Both the position numbers and the translations under genes were made by a program. Below are positions 1 through 64,000 of a stretch of 64,000 bases of DNA, piece by piece (the stretch's first letter is position 1; each line of letters opens with the position of its first letter). Under the pieces are notes generated by a model. The model did no database searches, had not been told where the DNA came from, and saw only the letters and a program-made list of their open reading frames with translations. Origin of the DNA: Candidatus Latescibacterota bacterium (GTDB lineage Bacteria; Latescibacterota; UBA2968); contig OZ242195.1 in NCBI GenBank assembly GCA_965205975.1, forward strand, positions 3,648,001 to 3,712,000, in the 5' to 3' direction.

Positions 1-1922
1 GCCGGTTTGAACGGTTGAGTGAAGCGTAAGAAACTTCCAAATGCCTCTACCCATACGGGTAGATTATCTTGGGGAAAAAAGACCGCTTTGTATTCGACTG
101 CCCATGTTTGATTCAGACTCCAAAGTTGAACGTAATACCTGCCCAATTGCGCGCGTTCCGGCATTGTAAGGGGGTACTCCGTACCGTCTTTAAAACGCTC
201 TTCAATTATTGCGGTAACTTCTGGCACATTGTCCGTATCATCGTGCCTGCGTACCCATAAACCAAACTTCACAAGATCTTCCAAAGCACGACTGCGGGTG
301 TTGTTGATGGCCTCGGTAATTTGATCATCACGGTTCAGAAAGACCGGCTCATCGTTATCTAATCGCCTGTCAAATTGTGTACATAACAATCTGAGAATAT
401 TTGCCAGTGACTCCCTTGCGGTAAATGGGACGCTCGTTTCCTCTTTTAGACACTCACCAATGAAATCCCCTACTGCTCGTCGTGAATTTTCCCAGTCCGG
501 ATGTTCCCGCGATCCATCTGGCTGTGAAAATCTCCCGTCTATCTGTTCCTGCGACTCATCTATTTTATCGCTGTCTGGATACGATAGCACCCAATCACAG
601 AAATCAAACCATAGATTCAGCCGATTATAATGTCGCTCTTTTACATGCTCCTGTATCGCCTGAACAATTGCTTTGACATAAACTGGATCCTCTATCCGAT
701 CACGGTTCTCCAACCAGAACGTCAATCGTTTCTCATCGGAGATAATCGTATCTTTGAACACAGTTTGAAATGCATCCGCCAATGCTTCAATGTTGATTTC
801 AATCCACTGGTCATCCTCGTATCTATTTTCTTCGTACCATGGACGCTCTTCTTGCCAGGTGTTGATGTACGTGAGTAGTTCCTCGTCGCCAAACCCCGCC
901 AGTTCTTCGGGTAGCTTTGGGCTACGATAAGAGACCCTCCCACCTTTTACCTGACCAACTGGTGAATAGTCTTCATCGTCAGGAGAGTCTTCATCGGATG
1001 CGTCTTCCAATTCCTGAAAATAGTTTTGATATTCTCCTGCCAGTAAACGAGCAAACGGGCGAAGTTGCCTTCTGTGAAAATTTCGTTTCCATTGCTGGAA
1101 TCCGTCCTCAGTAAATCGTTCTCCCATCCATTCACGGTGGTTTTCTTTTGATGGACCGCTCAGAATAGCTTCAAATATCTTTGTTCGTTCTCCTTCGCTG
1201 AGCAGGCTTCCACCAAAGTGCTTACAAGCCTTGCGAATCATGAGTTGAAACTCGTAATGATGTTCCCATTCGGCATAGTCTTTGTGTTCGAGGATGAACT
1301 CACGAATCCAGGGGAGGGTCTGTTCATTTGGGTTCAGTGCATAGAGGTGTTGGCGTAACCGCTTGAATACCTTCCATCTTTGATTTCGCAGTGCTTGATC
1401 CAATCTCTCAATTGATTCCGGAGATTCTTCATAGACCTTCCCACAGGCAAAGATCAGTGTGTGGACCAACATTTCTTTACTATCTGTATAGTTTCGGACA
1501 GAACGATTCAAACGCCTGCACCAGATTTCCGAGGAATCTGCATCTCCTTCTTCATCAAACTCTTCTTGATGCTTGCTCAGGCGTATCATGGTTGCCGTGG
1601 TATCAATAAGAATACGCGCTATATGGTATGGATCTTTCTCGCTTAGAGGACGTATGCCTTTTTCGAGAATTTGTTGGTATTTCCATTCCTCGAAACGAGG
1701 CGATGGTTCGAGGAACGTTGTCACATATTCCACATAGCCAGACATTGGTTCCTGGGATGTCGTCTCGTCCTGAATCTCCAATCGGCGTGCTTGCTTTTCT
1801 CCAGCTTTTGGATCTGGGAGAAAACCGACCGATTTTGTTAAGAACGCAGAAGTAAATCCAGCTAACTTCCTATCAAATAGAAAAGGCTTCTTGAGCAGTT
1901 CAATTATTTTGCTATGTCTCAT
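1..1922 (-). CDS. Large predicted alpha-helical hypothetical protein (>640 aa, runs off left edge); probably C-terminal part of the upstream ORF
   Basis: Manual minus-strand translation from ATG at 1922 (MRHSKIIELLKKPFLFDRK...LEPSPRFEEWKYQQILEKGIRPL...) stays open to position 1. Absent from the ORF track because no stop lies in the window. TGATG overlap with upstream stop. Confidence 0.8.
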   Translation of the reverse strand, partial: MRHSKIIELLKKPFLFDRKLAGFTSAFLTKSVGFLPDPKAGEKQARRLEIQDETTSQEPMSGYVEYVTTFLEPSPRFEEWKYQQILEKGIRPLSEKDPYHIARILIDTTATMIRLSKHQEEFDEEGDADSSEIWCRRLNRSVRNYTDSKEMLVHTLIFACGKVYEESPESIERLDQALRNQRWKVFKRLRQHLYALNPNEQTLPWIREFILEHKDYAEWEHHYEFQLMIRKACKHFGGSLLSEGERTKIFEAILSGPSKENHREWMGERFTEDGFQQWKRNFHRRQLRPFARLLAGEYQNYFQELEDASDEDSPDDEDYSPVGQVKGGRVSYRSPKLPEELAGFGDEELLTYINTWQEERPWYEENRYEDDQWIEINIEALADAFQTVFKDTIISDEKRLTFWLENRDRIEDPVYVKAIVQAIQEHVKERHYNRLNLWFDFCDWVLSYPDSDKIDESQEQIDGRFSQPDGSREHPDWENSRRAVGDFIGECLKEETSVPFTARESLANILRLLCTQFDRRLDNDEPVFLNRDDQITEAINNTRSRALEDLVKFGLWVRRHDDTDNVPEVTAIIEERFKDGTEYPLTMPERAQLGRYYVQLWSLNQTWAVEYKAVFFPQDNLPVWVEAFGSFLRFTQPFKP

Positions 1923-2995
1923 CAGTCATGCTCCACAAAGGATAAAATATTGGAAGAGAGCTTCTCGACCACCTCAACCGAATCGGCCTTCAGGACGACA
2001 TCCATAATGCCTTCCAAAATATGCGGATTTGACGTTTCGGGAAGGTTCTCTAATATCTCAAGAACCTTCTCGGGCTTAGTTTCATAAACGCGAACGAGAT
2101 AATTGATCGGCGGCCAGAAAGGTGCCCAATCGTAGCCATCTGGTGTTTCTCCTATGTCCGGAGGATTATCGAAATAACCATTAGACCTCAAAGGTTCAAG
2201 CCACGCGCTATCTTTAACATGGGCGAAGAAGAACATGTAATTTGTCCATTTGCTGCGCTTGATTAATTCCAACATAGAATTTATGTCGTCTTCAGCTGGT
2301 GTGGATTTTTCGAGTATGGTCCTGATTTTTTGTTGATTCTGCGCTGTGATGGGAGCAAGCAGTTCGAAAATTATTTGATCTATAGCAGAAAAACACTCCA
2401 TAAAGCGTTGTTCATCAGGATTGCTTCCGTGATGAGCAAAACCCTCAAGTTCCGTCCATATTTTATTATATTGATCCCACTTTGCTTTTTTATTTGGATC
2501 GAACATGTTTGCCATCAGATCCATTTGACCGATGGCGGATTGAAACTGCTCTTTGCGTGTTGGCATCTGATTCAGTTCCAGGTATCGGTCAATATTTCGA
2601 AGTGTTTTATCAAAGTGAGTATTGACTGTCACGCCTTTCCATTTTCCATCACACCGTTCCCTGTCCTTTATCCAGCGATTATAGATACCTCGTCGCATCC
2701 CTCTGAAATCATATGACCTTACCACATCGCTTTCACGGACTACTCTTGGAAGTTTTTCAAGGAGTTCCCTTAAAGAATGGGCAGCTTGCGCGATTCGATC
2801 AGGATTGTATTTGTTTTGAAGCGCGTAAAGAGCACCTGAATACCAGTCACCCAAAGGATATTTATCTGTTTCTTTTGCTCTGAGCGCATCCAGGACCCGC
2901 TGTTGCCTTGCATCAAGAACCAGCGGTGACATCGGTTGATGATTATCTGAGAAGTTTTCACTCATTGGGATATAAACATCTCTTTTGAAGGTCAT
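1922..2995 (-). CDS. Hypothetical protein with HEPN-like N-terminal region followed by helical repeats (possible defence protein)
   Basis: 357-aa ORF. NPDRIAQAAHSLRELLE and EGFAHH motifs recall HEPN-like nuclease domains; family call is tentative. Confidence 0.55.
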   Translation of the reverse strand: MTFKRDVYIPMSENFSDNHQPMSPLVLDARQQRVLDALRAKETDKYPLGDWYSGALYALQNKYNPDRIAQAAHSLRELLEKLPRVVRESDVVRSYDFRGMRRGIYNRWIKDRERCDGKWKGVTVNTHFDKTLRNIDRYLELNQMPTRKEQFQSAIGQMDLMANMFDPNKKAKWDQYNKIWTELEGFAHHGSNPDEQRFMECFSAIDQIIFELLAPITAQNQQKIRTILEKSTPAEDDINSMLELIKRSKWTNYMFFFAHVKDSAWLEPLRSNGYFDNPPDIGETPDGYDWAPFWPPINYLVRVYETKPEKVLEILENLPETSNPHILEGIMDVVLKADSVEVVEKLSSNILSFVEHD

Positions 2996-3079
2996 TTCAA
3001 CTAAAAAGAGGACTTGACCACAAGTCCTCTTTGAAGGATTTCGTTCGGTTGTACCATCTTGCCCTGCATAGAGCCGAAT

Positions 3080-3208
3080 CTATTTTGCTTGTTTATTATT
3101 CTCAGAAGATTCCTTTTGTGGTTTTGGTCTTGGCGGTGGTGGCGGTGGTTTGGGTTTTGGAGGTCGTGCTGGTCTGGAAACAAAAATCTTTTTTTTAGAC
3201 TGCTGCAT
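3080..3208 (-). CDS. Putative 42-aa Pro/Lys-rich small protein
   Basis: MQQSKKKIFVSRPARPPKPKPPPPPPRPKPQKESSENNKQAK*; GAGGAG RBS just upstream of the ATG; overlaps 3' end of the SLATT-like gene. Confidence 0.5.
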   Translation of the reverse strand: MQQSKKKIFVSRPARPPKPKPPPPPPRPKPQKESSENNKQAK

Positions 3209-3698
3209 ATCTCTCCTCTGCAACTTTATATGCCTGGGTAGCACATTCCTCATTCAACTTTTGATCTTCTGGAATACCGGCATAGCCCACGCCACCTGTC
3301 ACACCTGTCATTCTCTGAACCAATTGTTTATTTCTCTCTATAACCTCTTCATTTGTCATCGTCCCATTATCGACATCAATCCATAAATCTTGCCATTCAT
3401 TTTCCAATTCACCACATTGAAGACTAATTGCATGTAAAACCGCGGCTTTTTTTCCATAATCAAAGACAAAATCCCAGGTAACAATAAGGGCAATCACTCC
3501 GCCCGATATGAGTTGGGCGATTGGCGGAAGCACATCTAAGAATGCAGCGACACCACTTGCTGCGGCGGCATAAAGCAAAAAACGGATAATGGTATAATTG
3601 CGACGATAACGATCTGAAAGCGCCGCGTAGTATCGAACAAGCCGCGCAATATCCAATAGATGTTGCCAAACTTCGTTTCTAATATGATCGGAAACCAT
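3195..3698 (-). CDS. SLATT-like two-transmembrane protein
   Basis: 167 aa from MVSDH (RBS GAGGTG); N-terminal helix ending RYY, two hydrophobic segments, C-terminal helical bundle. Confidence 0.6.
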   Translation of the reverse strand: MVSDHIRNEVWQHLLDIARLVRYYAALSDRYRRNYTIIRFLLYAAAASGVAAFLDVLPPIAQLISGGVIALIVTWDFVFDYGKKAAVLHAISLQCGELENEWQDLWIDVDNGTMTNEEVIERNKQLVQRMTGVTGGVGYAGIPEDQKLNEECATQAYKVAEERYAAV

Positions 3699-3794
3699 AG
3701 TATCCACCTCTTTGCAAGTGGTGTACAACGGCTCGACGACGCAACCGAACGTACCGAAAACTGCAGCAGCAATTCAACCAAGTATCAATTGTAA

Positions 3795-3823
3795 GTTATA
3801 ACGAACAAACATACCAGTGTCAA
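3795..3823 (-). promoter_or_regulatory. sigma70-type promoter of SLATT-like gene
   Basis: Minus strand TTGACA-N17-TATAAC. Confidence 0.65.
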
Positions 3824-3939
3824 GCAGCAATCTTCTATTTTCATATCATCCCGTCCATCCTGATTCAGACGGTTTTTGATGTAACCGCTTCTTTCAGCAG
3901 GGTTTAGCCATCTGTTCCAAAAGCAACTTCTCCCGTTCA

Positions 3940-3964
3940 ATTCGCTACACAGTGTGTAGCGAAT
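3940..3964. repeat. Perfect 25-bp palindrome (12-bp arms, 1-nt centre)
   Basis: ATTCGCTACACA-G-TGTGTAGCGAAT. Confidence 0.85.
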
Positions 3965-4030
3965 CTCTTCATCCTTTCAGCGCCTCTCCAAGTTGGACAA
4001 GCAATTCATCCCGCCAAACCTGCCAAACCC

Positions 4031-4066
4031 TCATCCTGTTCATCCTCCCATCCTGCCTATCCTGAT
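4031..4066. repeat. 36-bp ATCCT-periodic direct repeat, copy 1
   Basis: TCATCCTGTTCATCCTCCCATCCTGCCTATCCTGAT; 35/36 identical to 5777-5812; partial copy near 3847-3866. Confidence 0.9.
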
Positions 4067-4120
4067 GAACTGGCCTGACACCAGTTGTAAACCGCTTCAG
4101 ACAGTTTCCACCTCATCCCA

Positions 4121-5626
4121 TCATCTGAGAAGCATGAAGGTTGACAGGGGCATGCTAACAATTCGGGGGTCGTCAACTTCTTCGGCATCGTCCTGCGTGA
4201 TCAGCAGACCAAAAGCGGCATTGTTCACTGATTTTTCCAGAAATGACCGAATGCCCAGCGTATCCCGTAAGGGATCTATCCTGCGTTGATATTTGATTTC
4301 TACCGGCACGCGTTGAGCACCGACAGTCAAAACAAAATCCACTTCGCGGTCTATTCCCCGTTCGGGAAAATGGGCGATGTCCAATCCGTGAATCGTCGAG
4401 GCAGTTGCGCCGAAAATACTCTCCGCGAGATGCCCGGCTAATGTGGTGAGTTCAGGACGCTCTATCAGGGCTTCCGACGTCAATGGAATCTGCTCTTGAA
4501 GCCAACTGGCTCGCAAGCCGTGATCAACCAGACAAAGTTTGGAACTCCCCCGCTTTCTTTTGAGCCGTATTTCAAGCGGAGGAATCAATCGAATCAGAAG
4601 TGTCTCGCCGAGAAATCTCAAATAGTGCGTCACGCGCTGGCTACCGATATTTGCGCCAAGCGATAGGCGCGCTTCGTCTGCAAGCATTGAAACCGTCGGC
4701 GTCTGCCCGGCGTAGCGACAGGTCAGGCGAAAAAGTTCTTCAAGCAATTGAGGATCTCTCTTTCGCCCGCGATCACCAACCCGAAGATCGTGTTGGATCA
4801 CACGCTGAATCACGGTTTCGTTCAACTGATCTGCAAGCACAGCCCATTCGACATCCTTCTGTTTGTGGACGATGGGATAGCCGCCGCGCTCTGAAAAATG
4901 TTGAAACGCCTCATTCCGAAATCCCGTGTTATCCTCACCATGAGCACGCAGTTCCCGCCAGAAATTCTTGTCAATCAGAAAACGCAGGCCGTTGTCCTGC
5001 AGGAATGGCCTCGGCGTTTCCAACCCGCGCAACGCCCCGATTTCGGTCAGCGAAAGCACCCCCGCCTCAATGGTGTTAATGCGTCCTGCCAGACTATCCC
5101 GGCCCCTTTCAATCCTCAGTGCAGAACTTCCAGTAACGACAACTTTTACTGAGGCATGATCCACAAGGGACTTCAGTTGTGCATGCCAGCCGTCCAGATT
5201 CTGAATCTCGTCAAAAAAGAGATATGCCTTCTGCCCATCTCGCGCTAACGCATTGAAACGCGCCCCTGTTATCTTGCGTTCAAACCAATCGGAAATGCGA
5301 AGAATCGGCTCCTCTATCCCTTGCAGCAATTCCAATTCATCAAACTGCACCCGCAGGATACTTGTGGGGGGCACGCCTTCGTCGAGCAAATCCGCAATGA
5401 GTTGAAACTGTGCCGTCGTTTTTCCTACCTGGCGCGGGCCTCGCACCACGATAATCGGAGCTATCTCTGCATCCAGACGGCGACGTATCTGAGTGACCAG
5501 ATGTCGGCGCGTTTGAGGTTGCAGAGGCATGGGGTCACCTTCCCACCAGGGATTAAACCGGCGCAAGTCAGCGACCAATTGCGGAGGGAGCCCGCTATCG
5601 GCAAAAAGCAAATCCTGACTGCTCAT
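4121..5626 (-). CDS. AAA+ ATPase (AAA_14) with C-terminal DUF4143/PD-(D/E)XK-like domain
   Basis: Walker A GPRQVGKT, Walker B FFDEIQ, TGSS, SLAGR, GGYP, C-terminal EVDF...PVEIK. Confidence 0.85.
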   Translation of the reverse strand: MSSQDLLFADSGLPPQLVADLRRFNPWWEGDPMPLQPQTRRHLVTQIRRRLDAEIAPIIVVRGPRQVGKTTAQFQLIADLLDEGVPPTSILRVQFDELELLQGIEEPILRISDWFERKITGARFNALARDGQKAYLFFDEIQNLDGWHAQLKSLVDHASVKVVVTGSSALRIERGRDSLAGRINTIEAGVLSLTEIGALRGLETPRPFLQDNGLRFLIDKNFWRELRAHGEDNTGFRNEAFQHFSERGGYPIVHKQKDVEWAVLADQLNETVIQRVIQHDLRVGDRGRKRDPQLLEELFRLTCRYAGQTPTVSMLADEARLSLGANIGSQRVTHYLRFLGETLLIRLIPPLEIRLKRKRGSSKLCLVDHGLRASWLQEQIPLTSEALIERPELTTLAGHLAESIFGATASTIHGLDIAHFPERGIDREVDFVLTVGAQRVPVEIKYQRRIDPLRDTLGIRSFLEKSVNNAAFGLLITQDDAEEVDDPRIVSMPLSTFMLLR

Positions 5627-5776
5627 GATCAATCCTTTCTCCAAAGCCTTGCATTTCGACCACGCGAAACGCCGGTTAGCTCCACATCCCAATAATATAC
5701 AGCATCAGTAACAAATTCAGACAATTTCCACCAAATCCCGTCCATCCCCATATGCACTAAATGAGCGACCTGCCTT

Positions 5777-5812
5777 TCATCCTGTCCATCCTCCCATCCT
5801 GCCTATCCTGAT
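5777..5812. repeat. 36-bp ATCCT-periodic direct repeat, copy 2
   Basis: TCATCCTGTCCATCCTCCCATCCTGCCTATCCTGAT; overlaps the sulfatase stop codon. Confidence 0.9.
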
Positions 5813-7134
5813 CCAAAGTGCTTCCCTTGCTTCGCTGCTTGCCATTGGTCTTCTGTATCGATCTCCGCGCCGGGATCGCCCTGTTGTTTCATCCAGCAAT
5901 CCAGCTCGGCAGACAGGCGTCTTTTCGCCTCTGTGTGTGCGGGATCATCGGCCAGATTATTCAACTCGCAGGGATCCTCATCCATGCGATACAACTGCTC
6001 GGGGGGACGGCGCATATATCGATCCACCAAAAACCGCGTATGCTCATTAAACGTCGTATCAAAAACCCACGTCGGCCAGTACTGGTGCCATCTAAACTGC
6101 CCCATCAGATGCTTCTCAATATAGATCGCCTCGGGCGTGAGATTGCGAATATAGTGATACGTACCATCCGTCACCGCGCGGATCGGATAGGGCGGACCCT
6201 CGGGAATATTATTATGCATAAAATACGCGAACGCCCGATGTTCATCTGCCTCGTCCAAAAGCACAGACATAAAACTCGACCCATCAAAATCAATCGCACC
6301 TGAATCGCCGCCCGCAGCCTCAATCAGCGTTGGCGCAACATCCTCATACTGAATAACCGCATCGGTATATCCCGGCTTCACCACGCCGGGCCAGCGCACG
6401 ATAAAACCCGTATGAACACCCGTATTCCAATTCGTCCACTTGCACCCGGGAAACTGCGACCCCTGCTCAGACGTAAAAATCACCAGCGTATTATCCGCCT
6501 GCCCGGTCTCGTCCAGCACCGCCAGAATCTCACCCACCTCCTGATCCAGCACTTCAATCTCCGCCAAATACTTTGCATAATCACTCCGCGTCTCCTCCGT
6601 ATCCGCCAGATACGGAGGCAACTTCAACGCATCCAGATCAAAATGCTCGGGATTGCCCAGCGTCCACGGCGCATGCGGCTCAAAAAGCCCGGTCACAAGA
6701 CAAAAAGGCGCATCCCGATCTTGCTCCACAAACGCGCGAATCCCCGCAACGCCAAACTCGGGATCGGGATGTGTGCATCCCCCCTCAATACCCGGCACAT
6801 ATTCAAAAGGAAAACTCTTATTGGGACCCACATGCTTCTTGCCACACAGCCCCACGCGATACCCCAGATCCCCCAGAAAATGCGGAAGACTCCTCGTCCC
6901 CGGACGCGCAGCAGAATGATTCCAGCACGAACCATTGCGCGCCGGGTACAACCCCGTATAAAGCGCCGTACGGCACGGATTACACATCGCCATAGGCAAA
7001 TACGCCCGATTAAAAACCAGACCATCCTGCGCCAACCCGTCAATATTCGGCGTATCCACATTCTGCCCACCGTAAAGCGACAAATCGAGATACGTCGCAT
7101 CATCTGCAATCACGATCAGAATATTCGGTTCCAT
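5803..7134 (-). CDS. Sulfatase (S1 family, sulfamidase-like)
   Basis: PNILIVIADD, CNPCR motif, TG, GKKH. Confidence 0.9.
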   Translation of the reverse strand: MEPNILIVIADDATYLDLSLYGGQNVDTPNIDGLAQDGLVFNRAYLPMAMCNPCRTALYTGLYPARNGSCWNHSAARPGTRSLPHFLGDLGYRVGLCGKKHVGPNKSFPFEYVPGIEGGCTHPDPEFGVAGIRAFVEQDRDAPFCLVTGLFEPHAPWTLGNPEHFDLDALKLPPYLADTEETRSDYAKYLAEIEVLDQEVGEILAVLDETGQADNTLVIFTSEQGSQFPGCKWTNWNTGVHTGFIVRWPGVVKPGYTDAVIQYEDVAPTLIEAAGGDSGAIDFDGSSFMSVLLDEADEHRAFAYFMHNNIPEGPPYPIRAVTDGTYHYIRNLTPEAIYIEKHLMGQFRWHQYWPTWVFDTTFNEHTRFLVDRYMRRPPEQLYRMDEDPCELNNLADDPAHTEAKRRLSAELDCWMKQQGDPGAEIDTEDQWQAAKQGKHFGSG

Positions 7135-7679
7135 AGCCCCTCCTTTTTAAGTCCCAACCGAATCAACAACTCCGACGGCGCATCAATAGCGCGCAATTTC
7201 TCAACCATCAAGCTCTGCATACGGGCCAGAGCATCTGATTCACCATCGGCGAGATCATTCTCCTGATCGGGATCCGAAGGCATGTGATACAACCGCGTCT
7301 TGTGCTTCTCGGGATGTCGCGCAGGCGTCTGCTTGCTCCGAAGCACATCGGCACCCCAATCAAACTGATTCCGATTCGCAATAATACTCGAATACGCATA
7401 CACCGGCGGATTGGACTCATCCACCCCCTGCAACAGCACATACTCCCCATCGGTAATATTGCATGTCCCCGAAAACTGCCCGTACAAAATCGCATCGCGC
7501 CCGGGCGCATCCTCATCCCGCAGAAACGGCAGCGTGGGATACGAAGCCAAATACGCATTCTCAAAAACCGCGCCCCGCTCGGCAAAACGATCTATATTCG
7601 GCGTATGAATCCGAGAATTGTCATAACACCCCACGTGATCTCGACGCCAGGTATCCAGCACAATCAGAATAACATTCAT
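7116..7679 (-). pseudogene. Internally deleted sulfatase
   Basis: 187 aa: sulfatase N-terminus (MNVILIVLDTWRRDHVGCY...TPNIDRFA...SYPTLP) joined directly to a sulfatase C-terminus (FLRDED...LYHMPSDPDQENDLA); catalytic core missing. Confidence 0.8.
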
Positions 7680-7708
7680 AAAACACTCCTTATGTATTTT
7701 GTTGTGAC

Positions 7709-7733
7709 GGGCGACCACGAGGGTCGCCCCTAC
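7709..7733 (-). repeat. GTAG-type REP-like palindrome
   Basis: GTAGGGGCGACC-CTCGT-GGTCGCCC directly after a stop codon. Confidence 0.7.
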
Positions 7734-8414
7734 TCATGTATTCAAAACCTCTTCTACTCGTATCCTCAGATCCGCCGCAGAACCATCCGCGGCATTGAGC
7801 ACCACAGGACCATCATAACCATTCGCCTTGAGCGTGCGGACCACATCCACATCATCCTCCCCAATCGTCACCATCCCGATACGTTCCACATACTTATCCA
7901 CAATCCCAACAGCGTTATCAACATCCATCGCATTGAGCCAGACATGTGCGCGCTCGGGCAAATCGGGCATCAAAGCGTCAAAATCCGCAGCACTTTCCAA
8001 ACACGTATCCACCCCATTCCCTATATTCAGCGTCACATCGGGAATACTTTCAAGCAACGCCTGCACACCGCTCACCAGAGCATCGCGCGCCTCGCGGGAA
8101 CGCGCACCACAGAGAAAACTCGCACACCGCAAACGAAGCGCCCGCGCCAGATGAACATCCCACTCAACCTGCCGCAAATTGGAACCCGGATCATCGCGCA
8201 CATGTAACCCCATCAACGCCACCCCCGCATCGTCAAAATAATCGCGAATCATCCGCACCGACGCATCTGGATGAAAAGGCGAACTCGCCGTAAACGCACA
8301 ATGCAACACCATAGCATCAAAACCCGCTGCCTTCGCAATCTTCAAGGCAGCGGGCAACACAGCTTTTGGACACATAACAGGATCAAAACACAAACGCAAA
8401 ATAAGCCTCCTCAC
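7734..8414 (-). CDS. Xylose isomerase-like TIM-barrel protein (degenerate)
   Basis: 226 aa; AAGFDAM.L, LARAL and L...GYDGPVVL patterns of the AP_endonuc_2 family; metal ligands look degenerate. Confidence 0.55.
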   Translation of the reverse strand: MRRLILRLCFDPVMCPKAVLPAALKIAKAAGFDAMVLHCAFTASSPFHPDASVRMIRDYFDDAGVALMGLHVRDDPGSNLRQVEWDVHLARALRLRCASFLCGARSREARDALVSGVQALLESIPDVTLNIGNGVDTCLESAADFDALMPDLPERAHVWLNAMDVDNAVGIVDKYVERIGMVTIGEDDVDVVRTLKANGYDGPVVLNAADGSAADLRIRVEEVLNT

Positions 8415-8439
8415 CTCTTAGCGATCAGCTAAAAATCCC

Positions 8440-8472
8440 CTGGATTGCGGCTTTAAGCATGCCGCAATGACA
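8440..8472. repeat. Short palindromic interspersed element
   Basis: CTGGATTGCGGC...TGCCGCAATGACA; related copy at 57044-57077; followed by CTTCACACTT repeats. Confidence 0.7.
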
Positions 8473-8509
8473 ATCTTACTTCACACTTCTTCCTTCACAC
8501 TTCCTACTT

Positions 8510-9289
8510 CTACATCCCCTCCCAATACGCCCACATATCATCCGGATCTTCAAACTTCAGATCATCCCAATTCGTCCACCGAAAACGCGTAATAATCGCC
8601 ATGCGAATCTCATCGCTACAATTCATACTCGCGCTGTGAATCAAATGACTGTGCCAGAGCATCGCGGATCCCGCCGGCCCTGAAATCTCCTCATAATCAT
8701 CCTCATCCCAATCGAGAATCTCCAGCGGCCTCGTCGAACGCGGCTCCCCCTCGTAAATCGGCAACGCGTAAAACGCCTTACCCAGACTCACCCGCGAATG
8801 GGTCTTAAAATAATCCGCCATGTGTTTATGCGTCCCTGGCCACACGCAGGTACCTCCGCCCTGGGGCTTCACATCATTGAGATACAGCGTAATCCCCACC
8901 GTCCAATTATTCACAACACCGCTACCAAGCCCGTGACCATCCATATGATTACCCCTGGGACCTACCCATTCCCCACCCTGTGGAAACCGCAAATTCGCCG
9001 ACGTAATTGGCGGATGCAAAGGCGCCAGCCGCCCCTTACCCGCCAGCTCCTCAACCATACTGTACAGCGGCGAATCGTAAATCAGCGCGTGAAATGCCGC
9101 GTGACCATCCATCCCCTGAGACCCCTCTTTCCCAACCCACGTAGAAGGATCATTGCGATCCACAGGCAGATGATCCCAGATCACATCTCGCGCGGCTTCC
9201 ATCTGCTCGGGCGTCACCACATCGCGTTTGATCACATAGCCCTTCTCCCGAAACACCTCTTTATCATCAACCGTCAAATACGCCATCAC
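8510..9289 (-). CDS. Phytanoyl-CoA dioxygenase (PhyH) family protein
   Basis: F.EKGYV, HMD motif, GGT..WPGTH, distal H (LIHSA), C-terminal R. Confidence 0.85.
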   Translation of the reverse strand: MMAYLTVDDKEVFREKGYVIKRDVVTPEQMEAARDVIWDHLPVDRNDPSTWVGKEGSQGMDGHAAFHALIYDSPLYSMVEELAGKGRLAPLHPPITSANLRFPQGGEWVGPRGNHMDGHGLGSGVVNNWTVGITLYLNDVKPQGGGTCVWPGTHKHMADYFKTHSRVSLGKAFYALPIYEGEPRSTRPLEILDWDEDDYEEISGPAGSAMLWHSHLIHSASMNCSDEIRMAIITRFRWTNWDDLKFEDPDDMWAYWEGM

Positions 9290-10740
9290 ACACTCCTTCC
9301 ATCGGCGATATACCGCTCGACCATCTCTCTGAACTCGCGCACAATACCCGGTTCCTGGTTAAACTTATTATACGACTCAAACGGATCATCCCCCATATGA
9401 TAAAGCTGACCCCTCGCCCCCGGCACAGGACCCGTGCCTGCACACCCATCCACACCGCGCCCCATATCTCCAGAATTATCGCAATCGACAATCAACTTCC
9501 AATCCCCTCGCCGAATCGAAAACACCCCCATGCAGGAATGGTGTATCAAATCATCCCGAACAGGCTCGTTCACACTCATCAACGCGGGCAAAAAACTCGC
9601 ACTATCTTCACCCGCATCTTCTGGAAGCGTCTCCCCCACAATATCCGCCACCGTCGCCATAAAATCCTGCAACCCGACCAGCGCATCGCAAACCGAATTG
9701 GGCGCAACAACACCCGGCCAGCGCGCGATAAACGGCTCTCTGTGTCCTCCCTCCCAGATAAACCCCTTAAAACCGCGCCAATCACCGCAAGACTTGTGAC
9801 CATACGTGCGACCATCACAACCCGGCAAAGCACCATTATCACTCGTCACAATAACCAGCGTATCATCCGCCAACCCACAGCGATCCAGCGCATCCATCAC
9901 CTGCCCCACCATCCAGTCAAACAGCGCGACCATATCCCCCCGGGGACCTGCCTCACTCGCACCGCGCAAAAACTCCGGCACACATTCGACCGTACACGGT
10001 TCATGCGGCGCAGAAGCCGCCAGATAGAGAAAAAATGGCGTATCTTCATCCCTCGCCCGCTCCTCAATATACGCCACAGCCTCCTCTGTAAAAGCCGGAT
10101 CCGCCTCCTTGTGGTCCCAATCCGGAACCATCAACCCGCGCCGACCACCCGCCATCTCAACCGGCTTTTGCACACTCGGAATACCCACCGTCTGATCCTG
10201 ATCGATAAAACAATAAGGCGGTTGCGCTGTCGAACAACCCGATGTCCCGTAAAACCTATCAAACCCCAGCTCAATCGGTCCGCCAGCAATCGGCTTTGAA
10301 AAATCAATCTTATCTTCCTCAACCGGATCGGGTGATCCACCCGGCCACGGCAGGGGCTGATCAAAATCAAACACCTCACCATCCTTCACACCCCAGCCCA
10401 AACCCAAATGCCACTTGCCAAAACACCCCGTGTGATATCCACACTTCTTCAACAAAGAAGCCACCGTCATACGCTCGGGTTCAATCAATGGCAGTTCGTA
10501 ATTGAACAACACATGGGCCTTCAACTCTGTGCGCCAGCAATAACGCCCGGTCAAAATCCCGTATCGCGTGGGCGTACACACCGCCGAAGGCGAATGTGCA
10601 TCTGTAAACCGCATCCCCTCGCGCGCCAACCGATCCATATACGGCGTGGGAATCTTCGACTGCGGATTATAACACCCCACATCCCCATAGCCCATATCAT
10701 CGGCGAGGATATAAACAATATTCGGACGTGTATTTCGCAT
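9286..10740 (-). CDS. Arylsulfatase (S1 family)
   Basis: PNIVYILADDMGYGD, CTPTR, GKWHLG, TSDNG, EGGHR. Confidence 0.92.
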   Translation of the reverse strand: MRNTRPNIVYILADDMGYGDVGCYNPQSKIPTPYMDRLAREGMRFTDAHSPSAVCTPTRYGILTGRYCWRTELKAHVLFNYELPLIEPERMTVASLLKKCGYHTGCFGKWHLGLGWGVKDGEVFDFDQPLPWPGGSPDPVEEDKIDFSKPIAGGPIELGFDRFYGTSGCSTAQPPYCFIDQDQTVGIPSVQKPVEMAGGRRGLMVPDWDHKEADPAFTEEAVAYIEERARDEDTPFFLYLAASAPHEPCTVECVPEFLRGASEAGPRGDMVALFDWMVGQVMDALDRCGLADDTLVIVTSDNGALPGCDGRTYGHKSCGDWRGFKGFIWEGGHREPFIARWPGVVAPNSVCDALVGLQDFMATVADIVGETLPEDAGEDSASFLPALMSVNEPVRDDLIHHSCMGVFSIRRGDWKLIVDCDNSGDMGRGVDGCAGTGPVPGARGQLYHMGDDPFESYNKFNQEPGIVREFREMVERYIADGRSV

Positions 10741-10742
10741 CT

Positions 10743-11153
10743 CTAATCCCTCATATTGATCCACGGTTCATCCCCTGACACATCGACCAGCACCTCACCA
10801 TCGAATTTAGCCGGAGACAAAATCGCCAGAAAAACCAGATCCTCATCCCCGGCATTATACGTCCCATGCACCATATCCATCGGAATATGCGCCGCATCTC
10901 CCGGACCCAGAATTTGCGAATCCCTACCCACCCACTGTTCCGCCGTCCCCGAAATCACATAAATAATCTCTTCCATACACGGATGGCGATGAAACGCGTG
11001 CGCATTGCCTGGCGGCATCGTCACCCGCACCAGCAACAAATGATCCGCCTCGGTCAACCCCTCCCGACTGATCCACTCGTGCGGCCCCCACGGCAATTCC
11101 TCCACCTGCACATCGCCTTGCCTGATAAACCTGAGTACATGGGATTTTGACAT
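10743..11153 (-). CDS. Cupin domain protein
   Basis: HRHPCMEE...GD...IP....H cupin metal motifs; RBS AAGGAG. Confidence 0.85.
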   Translation of the reverse strand: MSKSHVLRFIRQGDVQVEELPWGPHEWISREGLTEADHLLLVRVTMPPGNAHAFHRHPCMEEIIYVISGTAEQWVGRDSQILGPGDAAHIPMDMVHGTYNAGDEDLVFLAILSPAKFDGEVLVDVSGDEPWINMRD

Positions 11154-11327
11154 CGGCGCACTCCTTCTCGCGCTTAATAAGACTGGAATTAGCCAAAATA
11201 AGCCAAATATTTTATTTACAATTAATTATATCAATAAATTCAAGAATAAGACTGAATAAGACCGAATGAGCCAAACCATTTATTAACAAATGGTTATATC
11301 ATATCAATTCGAGAATAAGACCTAATA

Positions 11328-11410
11328 AGCCAAACTTGAGCCAAACTTGAGCCAAACTTGAGCCAAACTTGAGCCAAACTTGAGCCAAACTTGAGCCAAA
11401 CTTGAGCCAA
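11328..11410. repeat. Tandem array of 11-bp unit AGCCAAACTTG (7 full + partial copy)
   Basis: Read directly; preceded by an AT-rich stretch with degenerate AATAAGAC..AGCCAAA motifs. Confidence 0.95.
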
Positions 11411-11419
11411 CACCTCAAG

Positions 11420-12814
11420 TTATAAACGGTTCCACCTTGCATCCCACCCACGACCTGTGGACACCGCCAGCCCAAGCATCTTCAAAATAGCTAAATCTTC
11501 CCGCACCTGCCTTTGGCTGGCCTGCAACTTCATCTGGGCATATATCTCGCGCAATGCCAGACCTTGACCAGCATGATCCAGCATGACAAGAATCGCTTGT
11601 TGTCGCTCGGTCAAGTCTCGCCCTACGCGCTGAGGCGGCACGTATTGGCTGGGGCGAAAGCGCACCGTCACGCAACTGGACACATCCTCAATCTCGGGTT
11701 TTGGCAGACCGGCAGATGTTGTCAACTCTGCCATCTTGAGCGTGCCGCGTCCCCATTGCTCAATGATACCACGTCGGTAGAATACACCAGCGATCAAGGG
11801 ATTCCAGGGTAGCGACTCGTGCGTCTCAAACAATTTCTCCGCAGTCAACCCAAAATGCAGCGAACCAGACGAAGTCACCTCAAGACGGTCATCGTATATC
11901 GCCACGGCCACTGAGCCACCGCCGATTGAGTAATCCCGATGGCACAGTGCGTTCGCCAATGCCTCGCGCAACGCGACCGGTGGATAGAGCGGCTCATCCA
12001 CCCTCTCAAAGATATTTGGAATGATACGCCCCGCTATGGGCAAGTTTTCGATCATAAAACGCTCTGCTCTTGTAAGCAAGGTGAAAGCATTCCCGCGAAA
12101 CTGTCGATTGTCGAGAAAATCCGTACGATCAACGCCGCGAAAACGGGCAACTCGGAGCAGACACTGCGGCATCTCAGCCTCAATCCGCTCAGTAGTCCCA
12201 AACAGCACAACCGCGGCACGCAATAATACGCCGCCTTTGATTAACCCAAGACCCCGCAACAACGCCTCTGGATCGCGTGTCCCCGGATCCTCGGCGCGTC
12301 CTCGGCGGATTGCTTCATCAACTGTGCGATGGATCTCAGATATGTCGAGATCATCAACTGACCAGTCGGTGGCAGGTTGATTCTCCCAACGTTGTTCGCT
12401 GTGCATCCGTTCGAACAACATTTGATTGTATTCATCACGCGACATACTCAAATTGGTATTCCCAACCCGGCGATAGGCGATGCCTCTGTAGCTGTAAGGC
12501 TTCATCTGACCTTGACTAACGCTCACCACAATCACCTCCCGACCTTCCCCCCCAGGAACCCGCTCAATTGCGGGAAAAGCCGGTGGATCAAGCTGCTGGA
12601 TCTCCTCACTCACATCCTCAACCGTGCGATCACTCACCTGCTGGCCGGTCACTTTTCCTCCCGGCGTAACACCAAACAGGACATTTCCTCCCCGATGATT
12701 GAGCATGGCACAAACAGTTTGAGTAGCCTCACGGCGTCTTCCAGTCGTCTGCTTGAACTCCAGCGTCTCGGACTCGCCAGTTGCAATTAGAGATGTGATG
12801 TACTCAAGCGTCAT
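11420..12814 (-). CDS. AlbA_2 (Schlafen-like) + HATPase_c_4 + HTH protein (RecG-C-like regulator)
   Basis: GESETLEFK, AMLN..GG...FGV, REALANALCHRDY, NPLIA, EQWGRG, C-terminal wHTH. Confidence 0.85.
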   Translation of the reverse strand: MTLEYITSLIATGESETLEFKQTTGRRREATQTVCAMLNHRGGNVLFGVTPGGKVTGQQVSDRTVEDVSEEIQQLDPPAFPAIERVPGGEGREVIVVSVSQGQMKPYSYRGIAYRRVGNTNLSMSRDEYNQMLFERMHSEQRWENQPATDWSVDDLDISEIHRTVDEAIRRGRAEDPGTRDPEALLRGLGLIKGGVLLRAAVVLFGTTERIEAEMPQCLLRVARFRGVDRTDFLDNRQFRGNAFTLLTRAERFMIENLPIAGRIIPNIFERVDEPLYPPVALREALANALCHRDYSIGGGSVAVAIYDDRLEVTSSGSLHFGLTAEKLFETHESLPWNPLIAGVFYRRGIIEQWGRGTLKMAELTTSAGLPKPEIEDVSSCVTVRFRPSQYVPPQRVGRDLTERQQAILVMLDHAGQGLALREIYAQMKLQASQRQVREDLAILKMLGLAVSTGRGWDARWNRL

Positions 12815-12881
12815 GGACGAATCTCCGCATTGCGTCGCCTAATCTTGATCTACTTAGTCAGATATGAGGTCTCAATTTCTC

Positions 12882-14381
12882 TCAAATCAAATCGCGCGCA
12901 TCGACAATAGCTTTCAGCTTTGCCTCCGCCACACTTGCCGAAGCCACGGGATTATCGGCGAACGTGGCAAAACCGCAATCCGGTGTCAGCAAAACGCGCG
13001 CTTCTCCAAACAGATTGATCGCCTCTGAAATTCGCCGCCGAATATCTTCCACCAACTCCACCGAATCCAGCTTCTGATTCACCACACCAACCCCTACGCG
13101 CTTATCGTCCGGAACCGCTTTCAACACACCCACATCACCAGCCCGCTCGGTACAAAGCTCCAGAAACAGCGACCCCACATCCACCCGCTTCAGCACATCC
13201 ATCAGCGCACCATACCCCCCGGAAAGCGCCGCGGACTCATCCCGCGTCCAATTGCCCCGGCACATATGCAACCCCAGCCGCTCCCCCGGCAAACCCCGCA
13301 CAACCTCATTCAAAAGGCCGACCGCAAAATCGAGCTCCACCGACGCCTCTAACTTCTCGCTCAAAGCCCCACACATAAAACTGCGATTCCCGGTCGCACC
13401 CCCAAAAACCACCTCTGTCAAAACCGGCTCATCGAACTGCACCAGCGCAACACCCGCCGCCAGCAAAAAATGCACCTCCTCCCGCAAAACCCGCACCACA
13501 TCCCGCGCCAATTCATCCCGCGACTCGTACGGACGCTCCCTGAGACAATCCAGCCACATCGTACGCGTCAGCAAATAAGGCCCGGGCAGCGCCACCTTTA
13601 TCGGCTTATCCGAACAAGAACTCGCAAACTCAAACTCGTGAACCGCCAGCGGGCGACTCCGCCCCAACTTCCCGTACACCACCGGATGCCGCACCTCAGC
13701 CGCCGGAACATCCAGCGCGCGCAGCTCCCGCTCAAACTTCTCCGAATCATCCACCATCGCCGTCAAATCGCTCAGCGGAATAAGCTGGCAATTATCCAGC
13801 AACCCACCCACAAAACTCGCATAACTATCCCGACGCTGCTCCCCATCCGTCAGCACATCAACCCCCGCGCGAGACTGCGCCCCAATACAAAGCCGCACCG
13901 CATCATCCGCCGTCGCCTGAAACTCTGCCTCATCCAACCTGCCCTCGAGCCGATCATGCACCGCCTGCAGCATCCAGCGAGGACGCGGCCAACTCCCAAT
14001 CCCCATAACAGACAACGGCGCAATCCCCGGCGCGGGCGCAGGACCCGGCAGCGACTCGGGAATCGTCACCGCCACCCGAAGTTGCTCCCCAACAGAAGCC
14101 ACAGCCCACCCGCGATCCTCAAACGGCCCCTTGCAAACGAGATAACTGCGCTGCCGCCCCACCTTTGTCCACGACACCAACTCATTGCTCGTCAACCGAC
14201 ACCATGCGGGCAACTCGACCTCAACCGTCGCATCCGTCGATAAAATCTCCAGCAACCCACCGCGCGCCAGCGGGTCAATATGCCGGCGAATCAGCAATAA
14301 CAAACCGCCGCCGCAATCCAAATCTCCACCGTCAAAACTGACATCGGACGCATATTTGTGTCGTTCTATCGGCTCCAACAC
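12882..14381 (-). CDS. Cobalamin-independent methionine synthase II-like protein with N-terminal TusA-like domain
   Basis: N-term DGGDLDCG...LPAWCR (TusA fold); GSWPRP, TDGEQRR, QFDEP, Zn ligands HMC, E and TPDCG. Confidence 0.85.
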   Translation of the reverse strand: MLEPIERHKYASDVSFDGGDLDCGGGLLLLIRRHIDPLARGGLLEILSTDATVEVELPAWCRLTSNELVSWTKVGRQRSYLVCKGPFEDRGWAVASVGEQLRVAVTIPESLPGPAPAPGIAPLSVMGIGSWPRPRWMLQAVHDRLEGRLDEAEFQATADDAVRLCIGAQSRAGVDVLTDGEQRRDSYASFVGGLLDNCQLIPLSDLTAMVDDSEKFERELRALDVPAAEVRHPVVYGKLGRSRPLAVHEFEFASSCSDKPIKVALPGPYLLTRTMWLDCLRERPYESRDELARDVVRVLREEVHFLLAAGVALVQFDEPVLTEVVFGGATGNRSFMCGALSEKLEASVELDFAVGLLNEVVRGLPGERLGLHMCRGNWTRDESAALSGGYGALMDVLKRVDVGSLFLELCTERAGDVGVLKAVPDDKRVGVGVVNQKLDSVELVEDIRRRISEAINLFGEARVLLTPDCGFATFADNPVASASVAEAKLKAIVDARDLI

Positions 14382-14386
14382 ACCTC

Positions 14387-14749
14387 CTAATACGTAATAC
14401 AGGGCGTCCCATCGGAAAGAAACTCCACCAGCGCAGCGCCCCCAACCATAATTGCCCCATCGACCAGATTATTTTCATCCAAACCGCGCTTCTTAAAACA
14501 CGGCGCACACACGTAAATCGTCCCACCACCACCCACAAACAAATCCATAAGATCCTTCAGCGGCAAAAAACCCTCCTCTGCCACATCGTCGGCATAGCCC
14601 TTCTGGGAAAGCCGAACGCCCTCCGTAGTCATAAAAAGGAGCGTCTCCTTCTCCGATCCCAGCGCGGCATTGGCAACTACAAAAGCCACAGTCGCTTTAT
14701 CCGTATCGTCCTTCGCACAAGTCAAACTAACACAGAATTTTCCAGCCAC
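14387..14749 (-). CDS. DsrE/DsrF-like family protein
   Basis: 120 aa; F...EGV.L, GG.IYVCAPC..KRG; RBS AAGGAG, GTG start. Confidence 0.85.
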   Translation of the reverse strand: MAGKFCVSLTCAKDDTDKATVAFVVANAALGSEKETLLFMTTEGVRLSQKGYADDVAEEGFLPLKDLMDLFVGGGGTIYVCAPCFKKRGLDENNLVDGAIMVGGAALVEFLSDGTPCITY

Positions 14750-14764
14750 TTATTTCTCCTTATA

Positions 14765-15004
14765 TTATTTTAGTTTCTCTTCTATCCAGTAAAACGGGTG
14801 ATCCGCACGAACCATCCGCCGCCCAGTCATGCGGCACCAGGCGGGCAAATCAACAGGCGCGCCCGGATCATAAGCCGTAAGCTTCAAAACCTCGCCCTCC
14901 TCGAGCTTTTGCATCCGCATTCGAAGCAAAATAATAACCTCGCCGCACCCCATGTGTCCCGCATCCCATTCATCGGCTGCGACAATATCTCGTTCATCCG
15001 ACAT
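14765..15004 (-). CDS. Sulfurtransferase TusA/SirA family protein
   Basis: WDAGHMGCGE...GEVLKL...DPGA..DLPAWCRMTG. Confidence 0.85.
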   Translation of the reverse strand: MSDERDIVAADEWDAGHMGCGEVIILLRMRMQKLEEGEVLKLTAYDPGAPVDLPAWCRMTGRRMVRADHPFYWIEEKLK

Positions 15005-15006
15005 CT

Positions 15007-16383
15007 TCACTCCTGCGGCAATTCCTCGGCACTAATATCGATCTCCTCGATCAACCGCGCCAGATCTGCTTCTACCTCTGCCTGCACATCGGCATACGCC
15101 GGATCGCCGTACACACTCGTCATCTCCCAGGGATCCTTTTCCAAATCGAACAAATCGCGCTCGCCCGTTCGATGTACCGCGAGCGTATAATTTTGCGTAC
15201 GCACGCCATAGTGCTTCGTCGGCCCATCCCAATACGCATAAAAAGCCGACTGCCGCCAATCCTCTATCGTCTCCCCCTCACACAGCGCGCGAAAACTTCT
15301 GCCCTGCACCTGTGCATCGGGTTGCAACCCGGCAAAATCGAGATACGTCGCGCCAAAATCTACATTCACCACAATATCCTCATTCACCGAACCCGGCGCA
15401 ATCGCCCCTGGATACCGCATCACATAAGGCATGAGAAGCGACTCCTCCAGAATCAAACGCTTATCAAAATACGAATGCTCGCCCAAAAACATACCCTGAT
15501 CAGAAGTATATACCACAATCGTATTCTCCGTCAACCCCTCCTCATCCAGATAATCCAGCAACCGCCCCACACCCTCATCAATCGCCGTAATACACCGCAA
15601 ATAATCCTTTACATACTTCTGATAAGCCGCATGAATCTTCTCCGTCGTATTCATCCCCGTCGTATCCAACCGCCCCGTAGGCCACGCTCTTCCCCGGACG
15701 CCCTCATCCATCCGCTCGGCCTGCGAGAGCATCGTGCGGTGATGATTCTCCAACGCGCTGGACACCTTGTCAAACGGCTTATACAAATTCGACGGCTCGG
15801 GCAAATCCCCATCCGCAAACAAATCCGCATGACGAGGCGCGTACTCCCACAAACCATGGGGCGCTTTGTGGTGACACAGCATCAAAAAGGGCTTATCCGG
15901 ATCGCGAGCCTTCAACCAGTTGAGCGACAAATCCGTAATAATATCCGTCGCGTACCCCTCGTACTGCGTCGGCTCGCCATTGCGCGTAAACGACGGATCA
16001 AAATAAGCCCCCTGTCCCGGCAACACCTCCCAATAATCAAACCCATCCGGCTCAGACCCCAAATGCCACTTACCCGCAATACCCGTTTGATATCCAGAAG
16101 CCTGCAACTGCCGCACAAAATTGGGGTGATCGTCACTCAGCGGTTGATTCAACCGCAACACCCCATTTTTATGGCTATATTGCCCCGTAATAATACTCGC
16201 CCTGCTCGGCGAACACAGCGCATTATTGCAAATACAATTGTCAAACCGCATCCCCTCACGAGCGATGCGGTCAATATTCGGTGTATCCACCACCTCATTC
16301 AGCCATCCGTTATAACAACTGATGGCATTCACGGTATGATCATCAGACATAATGTAGAGAATATTGGGACGTGGATCAGACAT
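15007..16383 (-). CDS. Sulfatase (S1 family)
   Basis: Own RBS GGAGG and ATG (MSDPRPNILYIMSDDH), CSPSR, GKWHLG, TSDQG. Confidence 0.9.
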   Translation of the reverse strand: MSDPRPNILYIMSDDHTVNAISCYNGWLNEVVDTPNIDRIAREGMRFDNCICNNALCSPSRASIITGQYSHKNGVLRLNQPLSDDHPNFVRQLQASGYQTGIAGKWHLGSEPDGFDYWEVLPGQGAYFDPSFTRNGEPTQYEGYATDIITDLSLNWLKARDPDKPFLMLCHHKAPHGLWEYAPRHADLFADGDLPEPSNLYKPFDKVSSALENHHRTMLSQAERMDEGVRGRAWPTGRLDTTGMNTTEKIHAAYQKYVKDYLRCITAIDEGVGRLLDYLDEEGLTENTIVVYTSDQGMFLGEHSYFDKRLILEESLLMPYVMRYPGAIAPGSVNEDIVVNVDFGATYLDFAGLQPDAQVQGRSFRALCEGETIEDWRQSAFYAYWDGPTKHYGVRTQNYTLAVHRTGERDLFDLEKDPWEMTSVYGDPAYADVQAEVEADLARLIEEIDISAEELPQE

Positions 16384-16758
16384 TAAAATTCCTCCAGTGG
16401 TTAAGTGTAGCACTCCCGATTCATGGCGTATGATTTCCTCAATTTGTAAGACTACGCCGGGCAATTCGACAATAACAATGTTCCACACAATATCAAAATT
16501 AACACCAAAATAATGATGAATGAGTCTGTCCCTGACGCCCGCCATACTTTTCCAAGGGACATTTGGATATTTGGTACGAAGTTCTGTGGATAGATTTTTA
16601 GTCGCTTCTCCAATAATTTCCAGATTGCGTATCACGGCATCCTGCGTCCTCGTATCCGACAAAAACGTTTCATAAGTCATTCCAGCCGTATAGACTTTTA
16701 TCCGCCGTGCGGCTTCTCGAATATCACTCAGAAAGTCTATATTTGTTCGATTAGACAT
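16384..16758 (-). CDS. HepT-like (DUF86) HEPN ribonuclease; no stop codon, in frame with downstream sulfatase
   Basis: DAVIRNLEIIGEA, PW...G.RDRLIHHY (Rx4HxY); 125 codons continuing into the sulfatase ATG. Confidence 0.85.
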
Positions 16759-17059
16759 ACACGATACTTTCTTTGATATTCTGGGCAACATGCGGAATTC
16801 GAATCCCTTGAATACCAGCATCGGTCAGGACATCTACCCGTTTGCCCAGGATAGCCTCAAGATATTCGCTAAACTCAATGAACCGAAGACCTATTGGATG
16901 TTCAAATTCCACAACAAGGTCAATGTCACTTGATTGGGTGGGCGTACCTTTCGCATAAGACCCAAACAAACCTATTCTCTTAACCCCGTACTCAGACGCC
17001 AGATAAGGGCGGTTTTCCGAGAGAATATTTGCGATTTTTTCTTTTGTCAACATTGCCAT
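16751..17059 (-). CDS. MntA-like minimal nucleotidyltransferase antitoxin
   Basis: IGLFGSYAKG.....SDIDL (GSx10DxD), VD; overlaps the HepT start. Confidence 0.88.
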   Translation of the reverse strand: MAMLTKEKIANILSENRPYLASEYGVKRIGLFGSYAKGTPTQSSDIDLVVEFEHPIGLRFIEFSEYLEAILGKRVDVLTDAGIQGIRIPHVAQNIKESIVYV

Positions 17060-17087
17060 TTTCTCCCTCAAGTGAATTCTCTTTCTT

Positions 17088-18347
17088 CTACTCCGGAACA
17101 TAATCATCAATAAATTCCGGCATCATATCCAACACCTTTTGCAAGCGTTCACGCGCCGCTTCAGAATCGGCATCGCCCTGCCCCAAAACAATATCGTACT
17201 CTTCCAGCCGATCCGCAGGCACATCGTAAAACCGCCCATCGTGATAAATTTTAAACCGATGTTCCCGCGCAAACTGCCCCGCGTGATCTTGACCAAAACC
17301 AAAACGCGGGTTGTAATGACAAAAAATCCAATCCCTCGGATCGCCCCGTTCGCCCCGCAACTGGGGCAAAAAACTCCGCCCATCACACGGCATCCCCTCT
17401 GGAATAGGCGCATCTGCCAAATCCATCAGCGTCGGCAAAAAATCGCTAAAATCCACCAGATCATCTAACACCACGCCCTCTGGCGCCACACCCTTCCAAA
17501 AAGCAATAAAAGGCACATGTGTCCCCGCATCCGGCATCGTGCCCTTACCGCCCACAATCTCGACACCACCCTCAAGCTGGGACGTAATCGTGCGATGCGT
17601 ACCATTATCACTCGTAAACATCACCAGCGTATTCTCGAGCAAATCCAGCGCCTCGAGCTTCTCCACAATCCGCCCCACCAGCTTATCCGCATACGCCACC
17701 ATATCGGCAAAATAGCGCGTATCCTGCTCACCTCTCCGACCTCTATCCCGCCACTCCGGGCTATCGGGCGTGGGAACAAAAGGCGCGTGAACCAGAATCA
17801 TCGGATAATAAGCAAAAAAAGGCACATCCCGATGTCGCTCAATAAAATCCAGCAAATAATCACAACAAATATCGGGACCATACCGATCTTCGATATAATC
17901 GTCTGGCAACCATTCCCCATTACATTCAATTTGCGGATTTGCATATCGCCCCTTTGCAACGCGTGCAGGATCTTCTGGAAGCGGCGTCATATTCCACAAA
18001 CAATGCTCGTCAAACCCAAAATGCGCCGGCATCTTATTATCCTTACTCAACTGCCACTTACCCGCAACACACGTAGCATACCCCGCATCCTTTAACAAAT
18101 TGCCAAACGTCTTTTCTTTGGGATTCAAATAGGCGAACCTGTCGTAATTCCGAAAATTGTACTGCCCCGTCATAATCTCCACGCGAGAAGGCGTACACAG
18201 CGGCGTCGAATAACAATGGGAAAAGAGAATCCCCCGCGATGCCAGATCGTCCAATACTGGCGTCTCATAAGTCGTACTCCCGTAACAACTCAAACACTCA
18301 AACCCCATATCATCTGCCATAATCAACACAACATTTGGTCTCGCCAT
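17088..18347 (-). CDS. Sulfatase (S1 family)
   Basis: RPNVVLIMADDMG, CTPSR, GKWQL, TSDNG. Confidence 0.9.
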   Translation of the reverse strand: MARPNVVLIMADDMGFECLSCYGSTTYETPVLDDLASRGILFSHCYSTPLCTPSRVEIMTGQYNFRNYDRFAYLNPKEKTFGNLLKDAGYATCVAGKWQLSKDNKMPAHFGFDEHCLWNMTPLPEDPARVAKGRYANPQIECNGEWLPDDYIEDRYGPDICCDYLLDFIERHRDVPFFAYYPMILVHAPFVPTPDSPEWRDRGRRGEQDTRYFADMVAYADKLVGRIVEKLEALDLLENTLVMFTSDNGTHRTITSQLEGGVEIVGGKGTMPDAGTHVPFIAFWKGVAPEGVVLDDLVDFSDFLPTLMDLADAPIPEGMPCDGRSFLPQLRGERGDPRDWIFCHYNPRFGFGQDHAGQFAREHRFKIYHDGRFYDVPADRLEEYDIVLGQGDADSEAARERLQKVLDMMPEFIDDYVPE

Positions 18348-18808
18348 ACGCTCCTCACCGGGAATGATTCTGTTTATTTTAGAACAATTAAGATATACCT
18401 TCAGCAGAACACAGTCCACTTGAAAAAATCGGCATCTCTATCTTTGATAGGGAGGGAAGTAACACTATTATCTAATTGACTTTCTAACTGATGTTACGCA
18501 AGAACCACTGCAACAGCCACCTGGTCAAGCGGTACATATCTTTCACATAACCACTCATTTATCGCTCAAAATATACACTTTTTCCGCCGACATTTGTGCT
18601 CCTTCACCTCCGCTTCAACAAACATTCCAAAAATTCAAGTTGTGAATAAAACCGCAATACTACATATTGAAGGCATAATGAGGTGCCTGCATTTCTGTCG
18701 AGTCCCTTTTATCGCTCAATTCTGTGATAATTGGCCTGATATTTGCTTGAGGTCTGACTGTTGCGTTTGTCCAAAATACAACCAACCTTCAGATCTGAGG
18801 CATCTCAC

Positions 18809-19741
18809 ATGGCTGAATTTGATACGATATCCAAACATCTGATTCAGAAATACCCCAGTGACTTTGCTGGCTTTACCCTCGGGCGTGATGATGTTGAAGT
18901 TCTTGCTGTCATGGACACAGAGCAATACACTGTTGAAGCACGCCAAACCGATAGCCTGATTCGCGTGCGTATGGATGGTGAGGAGGTATTGGTCCACAAC
19001 GAGTTTCAAACAACGGATAGCACCAATCCACCTATGCCTCGCCGCATGGCGGGCTATATCGGACATGCGATTCGGCAATACGGCCTGCCGATATATTCCA
19101 ATGTCATCTACCTGCGTCCCAATGCGGGGCAGCGCGATACCGGGTACTATGTCCAGGCGCATCTCGACTACGAAATCACGATTCGGTATCGCGTGATCAG
19201 ACTGATTGAGATAGAAGGTCAACCCATCCTGAGCGGGAGACATTCAGGACTGATTCCATTCACACCGTTGATGAAGCCCCCTGAAGGGGTGGCTTCGGAT
19301 GCGTGGTTGCATCAGTGTATTCACACGGCTCGGACGCGTTCCATAGATCGGTCATATAGGGCGGATTATCTGGCTGGCATGGTGGCGTTGAGCGAGTTGG
19401 TATATGCGTCTGAAACGATTTCTAATATTATTTTCCAGGAGGGCATCATGGACATCTTGCGCGAATCATCACTTTTTCAATCCCTTACTCAGGAAAGTAG
19501 AGAGAAAGCCAGAGAAGAGGGCATTGAAGAGGGCATTGAGCAAGGTTTTGAGCAGGGGGGCAGGCAACGCACCATCGAAGCTATCCTCGAAGTGCTGGAG
19601 ATTCGATTTGACCTGAACGAAGCGCACCCCCTATCCACCCGCATTGCCGCCATTGACGATCTGCAACGCCTCAAGCAGTTGCACCGTGCGGCGATACAGG
19701 TGCCCAATCTCGAAGCATTTCAGCGCATATTGGATACGTGA
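18809..19741 (+). CDS. Rpn family (recombination-promoting nuclease/putative transposase) PD-(D/E)XK protein
   Basis: D..SK.L, R.TD, HNEFQ, MP.RM..Y, C-terminal EEG.EEG.EQG repeats and LE.RF domain. Confidence 0.8.
   Translation: MAEFDTISKHLIQKYPSDFAGFTLGRDDVEVLAVMDTEQYTVEARQTDSLIRVRMDGEEVLVHNEFQTTDSTNPPMPRRMAGYIGHAIRQYGLPIYSNVIYLRPNAGQRDTGYYVQAHLDYEITIRYRVIRLIEIEGQPILSGRHSGLIPFTPLMKPPEGVASDAWLHQCIHTARTRSIDRSYRADYLAGMVALSELVYASETISNIIFQEGIMDILRESSLFQSLTQESREKAREEGIEEGIEQGFEQGGRQRTIEAILEVLEIRFDLNEAHPLSTRIAAIDDLQRLKQLHRAAIQVPNLEAFQRILDT
19448..19741 (+). CDS. Putative internal small Rpn C-terminal protein (RpnS-like, 97 aa)
   Basis: AGGAGG at 19437-19442, 5 nt before an in-frame ATG (MDILRES...). 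Confidence 0.55.
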   Translation: MDILRESSLFQSLTQESREKAREEGIEEGIEQGFEQGGRQRTIEAILEVLEIRFDLNEAHPLSTRIAAIDDLQRLKQLHRAAIQVPNLEAFQRILDT

Positions 19742-19776
19742 CGTGATTTCCATAGAACAAAGGGGAAGGACACAAA

Positions 19777-20625
19777 ATGAACATCTCGCTCACATCAACA
19801 GAGCAAAGCTCTGGCGAACTGGCAAAAGACAAATTGGCAAATGCGATAGAGGCAATACGGCACGACGGCTATGTCATCATCGAGCAAGTGGTGAACCACG
19901 CGATCCTCGACGCCCTCAAAACGCGCATGGATGAAGACTCTGCAAAGCTGATTGAGGCACAAAAATGGGGTGGCGCAGGTGGTGTACAGGGTCATTTACA
20001 GCAAGGTCCGCCACCATTTGACCCATACCTATCCCCAGACATCCTCGTCAATCCCTATGCCGTTCAGATCTCACGAGAAATGCTGGGCACAGGGTTCTAC
20101 TGCTGCTTTTACAACGGCAACACCAATACCCCAAACAGCACCTTTCAACCTCTTCATTCTGACGGCGTTCACCTCTGGGGAGAGCAAAACCGCCCCCATC
20201 CAGCAACCCAACTCATCATCAACATCTTTCCCCAGGACACATCTGACAAAAACGGATCGACACAAATCTGGCCAGGCTCACACCTCGACATGCGCCCGGT
20301 AACAGACGAAACAGAAGCCGATCGTCAATCCTTTTCCCCACCCATTCAGGCCACCCTCCAAAAAGGCGACATCTTGATTCGCGACTCACGCCTCTGGCAT
20401 CGCGGCGTACCAAATCCATCTGATCACAACCGCCACATGATCGCAGTTGTTTACAACATCGGCTGGCTGGTCAAACGGCGCACGCTCTTCTTTGATAAAA
20501 GCAGTAAAAAAATATTCGAAGCAAGCGGCGTTGATCCCAATGCCGAATTCATCGATCCCCCGTTCGAATACCTATTTGAAATGGCGTGCAGAAAAATAAA
20601 AAACGACCCCATGCGAGGCGTCTAA
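19777..20625 (+). CDS. Phytanoyl-CoA dioxygenase family protein
   Basis: DGYV, QPLHSD, NGST.IWPGSH, LWHRG..N.S...R. Confidence 0.85.
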   Translation: MNISLTSTEQSSGELAKDKLANAIEAIRHDGYVIIEQVVNHAILDALKTRMDEDSAKLIEAQKWGGAGGVQGHLQQGPPPFDPYLSPDILVNPYAVQISREMLGTGFYCCFYNGNTNTPNSTFQPLHSDGVHLWGEQNRPHPATQLIINIFPQDTSDKNGSTQIWPGSHLDMRPVTDETEADRQSFSPPIQATLQKGDILIRDSRLWHRGVPNPSDHNRHMIAVVYNIGWLVKRRTLFFDKSSKKIFEASGVDPNAEFIDPPFEYLFEMACRKIKNDPMRGV

Positions 20626-21476
20626 TCCGCTTCATTCTCGCTCGGCATAACCGCCCAATCGGTACGCAGTTCGACAGCGAGGTCAGCCGGTGGTTGCATG
20701 AACCGCTTAACCCGGACACTGGCTTTGGCCTGGCGTCTGGGTCCGGCCAGTTTCCAGGCGTTGTAATGAAATTTCCCTTCGGGTTGCATCACGCGGACAT
20801 TCAACGTACGGCGTGGCTTCCGGGTCTGGTTCATGCCAGCGCAGTGCAGACAGGCCGCATTGACCACCAGCAGATCACCTGGATCGCCGATAACCTGGAC
20901 TCTGTTGCTATAGTAATTCGGGTTGGAATCCGGCACCTCGGGGTTTTCATCAGCCTTGAAGCGATGAGTACCCGGTATCACAGAAGTCGCACCGTTTTCC
21001 GCCGTGTACCCATCGAGCAAAAAAAAGAACCACAGCCCCCTGTGCTTGCCATTGGCGGTAAGGCCGGGGCGGAAATCGCGATGGATGCCTTCAGACTGCT
21101 CTCCCGGGTTGTAGCGTTGGGTATTGGCGACAAGGTCAGAGAAGTGGTAGGTACCCAGGGCATGCTCGCAAATCGCGTGAACAGTGCCGTGGTCGAGCAA
21201 TTCTATCGCCGCATCGCCCCACAAAAAACAGGCACGGGCATTGGGATTCAGGTCGAATTTGCGGGTCCCGTACCTGTCGCCGATATTCACATCGGACAGC
21301 TTCATCCCGCCGCGCCAGGCGGCAATATAGTCATCGGCGGCACGCTGGGCGATATCGCGCAAAGGATTGAGGTATTCATGTGCGATCTGGTTCCGTATAA
21401 TGGTATAGCCGTCGCGATCGAGATTGGCGAGGTGTTCGTCCAGTTCGCTATCGCCGAGGGGATGGACGGGTCGCAT
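20622..21476 (-). CDS. Phytanoyl-CoA dioxygenase family protein
   Basis: DGYT, IHRD, NGAT.VIPGTH, LHCAG.N.T..PRR; 4-bp convergent overlap. Confidence 0.85.
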   Translation of the reverse strand: MRPVHPLGDSELDEHLANLDRDGYTIIRNQIAHEYLNPLRDIAQRAADDYIAAWRGGMKLSDVNIGDRYGTRKFDLNPNARACFLWGDAAIELLDHGTVHAICEHALGTYHFSDLVANTQRYNPGEQSEGIHRDFRPGLTANGKHRGLWFFFLLDGYTAENGATSVIPGTHRFKADENPEVPDSNPNYYSNRVQVIGDPGDLLVVNAACLHCAGMNQTRKPRRTLNVRVMQPEGKFHYNAWKLAGPRRQAKASVRVKRFMQPPADLAVELRTDWAVMPSENEAD

Positions 21477-21493
21477 GGGCTGGTCTCCTTATC

Positions 21494-22777
21494 TCATTCT
21501 GCCTGCTTTTGTTGATTTCGCAAAATCTCGTCGAGGAGTGGCAGCCCTTTGAGCCGCGCTTTCCAGTTTCGAGGCTGTTTTTCGGCAAGACTCATAATGC
21601 CTTTGTTGTATTTAAAACCCTCGCTGGTCACATTCTCAATAATCGGATGCCAACTATCCCCCGTACGGTCTCTCACAACCCCGACAGAGGGACCTCTAAC
21701 CCGTTTGATCTTCCTGTCATTCTTATCAAACCGTAGCTCTTTCAGGTATTCCTCCGGAACATTCGCAAGTCCCTTGAGTGCAATGGCCGCGTTTGTCCCA
21801 AATATCGCATGGATATTCTTTACTGTAGTCCCATCTGCAAACACACCGGGTTTATAACGCTCATCCGCCTGATTCCGTGTCTCCACAAAACCAGGTCCCA
21901 TCGTCACAGCGAAAGCACAGCTCTTCACAGTCACACCGTCGATCTTGACAACGCCATTTTGAGCTTTGTGTGGTCCAAGCAACACCGCAGTACTGCCGTT
22001 CTCACAATATAGATTCTCTGCCGTAATATCATGCACCCCGCCATTATGCCCGCCAGCACCCGTCTCCAGTCTAAAAGTCACTCCACCGCCAATGGCTTCG
22101 AGATTTTCAAAATGGATGGTCTCCCCCGCATGCATCTGAACCAAACCGTATCCCGGGCTGGAATTAGTACTTCTCAAGTTTCTCGCCAGACCATCGGTGG
22201 GCCTGAAAACGTCCCCGCTTTCGACATCCCTATCCCTGGACGGCGTAAAAATGAATGCAGAATAAGTGGTAAAACTATCCTTAACATCAATATCTGAGAG
22301 CAGAAAATTTTTGACCTTCCTGCTATTGACCGTCCGTATGCCTTCCCCCGCCATACTTCCGCGATCTGAATAATCGACAATAAACTTACCGCCCAGCCCG
22401 CGAATACTGACATTCTCTATGGATTCGGCATTCCTCCCTGTACCCAATCCAAAAACAATGGTCTTCGTACCTTTGGGCCAATAGGGTTTGATAACCGTGT
22501 CTTTCTCGATCAACAGGTGCACATTGGACTTCAAGTTGATGCCTCCAAAACGATAAACCCCTTTCGGAACAATCAGGCGTCCACCACCTTTTGCCGAGAC
22601 CTCATCAATCGCTTTTTGCAATCGCTCACTCTGATTGCTCTCAGCCCCATCATCAACCAGTCCGAAATCCGTCTTCAGATTCATCGTCAAACCGTCTGGA
22701 TCCATGGTCTCCACATATGCCGCCTCTGAAACCGCGGCCATTACAAGCACGGTCAGGATCAACAATATGGTCTTCAT
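21494..22777 (-). CDS. Secreted beta-helix glycoside hydrolase, iota-carrageenase-like (GH82)
   Basis: Signal peptide; LQKAID....GGG.L..PKG.Y; GYGLVQ, GGVTFRLETG, AVLLGPH...NG, SC..AV...GFVE match GH82 motifs as I recall them. Confidence 0.78.
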   Translation of the reverse strand: MKTILLILTVLVMAAVSEAAYVETMDPDGLTMNLKTDFGLVDDGAESNQSERLQKAIDEVSAKGGGRLIVPKGVYRFGGINLKSNVHLLIEKDTVIKPYWPKGTKTIVFGLGTGRNAESIENVSIRGLGGKFIVDYSDRGSMAGEGIRTVNSRKVKNFLLSDIDVKDSFTTYSAFIFTPSRDRDVESGDVFRPTDGLARNLRSTNSSPGYGLVQMHAGETIHFENLEAIGGGVTFRLETGAGGHNGGVHDITAENLYCENGSTAVLLGPHKAQNGVVKIDGVTVKSCAFAVTMGPGFVETRNQADERYKPGVFADGTTVKNIHAIFGTNAAIALKGLANVPEEYLKELRFDKNDRKIKRVRGPSVGVVRDRTGDSWHPIIENVTSEGFKYNKGIMSLAEKQPRNWKARLKGLPLLDEILRNQQKQAE

Positions 22778-22789
22778 GATTTTCTCCCC

Positions 22790-24556
22790 TCATTTACGTG
22801 CAACATAAACGTAATAGGCACCGCAGATGGGCTGGCTGCGCTCGTCGTCGAACCAGGTGTGCAAAAGCGTAGGACCCGGCTCCAGATCTACGGTAAACAC
22901 AACACCCCGATCGTCTGGCTCAGCGGGCCTGGCGTAGAAGCGTCCACCGATCAGCACACGCGCTCTGGCAATCGGCAGCGCAATTCCCGCTTTCAATTCA
23001 CCGTCGGTCAATTGAGCCGCCTGGCAAGCCTCTCTCAGCTTGAGACCGCTCTCTCTCGGCCAGCGCCGCAGTTCAAAAGTGTACTTGCCGGCGGCTTCAA
23101 CCATCAGGTGCCAGTAACTGTTCTTCCGCACGGCCGTCCTCACCTGCCGCTGCTGATCCACAAAGACATCCTTCCACTCGCAGGCCGATAGCGTCATCGG
23201 ATTCTCGGCCTCACTGCCGATGGTAATCCGCTGCACTTGATTGGCGACCGGTTCCACTTCTCGCCACCAGGCATCCAGATAATCCTGCATCTGCCGGACA
23301 ATGTCAGGGTGCTGATCGGCAACGTCGAGATTCTGTTCGGGGTCGCTATCCAGATCATACAGTGCCGTTCCTTCAAGCAAGCGCCACCGTTTCCAGAGCA
23401 CAGCAGCACCCTCGCGTCTTATGAAAGAAGGGCTGTCAGGCGTCGGGTAGTCCAACTCCCCGGGCATACGGCTGTAATTCACCGTCAACATGCGATCTTC
23501 CGGCACCTGCTCCGCACCCCGCAAAACCGGAGATAGGCTAATCCCGTCCAAACGCAATTCAGCCGGCGATTCCAGCCCACAAAGCTCAATCAAAGTCGGC
23601 AAAATGTCCTGCACCTGAGTCAGTCCATCAATCTCCCGGGGTCTGCCCAGATCACCATTTGGCCAATGTAAGAAAAACGGTACCCGGTGCCCACCTTCCC
23701 ATAGCTCGCACTTTTTACCCCGCATCCCGGCATTGTAATAGACAGAACCAAAAGTACTGCCATTATCAGTCATAAAAATCAGGATTGTATTCCTATCTAC
23801 ATCCCGTTCTTGCAGAAAGCGTCGAAGCGCACCGACCTGAGTATCCAAATTTCGAATCATAGCGAGAAAACGAATGATATTCTCTCGCAAATTTTCGGGA
23901 AGTGCAGGCAACAGGTGTTCACCCTCTGCAAATGCCGCCTCAATGGCCTCGCGGTCTTCGGCAGGCACAAAAAGTGGGGCGTGAGGGGCATTGGTCGGCA
24001 GGAAAGTAAAAAAGGGTTCTGAAGCCGCTATTCGTGCTTGCATCCACGCTTTTGCCGCGTTAAAAAAGACCTCGGTACAGTATCCTTCCTGTCGTACGCG
24101 AGAACCATTGTGACAGTATATATCATCGAAGTAATCGTTCTCCCAGTAGTCGGGCACAGAACTGATGTGAGAGGATGGAAACCAGAGACTTTCCTCAAAA
24201 CCGCGATCCTGAGGACGGTACGGATAGTTGTCGCCCAGATGCCATTTGCCAAACACACCTGTTCGGTAACCGTTCGACCGGAAAATATCGGCCATAGTCG
24301 GCAAATCTGGTCGCAGAAGCGAGCGTCCGCTGCTCACGTTCACCGCGCCATTGCGTGCCGCATCAAGTCCGCTCAGCAATTGACCGCGAGTAGGCGTACA
24401 CATGGGCGCAACGTGAAAATCCATCAGCCGAATACTTTCCCCGTGCAAGCTGTCCAGGTTCGGCGTCCGGGCAACAGGATTGCCGTGACAGCCCAGATCG
24501 CCATACCCCTGATCGTCGGTAATGATCAAAATCACATTGGGTTGTGCGGGTTTCAT
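22790..24556 (-). CDS. Arylsulfatase (S1 family) with C-terminal extension
   Basis: PNVILIITDDQGYGD, CTPTR, GKWHLG, TDNG, EGGHRVP. Confidence 0.92.
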   Translation of the reverse strand: MKPAQPNVILIITDDQGYGDLGCHGNPVARTPNLDSLHGESIRLMDFHVAPMCTPTRGQLLSGLDAARNGAVNVSSGRSLLRPDLPTMADIFRSNGYRTGVFGKWHLGDNYPYRPQDRGFEESLWFPSSHISSVPDYWENDYFDDIYCHNGSRVRQEGYCTEVFFNAAKAWMQARIAASEPFFTFLPTNAPHAPLFVPAEDREAIEAAFAEGEHLLPALPENLRENIIRFLAMIRNLDTQVGALRRFLQERDVDRNTILIFMTDNGSTFGSVYYNAGMRGKKCELWEGGHRVPFFLHWPNGDLGRPREIDGLTQVQDILPTLIELCGLESPAELRLDGISLSPVLRGAEQVPEDRMLTVNYSRMPGELDYPTPDSPSFIRREGAAVLWKRWRLLEGTALYDLDSDPEQNLDVADQHPDIVRQMQDYLDAWWREVEPVANQVQRITIGSEAENPMTLSACEWKDVFVDQQRQVRTAVRKNSYWHLMVEAAGKYTFELRRWPRESGLKLREACQAAQLTDGELKAGIALPIARARVLIGGRFYARPAEPDDRGVVFTVDLEPGPTLLHTWFDDERSQPICGAYYVYVARK

Positions 24557-24620
24557 CTGTCTCTTTCTTTATTGATCGGGTTTCGCCAAACAGCTTGAAT
24601 CCAAAATCGGATACCCAGTT

Positions 24621-26591
24621 CTACTTCCACACAATGGGCATCCAAACCGTCATTTCACTTTGCCCCCGATTGCACCATGAATAATAGGGGACGAATTGGG
24701 TTTGAATGGTTTCCCACTCGGGTTTGACCAGCGTCCGATACATGCCTTCTTTTAGATCTCTGCGCAAAGCAACGTTGCCGCTTATCGTCGTCAGACCGCC
24801 GAGCAATTCCGGCTGGTATTCTGCTTTTAAGTCGGAAGGGACCGGCAGATACACATCCAGAATGCCCGTGTTTTCCGGAAGGTCAGGCGATTCAATGCAG
24901 TACACTACAGGGCCGCGTTTAATCGCTACCTGATTGCGGGTTTCTTCAATACGTGGATGGCCTTCAATCAGCGCAATATCCATCGGCATTTCCAGTGCAA
25001 CAACATCACCCGCTTTCCAGGCAAGTTCAATTCTGGCAAAAGTTCCAGGTACCGCTTCAACACCAGCATCTCTCCCGTTTACCGCAATTCTGGTGCCTAT
25101 CGCCCATTCGGGAATGCGCAGCAGCATTTCAAAGGGCTTGTCCTTGCATTTCTCTATCGTGATTTTCACTGCGCCATCCCACGGATACTGGGAATCCTGT
25201 TTCAGCCTGATCTTCGATCCGTCCAGCATCTGGGTATCCAGTTTGTTCCCCCCGTACAGATTTACCGCAATGCCGTTCTCTGCCAGGCTGTATGCCCATC
25301 CAGACGACCTGGCAATGGTTCGAACAAGGTTGGGTGGACAGCAAAAACACTTGATATAGGGCAACCGAATAGCCGTCTCCGTAGGCGTCCTTGAATAATC
25401 ACGCCCTTCACGGTTCATACGAAGCGGGTTGGCGTAGAAATAGTGCTTGCCATCACTGCTGATGCCAGAAAGCGCACTGTTATATAAAACCAATTCCACA
25501 ACATCGGCATATTTGCTTTCGCCCTTCAAGCTCAGCATACGCCAGTTGAACATGGCATTGCCGATATTCGCACACGTCTCATTATAAGCCGTCGAATTCG
25601 GCATCATATATTCGTCGATAAATGCTTCATGGACAAAATCCACCCGAGAAGATGCGCCGTGATGCGCCTGTCCGACAGCGCCTGTTACATACATCTTCTT
25701 ATCGGTCACATTTGCCCACAGCCGCTCAAGAGCATCTATCAGGGCCTTCTCCCCAGTTTCTGCATACACATCCGCAACGCCAGCATAGAGGTACATAGCC
25801 AGGACTGCGTGACCAACGGCCTCTGTCTCCTCGCGAATAGAAACCCGATCCTGACACATATCGCCTTCGAACCTTGGGTTGACAGTCGGAGCCTGTACGG
25901 GACCATCTCCTCTCATGTTGACAAATATCTCGGCCAGCTCGAGATAACGCGCGTCTCTGGTCGTTCGATAAAGCTCTACCAATCCCATAATCTGAGAGGG
26001 ATTGAAACCAAAACGCGCCAGTTCCTTTGGACGAGGTTGGAAAACCCCATACAGATAGTCTGCATGTTTAACAGCGATATCCAGGAAGTTGGTCTTTCCA
26101 GTTACTCGATAATGAATACATGCACTGGTCAGCAAATGACCACTGTTGTAAAGTTCGTGGTACTGGCGATTGGAAAACCGATCGAACCCATTGATGGTAA
26201 CGTGGGTCGATAGATAGCCATCATCTTCCTGAGCCTTTCCGATGATTTCGATAATCTCATCCAGTTCCTCAACAATCTTCTCATCCCTATTGACCCCATA
26301 GACATACATGGCGGATTCCATCCACTTGTAGAAATCGCCATCGTGCCACCAGTGACCCTTATGCTCGCCTTCCTTGAGACCAGCAGCAATTTTAAAATTG
26401 TTGTAGCCATGCCCGATATCGCCTTTGAGCAACGTGCCCATATAGGGCACCATCACCTCTTCACATAACCGATATTTGTCCGCCCAAAATCCATCCGTCC
26501 ACTGGCAGTCGCCAATGTTGATACTCTTGAGCACAACATGTGGGCTTTCCTCGTTATTGACGATGCCCTGCGGTTGGATTCGCTTTCCCAT
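24621..26591 (-). CDS. GH127 glycoside hydrolase (possible 3,6-anhydro-D-galactosidase)
   Basis: DGDFYKW.E, HELYN.GH, GHAV, YNETCA, CFCCPPN, RGP.VYC.E. Confidence 0.88.
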   Translation of the reverse strand: MGKRIQPQGIVNNEESPHVVLKSINIGDCQWTDGFWADKYRLCEEVMVPYMGTLLKGDIGHGYNNFKIAAGLKEGEHKGHWWHDGDFYKWMESAMYVYGVNRDEKIVEELDEIIEIIGKAQEDDGYLSTHVTINGFDRFSNRQYHELYNSGHLLTSACIHYRVTGKTNFLDIAVKHADYLYGVFQPRPKELARFGFNPSQIMGLVELYRTTRDARYLELAEIFVNMRGDGPVQAPTVNPRFEGDMCQDRVSIREETEAVGHAVLAMYLYAGVADVYAETGEKALIDALERLWANVTDKKMYVTGAVGQAHHGASSRVDFVHEAFIDEYMMPNSTAYNETCANIGNAMFNWRMLSLKGESKYADVVELVLYNSALSGISSDGKHYFYANPLRMNREGRDYSRTPTETAIRLPYIKCFCCPPNLVRTIARSSGWAYSLAENGIAVNLYGGNKLDTQMLDGSKIRLKQDSQYPWDGAVKITIEKCKDKPFEMLLRIPEWAIGTRIAVNGRDAGVEAVPGTFARIELAWKAGDVVALEMPMDIALIEGHPRIEETRNQVAIKRGPVVYCIESPDLPENTGILDVYLPVPSDLKAEYQPELLGGLTTISGNVALRRDLKEGMYRTLVKPEWETIQTQFVPYYSWCNRGQSEMTVWMPIVWK

Positions 26592-26631
26592 AAGAATTAT
26601 CCTGGCGTTGGTAAAACAATATTCCTCACCC

Positions 26632-28074
26632 TCAATACGGATGCGTCCGCACTGGCAGAGGATCGCGCGCTTTGATGATGCGTTCCATCAGTTCGTCTTT
26701 CAACTGGCGCTTGACCTGCTCCCTGCCAGCATCATCCCACAGATTGACAAATTCGTTGGGGTCAGATTCGAGATCGTACAATTCGCCATACCCCTTCCCA
26801 ACGTAGTAGCTATAGCGCCATTTCAGCGACCGAAGTGTATATACACCTGGTTCTTGCGGGACACCGGTCTGGGCAATATCCGGATTCTCTATCCCATCGA
26901 CATACGAATCTATAAAAGCCGCATCGTACCCGGTAGCGGTGCTGTCGGTAGTCAGCGCAGACACCTGGGATCGTCCCTGCACACCAGACGGCAGTATTAC
27001 ACCGGCCAGATCAGATAGTGTCGGGAAGATATCTATGGACTGCACAATATTGCCCAACCGCTTACCTTGCTGCAAACGTGAACCCCAGTTGTAAATCATC
27101 GGCACACTGGCACTTTGCTCATAATGCACAAAGCCTTTGTACCAGTCGAAATGATCACCGAGCAAATCGCCGTGATCTGCGGTGAAAGCGATGATCGTAT
27201 TTTCCCGGATTCCCAGATCATCGAGCGTTTCGAGAATACGCCCGACCGAGTCATCAATCAATGTCACCTCACCGTAATACTGGGTCCGAGCGGCAGCCAC
27301 GTTCTCATTCTGCTTGCTACGGGCCAGCGCGCGTTTGCGAACAGGTTCTGGTTTGCCATCCAATTCACCTTCTCGACGAATGGGCGCGGGCATATCAGCC
27401 TCATTGTACATCTCCCTATAAGGCGAAGGTGGATTGTAACTGTGATGCGGATCGACAAAAGAGCAAAACGCAAAGAATGGATCACCGTTCTGGTGGCAGT
27501 CCTGAATAAATCGGATGGTATGGTCTGCCGACCAGGTGCTATTGTGCAATTCCAACGGAATTTCATGATCCGGCTTGCCAGCGTGTTCTGGATAATTTTT
27601 CTCAATCCAATACGCTTGTTCGCCACGGCGACCATCGTCTCCAATATGGAATTCCTGAAATCCATAATAAGGCTCAGATCGCGTATCCATACGAGGTATC
27701 GTATGCACAAAAGGCGGCCGGTCAAAGTGACATTGAAAATGAAATTTCCCTGCGCCTCCCGTCCGATAGCCCTGTTCCATAAAAGTCTGCGCCATGGTGA
27801 TTTCATCCAGCGGCAAATCCACACCGCAATGGCGCACCCCATGTGCCAGTGGGTACCGACCTGTAAAGATCGATGCCCGGGCTGGCATACAGATCGGATG
27901 CTGGGTCCAGCACTGCTCACACAACACGCCTTCCGCCGCCAGGCGGTCAATATTCGGCGTTTGAATAACCGGATCACCGTAACAACCAAGCGCAGCCTTG
28001 CGATGCTGATCAGTCATAATGAACAATACATTGGGGCGGGAAGGGTGCAGACCCGATGATTCGCGTGCTTTCAC
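26632..28074 (-). CDS. Sulfatase (S1, choline-sulfatase-like)
   Basis: PNVLFIMTDQ, CMPAR, GKFH, TADHG; start uncertain (28074 or 28092). Confidence 0.9.
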   Translation of the reverse strand: MKARESSGLHPSRPNVLFIMTDQHRKAALGCYGDPVIQTPNIDRLAAEGVLCEQCWTQHPICMPARASIFTGRYPLAHGVRHCGVDLPLDEITMAQTFMEQGYRTGGAGKFHFQCHFDRPPFVHTIPRMDTRSEPYYGFQEFHIGDDGRRGEQAYWIEKNYPEHAGKPDHEIPLELHNSTWSADHTIRFIQDCHQNGDPFFAFCSFVDPHHSYNPPSPYREMYNEADMPAPIRREGELDGKPEPVRKRALARSKQNENVAAARTQYYGEVTLIDDSVGRILETLDDLGIRENTIIAFTADHGDLLGDHFDWYKGFVHYEQSASVPMIYNWGSRLQQGKRLGNIVQSIDIFPTLSDLAGVILPSGVQGRSQVSALTTDSTATGYDAAFIDSYVDGIENPDIAQTGVPQEPGVYTLRSLKWRYSYYVGKGYGELYDLESDPNEFVNLWDDAGREQVKRQLKDELMERIIKARDPLPVRTHPY

Positions 28075-28102
28075 AACAGTTTCACCTTTCAATGAACAAT
28101 AA

Positions 28103-29314
28103 TCAGGTCTTTTTCAGATCTTCCCTGGCCATTTGCTCCCTTTCTCGGCGCATCGCCTCACCCAATCCACTTTTGTAATAGTATTCCGGTGGCCACCAGT
28201 GCTCCGTCTGTCGCATGTTTGGAGCATCGTGGTCCTGACTCAAGTCGCAGTCAAATCGAGCCAGGATACTGTGCTTTCCTACGCCTGTAAAGTGACAAAG
28301 CCCCCACGTAATCCCACGTCCGTTGTCGGTATTGGTAAACGCATCCGGCACATAGGGTCCCGGGGCGATGGGCATCAGGCTGACAGTAGATGCGATCTCG
28401 AAATTGATTCCGTCTGGAGCGAACTGAATCGTATTGTGCTCATTCCCATGTCGAATCGCAAGCGCGGCAATCCCGCCCTTGAAGGGAAACAGACCCGTTT
28501 CATGTCCCGAATTCAACACGGGATTGAGCGGACATTTTTCAAAAGGCCCCAGCGGATCGTCGGCAATGGCCAATCCCTGCAATCGGATGTTTTGCTTCCG
28601 TGCTGCGTTCATATCCGATTTATAGTACAGATAGATTCGACCTTTGTACACCAGTGGATAGGGATCGTGAATAGAGAACTGATCCCAGGACCCTTCTGGA
28701 CCATTCGGGATCACGACCTCCTGTGTCGGTGTCCAGGGCCCATTCGGCGAATCTGCATAGGAGACCGATACAGGGCAATCATCACCGCGCGTACCCGACA
28801 TCTCCAGAAAGCTCTGATAGTAAAGATAGTATCTATCCTTCCAAACGAGAATGTCGGGAGTGGAAACAGACCGCCATCCGGCGTGCGGTTTGGCAGGTCG
28901 TGGCACCGCAACGCCCTGTTCTTCCCATACAAAACCATCTTCGCTCGTAGCATACCAGATTTCTGACAAATCCCAGTCAGTAGATGGAATCAATTCTGCG
29001 CCTCGTCCCGGACCCTGCGGAGGCGCATCCGTACTTCGCCGCGTGTACCAGACGTAATACTTGCCATCGGCTTTGATTACCTTGCTCGGATCGCGCCTCG
29101 TAAGCCTACCATCCCCCCCCCGGTAATCCAGTCCTTCAAGCTCCGTATATCGAAACTGGGAATACAGCTCATTCCACCATGTAGAAGGCTCACTGTAGTT
29201 CGCAAAAAGCCGGTCCATCGCGCGGCTCAAAGGCAAATCCGGTCTTTCTCTTGGCATAACGTACGGAAAAAACGCTATACCCTTGTTCTTCTCATCGTTC
29301 ACAGGTATCTCCAT
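28103..29314 (-). CDS. GH117 family glycoside hydrolase
   Basis: SRAMDR (SxAxxR signature), RRDPS, TPD, HDP, LYYKS, SGHE. Confidence 0.85.
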   Translation of the reverse strand: MEIPVNDEKNKGIAFFPYVMPRERPDLPLSRAMDRLFANYSEPSTWWNELYSQFRYTELEGLDYRGGDGRLTRRDPSKVIKADGKYYVWYTRRSTDAPPQGPGRGAELIPSTDWDLSEIWYATSEDGFVWEEQGVAVPRPAKPHAGWRSVSTPDILVWKDRYYLYYQSFLEMSGTRGDDCPVSVSYADSPNGPWTPTQEVVIPNGPEGSWDQFSIHDPYPLVYKGRIYLYYKSDMNAARKQNIRLQGLAIADDPLGPFEKCPLNPVLNSGHETGLFPFKGGIAALAIRHGNEHNTIQFAPDGINFEIASTVSLMPIAPGPYVPDAFTNTDNGRGITWGLCHFTGVGKHSILARFDCDLSQDHDAPNMRQTEHWWPPEYYYKSGLGEAMRREREQMAREDLKKT

Positions 29315-30703
29315 TTAATAAATCAGCCGGCCTTTGCTTAACGCAGGCTCATTGTAGCGCTCCATCTGGGCAATCAACTCAGCTTTAAAGTTCTCTGCAA
29401 TCTCTTTGTATTCGGGATCGGTATATACATTGACCAGCTCATCCGGATCCTTATGCAGATCGTACAACCAGGGATCATCGACCTGTGAGAGAACCAGTTT
29501 ATAACGTCGGTTAACGGCCATAATGGTCTGCGATCCTGAAGTGGTCATATAGACAATGCGATCGTCATCTACCACCTTTTCATCACTGAGAAACGCCGCA
29601 GAATCATTTAACCCGTGGGCATTCGGAATCTCCTCCTCAATCCCCATAATGCCCAGAATCGTCGGACCGAAATCAACCGTCGTATAGGCGGTATTCACAA
29701 CTTTCCCCGGAGCGATCTTCTCGGGCCAGCGAATCACAAACGGAATCTTTGCACTGCCCTCGTAGGGCATTCCCTTGTTGTGGCGTCTATGTTCGCCCAT
29801 CAGGTCGCCATGATCGGCGGTAAAAATCACAATCGTATTCTGAGCCAGTCCCCCGGCTTCCAGATCTGCCAGAATGCGCCCCACATTGTCGTCGATACAT
29901 TTGACCATACCAAAATACCTCTGCATCTGTCTCTGATTCAGTTCACGGGCCGTATTCCTGTCTCCAACCCGGTGCCATTTCGGCATTTTCTCCACGGGAA
30001 AATCCATCGTGCGCGGATTTTGAAAAACCATATCTTGGTACATCGTGTCGTAGGGCGCGCGAACCGTATTTGGCCCGTGCGGATCCGGGATAGAGACCAT
30101 AATGCAAAAGGGTTGATTCTGATCGCGCTCGATAATTTCCAGGGTGCGGGTAGTCAACCAATCAGTTGTAAACGATTTTTCGTCGGCACCATCTACTCTG
30201 CTGGCAGGCTCACCCCTATTGTTCCTCGCCGCAATGTATGGTGTGCCGTCCTCTTTCAGCCCGAGTTTCTTCCAGTGACCGCGGTTCCACATATACCGAT
30301 TGTCCTCAAAACCAAATTTGTGCTCTGGCGCAAAACCGGGCTTGGCTTCTCCACCCAGATGCCACTTGCCGAGATATGAGGTGGCATAGCCCTGATTTTT
30401 GAGCACCTCGGCAAAAGTGATCAACCCCTCTTTCAGGGGGATATCGTTTTTATACACATCGGTGGCAATCGGATAAAGACCGGAAACAAAAGAGGCACGC
30501 GAAGGCGAGCAAACAGGCGACGACGAATAATAACTGTCGCAAATAGCGCCGTCCCGGGCGAGCGAATCAATATGAGGCGTATCTACCTTAACGCCTGGTC
30601 CCCAGACAAAAGCCTGATCTTCCGTCATCAAATCGCGATAACAACCCAACGTGCGAAAATTGTGTTCATCGGTGTGAATAATCAGCAAGTTTGGCTTACT
30701 CAT
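29315..30703 (-). CDS. Sulfatase (S1; possibly carrageenan-type)
   Basis: PNLLIIHTDEH, CSPSR, GKWHL, TADHG. Confidence 0.9.
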   Translation of the reverse strand: MSKPNLLIIHTDEHNFRTLGCYRDLMTEDQAFVWGPGVKVDTPHIDSLARDGAICDSYYSSSPVCSPSRASFVSGLYPIATDVYKNDIPLKEGLITFAEVLKNQGYATSYLGKWHLGGEAKPGFAPEHKFGFEDNRYMWNRGHWKKLGLKEDGTPYIAARNNRGEPASRVDGADEKSFTTDWLTTRTLEIIERDQNQPFCIMVSIPDPHGPNTVRAPYDTMYQDMVFQNPRTMDFPVEKMPKWHRVGDRNTARELNQRQMQRYFGMVKCIDDNVGRILADLEAGGLAQNTIVIFTADHGDLMGEHRRHNKGMPYEGSAKIPFVIRWPEKIAPGKVVNTAYTTVDFGPTILGIMGIEEEIPNAHGLNDSAAFLSDEKVVDDDRIVYMTTSGSQTIMAVNRRYKLVLSQVDDPWLYDLHKDPDELVNVYTDPEYKEIAENFKAELIAQMERYNEPALSKGRLIY

Positions 30704-31539
30704 TTCGATCTCCCTTGCGTAATCGGTGGTCTTGATGGTTCAATCGGGCGAATAATCTTTCGACGAGCGGGCGTTAATCTCGCAACCAATTCATCGGAAT
30801 ATTCATACCCGAAACGATCTCGGGTCCAAAAAGACGAATAGCGATAAATCAATGCGCGGCGCTCTCCTTCGTTGGTCCTCACGCTGGCACCGTGAATAAG
30901 TGCATCTGTAAACACAACGGCATCTCCCGCCTTGAGATGCACCTCCTTGAGAAGGGGAGCCATATCACCGGGCTCGAGAACATAATCCTTCCTGCCCTGC
31001 CTTTTCTGATGCACCAGCGGATTTGGAAGATTGGACTTATGGGACCCGGGAACAACCAGTGTCCCACCATCCCCTGGACCAATATCATTCAGTGCCAGGA
31101 GAATGTTCAAATTGCCACAGAAAAATTTATTGTCGTGATATTCAAAACTCGTGCGATACATCTTATTGTGACCGCCAGCATGCAACCTCACATGGCTCCC
31201 ACGACGGATGATCGGAAGAAAATTCATCCAAATATGCAAACCGTGGTTATCCACGTACCGCTTGACAAACTCGATCCAGTTGGGATTGTCAATCAACGCC
31301 TCAAAACACGAACCCCCTTCGATAACATTCCTGAAACTCACACTGTGACTATTGGTATTGTCATTCTTCACAACATGAACATTGCCCAACCATTCCTCAC
31401 CAGCGTCGCTCAAAACAAGCCATTCATCGACCTTCTCATTGATCTCGGCAATGAGTTCTGGCTGCACAGCATTCTTTAAAATGAGAAAACCCTCAAGATC
31501 AAATCGATAATCATCCCATTCATCCGGTGCAGGTATCAT
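30700..31539 (-). CDS. PhyH-fold Fe(II)/2OG enzyme with HxG motif (putative halogenase)
   Basis: FDLEGFL, RLHAGG in place of HxD, GG...VPGSH, LIHGA, RR. Confidence 0.75.
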   Translation of the reverse strand: MIPAPDEWDDYRFDLEGFLILKNAVQPELIAEINEKVDEWLVLSDAGEEWLGNVHVVKNDNTNSHSVSFRNVIEGGSCFEALIDNPNWIEFVKRYVDNHGLHIWMNFLPIIRRGSHVRLHAGGHNKMYRTSFEYHDNKFFCGNLNILLALNDIGPGDGGTLVVPGSHKSNLPNPLVHQKRQGRKDYVLEPGDMAPLLKEVHLKAGDAVVFTDALIHGASVRTNEGERRALIYRYSSFWTRDRFGYEYSDELVARLTPARRKIIRPIEPSRPPITQGRSK

Positions 31540-31560
31540 ATTTCCATCCCTTCTTTAAAA

Positions 31561-32397
31561 TCATGCAGTCACAGATTGAACAGGCGGTCTTATCGGCACA
31601 ACGGGCCGCACAATTTTTCTGCGCTCAGATGTAAGCCTGGCGAGCAATTCTTCTGACGGCTCAAAACCAGTAGCATTTTTCATCCAAAATGCAGTATATC
31701 GATAGATCAGTATCCTGCGCTCGCCGTCATTGGTCCGCACACTGGCACCGTGTGTACAGGCATCCGTAAAAATAACAGCGTCGCCTGCATTGAGGTGCAT
31801 TTCCTTTAAATAGGGCGTCAGTTTCGTCTGCTCAACCACATTCTTATGTCGCCCATTTTCCTGCTCGAAAATCAAAGGATTAACCACATTGCATTTATGC
31901 GACCCGGGCACAATCATAGTACCGCCATCTCCTGGACCAATATCATTCAGCGCGAGCAAAACATTGAAATTGCCACAATAGAAATTATCATTATGATAGC
32001 GAAAACTGGTGCGATAACTCTTGTTGTGCCCGCCGGAATGAACAGGGACATAACTACCCTTCCGACTGACAGACAAATGGTTAGCCCAGATGTATAACCC
32101 ATCATTATCGACATAGCGCTTCACATACTCGAGCCAATTGGGATTATCGATCAACGCCTCAAAAGCTGGTCCACCCTCAATAATATTGGCAAACTTGATA
32201 TCGGGACCCTGTACAGGTTCGGGATCGCTACCGCGAACATGGCCGATCCATTTGTGTCCAGCCTCGTGTAAAGCAACCCATTCATCGACCGTCTCATTAA
32301 TCTCCGCAATCAGTTCTGGAGAAACAACATTCTTCAAAACGAGAAATCCCTGAAGGTCAAAAAGATAGTCCTCCCATTCGGTAGGTGTAGATATCAT
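31561..32397 (-). CDS. PhyH-fold Fe(II)/2OG enzyme with HxG motif (putative halogenase); paralog of neighbour
   Basis: Start MISTP (RBS GAGGAG); PVHSGG, VPGSH, CTHGA, RR. Confidence 0.75.
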   Translation of the reverse strand: MISTPTEWEDYLFDLQGFLVLKNVVSPELIAEINETVDEWVALHEAGHKWIGHVRGSDPEPVQGPDIKFANIIEGGPAFEALIDNPNWLEYVKRYVDNDGLYIWANHLSVSRKGSYVPVHSGGHNKSYRTSFRYHNDNFYCGNFNVLLALNDIGPGDGGTMIVPGSHKCNVVNPLIFEQENGRHKNVVEQTKLTPYLKEMHLNAGDAVIFTDACTHGASVRTNDGERRILIYRYTAFWMKNATGFEPSEELLARLTSERRKIVRPVVPIRPPVQSVTA

Positions 32398-32413
32398 ATC
32401 TTCTCCTCTTGCA

Positions 32414-33496
32414 TTATTCACGGCACAGCTTCGCCACGGCAATCGCATCCTCTTCCCAACAGGTATAAAACAAATACAACTGACCATCTTCTTTAAACGC
32501 ATAAGAATCGTGCACCACATCGCCCTCCCAATCCTCCTCGGCGCGAATCATATCTTCTGGAGGATAACTCGTCTGCCACGCCTGCCAATCGCCCGCGCTC
32601 AAATCCACAGTCGAACGCATAATATATTCCGGCTCCTCCCATTTTCGGCTGTAAAACACCTCCAGCGTCTCGCCATCCTCCATCACCCGCACACATCCGT
32701 GGCGCAATCCCAAACCCCCATTGGGAAGATGATCGCCCGCCAACCCATCGGCGACGAGATCATCTTCAATAGGCGACGATTCAGCGGACACCCACAGAGG
32801 ATCGCTCGTATTCCAACCCTCTGGCGCATCCCACGGACATTCGGGAACAGCTGGCTCTAAAAAAAATCCGCGCTGTGCAAAACCGTACCAATCGCCGCGA
32901 TAGGTAAACACGCGCAAATAATTTCGATCCGCAAATTTCAACCGCTTCAATCCACCACCCTCTTCACCACCCACTTCAGGACGGTTAAAATTCAACCCGT
33001 ACTTCGACGTCGCCACAAATGAACGCTGGCCATCATTGCTGCTCCCGTGAACCACCATAATAAAATGCCGACTATCCTCATCCACAATCACCTCGGGAGA
33101 CGACACATGCCCCTTCAACACAATCCCATCCACCACATCAATCGTCTCAGTCTCATTGCCCAGCCTCAAATCAAAAACCCCGCGCCCTGGAAAACGAGTA
33201 TCATCCAACCTGCCGGCATTAAAAAGCGTCCAATCCGCCGAATCCACCCGATCTGACCACGCCATGTGAATACTCGTCCCGTGATGCGACGCACAATAAA
33301 GATAATAATTCGCATCCGGATGTGCCCGATCTTCCGCAGGCACCCAATCGGGAATCCGAACCACCGTGGGAAACATCGCATCGCCGCGCAATCTCGAACG
33401 ATTGGGATCTGCACCAATCCTGAGCCGTCGCACATCATTTCCTTCCACAATTGGCCTGCCGTGTAATTTCTCAACCCGATAAGTTACTTCACCCAT
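32414..33496 (-). CDS. Hypothetical protein, five-bladed beta-propeller glycosidase-like
   Basis: FPTVVR, YYLY..SHHG..I..AWSD, HVSSP, YLRVF, LRH, LYLFY blade-like motifs. Confidence 0.5.
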   Translation of the reverse strand: MGEVTYRVEKLHGRPIVEGNDVRRLRIGADPNRSRLRGDAMFPTVVRIPDWVPAEDRAHPDANYYLYCASHHGTSIHMAWSDRVDSADWTLFNAGRLDDTRFPGRGVFDLRLGNETETIDVVDGIVLKGHVSSPEVIVDEDSRHFIMVVHGSSNDGQRSFVATSKYGLNFNRPEVGGEEGGGLKRLKFADRNYLRVFTYRGDWYGFAQRGFFLEPAVPECPWDAPEGWNTSDPLWVSAESSPIEDDLVADGLAGDHLPNGGLGLRHGCVRVMEDGETLEVFYSRKWEEPEYIMRSTVDLSAGDWQAWQTSYPPEDMIRAEEDWEGDVVHDSYAFKEDGQLYLFYTCWEEDAIAVAKLCRE

Positions 33497-33510
33497 GCAA
33501 TTCTCCATGC

Positions 33511-34467
33511 TCAATGGCGTTCATCCAGCGGCGTCCAACCGCGCCCGGGGGTATGAACTTTCTTTCTATCCCATGCTCTCCGCAACGCGGCAAAATCTTT
33601 TGGATCTCGCATCTCGCGCTCGGGATTTTGCGTATCCTGAATCACGAAATACGCCTCGCCCGGATGGCACGCCATCGTCACTGGCTCGCGCTCTGGCGTA
33701 TAATCTTCGGGCACCTCACCGATATTGCTCGGCACGCTAAAATCCTGATATCGCAAATCCATACTCCACCGCACAACATCCGTCTTATTTTCAAACGAAG
33801 CGTGCGGCGTCAAATTCGTCAAAAACAAAACCGACCCCGCCGACATCTCCACTGGTATCGCGCCTTCGGGAACCTCTTCAGGTGCAATTTCCAAAAACCC
33901 CGCGTGACCACCCGTATAATGTCGGATAATCCCCTTATCCTGCACCTTTGGAATCACCCACAAACATCCATTATCCAGCGTCACATCCACCAGCGGTACC
34001 CAGCACGTCACCATCAAATACTCGTAACAATGCGCCATTGAATAGCCCGCATCCTGATGCCACGGCACCTCCCCACGCGAATAGCCCGGCACCTTGGGGC
34101 GTATGCGATAAATCGATGTACCCATAATATCGGGACCAATAATATCCTCAATACACGCAATCAATGGCCGATGCCGCAACGCCTTCAAAATCCCCGGCCC
34201 GTGAAACCTGCCCGACCAGATCGACATCAACACCTTGTGCGTGGCCTCCGGGTCGTATTGGTGGAGCCTCGTCAGCCGCGTCTCAAATGACTCCTCGGCA
34301 AAATCGCGATCCAGCTCGCCCTCGGCAATCAACTCATCGCACTTCTCCTGAACCGCGCCCGTCAACCCATCCTTCAGAAGTTGCAAATCATCCGAAGAAT
34401 AAATGGATTCTTTAACCACATAACCAAGCTCTTTGAACTGTCGAACTTCCTCTGCTGTAAGCCCCAT
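33511..34467 (-). CDS. Phytanoyl-CoA dioxygenase family protein (canonical HQD)
   Basis: F.ELGYV, VPWHQD, NGCL.V, TPHAS..N....VRWS.D.RY. Confidence 0.88.
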   Translation of the reverse strand: MGLTAEEVRQFKELGYVVKESIYSSDDLQLLKDGLTGAVQEKCDELIAEGELDRDFAEESFETRLTRLHQYDPEATHKVLMSIWSGRFHGPGILKALRHRPLIACIEDIIGPDIMGTSIYRIRPKVPGYSRGEVPWHQDAGYSMAHCYEYLMVTCWVPLVDVTLDNGCLWVIPKVQDKGIIRHYTGGHAGFLEIAPEEVPEGAIPVEMSAGSVLFLTNLTPHASFENKTDVVRWSMDLRYQDFSVPSNIGEVPEDYTPEREPVTMACHPGEAYFVIQDTQNPEREMRDPKDFAALRRAWDRKKVHTPGRGWTPLDERH

Positions 34468-34484
34468 AAGTATGTCCTTTCCGA

Positions 34485-35231
34485 TCACATCACGACTTTT
34501 TCCCGCCCGCCAATTGATGGCGGCTCCATAATCCGTCGCTGCTGATCTGTCACATTGGGATAATCGTCTGGATTGTAATAATTCTGCGACCACGCCGAAT
34601 GTCCCGGACTAAATTTATACAGCAATGCGCGGCGCTCGTGCTCGCCTTCCCAGGGCATTGTTCCATGCACCAGTGCCTCCGTAAAAATGATCATATCCCC
34701 GGCTTCTGCTTCGGGCTGATGTACATAATGCGCCGGTCGCTCAAAACTGCGCACATCGTTGGGAATACTGACAAAATTGCTCTTATGCGACCCGGGAACA
34801 CAGGCAAAGCCTCCATCCCCTTTACGCGCGGGTGCGAGGTTATACGTAAACACCGTCAACCCATTGCGCATCACCCCATCGTGGTATTTGTACCAATGAT
34901 CGCCCGGCACACCCGCCTGCAATGATGGCCCACCGTGCAATCGCCCGCGGCTTGCGCCCTTCTTCATAAAAATGCAATAATCGTGATCCACGCGAAATGT
35001 CGGTCCCAACAACTCAATCATATACGGCAACGCATTGGGATGATCGAACAACGCCTGCGTCTCGGGACCCCACATTGAAACGCGACTCGTGCGGCGGTTC
35101 CCATCATCTTCGCTGGCAGGCCATACCTCATCGGCCAACTCATTCAACGCCTCCACCTCATCTGCGCTCAACACATCTTTAACAACCAAAAACCCCTGCA
35201 AATCAAATCGAAACTTCTCTTCCGGCGTCAT
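34485..35231 (-). CDS. PhyH-fold Fe(II)/2OG enzyme with HxG motif (putative halogenase)
   Basis: FDLQGFL, RLHGG, GGF.CVPGSH, LVHGT, RR. Confidence 0.75.
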   Translation of the reverse strand: MTPEEKFRFDLQGFLVVKDVLSADEVEALNELADEVWPASEDDGNRRTSRVSMWGPETQALFDHPNALPYMIELLGPTFRVDHDYCIFMKKGASRGRLHGGPSLQAGVPGDHWYKYHDGVMRNGLTVFTYNLAPARKGDGGFACVPGSHKSNFVSIPNDVRSFERPAHYVHQPEAEAGDMIIFTEALVHGTMPWEGEHERRALLYKFSPGHSAWSQNYYNPDDYPNVTDQQRRIMEPPSIGGREKVVM

Positions 35232-35248
35232 AATATCCTCCGTTTCCA

Positions 35249-36046
35249 TTACAGATTATCAACCGCATAAACAGCTTTCTCTATCTGTTCCTCCCCGACA
35301 GTTTTGACCTTAGCATCTAAACCGAGCAACAGGGCAATATCGCAAATATTATTTATATCTCGCGGAACACCATTGGACGCTTGATAGAGCGCGTCGAGCG
35401 CGTCCTCGTCGAACAAGGATCGATCGGCTCCCGCTTTTTTTAGGCGTGTTTGCACATACGCGTGTGTCTCCTCGCGCTTAAACGGCGCGAGGTGATATTG
35501 CCGTGCGACCTGTTGTCCCAATGGCTCAATGCCAGCAACCCGGTCCTTGAGACCTGTCTGTCCAATGAGGAGAAGAGTAAGAAAAAAACGCCCGTTGCGT
35601 TGAAAGCTGAACAGAGATTGCAACTCTTCAAATGTATTGTCGTCTGCTATTGCATCGGCATCATCGACAATGACAACCGTATATTTGCCCGCATTGGCAC
35701 TTTTGACAGTCTGAACCTCAAGTGCGCGTTGCAATTTTCCATTCGATTGGTCCTCAACACCCAATTGCCCGAGCATATCTCGAAGAAAGTCTTCCGGCGC
35801 AAGACCGGGCCTATTCATAAGCGCGATTTTATACCTATCAGATGACAGTTCATGGATGAGCATGCGACTCACAACGGTTTTGCCACAGCCCGCATCGCCC
35901 GTGAGCACGGCAGCCCCCAGGCGAGTATTAATCGCGTAAAACATCTGTAACAGTGCTCTCTGGTGATCTGCTGAAGAATAAAAAAAATGCGGATCCGGCA
36001 CACTTTCAAACGGCAATTCTGTCAGATTCCAATATTCCTGGTACAC
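35249..36046 (-). CDS. ExeA/GspA-like AAA ATPase
   Basis: MY..YW.L...PF...PDP.FF, GDAGCGKT, L.GQ, G.PR.IN.ICD..LL. Confidence 0.85.
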   Translation of the reverse strand: MYQEYWNLTELPFESVPDPHFFYSSADHQRALLQMFYAINTRLGAAVLTGDAGCGKTVVSRMLIHELSSDRYKIALMNRPGLAPEDFLRDMLGQLGVEDQSNGKLQRALEVQTVKSANAGKYTVVIVDDADAIADDNTFEELQSLFSFQRNGRFFLTLLLIGQTGLKDRVAGIEPLGQQVARQYHLAPFKREETHAYVQTRLKKAGADRSLFDEDALDALYQASNGVPRDINNICDIALLLGLDAKVKTVGEEQIEKAVYAVDNL

Positions 36047-36241
36047 GGTTTTAACCCTTTATTTTAAATCCGACCATGGTCTTTACAACCCAATCGGAGT
36101 CGTGGTTTAACGCTGCCCATTGCACCTATTTTGTCGCAATCCAATATAGTTACCTCAAACGGTCTGTGTCAAGTAATCGACAAAGCGATTTAAGGGCTTC
36201 CCCATGTTTTATACAACACGGAGACATTGGCACAAAATACT

Positions 36242-36269
36242 TTGACGGAACGTAACCAAACCCTATATT
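36242..36269 (+). promoter_or_regulatory. Putative sigma70 promoter of GT2 gene run
   Basis: TTGACG-N16-TATATT upstream of RBS GGAG and ATG 36324. Confidence 0.4.
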
Positions 36270-36323
36270 TTGCTGCACTGCGCTTGTGACATATCTGTTT
36301 TGACTCTCATTTTGGAGATCTGT

Positions 36324-37820
36324 ATGGCCTGGTGGCAATCCGTTTTGCTGGCCACTTACAGCCTGGTGTTTGCATTGCTGATGCTCGTAAGTCTGCATAG
36401 ACACTTGATGGTACACCTCTATTACAAGCACCGTCGCAAACAACCGAATCCCCGCGGCACCTTTGATGAATTACCGGTTGTGACCGTGCAATTGCCCGTA
36501 TTCAATGAACGCTATGTGGTCGAACGGCTGATTCGCGCGGTCGCCAAGATGGATTATCCAACCGACCGCCTCGAAATTCAGGTCCTGGATGACTCGACCG
36601 ATGAAACAACCGCCATTGCCAGGCGGTGTGTAGATGAACTTCGGCGTTCGGGACTGGATATCGCGCTGATACACCGCAAAACGCGCACCGGGTATAAAGC
36701 CGGTGCTCTCGCAGAGGGATTGCGGGTTGCACGGGGTGAATTGATCGCAATTTTTGACGCCGATTTCCTGCCGCCACCAGACTTTTTGAACAAAACCATC
36801 CCGCACTTCGTCGAACCGCAGGTCGGCATGGTTCAGACGCGCTGGGGACATCTGAATCGGGACTACTCCATTTTGACACGCGTACAGGCCATCTATCTCG
36901 ACGGTCATTTTGTTATGGAACACGGTGCGCGTAGCCGCTCGGGCCTGTTCTTCAATTTTAACGGCACAGCGGGCGTCTGGCGCCGAGCTTGTATCGATGA
37001 AGCCGGCGGTTGGCAGCACGACACCCTGACCGAAGACCTCGATTTGAGCTACCGCGCGCAATTGGCAGGCTGGCGATTCGTCTATCTTGAGAATACCGTA
37101 ACACCGGCGGAAATCCCCGTGGAAGTAAATGCCTGGAAGTCACAGCAATTTCGATGGGCAAAAGGCTCGGTTCAGACCGCAAAAAAAACACTAAAGACCC
37201 TGTTGAAAAGCCATCTCTCCTGGCGCGTGAAGGGCGAAGCCGCTTTTCATCTGGTAACCAATTTCGCATATTGTTTGATGGCAATGATCGCCATTCTCAT
37301 TTTTCCCGCAATTGTCCTGAGGGAAGACCTGGGATGGCTCCGGGTGGTAATAATCGATTTTCCCCTCTTTGTAGGCGCAACGGGCGTGATCTCGAGATAC
37401 TATATCCACTCGCAACGAGAAATTTATTCGGATTGGAAATCGCGCATCCTGTATTTGCCATTTGTACTCGCCCTGGGCATGGGAATTTCATTGAACAACG
37501 CGCGCGGAGTAATTCAGGCACTGCGAGGGCACGAGACTGCATTTAACCGCACCCCCAAATATCGCGTTATCGGACGGAATGGAAATTGGTATCGAAAAAA
37601 TTACGCCCTGAAAAAAAACATAACTGCATTTTTGGAAATTGGACTCGGTCTTTATCTGCTGGCCGCTATGGCGTATTCGATTGCCAAAGGACTGTATTTC
37701 CCCGTACCATTCCTGGTTTTGTTTGCCTCTGGATTTTTTTATGTAGGGTGCCTGTCTTTGTTCCAGGGTATCTGGGCGAAAATGCATTCGCAACCAATTG
37801 AAGTCGCGGAGGCAAATTAA
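36324..37820 (+). CDS. Processive GT2 glycosyltransferase (cellulose synthase-like, CslA-type)
   Basis: QLPVFNE, LDDS, KAG, FDAD, TED, QQFRW (D,D,D,QxxRW), C-terminal TM helices. Confidence 0.9.
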   Translation: MAWWQSVLLATYSLVFALLMLVSLHRHLMVHLYYKHRRKQPNPRGTFDELPVVTVQLPVFNERYVVERLIRAVAKMDYPTDRLEIQVLDDSTDETTAIARRCVDELRRSGLDIALIHRKTRTGYKAGALAEGLRVARGELIAIFDADFLPPPDFLNKTIPHFVEPQVGMVQTRWGHLNRDYSILTRVQAIYLDGHFVMEHGARSRSGLFFNFNGTAGVWRRACIDEAGGWQHDTLTEDLDLSYRAQLAGWRFVYLENTVTPAEIPVEVNAWKSQQFRWAKGSVQTAKKTLKTLLKSHLSWRVKGEAAFHLVTNFAYCLMAMIAILIFPAIVLREDLGWLRVVIIDFPLFVGATGVISRYYIHSQREIYSDWKSRILYLPFVLALGMGISLNNARGVIQALRGHETAFNRTPKYRVIGRNGNWYRKNYALKKNITAFLEIGLGLYLLAAMAYSIAKGLYFPVPFLVLFASGFFYVGCLSLFQGIWAKMHSQPIEVAEAN

Positions 37821-37846
37821 AAAACAATTAAAGGTAGAACGGGCAC

Positions 37847-38698
37847 ATGGCAACGCGACTCAACAATCCATACCTCTGGGCTTATACCGCAGCCATTCTG
37901 CTGCACATTCTATTCCTGATCCTGGAGAACCCGCTGTCTGCGGTCATTGCGCCGCAGCCAGAACAAATACCCGCATCACCGCCCCTGACATTTGAATTTG
38001 TCGATGTGCCCCAAAATCGAGACGACGCTCCGCCCGAAGAAACCCCGTTGCTCGCAGAGCGCGATAATATCTCTCGCGATCAACAAATGGACCCCTTGCC
38101 CGAAAGCCACTTGCCATATTCCGATGGCATATCGCGGGCAAAAAATATAGCGACGCCAGCGCAGGGAAAGTCGCGCAGGGAAACACAAAGCGCAGACCGC
38201 TCATCGGAAACTGAAACTACTGACAATTCCCTTAACTTTGAGGATTTATTGAAAAAACCCGAAAAAGCGCGAAAAGAGCGAGAACGCGCGGTGTTGGGCG
38301 GAGAACTGCCCCAATCGCACGTAGATATGGACAATAGCAAAACCCGCGCACTCGAACGAGGGGGATTGCAACTGAGCACTTATGAATGGAATTTCGCGCC
38401 CTATATGCAATATCTCAAGCGACGTATTGACCGCCATATATATCCGCCCCGTCTATTCGAGTTGGGCATGATCGACGGCACGACCGTGGTGAAGTTTAGA
38501 ATCTGGCGCGACGGTCGGCTTGAAGGCCCCGAACTGATCGACTATAAGGGCAGTGAGTCATTGCTCGAAACGAGCCTGGAAGCCGTTAAACGCTCGGCAC
38601 CATTCAGGGCATTACCCCCAGATTTCCCGGAAGAGTACCTCGAAATTGTGGGTACTTTTGAATATTTAATTTTTGGAAAAGGACAAAGGCGACAATAA
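37847..38698 (+). CDS. TonB/TolA-family energy transducer
   Basis: N-terminal TM with His (LLHIL), Pro/acidic linker, C-terminal G...V.F.I..DG...APF..LP domain. Confidence 0.8.
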   Translation: MATRLNNPYLWAYTAAILLHILFLILENPLSAVIAPQPEQIPASPPLTFEFVDVPQNRDDAPPEETPLLAERDNISRDQQMDPLPESHLPYSDGISRAKNIATPAQGKSRRETQSADRSSETETTDNSLNFEDLLKKPEKARKERERAVLGGELPQSHVDMDNSKTRALERGGLQLSTYEWNFAPYMQYLKRRIDRHIYPPRLFELGMIDGTTVVKFRIWRDGRLEGPELIDYKGSESLLETSLEAVKRSAPFRALPPDFPEEYLEIVGTFEYLIFGKGQRRQ

Positions 38699-38699
38699 T

Positions 38700-39323
38700 A
38701 TGGGCTGGGCACTGTTTGAACAGGGTGGTCTCATGATGTATCCTCTGACTTTGTGCTCAGTACTGGCTTTGGGCATTGCAATTGAGCGCGGATTTGCACT
38801 GCGCCGTCGCGCCATCATCCGGCCCGAGATTGTCAGTGTAATCGACAATATTCAAGGATCCGAAGACATTGGGTTGGCTTTGAACGTCTGCAGGCAACAC
38901 AAAGGTCCTTTCTCTGCAGTGATGCGCGCGGGATTAGACAATCGACATTTGTCCTTAGAAGAGATCCGAGAAAGTATTCTGGATCAGGGCCGCCAAGAGA
39001 TGGGGGTATTGCAGAAGGGTCTGGTAGTTCTGGAAACCGTAGCGGGAGTTTCGCCACTTTTGGGACTTTTGGGCACTGTTTTGGGCATGATTAAAGTTTT
39101 TCAGCAGGTTTCAGAAGTGGGCGTAGGGCAGGCCAATCTCCTGGCAGGAGGCATTTCCGAAGCGATTCTAACGACTGCTGCCGGACTTTTTATTGCAATT
39201 CCATCACTTGTATTTTACAATCTATACAGCAGTCGGGCAGAAAGCCTGATTTTGGAAATTGAGAAATACGCCAACACTCTGCTAAAAAAACTCCGGGGGT
39301 TTCAAGGCTCCGAAGGTGGATAG
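38700..39323 (+). CDS. MotA/TolQ/ExbB proton channel protein
   Basis: GG.MM.PL, PLLGLLGTV.GMI, GISEA..TTA.GL. Confidence 0.9.
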   Translation: MGWALFEQGGLMMYPLTLCSVLALGIAIERGFALRRRAIIRPEIVSVIDNIQGSEDIGLALNVCRQHKGPFSAVMRAGLDNRHLSLEEIRESILDQGRQEMGVLQKGLVVLETVAGVSPLLGLLGTVLGMIKVFQQVSEVGVGQANLLAGGISEAILTTAAGLFIAIPSLVFYNLYSSRAESLILEIEKYANTLLKKLRGFQGSEGG

Positions 39324-39325
39324 CG

Positions 39326-39736
39326 ATGCGATTGCAAATGCCCGGCAAACGCCGTCCGGCCATCAATGTGACCTCTTTGATCGACGTCCTGTTTTTATTG
39401 CTTACATTTTTTCTCGTAACCACGCAATTTGTCGATCAATCCGCGCTCAAAGTCGAACTGCCCGCCATGGCACACGCGGAAAAAACGCAGCACGCGAGAC
39501 GTTATATTCTCAACATATCGGCAGATGGTCAAATGGCATTGGATGGTCAGATCGTCGATCAACCAGCATTGCGGGAATTATTAAAACAACAAGCAGCGGA
39601 CATCGATGAAAGTGGGGGCCTGATTTTGAGGGCAGATCGCCAATTGCCTTATGGCGATGTGATGTCGATTCTGGACCTCGTCAGAGGTGTGGGAATCAGA
39701 CGAATTACCAATGCCACAGCGGAACCCGATAAATAG
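39326..39736 (+). CDS. exbD: ExbD/TolR biopolymer transport protein
   Basis: INVTSLIDVLFLLL.FF, RAD..L.YG.V..ILD. Confidence 0.88.
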   Translation: MRLQMPGKRRPAINVTSLIDVLFLLLTFFLVTTQFVDQSALKVELPAMAHAEKTQHARRYILNISADGQMALDGQIVDQPALRELLKQQAADIDESGGLILRADRQLPYGDVMSILDLVRGVGIRRITNATAEPDK

Positions 39737-39762
39737 CAGTTTCTGTCTCAGAGGTAGGAACA

Positions 39763-40371
39763 ATGCGCGTTTCCAAATCGTCCAATTTTTCACACATTGA
39801 AGATATCCAAATCGTTGCCCGGGTCTTAGAAGGCAACACAGAGGCTTTCTCTGTGCTGGTACAGCGACACCATGAACGCGTGTATAATACGGTTTACAGC
39901 TTCATTGGCGATCTCGACGAAGCCGACGATTTGGCGCAAGAAGCATTTCTCAAAGCATTTCGCGCCCTGAAACGATTTCGAGGACAATCGCTATTTTCAA
40001 CATGGGTGCATCGCATCGCTGTCAATTGCTGCTTAGACCATCTCAAATCCAGACATCGGCGCAGCTTTGTTTCTCTGGATGAACATCGAGAAAATTGGGA
40101 CGTACCGCACATCTGGGTGGGCCAGCCCCCAAATGCGGATGTGCGCGTTGAACGGCGGGAACTTCAAGAAATTCTCGAACGCGCCCTGAATGATCTATCG
40201 GAAGAATATCGCGTGACCTTTGTTTTGAGAGAAATTGAAGGCCTGGCCTACGAAGAAATTGCCGAATTGCTCAAATGCTCAATAGGAACAGTGAAATCTC
40301 GCCTGTTTCGCGGGCGGTCAAAACTCCGCGAAATTTTGCAAGTACAATACGACAACTGGATTGAGGCGTAA
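39763..40371 (+). CDS. ECF sigma-70 factor (RpoE/SigW-like)
   Basis: DLAQEAFLKA, FSTW.HRIA.N, YEEIA..L....GTVKSRLFR.R. Confidence 0.92.
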   Translation: MRVSKSSNFSHIEDIQIVARVLEGNTEAFSVLVQRHHERVYNTVYSFIGDLDEADDLAQEAFLKAFRALKRFRGQSLFSTWVHRIAVNCCLDHLKSRHRRSFVSLDEHRENWDVPHIWVGQPPNADVRVERRELQEILERALNDLSEEYRVTFVLREIEGLAYEEIAELLKCSIGTVKSRLFRGRSKLREILQVQYDNWIEA

Positions 40372-40373
40372 AT

Positions 40374-40847
40374 ATGGACGCAGACAACACCTTTGACATC
40401 AACTGCGAATTGTTGTCGGCTTATCTCGACGATGCGCTTACAGAAGCAGAACGGACCAGAGTTGAGAAGCTATTGCGCGTGTCCGATAGTCTCAGGCGTG
40501 AACTGGCCGAGATGGTGCGGGTGCGACAATTTTTTGCGGCCTGGTCTCCACCTGCACCCGATCGTTTTTTTGTACGGCGTGTAGATATAAAAGTCCGGGA
40601 AGAAATGGCGCAAATGAAGAACAGATGGGGGTTTCAAAAATTCGCCACTGCCGCAATATTGCTGATTTCTATTGGCTCTCTGGCATTTTTAACCCAACGC
40701 CTGGACAGAACTGTTGAACCCGTCACGCTGGATGCTTTTTTGCAAAGTTCGCTCGACCGAGAGGTTCGAGAAGTTGTGAGTTTGACCGAAGATGATTTTT
40801 CCAAAGACCGCGTGCTCGACCTCGTCTTATCAGACAACACGCGTTAG
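40374..40847 (+). CDS. Anti-sigma factor (single TM)
   Basis: ELLSAYLD..L N-terminus, central TM, directly after the sigma gene. Confidence 0.8.
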   Translation: MDADNTFDINCELLSAYLDDALTEAERTRVEKLLRVSDSLRRELAEMVRVRQFFAAWSPPAPDRFFVRRVDIKVREEMAQMKNRWGFQKFATAAILLISIGSLAFLTQRLDRTVEPVTLDAFLQSSLDREVREVVSLTEDDFSKDRVLDLVLSDNTR

Positions 40848-40859
40848 AAGGTTTTTATT

Positions 40860-41246
40860 ATGTTTATTTCGCGTTTCCGCTTTATATGCCTGATTGTTTT
40901 GTGTCTCTTACTTGGCGCGGTAATAGGGACTGTTTACGAAAGTCTCGCGTCTGGTGATTCTGGAAAGAGGCGAGTGCGCCTGTCTGAAATGGTGGCAAAG
41001 CTCGACCTGTCAGATGGTCAGAAAGCGCAGTTGGACACAATCCTCGAACAAGGGCGCAAATGCATGGTCGATATCAACACGGCCTATCGCTCAGAGTTTG
41101 GAAAAGTGAGAAACACAACCCGCGCTCAAATTCGGGAAATCTTGACGCCTGATCAGCGCAAAGAATTTGATGAGATGATGGCCGAACAAGAGGCTCTGCG
41201 GCATCATCAGCGCAAAAACAGGCCCTCCGGCAATCAGGCCGAGTGA
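40860..41246 (+). CDS. Periplasmic Spy/CpxP-like (LTxxQ) protein
   Basis: N-terminal hydrophobic segment, LDLSDGQK and ILTPDQR motifs. Confidence 0.7.
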   Translation: MFISRFRFICLIVLCLLLGAVIGTVYESLASGDSGKRRVRLSEMVAKLDLSDGQKAQLDTILEQGRKCMVDINTAYRSEFGKVRNTTRAQIREILTPDQRKEFDEMMAEQEALRHHQRKNRPSGNQAE

Positions 41247-41315
41247 TAAAAAGAATTTTATAAAAAATAAGTGAGTAATTGTTTACTTTCTTCAAAGATT
41301 TGAGAGGACGGAAGA

Positions 41316-42899
41316 ATGATAAAAAAAATAGCTAATGGCCGATGGTTCATGCTGCTTTTTCTCGCGCTCTTTGCCTGTGGCGAAGAAGAAGCACAACAGG
41401 CAGAGGGACAAGGCGGACGTGCTGGACGCGGCGGACGTGCTGGACGCGGTGGTGGCGCTGCTGCGCCCGTCAAGGTCGAGAATGTACAGCGAGGGGACAT
41501 TTCTGCATATATTCTCAAAAATACGACACTCGAAGCCGAAAGATGGGTTGACGTTCGAGCGCGCAGAGCCGGGCAGGTCATCGCATTACTAAAAGAAGAA
41601 GGCGACCCCGTACGCGCGGGTACCATCCTGGCACGACTCGACGCCGACGCTGCTCAAATCAGCGTCTCGCAGCGAGAAATTTCGTATCGTGAAGCCAAAC
41701 AGCGGTATGAACGCGAAGATGCCTTATTTCAGCGCAATCTGGGTAGCAAACAGTCTTATGAAAATGCCAAGACCCAATTCGAATCGTCCAAAGCACAACT
41801 CGAACAGGCCAAACTCGATTTGAGTTACACGACAATTAGAGCACCCATTGAAGGCATTATGACGCTGAGAAATATTGAGGTCGGCAACATGGTCACCAAC
41901 AATCAGGTGGTCGCCTCCGTAGCTAAATTCGATCCCCTGCTTGCACGCATCCAGGTAACCGAAAAGGACTTTGGCAAAATCACCGTAGGGCAGACCGCGC
42001 GCATTACAGTTGAAGCCGCGCCTGAAAGAGAATTTACGGGCACAGTCAAAATGATCAGCCCGGTGGTAGATCCCGAAAGCGGCACGGTTAAAGTAACCGT
42101 TGAGATACCTCGAACAGATGCAAGTCTGCTGCGCCCGGGAATGTTTGCCTCGGTTTATATTATCACGGAAACGCGAAGAAACACCCTGGTCATTCCCAAA
42201 AAAGCCCTCGTGCTCGAAGGAGAAGGCAACCAGGTATTCACCTTTGAAACCGATCCCGAAAGCGGGCGCGGTCAGGCACAACGCAGACGCATTGAAATCG
42301 GCTTTACAGACAGTGACCGTTTAGAGATTCTCTCGGGTCTTTCCCAAGGAGAGCAAGTCATTACCGTAGGGCAGGAAGGATTGCGGCCTGGTTCTTCCGT
42401 ACGCCTCGTAGGTGAGGCAGCACCTCCCGCATTTGCCGGACGCGGTGGACAGGGACGCGCTGGACGCGGACAGATGGGACAAGGTGGTCAGGGTAGGCAG
42501 GGACGCGGACAAATGGGACAGGGCGAAGGACGCGCTGGACGTGGACAAATGGCCGAAGGTGGACAGGGTAGGCAGGGACGTGGACAGATGGGACAGGGCG
42601 AAGGACGCGCTGGACGTGGACAGATGGGTGAAGGTGCACAGGGTAGGCAGGGACGCGGACAAATGGGACAAGGCGGACAAGGTGGACAGGGCAGAGGTTT
42701 TGCAGGCGGGCAAGGCGGCGGTGATCTCACAGACCGCATGAAACGCATGATTGAGCGCATCCCCGAAGTCAAAGCCGAATACGAAAAGCGCGTGAAAGAC
42801 GATCCCGAACTCGCAACAAATATGGAAAAACTCCGCGCTTTTGTGACTGAGATGCGAGAAAAAGGATTGATACCATCACGAGGCGGACGAGGTAATTAA
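41316..42899 (+). CDS. RND efflux membrane fusion lipoprotein with Gly/Arg/Gln-rich C-terminal repeats
   Basis: Lipobox LFAC, EGD.V..G..LA, IRAPI.G, LRPGMF, GL..GE.V. Confidence 0.92.
   Translation: MIKKIANGRWFMLLFLALFACGEEEAQQAEGQGGRAGRGGRAGRGGGAAAPVKVENVQRGDISAYILKNTTLEAERWVDVRARRAGQVIALLKEEGDPVRAGTILARLDADAAQISVSQREISYREAKQRYEREDALFQRNLGSKQSYENAKTQFESSKAQLEQAKLDLSYTTIRAPIEGIMTLRNIEVGNMVTNNQVVASVAKFDPLLARIQVTEKDFGKITVGQTARITVEAAPEREFTGTVKMISPVVDPESGTVKVTVEIPRTDASLLRPGMFASVYIITETRRNTLVIPKKALVLEGEGNQVFTFETDPESGRGQAQRRRIEIGFTDSDRLEILSGLSQGEQVITVGQEGLRPGSSVRLVGEAAPPAFAGRGGQGRAGRGQMGQGGQGRQGRGQMGQGEGRAGRGQMAEGGQGRQGRGQMGQGEGRAGRGQMGEGAQGRQGRGQMGQGGQGGQGRGFAGGQGGGDLTDRMKRMIERIPEVKAEYEKRVKDDPELATNMEKLRAFVTEMREKGLIPSRGGRGN
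42452..42680 (+). repeat. Coding tandem repeat, 75-bp period x ~3 (GRAGRGQMxxGxQGRQGRGQMGQGE)
   Basis: Read directly in DNA and protein. Confidence 0.85.
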
Positions 42900-42904
42900 A
42901 ACCC

Positions 42905-45900
42905 ATGAAACTCATTGAATTTTCGACCCGGCGACGGGTAACAGTAACGATGTTTGTGGCTGCGGCAGTGCTATTCGGCATGGTCGCTTTTCAGCGCCTA
43001 TCGATTAACCTGCTCCCCGATATCACCTATCCCACCCTGACGGTACGCACAGAATACGAAGGCACAGCACCCTCAGAGATGGAACGTTTAATCACCGAGC
43101 CGATTGAGGGATCTGTAGGTGTGGTAAACGGAGTCATCCGGGTAACCTCGGCCTCGCGCCCAGGCATGTCGGATGTGGTTGTGGAATTCGCCTGGGGCAC
43201 GGACATGGATTTTGCTTCTCTCGATATTCGAGAAAAGCTCGATCAAGTGCGCCTGCCACAGGACGTGAGAAAACCCGTACTGCTGAGATTTGATCCTTCG
43301 CTCGATCCGATCATGCGTATCGGCCTCTATGGCGAAGAAAGTTTGATTTCGCTACGCCTCCTGGCCGAAGAAGAAATTAAGCCCGAGTTGGAAAGTCTCG
43401 AAGGCGTCGCATCTGTGCGCGTCAATGGCGGGCTGGAAGAAGAAATACAAGTTGAGATCGACCAACCCAAACTGGCTACATTGCGCATTCCACTCGCTCA
43501 GGTCGTCAATCGCTTAGCCCAGGAAAATGTGAACTTAACGGGCGGAGAACTCAAAGACGGCGAAGCGGAATACCTGGTTCGCACATTCAACGAATTTAAA
43601 ACAATAGAAGAAATTCAGGATATCGTGGTAGGCCAGCGGCAGGGCACAGTTATCACATTAGCCGATGTAGGACTGGTGACCCGAGGACATCGCGAACGCA
43701 CGGTAATCACGCGTATTGACGGGCAAGAAAGCGTCGAACTCGCCATATACAAAGAGGGCGATGCCAATACTGTAACAGTTGCACAAGCCGTTAAAGAAGC
43801 CGTCGCACAATTCCGCCGAACATCCGGCGATTTGCTCGGTAATTCGCGTATGGAGGTCGTCTCCGATCAATCGACATTCATTCGAGACTCGGTCTCCGAG
43901 GTCCTCAACACCGCTATTTTGGGCGGTTTTTTGGCCATCATCGTTCTCTACCTATTTTTGCAAAGCCCCAAAAGCACGGGCATCATCAGCGTATCCATTC
44001 CCATTTCAGTTGTTGCCACATTTTTCCTCATGTACGCATCGGATGTGAGCCTCAACATCATGTCATTGGGTGGACTCGCCCTGGGAATAGGCATGCTGGT
44101 TGACAACTCAATCGTCGTACTCGAAAGTGTACAGCGTTACCAGGATAGCGGCCTGAGTCCGCGTGAAGCCACCAATAAAGGGGGGTCTGAGGTGGGGCAG
44201 GCTGTGGTGGCTTCTACAATGACGACAATATGTGTATTTGTCCCCATTGTCTTTGTAGAAGGCATTGCTGGACAACTCTTCCGAGATCAGGCACTCACCG
44301 TGACCTATTCGCTTGTCGCTTCCCTCCTTGTCGCACTCACAGTCATACCCATGCTGGCTTCGTTGGAATTTTCATGGATCGGCGAATTTGCCGCCGTAGA
44401 GCAACGGAAAAAGGAAAGTGGACACAGGGGTGGTGTAGAAGGTCCCGCCCACATAATGGGATGGCTCGGAACGATTGCGGGATGGCTCGGGCGCGGTATT
44501 CTGGCCTGTCTGGCACCCTTATTCTGGCTTTTTGACAGAGTGATTGGGCGAGCTTATCTCATCTACCCGCACATTATCAGGTGGGCACTCAGACATCGCC
44601 TATATGTAATTGGGTTGGCAATAGCCCTCCTGGGCGGCACTGCGACACTTGGCAATAGACTGGGCAGTGAACTGATTCCCGAAATGAGCCAGGGTGAGTT
44701 CTCAATTTCAGTCGAAATGCCACTGGGTACGCCCCTTGCCGCGACCACGCAATCCATTCAAGCCATTGAGAGAATTGTGCGCAGCCAACCCGAAGTACGT
44801 CTGGTGTACAGCATTGTCGGCACGCAATCGGCATCTGGGGGAAGCGGCGGAGAAGATAGGGAAAATGTCGGCGAAGTCAATGTCGTACTCCACGAGGGTA
44901 TTATTCGAGATCGCGAAATTGCCGTGATGGATCGCTTGCGCCAAATGATCCTGGAAATTCCCGCCGTAGATACAAAATTTACTCGCCCATCGCTATTTTC
45001 TTCCCGCACGCCCATCGAAGTGGAAGTCGCCGGTTATAATTTGCAGTCGCTACAGATGATCGCCGGGGAAATGATGGCGCGCATGCAAACCATTCCGGGA
45101 CTGACAGATGTTAAAACCACGAGCGAGGGCGGTACACCCGAAGTACAAATTCGGTTTGACCGCAAGCGTGTGGCGCAAATGGGCACGACGATTAATGCCA
45201 TTGGCGAGATTATTCGCAATCAGGTTCAAGGGGAGGTTGCCACACAATTTACCCGAGGAGACCGGCGAGTCGATATTCGCGTCCGCGCCGAGGAAGAGCA
45301 TCGAAGCACAGTAGATGATCTGAGGCGATTGATCATCAGCCCCAACAATGCCCCATCGCCAGTTCCTTTGAGTGTAGTCGCCGATTTACAGGTGGAAATG
45401 GGACCTGCTGAAATTCGCAGAATTGATCAGGAGCGCGTGGCATTGATTTCAGCCAATCTGGTAGGGCGAAGTCTGAGTGCTGTTGTCGCAGACCTCGAAC
45501 GCGAAATCGATCGGATGGAGTTGCCCGCCGATTTTGCAATTAAAGTGGGTGGACAAAATGAAGAGCAACAGCGGTCGTTTGAAAGTATGCAATTGGCGAT
45601 TGGATTGGCCATCTTCCTCGTTTATCTGGTAATGGCATCGCAGTTTGAATCGCTCGTTCACCCCTTCGTGATCATGTTTGCCATCCCTTTTGCGCTGGTA
45701 GGTGTTTTTGCCCTGCTCCTCCTGACCGGACAAACCATCAGCGTGGTCGTGCTCATCGGTTTGATTATGCTCGCCGGCATTGTCGTCAACAATGCCATCG
45801 TGCTCATCGATTATATCAACACCCTTCGAAGAGATCAAGGCATGCCCAAAATGGAGGCCATAGCAGAAGGGGGCAAAGTGCGCCTGCGTCCCATTTTAAT

Positions 45901-46180
45901 GACCACCTCGACAACCGTGCTCGGTTTGTTGCCTATGGCGCTGGGCGTTTTCAATTTTCAGCCCCTTGTCAAAAGCATTGAAGGCGTGCTGGATGGCATA
46001 TTGTCCGGACAGGTATTCGTCGTGGTCATGGCTGTAGTGGGTATGGTATTCCCTGTGGGACAGGGCGCAGAGATACGCGCGCCTATGGCCATTACCGTTA
46101 TCGGCGGCCTGGTCGTATCAACACTGGTAACCCTGGTACTGATCCCAACGCTGTATTCCCTAACCGACCGCAAGGAATAG
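42905..46180 (+). CDS. RND efflux transporter permease (AcrB/MdtB-like)
   Basis: 1091 aa; GMLVDNSIVVLE, GIVVNNAIVL, RLRPILMT. Confidence 0.93.
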   Translation: MKLIEFSTRRRVTVTMFVAAAVLFGMVAFQRLSINLLPDITYPTLTVRTEYEGTAPSEMERLITEPIEGSVGVVNGVIRVTSASRPGMSDVVVEFAWGTDMDFASLDIREKLDQVRLPQDVRKPVLLRFDPSLDPIMRIGLYGEESLISLRLLAEEEIKPELESLEGVASVRVNGGLEEEIQVEIDQPKLATLRIPLAQVVNRLAQENVNLTGGELKDGEAEYLVRTFNEFKTIEEIQDIVVGQRQGTVITLADVGLVTRGHRERTVITRIDGQESVELAIYKEGDANTVTVAQAVKEAVAQFRRTSGDLLGNSRMEVVSDQSTFIRDSVSEVLNTAILGGFLAIIVLYLFLQSPKSTGIISVSIPISVVATFFLMYASDVSLNIMSLGGLALGIGMLVDNSIVVLESVQRYQDSGLSPREATNKGGSEVGQAVVASTMTTICVFVPIVFVEGIAGQLFRDQALTVTYSLVASLLVALTVIPMLASLEFSWIGEFAAVEQRKKESGHRGGVEGPAHIMGWLGTIAGWLGRGILACLAPLFWLFDRVIGRAYLIYPHIIRWALRHRLYVIGLAIALLGGTATLGNRLGSELIPEMSQGEFSISVEMPLGTPLAATTQSIQAIERIVRSQPEVRLVYSIVGTQSASGGSGGEDRENVGEVNVVLHEGIIRDREIAVMDRLRQMILEIPAVDTKFTRPSLFSSRTPIEVEVAGYNLQSLQMIAGEMMARMQTIPGLTDVKTTSEGGTPEVQIRFDRKRVAQMGTTINAIGEIIRNQVQGEVATQFTRGDRRVDIRVRAEEEHRSTVDDLRRLIISPNNAPSPVPLSVVADLQVEMGPAEIRRIDQERVALISANLVGRSLSAVVADLEREIDRMELPADFAIKVGGQNEEQQRSFESMQLAIGLAIFLVYLVMASQFESLVHPFVIMFAIPFALVGVFALLLLTGQTISVVVLIGLIMLAGIVVNNAIVLIDYINTLRRDQGMPKMEAIAEGGKVRLRPILMTTSTTVLGLLPMALGVFNFQPLVKSIEGVLDGILSGQVFVVVMAVVGMVFPVGQGAEIRAPMAITVIGGLVVSTLVTLVLIPTLYSLTDRKE

Positions 46181-46181
46181 C

Positions 46182-47003
46182 ATGGAGCAGAGCCGAAATG
46201 AAGCGTTTGTCGAATCGCTTCAGAACTATTCGCTTTCAGAACTCGAAGATATTTATGCACATCTGGACCGAGACCTGTTTCCAGAGCGATTCGATCAAGT
46301 TAGGGACGAAATTGAAGCGCGCTTAAAGGACTTTGATTCAAAAGCTACAGGCATAAGTACACTAATTGAGCCACCCGGATTTTTGAGACGCATCGCATCG
46401 AGCGCGATTGATTTCTCCATGCAAGTGCTCGTTCCTTTTTTGATTTTTTTTCTTCTCAAAAGCGTTCTTTTTCCCAGTGCTCCAACCGCAAGTGCCGGTG
46501 GTGGACGAGGCGGCGGTGGACGCGGCGGCGGTGGACGCGGCGGGCGAGGTGGCGGCGACAATCAATCCGATGATCTCTGGTCAGACATCACGGGTTTTGT
46601 GGGAAGTGCGAAGGACATCGCTGTTGGATTGTTTGAAGGGGACCCCGCAGCACAGAGCAGGGCGATGCTTATCTGGAACGATTTTGGCATCATCCTGGTC
46701 ATTTTACTCGTTTTCCGGGTCTTCATGACCTTATCGGGGTGGGCGCGTTCTGGATTTACCCCTGGAATGCGCGAATTGGGCATTCGGGTCGAGCGCGTTG
46801 GAGGCGGTGTTCCAACCTGGTCACAAGCGGTGGGCAGATTTGTTCTACAGCCTCTAATTTTTATCGCGACAGTCGGGCTCAGCGGTCTGTGGGTGCTATG
46901 GGATCGCGACAGTCGGGCACTTCACGATAAAATTCTCGGCACAAGGCTCGTTCGCGTGGTGCGTACCTGGGAAAAAACTGGAACCGAGAGAAAATTTGAA
47001 TAG
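46182..47003 (+). CDS. RDD family membrane protein with RGG insert
   Basis: GFLRR..S..ID, TPG...LGIRV, RALHD.I.GT. Confidence 0.8.
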   Translation: MEQSRNEAFVESLQNYSLSELEDIYAHLDRDLFPERFDQVRDEIEARLKDFDSKATGISTLIEPPGFLRRIASSAIDFSMQVLVPFLIFFLLKSVLFPSAPTASAGGGRGGGGRGGGGRGGRGGGDNQSDDLWSDITGFVGSAKDIAVGLFEGDPAAQSRAMLIWNDFGIILVILLVFRVFMTLSGWARSGFTPGMRELGIRVERVGGGVPTWSQAVGRFVLQPLIFIATVGLSGLWVLWDRDSRALHDKILGTRLVRVVRTWEKTGTERKFE

Positions 47004-47082
47004 AATATGTCAATTATCCGAAACTTTTGATCATGTGATCTCGTCTAAACCCTCGAAATATTTAAGAGGAGGAGTAAGTATT

Positions 47083-47517
47083 ATGAGGCGGATGTATAAA
47101 ATGTGTTGCGTCGTGCTGGCAACCGCATTTTTTCTGGGGTGTTTGGCCCCTGTTGCCGAAGCGCAGTCCCTTTTTACTGCACGGCGCACGTTTGGTATCT
47201 TATTTCTCGGAGGTAGTGCGTTTATGGCCAAGCGCGCCATTGATTATAAGCGCGATGCAAACGACATTTATGAAGCCTACAAGGCGGCAACTGATGCACG
47301 GGAAGCCGAACAGCTTTTTAACCGCACAAGTGATCGAGATACCAAGAGCCAGATGAGTATTGGATTTTCCGCAATTTTGTTGATCAGTGGTTTGCGTTTG
47401 CTCATGCACAGCGGCGTGGATGATAAAATGCCCAAAATTGATCGACGAATCAAAATTGATCTCAACAGTGATATTCGCAAAAAGTCTGTTGGGATTGTGT
47501 TAAAGAAAAAATTTTAA
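47083..47517 (+). CDS. Hypothetical exported/membrane protein
   Basis: RBS GAGGAGG; signal peptide ending AEA; two hydrophobic segments; C-terminal beta-strand ending in Phe. Confidence 0.65.
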   Translation: MRRMYKMCCVVLATAFFLGCLAPVAEAQSLFTARRTFGILFLGGSAFMAKRAIDYKRDANDIYEAYKAATDAREAEQLFNRTSDRDTKSQMSIGFSAILLISGLRLLMHSGVDDKMPKIDRRIKIDLNSDIRKKSVGIVLKKKF

Positions 47518-47547
47518 TCATCAATAATGGGCCATGAGGAGATTATT

Positions 47548-50500
47548 ATGAATCACTGGTGGACGCGCCGACTACAAGTCGGCCTTTTGGGGATTGCGAT
47601 AATTTTAATTGCTATGTGGGGATGCGGACGCGAGCGCGTCAATCCAATTGACGCACAATATGAGGGTGAGGGAAGCGTAACTCTGAATTCGCCGGGCAAT
47701 ATTCGCGCCCAGGGCGGTATTGCACGGATCACATTGAACTGGAATCCGGTAAACAGCACCAGCCTTGCGGGATACGGCATATGGCGGTCAACATCGGCTA
47801 CGGGAGACTACGTGCTGTTACGCGGCGAATCATCTGTCCCTGACGTGACGACAGCACGGACGACTTATGTGGATTCGACAATAGATGTTAGTGTATCGAA
47901 AATATACTTTTACAAGCTCAGTAGCGTAGATGTAGATGGACAAGCGAGCGAATTGTCTGCATTTGTGAGCGCAGAAGTCCTCGATGACACGCGCGCGCCG
48001 GCTATGCCGACAAATCTCGTCGCTATCACCGATGCCGATGGCAGACAGGTGACACTGGGCTGGTCAGCGCCAGAAACGGATGTGGGCAATCAGGAATTGA
48101 CCGGCTTGTCCGGGTACAGAATTTTCAGGATTAAAGATTCACAGGGCGTACTCCAGATACAGGGTTCACAAACAGCTCTGGTCCAACTCGCAACAGAATT
48201 GGGCATTGACCTCGATAACCTGGGAGCAATATCCGACGATTTGAAGGATATTTTTGTTGAACTTGGAACAGTGCCAGCCGGCCAGACTTATTTCCTCGAT
48301 ACCGATGGACTCGAAGCTGGCGTACTTCACGTTTATGTGGTCATCGCCGTTGATCCAGATGGCAACATCGGGCCTCCAGCACTTGCTTTGGTGACGATAA
48401 GCGCACCGGGCGCGAGCGTACCAGTGCCCGCTGGCTTGCGCGCAACACAAAATGAACAGGCGCGCATTGTCATCTCCTGGAATCCCGTAAACGATCCCAA
48501 TTTGCTGGGCTATCTGGTCTTGCGGTCACAATCGACGCAAGGTCCCTTCACACCCGTAACAAGCGACACGCTCTTTACCACGGGGCAAACGACCTATGTC
48601 GATTCGCTTGTCACCACCGATCAAGTGTACTACTACAAAGTTCAAACCGTTGTGCAAGATCCCAATCTTGGACTATTGCGCAGTGATACTTCCACCTTTA
48701 CCGATGGCCTGGCACTTACCGATCAAAGCGCTCCTGGTGCGCCCTCAGATCTCATTGTCAGCCTGGACGATGCGAATTTCCAGCGGGTGATGCTCAGCTG
48801 GACGGCACCTGTAACAGACAGAAATGGCAATGAGTTGACCGGATTGGCCTCCTTTGAAATCTACCGGTCACGCGACAACAACACATCCTTTGCGTTGATC
48901 GCCACAGTATCGAGCGATCAGGTGAGCTTTGTGGATACGTCTGTCGAATTGCTCACGACGTATTTCTATGCGGTCAGAGCAGTGGATCAGGCTGGCAATG
49001 TCGGACCCCGGTCTCAGCCGATATCTGTGACCACGAAGGGATTTGCCATCCCGCGCAACGTGCAAGCCGCTGGTGGTGAGCAGAAAATCACCTTGACCTG
49101 GGCGGCAAATACCGAGCCGGAATTGACCGGATATGAAATACTCCGCTATACAGATCCCACGCACGAAACGCCCGACAAAACCTTCTCTTCTGTATTGACG
49201 ACATACATAGATACCCCCGTCACAGCAGATCAGCCCTTTGTGTATCGCGTGCGTGCGGTTGGCACCGCCAATGTGAAGAGTGAATTGTCACCCCCCGTCT
49301 CTGCCCAGGCCATTGAATCTGCGCCTGTTTTGGCAGCCCCGCGCAATGTGCAGGCAAGAGGTGGAATAGGACACATTACCATCACCTGGTCTGCCAATAC
49401 AGAACCAGAACTGACCGGGTATCGCGTCATGCGCTATACAGACCCGGCACAGACAGTGGCCGAAGCGACCTTCACAACTGTGCAAACGACTTACGTCGAT
49501 TCGCCACTGGTATCGGGACAGACCTATGTGTATCGCGTGCAGGCGGTTGGCACCAATAACGAAGAAAGCGAACGGTCACTATACGCCTCTGCAACCGTCT
49601 CAGCCGATCAGAGTCCTCCCGGCGCACCATCAGATCTCATCGTCAGCCTGGACGATGCGAATTTCCAGCGCGTGATGCTCAGCTGGACGGCTCCCACGCG
49701 AGACAGCAATAACAATGAGTTGACCGGACTGGCCTCCTTTGAGATCTACCGGTCACGCGGGAACAACACATCCTTTGCGCTGGTCACCACAGTATCGAGC
49801 GATCAGGTGAGTTATGTAGATACGTCTGTCGAATTGCTCACGACGTATTTCTATGCGATCAGAGCAGTGGATCAGGCTGGCAATGCCGGACCCCGGTCAC
49901 AGCCGGTATCTGTGACGACCAAAGGATTTGCTGCACCGCGCAACGTGCAGGCGACTGCTGGGGTGCAGAAAATCACCTTGACCTGGGCGGCAAATACCGA
50001 GCCGGAATTGACCGGATACGAGATATTGCGCTATACAGATCTCTCCCAGGCAACACCTGACCGGACCTTCTCTTCCATATTGACGACGTATGTGGATACG
50101 CCTGTCACAGCAGATCAGCCCTTTGTGTATCGCGTGCGTGCGGTTGGTCCTTCCAACGTGAAGAGCGAACTCTCGGCTCCTGTCTCTGCTCAGGCCACTG
50201 CGCCTGCGCCTGTTCTGGCAGCCCCGCGCAATGTGCAGGCAATTGGCGGGATCGAGTACATTGCCATTACGTGGTCAGCCAATACAGAAGCAGAACTGAC
50301 CGGGTATCGCGTATTGCGCTATACAGATACAGATCCTCAAACTGAGGCCGAAGCGACCTTCATAACCCTGGAGACGATCTATATCGATGAGCCACTTGAA
50401 GCAGGGCGGACCTATGTGTATCGCGTGCAGGCGATTGGCACGAATAACGAAGAAAGTGAACTATCGCTATTTGCCCCCGCAACGGTACTGTTTGATGATA

Positions 50501-51120
50501 GCCCGCCTGCTACCCCCGACAATTTTGTCGCTGCTCTGGCAAGTAGCGGTACAGCGATTGAGTTGGGTTGGGACGCCCCCACAAGCGATGAAAATAACAG
50601 CCCCCTGAGCGGACTCACTGGCTTTGTGATCTATCGTGCGGACACATCGAATGTTGGACTAACTGAGCTAACAACCATAGATGATCCGACGCAGGAAATG
50701 TATCTGGATAGGGGTCTGGAAAACCAGACGACGTACAGGTATCAAATCTCTGCCATTGACCAGTACGGCAATGAGAGTGCGCGCTCGTCCATCAAGACAG
50801 TGACCACAACTGATTTGATCGTCGTGCCACCAACGAATCTGCGGGCTTCTTATAATGCCAGTGGTCCCGCGGTCGATTTGAATTGGACAGCCCCTGATGA
50901 ATACGACAGTTTTGTGGTTCAACGGGCAGTACTCGCCGCAGGAACTTCCATTCAAGATTTGACAGATGGCGCTTATACGACTTTGGACTTCGCAGTTCAG
51001 ATCGCGTCTTATAGCGATACAAATATAACAAGTGGTACCATCTATGTTTACCGGGTCCTCACAAATCTTTCCGGACGGATCAGTGATCCTTCCAATATTG
51101 ATATTGTCTCGGTCCCATAG
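47548..51120 (+). CDS. Lipoprotein with ~11 fibronectin type III domains
   Basis: Lipobox MWGC; repeated P..P.NL...I.L.W...GY.I.R...Y.D......Y.Y.V.AV...S units. Confidence 0.9.
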   Translation: MNHWWTRRLQVGLLGIAIILIAMWGCGRERVNPIDAQYEGEGSVTLNSPGNIRAQGGIARITLNWNPVNSTSLAGYGIWRSTSATGDYVLLRGESSVPDVTTARTTYVDSTIDVSVSKIYFYKLSSVDVDGQASELSAFVSAEVLDDTRAPAMPTNLVAITDADGRQVTLGWSAPETDVGNQELTGLSGYRIFRIKDSQGVLQIQGSQTALVQLATELGIDLDNLGAISDDLKDIFVELGTVPAGQTYFLDTDGLEAGVLHVYVVIAVDPDGNIGPPALALVTISAPGASVPVPAGLRATQNEQARIVISWNPVNDPNLLGYLVLRSQSTQGPFTPVTSDTLFTTGQTTYVDSLVTTDQVYYYKVQTVVQDPNLGLLRSDTSTFTDGLALTDQSAPGAPSDLIVSLDDANFQRVMLSWTAPVTDRNGNELTGLASFEIYRSRDNNTSFALIATVSSDQVSFVDTSVELLTTYFYAVRAVDQAGNVGPRSQPISVTTKGFAIPRNVQAAGGEQKITLTWAANTEPELTGYEILRYTDPTHETPDKTFSSVLTTYIDTPVTADQPFVYRVRAVGTANVKSELSPPVSAQAIESAPVLAAPRNVQARGGIGHITITWSANTEPELTGYRVMRYTDPAQTVAEATFTTVQTTYVDSPLVSGQTYVYRVQAVGTNNEESERSLYASATVSADQSPPGAPSDLIVSLDDANFQRVMLSWTAPTRDSNNNELTGLASFEIYRSRGNNTSFALVTTVSSDQVSYVDTSVELLTTYFYAIRAVDQAGNAGPRSQPVSVTTKGFAAPRNVQATAGVQKITLTWAANTEPELTGYEILRYTDLSQATPDRTFSSILTTYVDTPVTADQPFVYRVRAVGPSNVKSELSAPVSAQATAPAPVLAAPRNVQAIGGIEYIAITWSANTEAELTGYRVLRYTDTDPQTEAEATFITLETIYIDEPLEAGRTYVYRVQAIGTNNEESELSLFAPATVLFDDSPPATPDNFVAALASSGTAIELGWDAPTSDENNSPLSGLTGFVIYRADTSNVGLTELTTIDDPTQEMYLDRGLENQTTYRYQISAIDQYGNESARSSIKTVTTTDLIVVPPTNLRASYNASGPAVDLNWTAPDEYDSFVVQRAVLAAGTSIQDLTDGAYTTLDFAVQIASYSDTNITSGTIYVYRVLTNLSGRISDPSNIDIVSVP
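48721..50490 (+). repeat. Intragenic tandem duplication of ~885 bp (three Fn3 domains)
   Basis: 48721-49605 vs 49606-~50490 share long near-identical nucleotide runs. Confidence 0.88.
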
Positions 51121-51137
51121 AGAGCCTGCAAGAAAGG

Positions 51138-51177
51138 AAAAAAAGGCGTCCTTCAAAAGAAGGACGCCTTTTTTTTT
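51138..51177. terminator. Bidirectional rho-independent terminator
   Basis: A7-GGCGTCCTTC-AAAA-GAAGGACGCC-T9. Confidence 0.92.
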
Positions 51178-51256
51178 ATAAATAAGAGTCAAATGTCGCC
51201 TTTTATGCGTCAGATGTACAAGTCAAAAATTTTCATAATCTCTTTAACTGTTTCTT

Positions 51257-51269
51257 TATCAACATGTTA
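51257..51269 (+). promoter_or_regulatory. IHF-binding consensus site
   Basis: TATCAACATGTTA matches WATCAANNNNTTR, just upstream of a -24/-12 element. Confidence 0.55.
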
Positions 51270-51285
51270 TAAATTTCATTACCTC

Positions 51286-51301
51286 TGGCACACATTATGC
51301 A
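51286..51301 (+). promoter_or_regulatory. sigma54 (-24/-12) promoter
   Basis: TGGCAC-ACATT-ATGCA, GG-N10-GC spacing. Confidence 0.7.
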
Positions 51302-51343
51302 TGATGTCTTTTGTAAAACAACTCATTACATATTGGAGGTTTT

Positions 51344-52693
51344 ATGGAAGACATACTGATTGTTGATGGAAACCCGCAACGCGCAATGCAATTGGTGCAA
51401 CTGCTAAAAGAACTGGGCGCAAACGCACGCACAGCGAGTTCTTTTTTTCACTGCTTGAAACGCATTGAAGAAAAAATTCCCGATCTCGCCCTTGTCGCTG
51501 AAACCCTCCCCGATGGACGAGGATTAAAGCTACTTCCCGTATTTGATGGCCTGTGTCCCGTCGTAATTATCGGTGAATATATGGCATCTGACAGAATACT
51601 CGAGGCTCTGTCATCGGGAGCGCGCGATTTTCTCGTACATCCCATTGACCGGCAGACGCTGGATATTCTGATCTCTCAATTGCAAGGTGAGGGCAAAATC
51701 GCACTGCACTATCTGTCTCAGAATCCCGGGAGTGAGTCGCCGACGGGAATGGTAATTGGATCGTGTCCAGACATGTTATTCGCACTCAAGCGCGCGGGCC
51801 TGGCAGCGCGAACATCAGCAACGGTCCTGATCTATGGTGAAAGTGGAACTGGAAAAGAGTTAATGGCGCGAGAAATCCATCGGGCATCGGGACGGGTGGG
51901 TGCATTTGTAGCACTCAATTGTGCTGCAATAGCAGAAAATATTGCCGAAAGTGAACTCTTTGGTCATGAGCGAGGTGCTTTTACCGGCGCCATAACCCGT
52001 CGGGCAGGGTGTTTTGAACAAGCCGATGGTGGCACGCTTTTTCTCGACGAAATTGGCGAGGCTTCGCCTGCATTTCAGGCCAAGCTATTGCGGGTATTAG
52101 ACCGCGGTGAATTTGTCAGAGTTGGCGGACAATCCCCCATACAAACGCAGGTCAGGATCATTGCTGCCACCAACCGCGACCTCGATTCCATGATCGAGCA
52201 AGACAAATTTCGCCTGGACTTGTTTTACAGGCTCAGTGCCGTGACCATAGCCCTCCCCCCACTGCGAGAACGCAGCGAAGATATCCCACACATTGTTCAA
52301 GCAATGCTAACGCGATTGAAAACCGATACCGGCGTGGAGATCCAGGGGGTATCTGAAGCGGCAGTTACATATCTGGCGGGATGTGAATGGCCGGGCAATT
52401 TAAGGGAATTGCAACACGCCATTTACCGCGCAGCCCTGGCCTGTCAAAAAGGGGTAATTCGACCTGAACATCTCGATGTACTCAAATCTACACAGTCCAG
52501 CGCACAGGACAAAGTTGAAACCCTGGATGAAATCGAGCAGGCGCATATTGAACGGGTACTACTCACTACCGGTGGCAATCAGGGACGAGCCTGTGAGTTG
52601 CTCGGAATATCGAGACCGACGTTGAGACGAAAAATACGCCGATACGCGTTTGAAAGAGAAAAAAATGGTCAGGTGAGTTCAACCTTGACATGA
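51344..52693 (+). CDS. sigma54-dependent enhancer-binding protein (NtrC-like) with atypical receiver domain
   Basis: GESGTGKE, ESELFGH, GAFTGA, FLDEIG, WPGN.REL, Fis-type HTH. Confidence 0.9.
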   Translation: MEDILIVDGNPQRAMQLVQLLKELGANARTASSFFHCLKRIEEKIPDLALVAETLPDGRGLKLLPVFDGLCPVVIIGEYMASDRILEALSSGARDFLVHPIDRQTLDILISQLQGEGKIALHYLSQNPGSESPTGMVIGSCPDMLFALKRAGLAARTSATVLIYGESGTGKELMAREIHRASGRVGAFVALNCAAIAENIAESELFGHERGAFTGAITRRAGCFEQADGGTLFLDEIGEASPAFQAKLLRVLDRGEFVRVGGQSPIQTQVRIIAATNRDLDSMIEQDKFRLDLFYRLSAVTIALPPLRERSEDIPHIVQAMLTRLKTDTGVEIQGVSEAAVTYLAGCEWPGNLRELQHAIYRAALACQKGVIRPEHLDVLKSTQSSAQDKVETLDEIEQAHIERVLLTTGGNQGRACELLGISRPTLRRKIRRYAFEREKNGQVSSTLT

Positions 52694-52713
52694 GAAAAGG
52701 TACAACCCATACT
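52685..52713 (+). promoter_or_regulatory. sigma70 promoter of thrC
   Basis: TTGACA-N17-CATACT; RBS GAGG before ATG 52750. Confidence 0.55.
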
Positions 52714-52749
52714 ATGACGAGTTTTTAACTTTTTCATAGAGAGGTATTT

Positions 52750-53916
52750 ATGGGATTTCTCATTGATCTGGTCTGCACAAAAACGGACAAAGCGTATTCA
52801 AAAGACCTGCTCTGGAATTTGAGCCCAGAGGCAGAAGCACCGTTATTTGCCCGATATGACCTCGATGCAGTTGCAAAAGCTATGCGCCGGGAAAAACTCG
52901 CAGAACGAGTACCGACAATGTGGCGTTATGCCGAAGTTTTACCCGTCGAAAACGAGCAATTTCAGGTAAGTCTCGGCGAAGGATTTACCCCCTTATTGCA
53001 AGCAACATCGCTGGGGCGAAAAATTGGCGTGCCAAAGCTGTACATCAAAGACGAAGGCTTAAATCCGACGGGATCATTTAAAGCGCGAGGCATGTCAGCG
53101 GCAATTTCGAGAGCTGCGGAATTGGGTGCTCAGGCCATTGCCATCCCCTCGGCCGGCAATGCAGGTGGCGCAACAGCCGCTTATGCTGCGCGAGCGGGCT
53201 TGCCAGCGCATATTTTTATGCCCAAAGATGTGCCACAGGCCAATTACATTGAATGCAAGGTCCTGGGCGCAAATGTCGAATTGATAGACGGTCTGATTTC
53301 CGATTGCGGAAAAATTGTGGCATCGCGCAAAGAAGCCGAGGGCTGGTTCGATATCTCGACCCTGAAAGAGCCATACCGCGTAGAAGGCAAAAAAACGATG
53401 GGCTATGAATTGGCCGAACAATTTGATTGGGAATTGCCAGAAGTCGTCATTTATCCAACGGGAGGCGGCACGGGATTGATTGGCATGTGGAAGGCATTTG
53501 ACGAAATGGAACAAATGGGATGGATTGGCTCAGAACGCCCCCGCATGATATCCGTACAAGCGGCGGGATGCGCGCCCATTGTTCGGGCTTATCGCGCGGG
53601 AGATACACACGCCGAACCATGGATCGATGCCGAAACAATCGCGGCAGGTCTGCGCGTTCCCGCTGCCGTAGGCGATTTTTTAATGCTAAAAGCCATTCGC
53701 GACAGCGGTGGATGCGCGCTCTCCGTCACAGATGAAGAACTGATGGCATCCGCATCAAAAATGGCTGCTGCCGTGGGTTCATTTCCCGCACCCGAAGGCG
53801 CGGCCACCCTCTCCGCCCTCGAAAAACTCATAGCACAAAACCTGGTTAGCGAGCGCGACCGCGTCGTGTTGTTCAACACGGGAACGGGCTTAAAATACAT
53901 CGAACTATTTCAGTAA
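52750..53916 (+). CDS. thrC: Threonine synthase (PLP fold II)
   Basis: LGEG.TPL, NPTGSFKARG, SAGNAG, EGKKT, PTGGG, TG.GLK. Confidence 0.82.
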   Translation: MGFLIDLVCTKTDKAYSKDLLWNLSPEAEAPLFARYDLDAVAKAMRREKLAERVPTMWRYAEVLPVENEQFQVSLGEGFTPLLQATSLGRKIGVPKLYIKDEGLNPTGSFKARGMSAAISRAAELGAQAIAIPSAGNAGGATAAYAARAGLPAHIFMPKDVPQANYIECKVLGANVELIDGLISDCGKIVASRKEAEGWFDISTLKEPYRVEGKKTMGYELAEQFDWELPEVVIYPTGGGTGLIGMWKAFDEMEQMGWIGSERPRMISVQAAGCAPIVRAYRAGDTHAEPWIDAETIAAGLRVPAAVGDFLMLKAIRDSGGCALSVTDEELMASASKMAAAVGSFPAPEGAATLSALEKLIAQNLVSERDRVVLFNTGTGLKYIELFQ

Positions 53917-55218
53917 GACAGCATCTGCAGCCGCGTACCCGCTTCTGACAGCACCTTCGATAGTAGGTGGCAATCCAGTGTCAGTCCAATCGCCCGCGAG
54001 AAACAAACGGGGATGTGGCGTCTGAGTTTTGGGCACTGCATAAGAAAATGGCAACGCACAAGTCGCCGCGTGTTCGCATATCACTCTGGCGTGTAATAAC
54101 TCGGCATGCCTACTTTCGGGAAAGACCTGATGGAGTTCTCTACAAGCCATGTCAATGAGTTCTTCATTTGACATATGTAAAAGATGATGCGCCGCACTTG
54201 CGACCATAGTGAGAAACCCCTCAGAAGCGCGGTCGTGATCGCCATAGAGCACGGGCTTGTTAAAAACCCATTCCATTGTCGTGCCGAGCAAACCGCACAT
54301 AGGTTCACGCATAATGGGCCGATCAAACCACAAATTGACGGAAAAAATCGGCGATGGCTCGTATTGACAAAGCGTGTGATGGAGTTCGGCAAAAGTATGT
54401 GCACAAATCATTCTGGCAAGCTGTAGCGGAGGAACCGCCGCAATACACATATCTGTGTCTATCACATCTCCCGAACGGGTATGAATGTGAACGCCAGAAG
54501 AAACAGGCGCAATAGATGTCACAGCTATTCCGCACTGGACTTCGCCACCCCGTTTTGAGATATATTCCCGTGCGCGATTCTCAAACAAACCGCTCAGACC
54601 CGTCCGCGCATATCCCAAACGCGCGCCATCTGGTTCGCCCCAAAAAGCTTCTCGCAGCACAGCTTGAAGATATCGCGCACTGGCATTTTGCGGTCGCTGG
54701 TTAAGGGCAGCAATACAAAGCGGATCCCAGAAAGCCTCCCGCATGCGCGGTTTCTGGCCGCAATGGTCGAGCCAGGCATCCACCGTAAGACCGGTATCGA
54801 GATCCTTGTGCAACTCCGCCACAATTTTTCTCAACGGCGGGATATCTGTCCAGTGAACCGCGCCAAATCGCAAAAAGCCAGACAGCAGATTCAGCGGCAC
54901 GGGCAAAAAGGATGGAAACCTCAACGTGTACACACCATCATCGGCTTGGCGAAAGTCTATCCTGAACTGAGGTTGAAACACCACATCGTCGCGCGCACCA
55001 ATCCGCTCGAGAAAATCGAGCGTCTCCCGATAGCACTTCATCAACAGATGCTGCCCATTATCGACAGTATCGCCCGTAACGGGATCTGTAAATGAAAAGG
55101 TGCGCCCCCCCAATTGCTGCCGCCGCTCCAAAAGAGTGACGGAATATCCCGCATCGCAAAGGCGGACAGCTGCTGCAAGACCAGCAAACCCTCCCCCAAT
55201 TATGGTCACGCGTTTCAC
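53905..55218 (-). CDS. hpnE: Hydroxysqualene dehydroxylase HpnE
   Basis: IIGGGFAGL, DNGQH, AGDW..TGLP.TIEGAV.SG; follows hpnC-hpnD; start 55218 or 55224. Confidence 0.88.
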   Translation of the reverse strand: MKRVTIIGGGFAGLAAAVRLCDAGYSVTLLERRQQLGGRTFSFTDPVTGDTVDNGQHLLMKCYRETLDFLERIGARDDVVFQPQFRIDFRQADDGVYTLRFPSFLPVPLNLLSGFLRFGAVHWTDIPPLRKIVAELHKDLDTGLTVDAWLDHCGQKPRMREAFWDPLCIAALNQRPQNASARYLQAVLREAFWGEPDGARLGYARTGLSGLFENRAREYISKRGGEVQCGIAVTSIAPVSSGVHIHTRSGDVIDTDMCIAAVPPLQLARMICAHTFAELHHTLCQYEPSPIFSVNLWFDRPIMREPMCGLLGTTMEWVFNKPVLYGDHDRASEGFLTMVASAAHHLLHMSNEELIDMACRELHQVFPESRHAELLHARVICEHAATCALPFSYAVPKTQTPHPRLFLAGDWTDTGLPPTIEGAVRSGYAAADAVLLK

Positions 55219-55220
55219 AT

Positions 55221-56069
55221 TCACCCCCAGGCGAAACGACTGCCCAGCCAATAGCGCAGCGCAATGCCCAGTTTGTGCAAATCGTTGAGGCGAATAGACG
55301 CGCCAAAAACATCGTAGTTGGCGCGCTGGATCTTCACGAGCAACTGGGCATAAATTTTGCCCATAATCTGCGCCGAAAACATGGCAGCCCGGTCCTCCGC
55401 GGGAAGCAATTCTTCGGCTGTTTGATAGAAGGTCCACGCGCGTTGCGCTTGAAACCGCATCAAATCGATAAACGCGGCATTATAATCTCTCTGAGCCAGA
55501 GCCTTTTCCGTATAGCCAAACCGCGCCATCTCTTCCTGCGGAAGATAAATGCGGTTCTGTTGCCAATCCGTATGCACATCTCGCAAAATATTGGTCAATT
55601 GAAGCGCGAGACCCAGATTGACGGCGTATTCGCGAGTCTGCGGATTGCGATACCCAAAAATTTCAATACAGATTAACCCCACAACCGATGCGACCCGATA
55701 GCAGTACTCCCGCAACTCGTCAAACGTCGCATACCGATTTTTAGTCAAATCCATTTCAACACCCTCAATAAGCGCCAGAAAATGTGCTTTGGGAATGGGA
55801 AAATCTCGCAAAACGCCCTGCAGATTCTGCGCAATTGGATGGGTAGCACTGCCCTTATAGCAGGCGTGGAGTTGCTCGCGCCATGCCTTGAGATGACACC
55901 GCGCCTCTTCTGGCGAAGCCGCATCATCCACTATATCATCCGTATGGCGGCTAAACGCATAAACCGAAAAAATGGCCTCGCGTTTCTTGCGCGGCAAAAA
56001 AACAAAAGCGTAAAAAAAATTCGTCCGAGCGCCTCGCACGATTTTGCCAATATGTTTTTTGAGGTTCAT
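55221..56069 (-). CDS. hpnD: Presqualene diphosphate synthase HpnD
   Basis: NFFYAF, DDIVD, YCYRVA, LQLTNILRDV..D....RIYLP. Confidence 0.85.
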   Translation of the reverse strand: MNLKKHIGKIVRGARTNFFYAFVFLPRKKREAIFSVYAFSRHTDDIVDDAASPEEARCHLKAWREQLHACYKGSATHPIAQNLQGVLRDFPIPKAHFLALIEGVEMDLTKNRYATFDELREYCYRVASVVGLICIEIFGYRNPQTREYAVNLGLALQLTNILRDVHTDWQQNRIYLPQEEMARFGYTEKALAQRDYNAAFIDLMRFQAQRAWTFYQTAEELLPAEDRAAMFSAQIMGKIYAQLLVKIQRANYDVFGASIRLNDLHKLGIALRYWLGSRFAWG

Positions 56070-56938
56070 AAGTGGAAAAGCGTCTTAAACAAAAGCGCGG
56101 GCAAATCGCGTTTTGTAATCGTGGGCCGTCGATGAAAAACATCGCAATCATTATCGCGAATCTTTTTCAGAATATGCATGCCGCCCAAACAGGTCAACCG
56201 CAATTCAAAGCGCAACCGCCCCTTCACCATATCCAGCAGGGGATAACCCGCCACAAATAGATCCCGTGTGCGGTTGATAAGATAATCCATAAGCCTGAAA
56301 AATTCCGGCGTAACGCGCTGATCGCGCAGATCTGAAATCCCCACGCCAAACCGTTTGAGATCCTCCTGCGGGAGATACATGCGACCGCGCGAAAAATCAA
56401 TCGCAATATCCTGCCAAAAATTGGCGAGTTGCAACGCACTACATATCGCGTCAGAATGCCGCGCATAGTGCTCGCCGCGATACCCAAACAGATGGAGAAT
56501 AAGCCGCCCGACGGGATTGGCAGAAAACGTGCAATACGCCAGCAAATCCCCATAAGTCTGATGTCGTTGCGTCGTCACATCCATGCGAAAAGCCGTAAGC
56601 AAATCCCTGAGCAATTGCACGGGCAGGTCATGCACCCGAATCGTTTCTGCAAGTGCCGTAAATATCGGACCAACCGGGTCTGAAAGACACGCATCGAGAC
56701 GCGCTTCCCAATCGGCGAGATGGTCGAGACGCTCCTGCACCGTCAAACCCGGCTCATCGGCAAAATCATCCGCCGTACGCGCAAACGCATAGATACTATA
56801 CACATGGGGCCGCACCGATTTGGGGATCAACACCGAACCAACCGGAAAATTCTCATAATGCCCGCGAGTAAGTGCCTCGCAATGGGCATAAGCCTCTGCA
56901 ATCGCAATCCCACGGGTTTTGTATGCAGTCTGTGACAT
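56066..56938 (-). CDS. hpnC: Hydroxysqualene synthase HpnC
   Basis: HYENFPVGS, ADDFAD, SANPVGR, LQLANFWQD. Confidence 0.9.
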   Translation of the reverse strand: MSQTAYKTRGIAIAEAYAHCEALTRGHYENFPVGSVLIPKSVRPHVYSIYAFARTADDFADEPGLTVQERLDHLADWEARLDACLSDPVGPIFTALAETIRVHDLPVQLLRDLLTAFRMDVTTQRHQTYGDLLAYCTFSANPVGRLILHLFGYRGEHYARHSDAICSALQLANFWQDIAIDFSRGRMYLPQEDLKRFGVGISDLRDQRVTPEFFRLMDYLINRTRDLFVAGYPLLDMVKGRLRFELRLTCLGGMHILKKIRDNDCDVFHRRPTITKRDLPALLFKTLFHL

Positions 56939-56944
56939 AAGATG

Positions 56945-56973
56945 AAGATACGACAGAGGGGTGGGAAAATCAA
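56945..56973 (-). promoter_or_regulatory. Putative sigma70 promoter giving a leaderless hpnC transcript
   Basis: TTGATT-N17-TATCTT-6 nt-ATG; no SD sequence. Confidence 0.5.
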
Positions 56974-57043
56974 TATCTTGACTTTCGGGTGTAGCCTTGC
57001 ATTTTATGGCGTGCGTATGTATCTTTGCCCGCGAGAAAAACCA

Positions 57044-57133
57044 CTGGATCGCGGCTCAAAACCCTGCCGCGATGACAGGCGGGAGCCTGCCCCGTAGTGA
57101 CTCTATACGGGGGCACGGAGACCGTCCCCTACA
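57044..57133. repeat. Cluster of palindromic repeat elements (CTGGATCGCGGC..TGCCGCGATGACA plus GTAG REP-like)
   Basis: Related to 8440-8472 and 7709-7733. Confidence 0.65.
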
Positions 57134-57173
57134 ACACCATGCCGTTATAACATCCAAAACCAAAGGAAAAATA

Positions 57174-58370
57174 ATGTTTGAATCCCTGACAATGGCTCCT
57201 GCGGATCCCATTATAGGATTGACCGAAGCATTCAAAAATGACCCAAATCCCAACAAAATAAACCTCGGCGTTGGCGTGTACAAAGACGGCGACGGCAACA
57301 CGCCCATATTCGCCTCTGTAAAAACAGCAGAAGAACGCCTACTCGCACATGAAGACACCAAAAATTATCTCGGCATAGAAGGCGATGAAGCATATAACAA
57401 AGCCGTCCAGGAACTCCTCTGGGGAACAGAACACGAAATACTCACCAGTGGACGCGCGGGAACAGCCCAGGCACCGGGCGGCACGGGCGCGTTGCGCATT
57501 GCCGGTGACTTTATTCATCAGCACTATCCCCATGCCCGCGTATGGCTGAGCGATCCCACCTGGGCAAATCATCCCAAAGTATTTGAATCTGCCGGCGTAC
57601 CCACAAAAACCTATCGCTATTACAACCCCTCGTCTTTCGACCTGGACTTTGACGCATTTATCCAGGACCTCGGGCAAATCCCCGCAGGCGATGTGGTCTT
57701 GCTACACGGATGTTGCCACAACCCCACAGGCGTCGATCCCTCCGCCGAACAATGGGCGCAAATAGCCGACATCATAACTGACCGCGGCATCATCCCACTC
57801 GTTGACTTTGCCTATCAGGGCCTGGGCAATGGCCTCGTTGAAGACGCCGTCGGACTCCAATCTCTCAGCCAGCCCGGCTGCGAACTCCTCGTCGCCAGTT
57901 CCTTCTCCAAAAACTTTGGCCTCTACCGCGAGCGCACGGGCGCATTGACCCTCGTGGGAAAAAACGCCACCACCGTTGAAAAAGCGATGAGCCACATCAA
58001 AATCTGCATCCGCACAAATTATTCCAACCCGCCATCGCACGGCGCACAGGCAGTCGCAACAGTCCTCAACGACCCCGCCTTGCGGGCACAATGGAACGGC
58101 GAAGTAAAAGCCATGCGCGACCGCATCAACAACATGCGCACCCTATTTGTGGATACCCTCGAAACAAAAGGCGTGCGGCGCGACTTTTCGTTCATCGCAC
58201 ACCAGAGAGGAATGTTCTCATTTTCCGGATTGACCCCCGAGCAAGTAGATGTGTTGCGCGAGCGATTTGCGATATACATCGTCAGTTCGGGGCGCATCAA
58301 CGTGGCGGGCCTGACAAAGGACAACATCGAGCCGTTGTGTGACGCGATAGCAGAGATATTGACGGATTAA
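57174..58370 (+). CDS. aspC: Aspartate/aromatic amino acid aminotransferase (AspC/TyrB type)
   Basis: DPI.GL, NLGVGVY, GGTGALR, CCHNPTG, DFAYQG, SFSKNFGLY.ER, SGRIN. Confidence 0.88.
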   Translation: MFESLTMAPADPIIGLTEAFKNDPNPNKINLGVGVYKDGDGNTPIFASVKTAEERLLAHEDTKNYLGIEGDEAYNKAVQELLWGTEHEILTSGRAGTAQAPGGTGALRIAGDFIHQHYPHARVWLSDPTWANHPKVFESAGVPTKTYRYYNPSSFDLDFDAFIQDLGQIPAGDVVLLHGCCHNPTGVDPSAEQWAQIADIITDRGIIPLVDFAYQGLGNGLVEDAVGLQSLSQPGCELLVASSFSKNFGLYRERTGALTLVGKNATTVEKAMSHIKICIRTNYSNPPSHGAQAVATVLNDPALRAQWNGEVKAMRDRINNMRTLFVDTLETKGVRRDFSFIAHQRGMFSFSGLTPEQVDVLRERFAIYIVSSGRINVAGLTKDNIEPLCDAIAEILTD

Positions 58371-58379
58371 GGAGACATC

Positions 58380-59153
58380 ATGACACTCAACGATCGCGTA
58401 GCAATCATCACAGGCGCAAGCTCTGGCATTGGGCGGGGCATAGCACTGGCACTTGCCCGAGAAGGCGCATGTGTAGCAGTGGCCGATATTCAAGAAGCAC
58501 CCAAAAAGGGCATATATCACGACACCGACCTGACCACTTCTACGGCAGAGGAAATAGAAAAACTCGGAGGAAAAGGGATCTTTGTACAGACCGACGTATC
58601 GGATGACGAAGCGGTACGCAATCTGATTGAACAGACCGTCTCCGAATTTGGCAAACTGGACATCCTAATAAACAACGCCGGCATCACAATACCTGGCGGC
58701 ATTGAAGAAACAACCATCGCCGACTACGACACCGTAATGGGCGTAAACCTTCGGGCACTGTATGTAGCCAGCAAACTCGCCATGCCACACCTCAAAAAAC
58801 CATCCGGCAGAATCATCCACATCGCATCTGTACAGTCATTTGGCGGGGGCGGAGGACCCGCGTATGCCGCATCAAAAGCCGGCGTCGTCAACCTCACGCG
58901 AGACACCGCCCTGGAATTGGCTCCCTTCGGCGCAACCGTCAATGCAATATGCCCGGGCTACATCGAAACGCCTATACAGGATTATCTCACATCTCAGGAC
59001 ATTGAAGACTGCCGGGTAAAAACCCCACTGCCCCGCCTGGGCTTGCCATCGGACATCGGCAACGCCGCGGTATTCTTCGCATCAGACGCCGCCGCCTGGG
59101 TCACTGGCACAGCCCTGCCCGTGGATGGCGGATGGATGGCATCTATTTTTTGA
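58380..59153 (+). CDS. SDR family oxidoreductase
   Basis: TGASSGIG, NNAG, YAASK, VNAICPG, VDGG. Confidence 0.92.
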   Translation: MTLNDRVAIITGASSGIGRGIALALAREGACVAVADIQEAPKKGIYHDTDLTTSTAEEIEKLGGKGIFVQTDVSDDEAVRNLIEQTVSEFGKLDILINNAGITIPGGIEETTIADYDTVMGVNLRALYVASKLAMPHLKKPSGRIIHIASVQSFGGGGGPAYAASKAGVVNLTRDTALELAPFGATVNAICPGYIETPIQDYLTSQDIEDCRVKTPLPRLGLPSDIGNAAVFFASDAAAWVTGTALPVDGGWMASIF

Positions 59154-59159
59154 TTCGCA

Positions 59160-61634
59160 CTAATGCGGTATCCCCAACTGATGCATCCTTCGGTGAATCG
59201 CTGCACGGGCTTCGATAAAGGGACGTTCCAGATACGCGAGATGGTCCAACTCGCCGTGATGGTGCGTCGCCGTACCGGGGGCGTGCCGGGCAGCGGTCTG
59301 ACGGATGTACGCCAGATCGCCATCGATAAGCGTCAGCATATACTGAGCGGCTTCCAGATCGAACATCCACCACTCGCCACCGCAAGCGATGTAAATCGGC
59401 GAAGTATGGGCAAAAATCCCCCGTCCCCAACCATCGTGATGGGGAACACTGGTATAATTGGGACCCGCACATCGGGCGGCAATCCATGTATGCCCATCCA
59501 CCTTCACCCTCGCCTTCAACGCCAGTCGCCGCGCACCTTTATTGTCTTCCGTCGAAGCAACGACGCGCCCTGCCTGAACGATCTCAAGCGTATGAATCGG
59601 AAAAATACTCTCCGCCCACGCCTCAACCTCCACCGTACCGGCCCCCGACAACTGCATTGTATCGCCAACCTGGTGTCCATCCGCGGTGAGATGAATAATG
59701 GGACCACCACTGTGAAATGTTCGCCCCTGCGACACACTTTTGCACCAATTATCGTAGGTAAATTCCCCATCGGGCAAATAGGCGTACGTCCGGTAAATAC
59801 CGACGGGAACATCGCTACTCATCTTATCCGTTCCGCCAACCAGCGGCAAGCGGTAACCGCAGTTGAGATAGCGGTAGTATTCCAAATGATTGAACGGTGC
59901 ATGACGCAGCATCTCCACGCCATCCACGCGCCCCGTGGCAATCAGCGCCGCAGGTTCGCCATTCGGGTTCGGGAGATGCGGGACAATGACCGAGCCCCCC
60001 TGTGCATGACATTGATCCGCCCAATCACTCATCGTGATCTCCAGCGTACCACCCAGTTCGGACTCACCGGGACCGTCACTGCACCACGGCATCACCGGCT
60101 CTTTGAGACCCCACAGGATGAGATGCCCCAGAAAGTGCTGCCTATTCTCCTGACCGACATAGACGATATTGTTCCCATCTTGCGAAATACTCGGTCGTCC
60201 CGTAAAATCCTCCGTATTGGTAAAAAGATTGCCCCACTGCGACGGGAGCAAATTAACGATATTGAGATCCTCCCCCTGGGACTCCGTATGACTGCCCTGT
60301 GTCGAAAGAAAGTGAACGTGCGAATCCCCGCTATACCATCCCTCCGCATTCATATGAATCCATCGCTTGAGACGCAAAGTCAGTTCGCGTTGACCCGGTT
60401 GGATCTTCACCCGCGTCCGCAGTGGCTCATACTCAAATCCCCGGGCGACATCCACGATGACCTCGCCGCGCGGCAGCCACCCCTGGCAACGACCGTCGAT
60501 ATACGCATAGGTGATTTGTCCAAGCCGAAGATCTCCCCCAATATCAACATGCCAGCTATCGAGATTGGAATTGACCTGATTATGATGCCCGTATGGCTGA
60601 TAGGGAATCCCCTCCGGCGAGCGGAAGTGGACGCGGCAGGGGATGGGCTTGCCCGTGTCGTCATCGAGAACAGTGACGTGAACCCAGTTCCGCCCCCGGT
60701 CCAGGAGTTCCACGCGCATTCGCGGCGTCTCGACCACCTTCTTCTCCTCGACATCACCCCACTTGACCTCGCCCACCTTTTCCTCGCCCTGCTTCACAGT
60801 CATCGTAGCCGAAGGCGTGGCAGCGACCTCGACATAAGCCGGACTCGATTTGGGATTCTGCGCCTCTCCCCAACCGGCGAAATCATCATTGACGAAATCA
60901 TCGGCAGACGCTTCGGGCAGTGGATGCACATAAGTTGCCGTCCCTCGATCCACCTCCACACTGAGGTCAAACGGTTTTTCCGCATCTTCGGGATGGGTCA
61001 GAATCAGGCGCGCTTCGCGCTTTCCGTGTTGTACAAAGGGATGCTCTTCGATATGCGAAAGCGTGACACCGGCAATAATAAAACGCGGACCATTCGGGAT
61101 AATCTCCAGCGACTCGATTGTGCCATCCGGCAGAGGATTCTCCCAGGCCCACAAAAAGTAACCGCGTGCCGAGCCGCGCGACACCTCGGTCTGACGTCGT
61201 CCCATATCCGCCCACTTCCCTTCGTAACGCGGCAACAACTGGTCGTTCTGGTCCGGGAGTGCGAGAAAGGGCGCACCACCATCGGATAAATGTGCAATTT
61301 CAAATCGCTCGCGGATGGGAATACGGAATTCTTCACCCTCCGCCATCCGAAACAAATAATCCGCCACAGTCTCCCCCAACGGACCGCCCTCCATCAGATC
61401 GGAATCCAGCAAGCGATGGGCAATAATCACGCGGCGTGCCGACGCGTTGATTGGAATCGTCACGCGACCAGAAGCCTCATCCAACGCGACAAAACAATTC
61501 GAACCGTCGTCATTCACCAAAAACGGCAAACCGCGGAATAATTGTTTCCCTACAGGAGCATTCGCATTGGCGCCCAGAACTTCAAGCCCCGCATTGCACA
61601 ACGCCGACAAATCGAGAGGTTGATAGTCTGCCAT
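59160..61634 (-). CDS. CehA/McbA family (PHP-like) metallohydrolase
   Basis: RGFEY, GWYSGDSHVH, E.R....GH, YY..LNCG...P..GGTD, AHTSPIY. Confidence 0.8.
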   Translation of the reverse strand: MADYQPLDLSALCNAGLEVLGANANAPVGKQLFRGLPFLVNDDGSNCFVALDEASGRVTIPINASARRVIIAHRLLDSDLMEGGPLGETVADYLFRMAEGEEFRIPIRERFEIAHLSDGGAPFLALPDQNDQLLPRYEGKWADMGRRQTEVSRGSARGYFLWAWENPLPDGTIESLEIIPNGPRFIIAGVTLSHIEEHPFVQHGKREARLILTHPEDAEKPFDLSVEVDRGTATYVHPLPEASADDFVNDDFAGWGEAQNPKSSPAYVEVAATPSATMTVKQGEEKVGEVKWGDVEEKKVVETPRMRVELLDRGRNWVHVTVLDDDTGKPIPCRVHFRSPEGIPYQPYGHHNQVNSNLDSWHVDIGGDLRLGQITYAYIDGRCQGWLPRGEVIVDVARGFEYEPLRTRVKIQPGQRELTLRLKRWIHMNAEGWYSGDSHVHFLSTQGSHTESQGEDLNIVNLLPSQWGNLFTNTEDFTGRPSISQDGNNIVYVGQENRQHFLGHLILWGLKEPVMPWCSDGPGESELGGTLEITMSDWADQCHAQGGSVIVPHLPNPNGEPAALIATGRVDGVEMLRHAPFNHLEYYRYLNCGYRLPLVGGTDKMSSDVPVGIYRTYAYLPDGEFTYDNWCKSVSQGRTFHSGGPIIHLTADGHQVGDTMQLSGAGTVEVEAWAESIFPIHTLEIVQAGRVVASTEDNKGARRLALKARVKVDGHTWIAARCAGPNYTSVPHHDGWGRGIFAHTSPIYIACGGEWWMFDLEAAQYMLTLIDGDLAYIRQTAARHAPGTATHHHGELDHLAYLERPFIEARAAIHRRMHQLGIPH

Positions 61635-61653
61635 GACAGGTATCCTTTCTTTA

Positions 61654-61837
61654 GAAGTTGTTTTAAAATTAATAACTGATGTTAGGCATGTCCGGCGTTT
61701 TGTCATGCTGAGCGTAGCCGAAGCATCTGTTCCACCTGAGTTGGTAAGAGATTCTTCGACTCCGCTACGCTCCGCTCAGAATGACAGGGCAATAGCGCAT
61801 AGCCAAGAAGGGAAAAAATGAGTTTTAAAACAGCCTC
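61654..61837. mobile_element. MITE (184 bp), IS5/PIF-like ends, TTA target duplication
   Basis: Left end GAAGTTGTTTTAAAA, right end reverse complement GAGGCTGTTTTAAAA (13/15); TTA at 61651-61653 and 61838-61840; internal hairpin TGTCATGCTGAGCG...CGCTCAGAATGACA. Confidence 0.75.
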
Positions 61838-61854
61838 TTAGGGGTGTCTATATC

Positions 61855-63543
61855 TCACAAAAAATCCAGATCTGCGCCGAGGTGAGCGGGTAAAACGCAT
61901 TTGGCATACAGGTGTCGCCAGCCTCGATCGGGGACTGGTAAAGGAACAAAAGCCTCGCGGCGACGCGCAAGCTCTGCCTCATTGACCAGCAAATCAATGC
62001 GGCGTTCTCTTGCATTCAACTCAACCATATCGCCATCGCGCACAAAAGCAAGAGGTCCCCCTGTCGCCGCCTCGGGAGAACAGTGCAACACCACCGTACC
62101 ATAAGACGTCCCACTCATACGCGCATCGGAAATCCGCACCATATCTTTGACCCCTTTTTGCGCCAGATATTTGGGAATAGGCAAAGACCCCGCCTCCGGG
62201 AACCCATCTCCCACGGGACCGGCATTCCGCAAAATCATCACATGATCGGGCGTAATATTGAGAGAAGGATCATCAATCCGCGCAGACGCATCCTCAGCAG
62301 AATCAAAAACAACCGCGGGACCCCGGTGCGCCAGCAATTCGGGAGACGCCGCAGCAACCTTGATCACAGCCCCATCCGGCGCCAGATTCCCGCGAACTAC
62401 AATCAATGCACCCGTAGCACCAAGGGGATTGTCCAGCGTGCGAATAGTACTTTGCCATGACTGAGGAGGTTGAACCGTCTTCAAATAATCGCCCAGCGCT
62501 TGCCCCGTAATCGTCGGCACAGAACAATCCAGCAAAGACGCCAGAACCTTGAGCAACGCGGGAACGCCACCCGCTTCGTGAAAATCCTCCATATAACCCA
62601 CACCTGCGGGCTTGCAATCCACGAGCAAAGGCACCTGTTGCGACACCTCGTGCATATCTTCCAGAGTCAGCCGAGTCCCCGCCCGCCGCGCAATCGCCAG
62701 AAGATGCACAATCGCATTCGTAGAACCACCCAGCGCGTGGAGCACCGCAAGCGCATTGAGAAAAGACGCCCGCGTGAGCAACTGTGCGGGTCGGCGTCCC
62801 GCGCGAGCTATCGCAACGGCCATGCGTCCAGACCGCACACCCACGCGCAAGCGATCTCCCGTACCCGAAAGCGGTGTCGCACCACCAGAAACCATCAAAC
62901 CGAGGGTCTCCACCACACTCGCCATCGTCGAAGCAGTCCCCATAACCATACACGTCCCGGGCGTACTGCAAAGCGACTGCGTCACACCTTCGATCTGCCG
63001 ATCGCTCAATTCCCCAGCGCGATATTGCGCCCAATAGCGGCGGCAATCTGTACACGCCCCCAATCTCTCACCCTGCCACGAACCGGTTCGCATTGCGCCA
63101 GACACGACCTGAACAGCGGGAATATTAGCCGAAGCAGCCGCCATCAATTGCGCTGGCACAGTCTTATCGCAGCCCCCCATCAGCACCACAGCATCCATAG
63201 GTTGAGCCGTAATCAACTCCTCGGTCTCCATAGACAGCAGATTCCGAAAAAGCATCGTCGTAGGCGAAAAGAAAATCTCATTCAGCGAAATCGTGGGAAA
63301 CACAAAAGGCAGGCCACCACCTTCGAAAACCCCGCGCTTGACCGCCTCGATCAAATCCGGCATATGCCCGTGGCAGGGATTATAATCAGAAGTAGTCGAA
63401 GCAATGCCAACAACGGGACGATCCACATCCTCGCTGTCATATCCCGCAGCAGCGAGAAACGCCCTGCGAATATACTTGCTAAATTCCGGATCGCCGTAGC
63501 TCGTCAAATTTCGGTTAATACCTGTATCTGTCGATTGGGTCAT
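61855..63543 (-). CDS. IlvD/Edd family dehydratase (dihydroxy-acid or sugar-acid)
   Basis: NPCH, GCDKT, GTC.VMGTASTM, GGSTN, GNLAP.GAV.K, SDARMSGT. Confidence 0.9.
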   Translation of the reverse strand: MTQSTDTGINRNLTSYGDPEFSKYIRRAFLAAAGYDSEDVDRPVVGIASTTSDYNPCHGHMPDLIEAVKRGVFEGGGLPFVFPTISLNEIFFSPTTMLFRNLLSMETEELITAQPMDAVVLMGGCDKTVPAQLMAAASANIPAVQVVSGAMRTGSWQGERLGACTDCRRYWAQYRAGELSDRQIEGVTQSLCSTPGTCMVMGTASTMASVVETLGLMVSGGATPLSGTGDRLRVGVRSGRMAVAIARAGRRPAQLLTRASFLNALAVLHALGGSTNAIVHLLAIARRAGTRLTLEDMHEVSQQVPLLVDCKPAGVGYMEDFHEAGGVPALLKVLASLLDCSVPTITGQALGDYLKTVQPPQSWQSTIRTLDNPLGATGALIVVRGNLAPDGAVIKVAAASPELLAHRGPAVVFDSAEDASARIDDPSLNITPDHVMILRNAGPVGDGFPEAGSLPIPKYLAQKGVKDMVRISDARMSGTSYGTVVLHCSPEAATGGPLAFVRDGDMVELNARERRIDLLVNEAELARRREAFVPLPVPDRGWRHLYAKCVLPAHLGADLDFL

Positions 63544-64000
63544 GATGTCACCGCTTTCAGCGTGCACTCTGCTGAAACAAGCATCCCATTGACAATCTCC
63601 TGAGCGAACTGATCGACATTTTGTCTTGTTTGCTCCAAATCATCCCCAGCCAGATCCGCGCAATCAGCCGAAGTCGCCGAAACATAATACTTGATCTTCG
63701 GTTCTGTACCAGAAGGCCGAGCAGTAACCCGCGTGTATCCTTTTTCCGACAAGGTAAACGCGAGAACATTACCCGTGCTCCCCTCAATTGTGCGCGTATT
63801 CCCCGCCTGAACATTGCGCACAGTATTCGTCTGGCGATCAATAACCTCAACCACCTTGTATCCACCAATTTCAGCAGGCGGATCCTGGCGCAGACCATTC
63901 ATAATCTGGGCAATCTCCTCATTGCCCCGCGCACCTTCTCGATACGTCGATTTCTGCACTTCGCAAAAATATCCGAACGCGCGATAAATATCATCCAGAT
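63540..64000 (-). CDS. Phosphoglucomutase/phosphomannomutase, 3' part
   Basis: RPSGTEPKIKYY motif; frame open to the right edge. Confidence 0.85.
   Translation of the reverse strand, partial: LDDIYRAFGYFCEVQKSTYREGARGNEEIAQIMNGLRQDPPAEIGGYKVVEVIDRQTNTVRNVQAGNTRTIEGSTGNVLAFTLSEKGYTRVTARPSGTEPKIKYYVSATSADCADLAGDDLEQTRQNVDQFAQEIVNGMLVSAECTLKAVTS

Follow-up and report, generated by a model that had tools for sequence, protein, structure and literature searches.

Epoxyalkane:coenzyme M transferase is a Zn-dependent thiol-alkyltransferase that has a single barrel of the MetE fold and is not a methionine synthase. The core methionine synthases MesA–MesD (Price et al. 2021, PMC7857596; MesD/MesX, structure 3RPD) are also built on a single MetE catalytic barrel, with H-C-E-C Zn ligands and Ser, Glu and Asp residues that bind the amino acid, and they need a small partner that replaces the folate barrel. 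According to the available text of that paper, a protein counts as MesD from an identity of roughly 55% upwards. Adjacent dsrE and tusA genes with conserved cysteines are found as DsrE3–TusA pairs in sulfur oxidisers and, as far as the available texts describe it, DsrE donates sulfur to TusA in such systems (PMC4175335, PMC11094781). TusA(SirA) and DsrE are likewise paired in YedF/FdhU (TIGR03527), a fusion that the accessible part of PMC5322559 ties to SelD and links to sel genes and Sec-lyase-type desulfurases. The SAO selenoprotein locus (Haft and Gwadz, 10.1101/2022.07.06.499078) includes, in its available description, a DsrE-like protein and an ABC importer, and concerns overlooked selenoproteins that are truncated in databases.

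The cassette described here lies in a 64,000-nucleotide stretch of a Candidatus Latescibacterota genome (the window). Its enzyme shares with MesA–MesD the barrel, the Zn ligands, the amino-acid-binding residues and the small partner, but it is only 26% identical to MesD (3RPD), well under the level for that family, and carries an N-terminal TusA domain. It also has an F-M-C/U loop that is missing from the other core enzymes aligned (Cys in 0 of 11), has forms with selenocysteine (Sec), and is partnered by TusA, DsrE or OsmC rather than by MesX or a corrinoid protein; the available text of Price et al. 2021 contains no match to TusA or DsrE. As in epoxyalkane:coenzyme M transferase there is one MetE-fold barrel, but the cassette enzyme keeps the amino-acid-binding residues of MetE and no alkene monooxygenase neighbours were seen. 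In contrast to the DsrE3–TusA pairs, the cassette joins its carriers to a MetE-type enzyme, and no sHdr or LbpA neighbours were seen. YedF combines two domains, with CPxP and CGxC motifs, in a single chain, whereas the cassette has separate genes with CG and CxPC motifs and couples TusA and DsrE to a Zn enzyme; TIGR03527 was not among the NCBIfam matches listed. The SAO locus has truncated selenoproteins in common with the relatives of the cassette but no MetE-like member ('MetE' has no match in its available text).

Genes, carriers and barrel of the cassette

The cassette reads tusA–dsrE–tusA::metE-core, with intergenic gaps of 15 and 5 bp between the open reading frames of the window (Table 1). 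An initial annotation of this DNA had recognised the three tightly spaced genes, the N-terminal TusA-like domain, the C-G that replaces CPxP in both TusA domains, the CxxC of DsrE and the single MetE barrel with its HxC, E and DCG Zn ligands, and all of these were borne out. For the free TusA gene it took the ATG at 15004 as the start; a GTG at 15010, two codons earlier, is the start codon and overlaps the stop codon of the sulfatase gene upstream.

Table 1. Features of the cassette, with coordinates in the window and the evidence for each.
Feature	Coordinates	Strand	Evidence
Free TusA-family carrier, 81 aa	14765..15010	minus	PF01206 E 4e-8, 33.3 bits, above cut-off
DsrE-family carrier, 120 aa	14387..14749	minus	PF02635 E 1e-12; 3MC3 match E 5e-8
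TusA::MetE-core fusion, 499 aa	12882..14381	minus	Pfam and predicted structure
Fused TusA domain, residues 8-85, C23 and C61	14127..14360	minus	Structure match to 3lvj_C
Single-barrel MetE catalytic core, residues 116-499	12885..14036	minus	Pfam, structure match, alignment
C337 codon TGT, F-M-C loop	13371..13373	minus	Alignment to Cys/Sec relatives

The cysteines of the carriers are conserved. The free TusA has C22 in the CG motif and C59 in AWCR, and comparison across 81 motif-selected free TusA proteins from the loci showed its carrier Cys to be nearly invariant. The DsrE motif C81-x-x-C84, read CAPC, was kept in 48/48 homologues (again a motif-selected set), and in the fused TusA domain C23 was present in 71/71 and C61 in 70/71 fusion rows. 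Neither TusA domain has the CPxP motif, with CGE and CGG found there instead. Both of their cysteines align to both cysteines of E. coli TusA, the second to the Cys of 'PGFC', so the Cys of AWCR is not the unusual feature it had been taken for, and C-G for C-P is the sole atypical one.

Pfam detected Meth_synt_2 (PF01717) in the fusion at residues 128-479 (E 1e-29), and TusA at residues 28-77 with a score below the cut-off (E 3e-4). The predicted fold of the N-terminal domain matched E. coli TusA (Z 12.3, rmsd 1.8, 77 residues aligned), placed the carrier Cys where helix 1 begins, and was followed by a low-confidence linker (residues 91-100). The fusion is not a chance event, since it was found at full length and 75-97% identity in the best 120 of 5020 matches. 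A search for longer fusions of the free TusA gave a single, uninformative match among 24 candidates.

The model of the fusion had a pLDDT of 91.6 and a pTM of 0.83 with a 122-row alignment (an earlier 28-row model reached 73.6). Its closest structure was MesD 3RPD, which has SeMet bound (Z 37.5, rmsd 2.4, 321 residues aligned). The Zn ligands H372, C374, E408 and C469 were all present, as expected for a MetE fold, and S130, E181 and D317 aligned with S22, E73 and D188 of 3RPD. The assignment of these three to amino-acid binding follows the homocysteine-binding residues of MetE and MesD as given in the available text of PMC7857596, and 70-71 of 71 fusion rows have their equivalents. The N-terminal folate-binding barrel of full-length MetE is absent (TIGR01371 scored 74 versus 930 bits), the TusA domain being found there, and alignment with 1T7L hints that the modelled TusA domain may occupy the position of the first MetE barrel. 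Two further cysteines, C198 and C279, were rejected as catalytic candidates, being kept in fusion forms only and not in stand-alone relatives. The 1T7L alignment extends to residue 32 of the model.

The C337 position and probable selenocysteine in relatives

One cysteine outside the Zn site stood out. C337 follows the strand of D317, in an F-M-C motif, and was kept in 70/71 fusion rows and in none of the 11 more distant core enzymes. Its loop was the least certain part of the predicted barrel (pLDDT 62, residues 331-340). Because one homologue (P0183) ends directly before the C337 position, we tested for selenocysteine there. A metagenome scan seeded with P0183 matched 569 relatives, and among the best 80 that were kept an in-frame TGA stood at this position in 33 and a Cys codon in 47, a share that is not a prevalence. 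Beyond the TGA, 26 of these 33 loci still encode the HxC and DCG ligands in frame, and the other seven stop at contig ends.

The bSECIS model, in the part of PMC13188914 available, has a loop of 3-9 nt with G[G/U] in its first two places, 16-37 nt after the UGA. A SECIS-like hairpin was found in 29/31 testable TGA loci, with a 6-nt loop 18 nt after the UGA, compared with 10/125 Cys controls (4/46 stand-alone and 6/79 fusion forms). Four-fold degenerate sites in or at the stem had an entropy of 0-0.9 bits, compared with 1.2-1.8 bits at flanking sites, and the stem was 96.8% paired, compared with 30-50% for slid controls. Covariation in the stem was weak, with one compensatory change, and 31/500 shuffles scored as high. 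In a second lineage, a separate Tissierellia cluster known as protein sequences alone, 220-aa members end at the C337 position and 395-aa members have W there, which fits a TGA at that position. Databases store the 220-aa fragments of Sec members under the annotation 'methionine synthase II'.

The metagenomic Sec forms made up one clade (support 100) inside the F-M-C family, to which the window protein also belongs (support 96), in a quick tree of 76 rows that included 17/80 GTDB loci, 14/22 complete Sec loci and 22/36 Cys loci. The fusion gene of the window itself has TGT at codon 337, with no in-frame UGA and no SECIS. Sec is usually a catalytic residue. Since it usually marks such a residue, the exchange of Cys and Sec between relatives makes C337 probably catalytic. 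It shows that the residue acts as a reactive nucleophile in the relatives' enzyme, as judged from sequence, and does not establish a selenium substrate. The TGA forms are a probable candidate selenoprotein family that is apparently not in existing lists: Table 1 of a May 2026 inventory of 119 families, in the portion available (PMC13188914), has no MetE-like selenoprotein, and a term search of the accessible text of further papers found none.

Distribution, partners and selenium genes

A GTDB scan confirmed 344 relatives, and the best 80 were kept for counts of loci. By phylum these were 62 Chloroflexota, 9 Latescibacterota, 5 Verrucomicrobiota and 4 Acidobacteriota, the closest being Candidatus Latescibacterota at 95-97% identity. 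In the survey of synteny that had been proposed for the locus, the three genes were in order in 78 of these 80 loci, the other two being cut by contig ends. No further gene was conserved in the flanks of the cassette across the GTDB loci. The fusion was found in 9/21 genomes of the genus, and its G+C content is 59%, compared with 51% for the genome. Its nearest neighbours in the quick tree include Dehalococcoidia, and the cassette was possibly transferred horizontally into the host lineage. Viral contigs gave only two distant matches (24-26%). Contigs covering parts of the cassette were present in 4/4 metatranscriptomes, although contigs cannot show transcription.

The link to neighbouring sulfatases that had been drawn from the window alone did not survive comparison. 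In a 96%-identical relative (L166) and likewise in L168, the sulfatase gene is followed directly by the cupin gene, with no cassette between them. On the strength of these empty sites the sulfatase link is rejected. Together with the non-conserved flanks, they mark the cassette as an accessory insert that has sulfatase neighbours only incidentally. The junction in three further relatives (L167, L169 and L170) was uninformative for this comparison.

Partners differed between forms of the enzyme. Sec loci read TusA - DsrE - TusA::OsmC - MetE(Sec), with DsrE in 18/33 and TusA::OsmC in 20/33, many of the contigs being short. Given this order, the window fusion looks like a form of the Sec-locus system in which the second TusA has become part of the enzyme and OsmC is missing. 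OsmC was near 30 of the 47 stand-alone Cys forms in metagenomic loci, which often also had acyl-CoA-dehydrogenase-like and Rv1680-like binding-protein genes, both below model cut-offs. In other Cys-form relatives, rhodanese/MST-like, DsrE2 or SufS genes adjoin some loci.

Cassette genomes were rich in selA. It was found in 76 of the best 80 of 344, and the four without a match were all fragmented assemblies with short contigs. Cassette genomes were compared with phylum samples as background, because evenly drawn samples contained too few cassettes for a comparison inside each sample: besides the centre genome, the Chloroflexota sample had the fusion in 1/350 and a stand-alone relative in 1/350, and the Verrucomicrobiota sample had 0/300. 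Against this background, selA was present in 60/62 versus 270/350 Chloroflexota and in 4/5 versus 17/300 Verrucomicrobiota (nominal P about 1e-4 in each phylum, which the kinship of the hosts overstates). Profiling of selA within Latescibacterota was set aside as evidence, as 108/125 genomes have it and the comparison does not discriminate.

Some loci place the cassette among selenium genes. selB was found within 8/80 GTDB loci, in about three lineages, against 0.4 expected, and one locus (L071) has selA, selB, selC and selD all with the cassette. On the Sec-form metagenome contigs, selB occurred in L107 only. In Paracoccus ferrooxidans pFER4 and P. versutus, tusA and dsrE are followed by two unknown genes and then by the fusion, selA and trxB, while a divergent SufS gene and one for a UGSC selenoprotein lie upstream; no selD was over the cut-off on the two replicons searched (chromosomes outside the search). 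At L159, where PhnC/PhnE-like genes surround the cassette, a putative selenate ABC binding protein was found (TIGR04553, 337 versus a cut-off of 250 bits), and L156 shares this layout; at L098 a TIGR01977 desulfurase follows the Sec enzyme. The window's genome has selA, a TGA-containing selD, tRNA-Sec and a full MetH, as well as a second core MetE-like gene that is unrelated to the fusion. The cassette in this genome is distant from both selA and selD, a search of the genome for a TIGR04553 transporter gave no match, and no TusA domain occurs in it beyond the cassette.

Readings of the cassette

Taken together, the Cys carriers and a Zn enzyme that has its own carrier domain and an extra cysteine, exchanged for Sec in relatives, speak for an undescribed reaction on selenium or sulfur and not for ordinary methionine synthesis. 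A core methionine synthase of the MesA–D type, with carriers whose cysteines do no more than shield or restore the Zn-thiolate site, would suit the nearest structure (MesD with SeMet) and the intact Zn and homocysteine residues. The full MetH of the host is no bar to it, because MesD and MetH occur together in 75% of genomes according to the available text of PMC7857596, although MetH-sized frames in 21/50 cassette genomes, like the host's MetH, count somewhat against it. No NCBIfam model was over its cut-off (the best methionine-synthase model scored 152 versus 406 bits). The CoFeSP subunits AcsC/AcsD (PF03599) were found in 0/1 host genome, which is 98% complete, while control genomes were positive. 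MesX (PF08908, DUF1852) gave no match in the host genome, and likewise none in any control genome, and was not among the neighbour genes scanned at the relatives' loci. No SAM, SAH or B12 riboswitch was found in positions 8000-22000 of the window or in 25 further loci (8 GTDB and 17 metagenomic), the cassette is absent from 12/21 genomes of the genus, and the extra Cys/Sec would be left without a role. We regard an ordinary synthase as quite improbable.

Two other relays would keep the carriers in a direct role. Persulfide from a desulfurase or rhodanese could move from DsrE by way of TusA and then C337 to the Zn site, or in reverse, for thiol alkylation or organosulfur breakdown, with Sec in relatives merely a better nucleophile. 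That TusA and DsrE carry sulfur is established in the available texts of PMC11094781 and PMC4175335, SufS, rhodanese/MST-like and DsrE2 genes adjoin some loci, and 30/47 Cys-form metagenomic loci have OsmC; together with their acyl-CoA-dehydrogenase-like and Rv1680-like neighbours, such Cys-form relatives fit sulfur chemistry. This route leaves the selA enrichment of Cys-only cassettes and their placement in sel operons unexplained, the non-conserved sulfatase context counts against it, and we consider it unlikely, if the strongest of the alternatives. Alternatively, C337/U337 could be the nucleophile of a cobalamin- and folate-free methyltransferase or demethylase, in which the carriers shuttle an alkyl (methyl) group taken from a Zn-activated thio- or selenoether or given to Zn-bound homocysteine. 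All seven MetE functional residues are kept, alkyl transfer is the normal chemistry of the fold, the cassette has no corrinoid partner, and Sec-alkyl intermediates are known in glycine reductase. Set against these points, we know of no case in which TusA or DsrE carries alkyl groups, and no methyl-donor gene is conserved near the cassette, so that an alkyl relay is also unlikely, ranking just behind the sulfur route.

The reading that we favour, with slightly less than even confidence, is a self-contained, selenium-linked chalcogen-transfer cassette, most likely for selenium salvage or trafficking. It is favoured by Sec at C337 in relatives, by the co-occurrence with selA and by the sel-gene neighbours. 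It is weakened by how common selA is in the main hosts (108/125 Latescibacterota and 271/351 Chloroflexota genomes), by the lack of the cassette in most selA-positive genomes (the fusion is in 11/125 genomes of the host phylum), and by the window's own enzyme, a Cys form without SECIS in a cassette far from sel genes. A covalent relay between the carriers and the Zn site is the best reading that we can infer from the sequences. The initial annotation had already proposed a relay of sulfur to or from this site, and the nearly invariant carrier cysteines agree with a relay; what it missed were the pointers to selenium and C337.

In the mechanism proposed for the chalcogen-transfer cassette, the MetE-type barrel would bind an amino acid resembling homocysteine or methionine, or the selenium counterpart of one, and its chalcogen would sit on Zn, as suggested by the conserved residues. 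The Cys/Sec of the mobile loop (C337) would form a covalent intermediate at the Zn site, in keeping with the Cys/Sec exchange. The group could then pass to the tethered TusA domain, to DsrE and to the free TusA, a path modelled on the fusion, the gene order and the precedent of DsrE and TusA. Selenium would in this way be moved between an organoselenium amino acid and the selenium pool of the cell (the SelD/SelA pathway), where SelD, in the available text of PMC13188914, has Sec in a flexible selenium-binding loop, and thioredoxin reductase or OsmC-like partners might reset the thiols. More specifically, and more tentatively, we suggest an unrecognised (seleno)enzyme family on the MetE barrel. 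Instead of a methyl-donor module it would use a Cys/Sec loop and a TusA-DsrE(-OsmC) relay, and it might cleave or form the C-Se bond of a selenomethionine- or selenohomocysteine-type amino acid.

The cassette is real, conserved and apparently unstudied, with known folds in an undescribed combination; no paper on it or on a Sec-containing MetE-like protein was found in the main texts, supplements excluded, of mostly open literature. It adds a candidate selenoprotein family beyond the 119 of the May 2026 inventory (PMC13188914, as far as available), and narrows the likely catalytic centre of a widespread, uncharacterised family of MetE-like enzymes to one residue, C337/U. Annotation of its genes as methionine synthases is best avoided. 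It also offers a testable route for selenium delivery to SelD, which the accessible text of PMC13188914 calls unresolved, and cultured, harmless strains of Paracoccus, whose cassette shares an operon with selA and trxB, make this question open to direct study. If the selenium reading is true, the cassette would provide a dedicated, PLP-free salvage of organic selenium into selenoprotein synthesis across many bacterial phyla.

Surroundings of the cassette

In the window, a nucleotidyltransferase–HepT pair is flanked by a sulfatase on either side. HepT continues in frame into the downstream sulfatase as a 604-aa ORF, and this sulfatase retains its own RBS and ATG. The same HepT-into-sulfatase read-through occurred in one relative (L005); two others have the nucleotidyltransferase without HepT (L004, L007), and both genes are missing from L002 and L006. 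On the other side of the cassette, before the cupin, is a Schlafen AlbA_2/RecG-C ATPase-like gene, which locus comparison showed to be absent at the corresponding place in L004–L007. Directly upstream of the cassette is a tRNA gene in two Dehalococcoidia loci (L008, L016), and a recombinase gene lies upstream in L011, which hints at integration.

Coordinates of features in the window, its genome (G000, of which L175 is a piece) and related loci
Feature	Location	Strand	Basis
UGSC-family selenoprotein, Paracoccus	L173:3496-4065	-	in-frame TGA
Two genes inside Paracoccus cassette	L173:7853-8359 and 8369-9937	+	
Schlafen AlbA_2/RecG-C ATPase-like gene	window 11420-12814	-	Pfam domain search
Nucleotidyltransferase–HepT pair and sulfatase read-through	window 15007-16821 and 16751-17110	-	Pfam domain search, locus comparison
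Second single-barrel MetE-like gene	G000:C1:350871-351917 (= L175:871-1917)		Zn motifs
tRNA gene, Dehalococcoidia	L008:7732-7805		
tRNA gene, Dehalococcoidia	L016:7723-7796		

The Paracoccus ferrooxidans pFER4 locus

Reading the in-frame TGA of the pFER4 selenoprotein gene, which the annotation splits into two hypothetical genes, produces U-G-S-C. Two genes inside the cassette had no Pfam or NCBIfam match; one encodes a 168-aa membrane protein with a CxxC within a hydrophobic stretch, and the other a 522-aa, exported-looking protein.

Other MetE-like proteins

The second MetE-like gene of the window's genome is surrounded by polysaccharide-export-like genes and retains the Zn motifs. It is distant from the F-M-C family (MetE-like enzymes with an extra loop cysteine), and no NCBIfam model reached its cut-off. 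F-M-C genes also recur in an operon of OsmC, an Rv1679-like acyl-CoA dehydrogenase, an Rv1680-like binding protein and the MetE-like protein (L116, L122, L126, L127, L129, L130, L161, L162 and others), for whose function our literature search found no publication. Two divergent members of the family, P0129 and P0145, have lost the F-M-C cysteine, and P0129 also lacks Zn ligands. P0176 is a frameshifted database protein in which pieces of the fusion are joined to stretches that by eye resemble homocitrate synthase and NifW; this composition hints at a nif-cluster setting in one organism.
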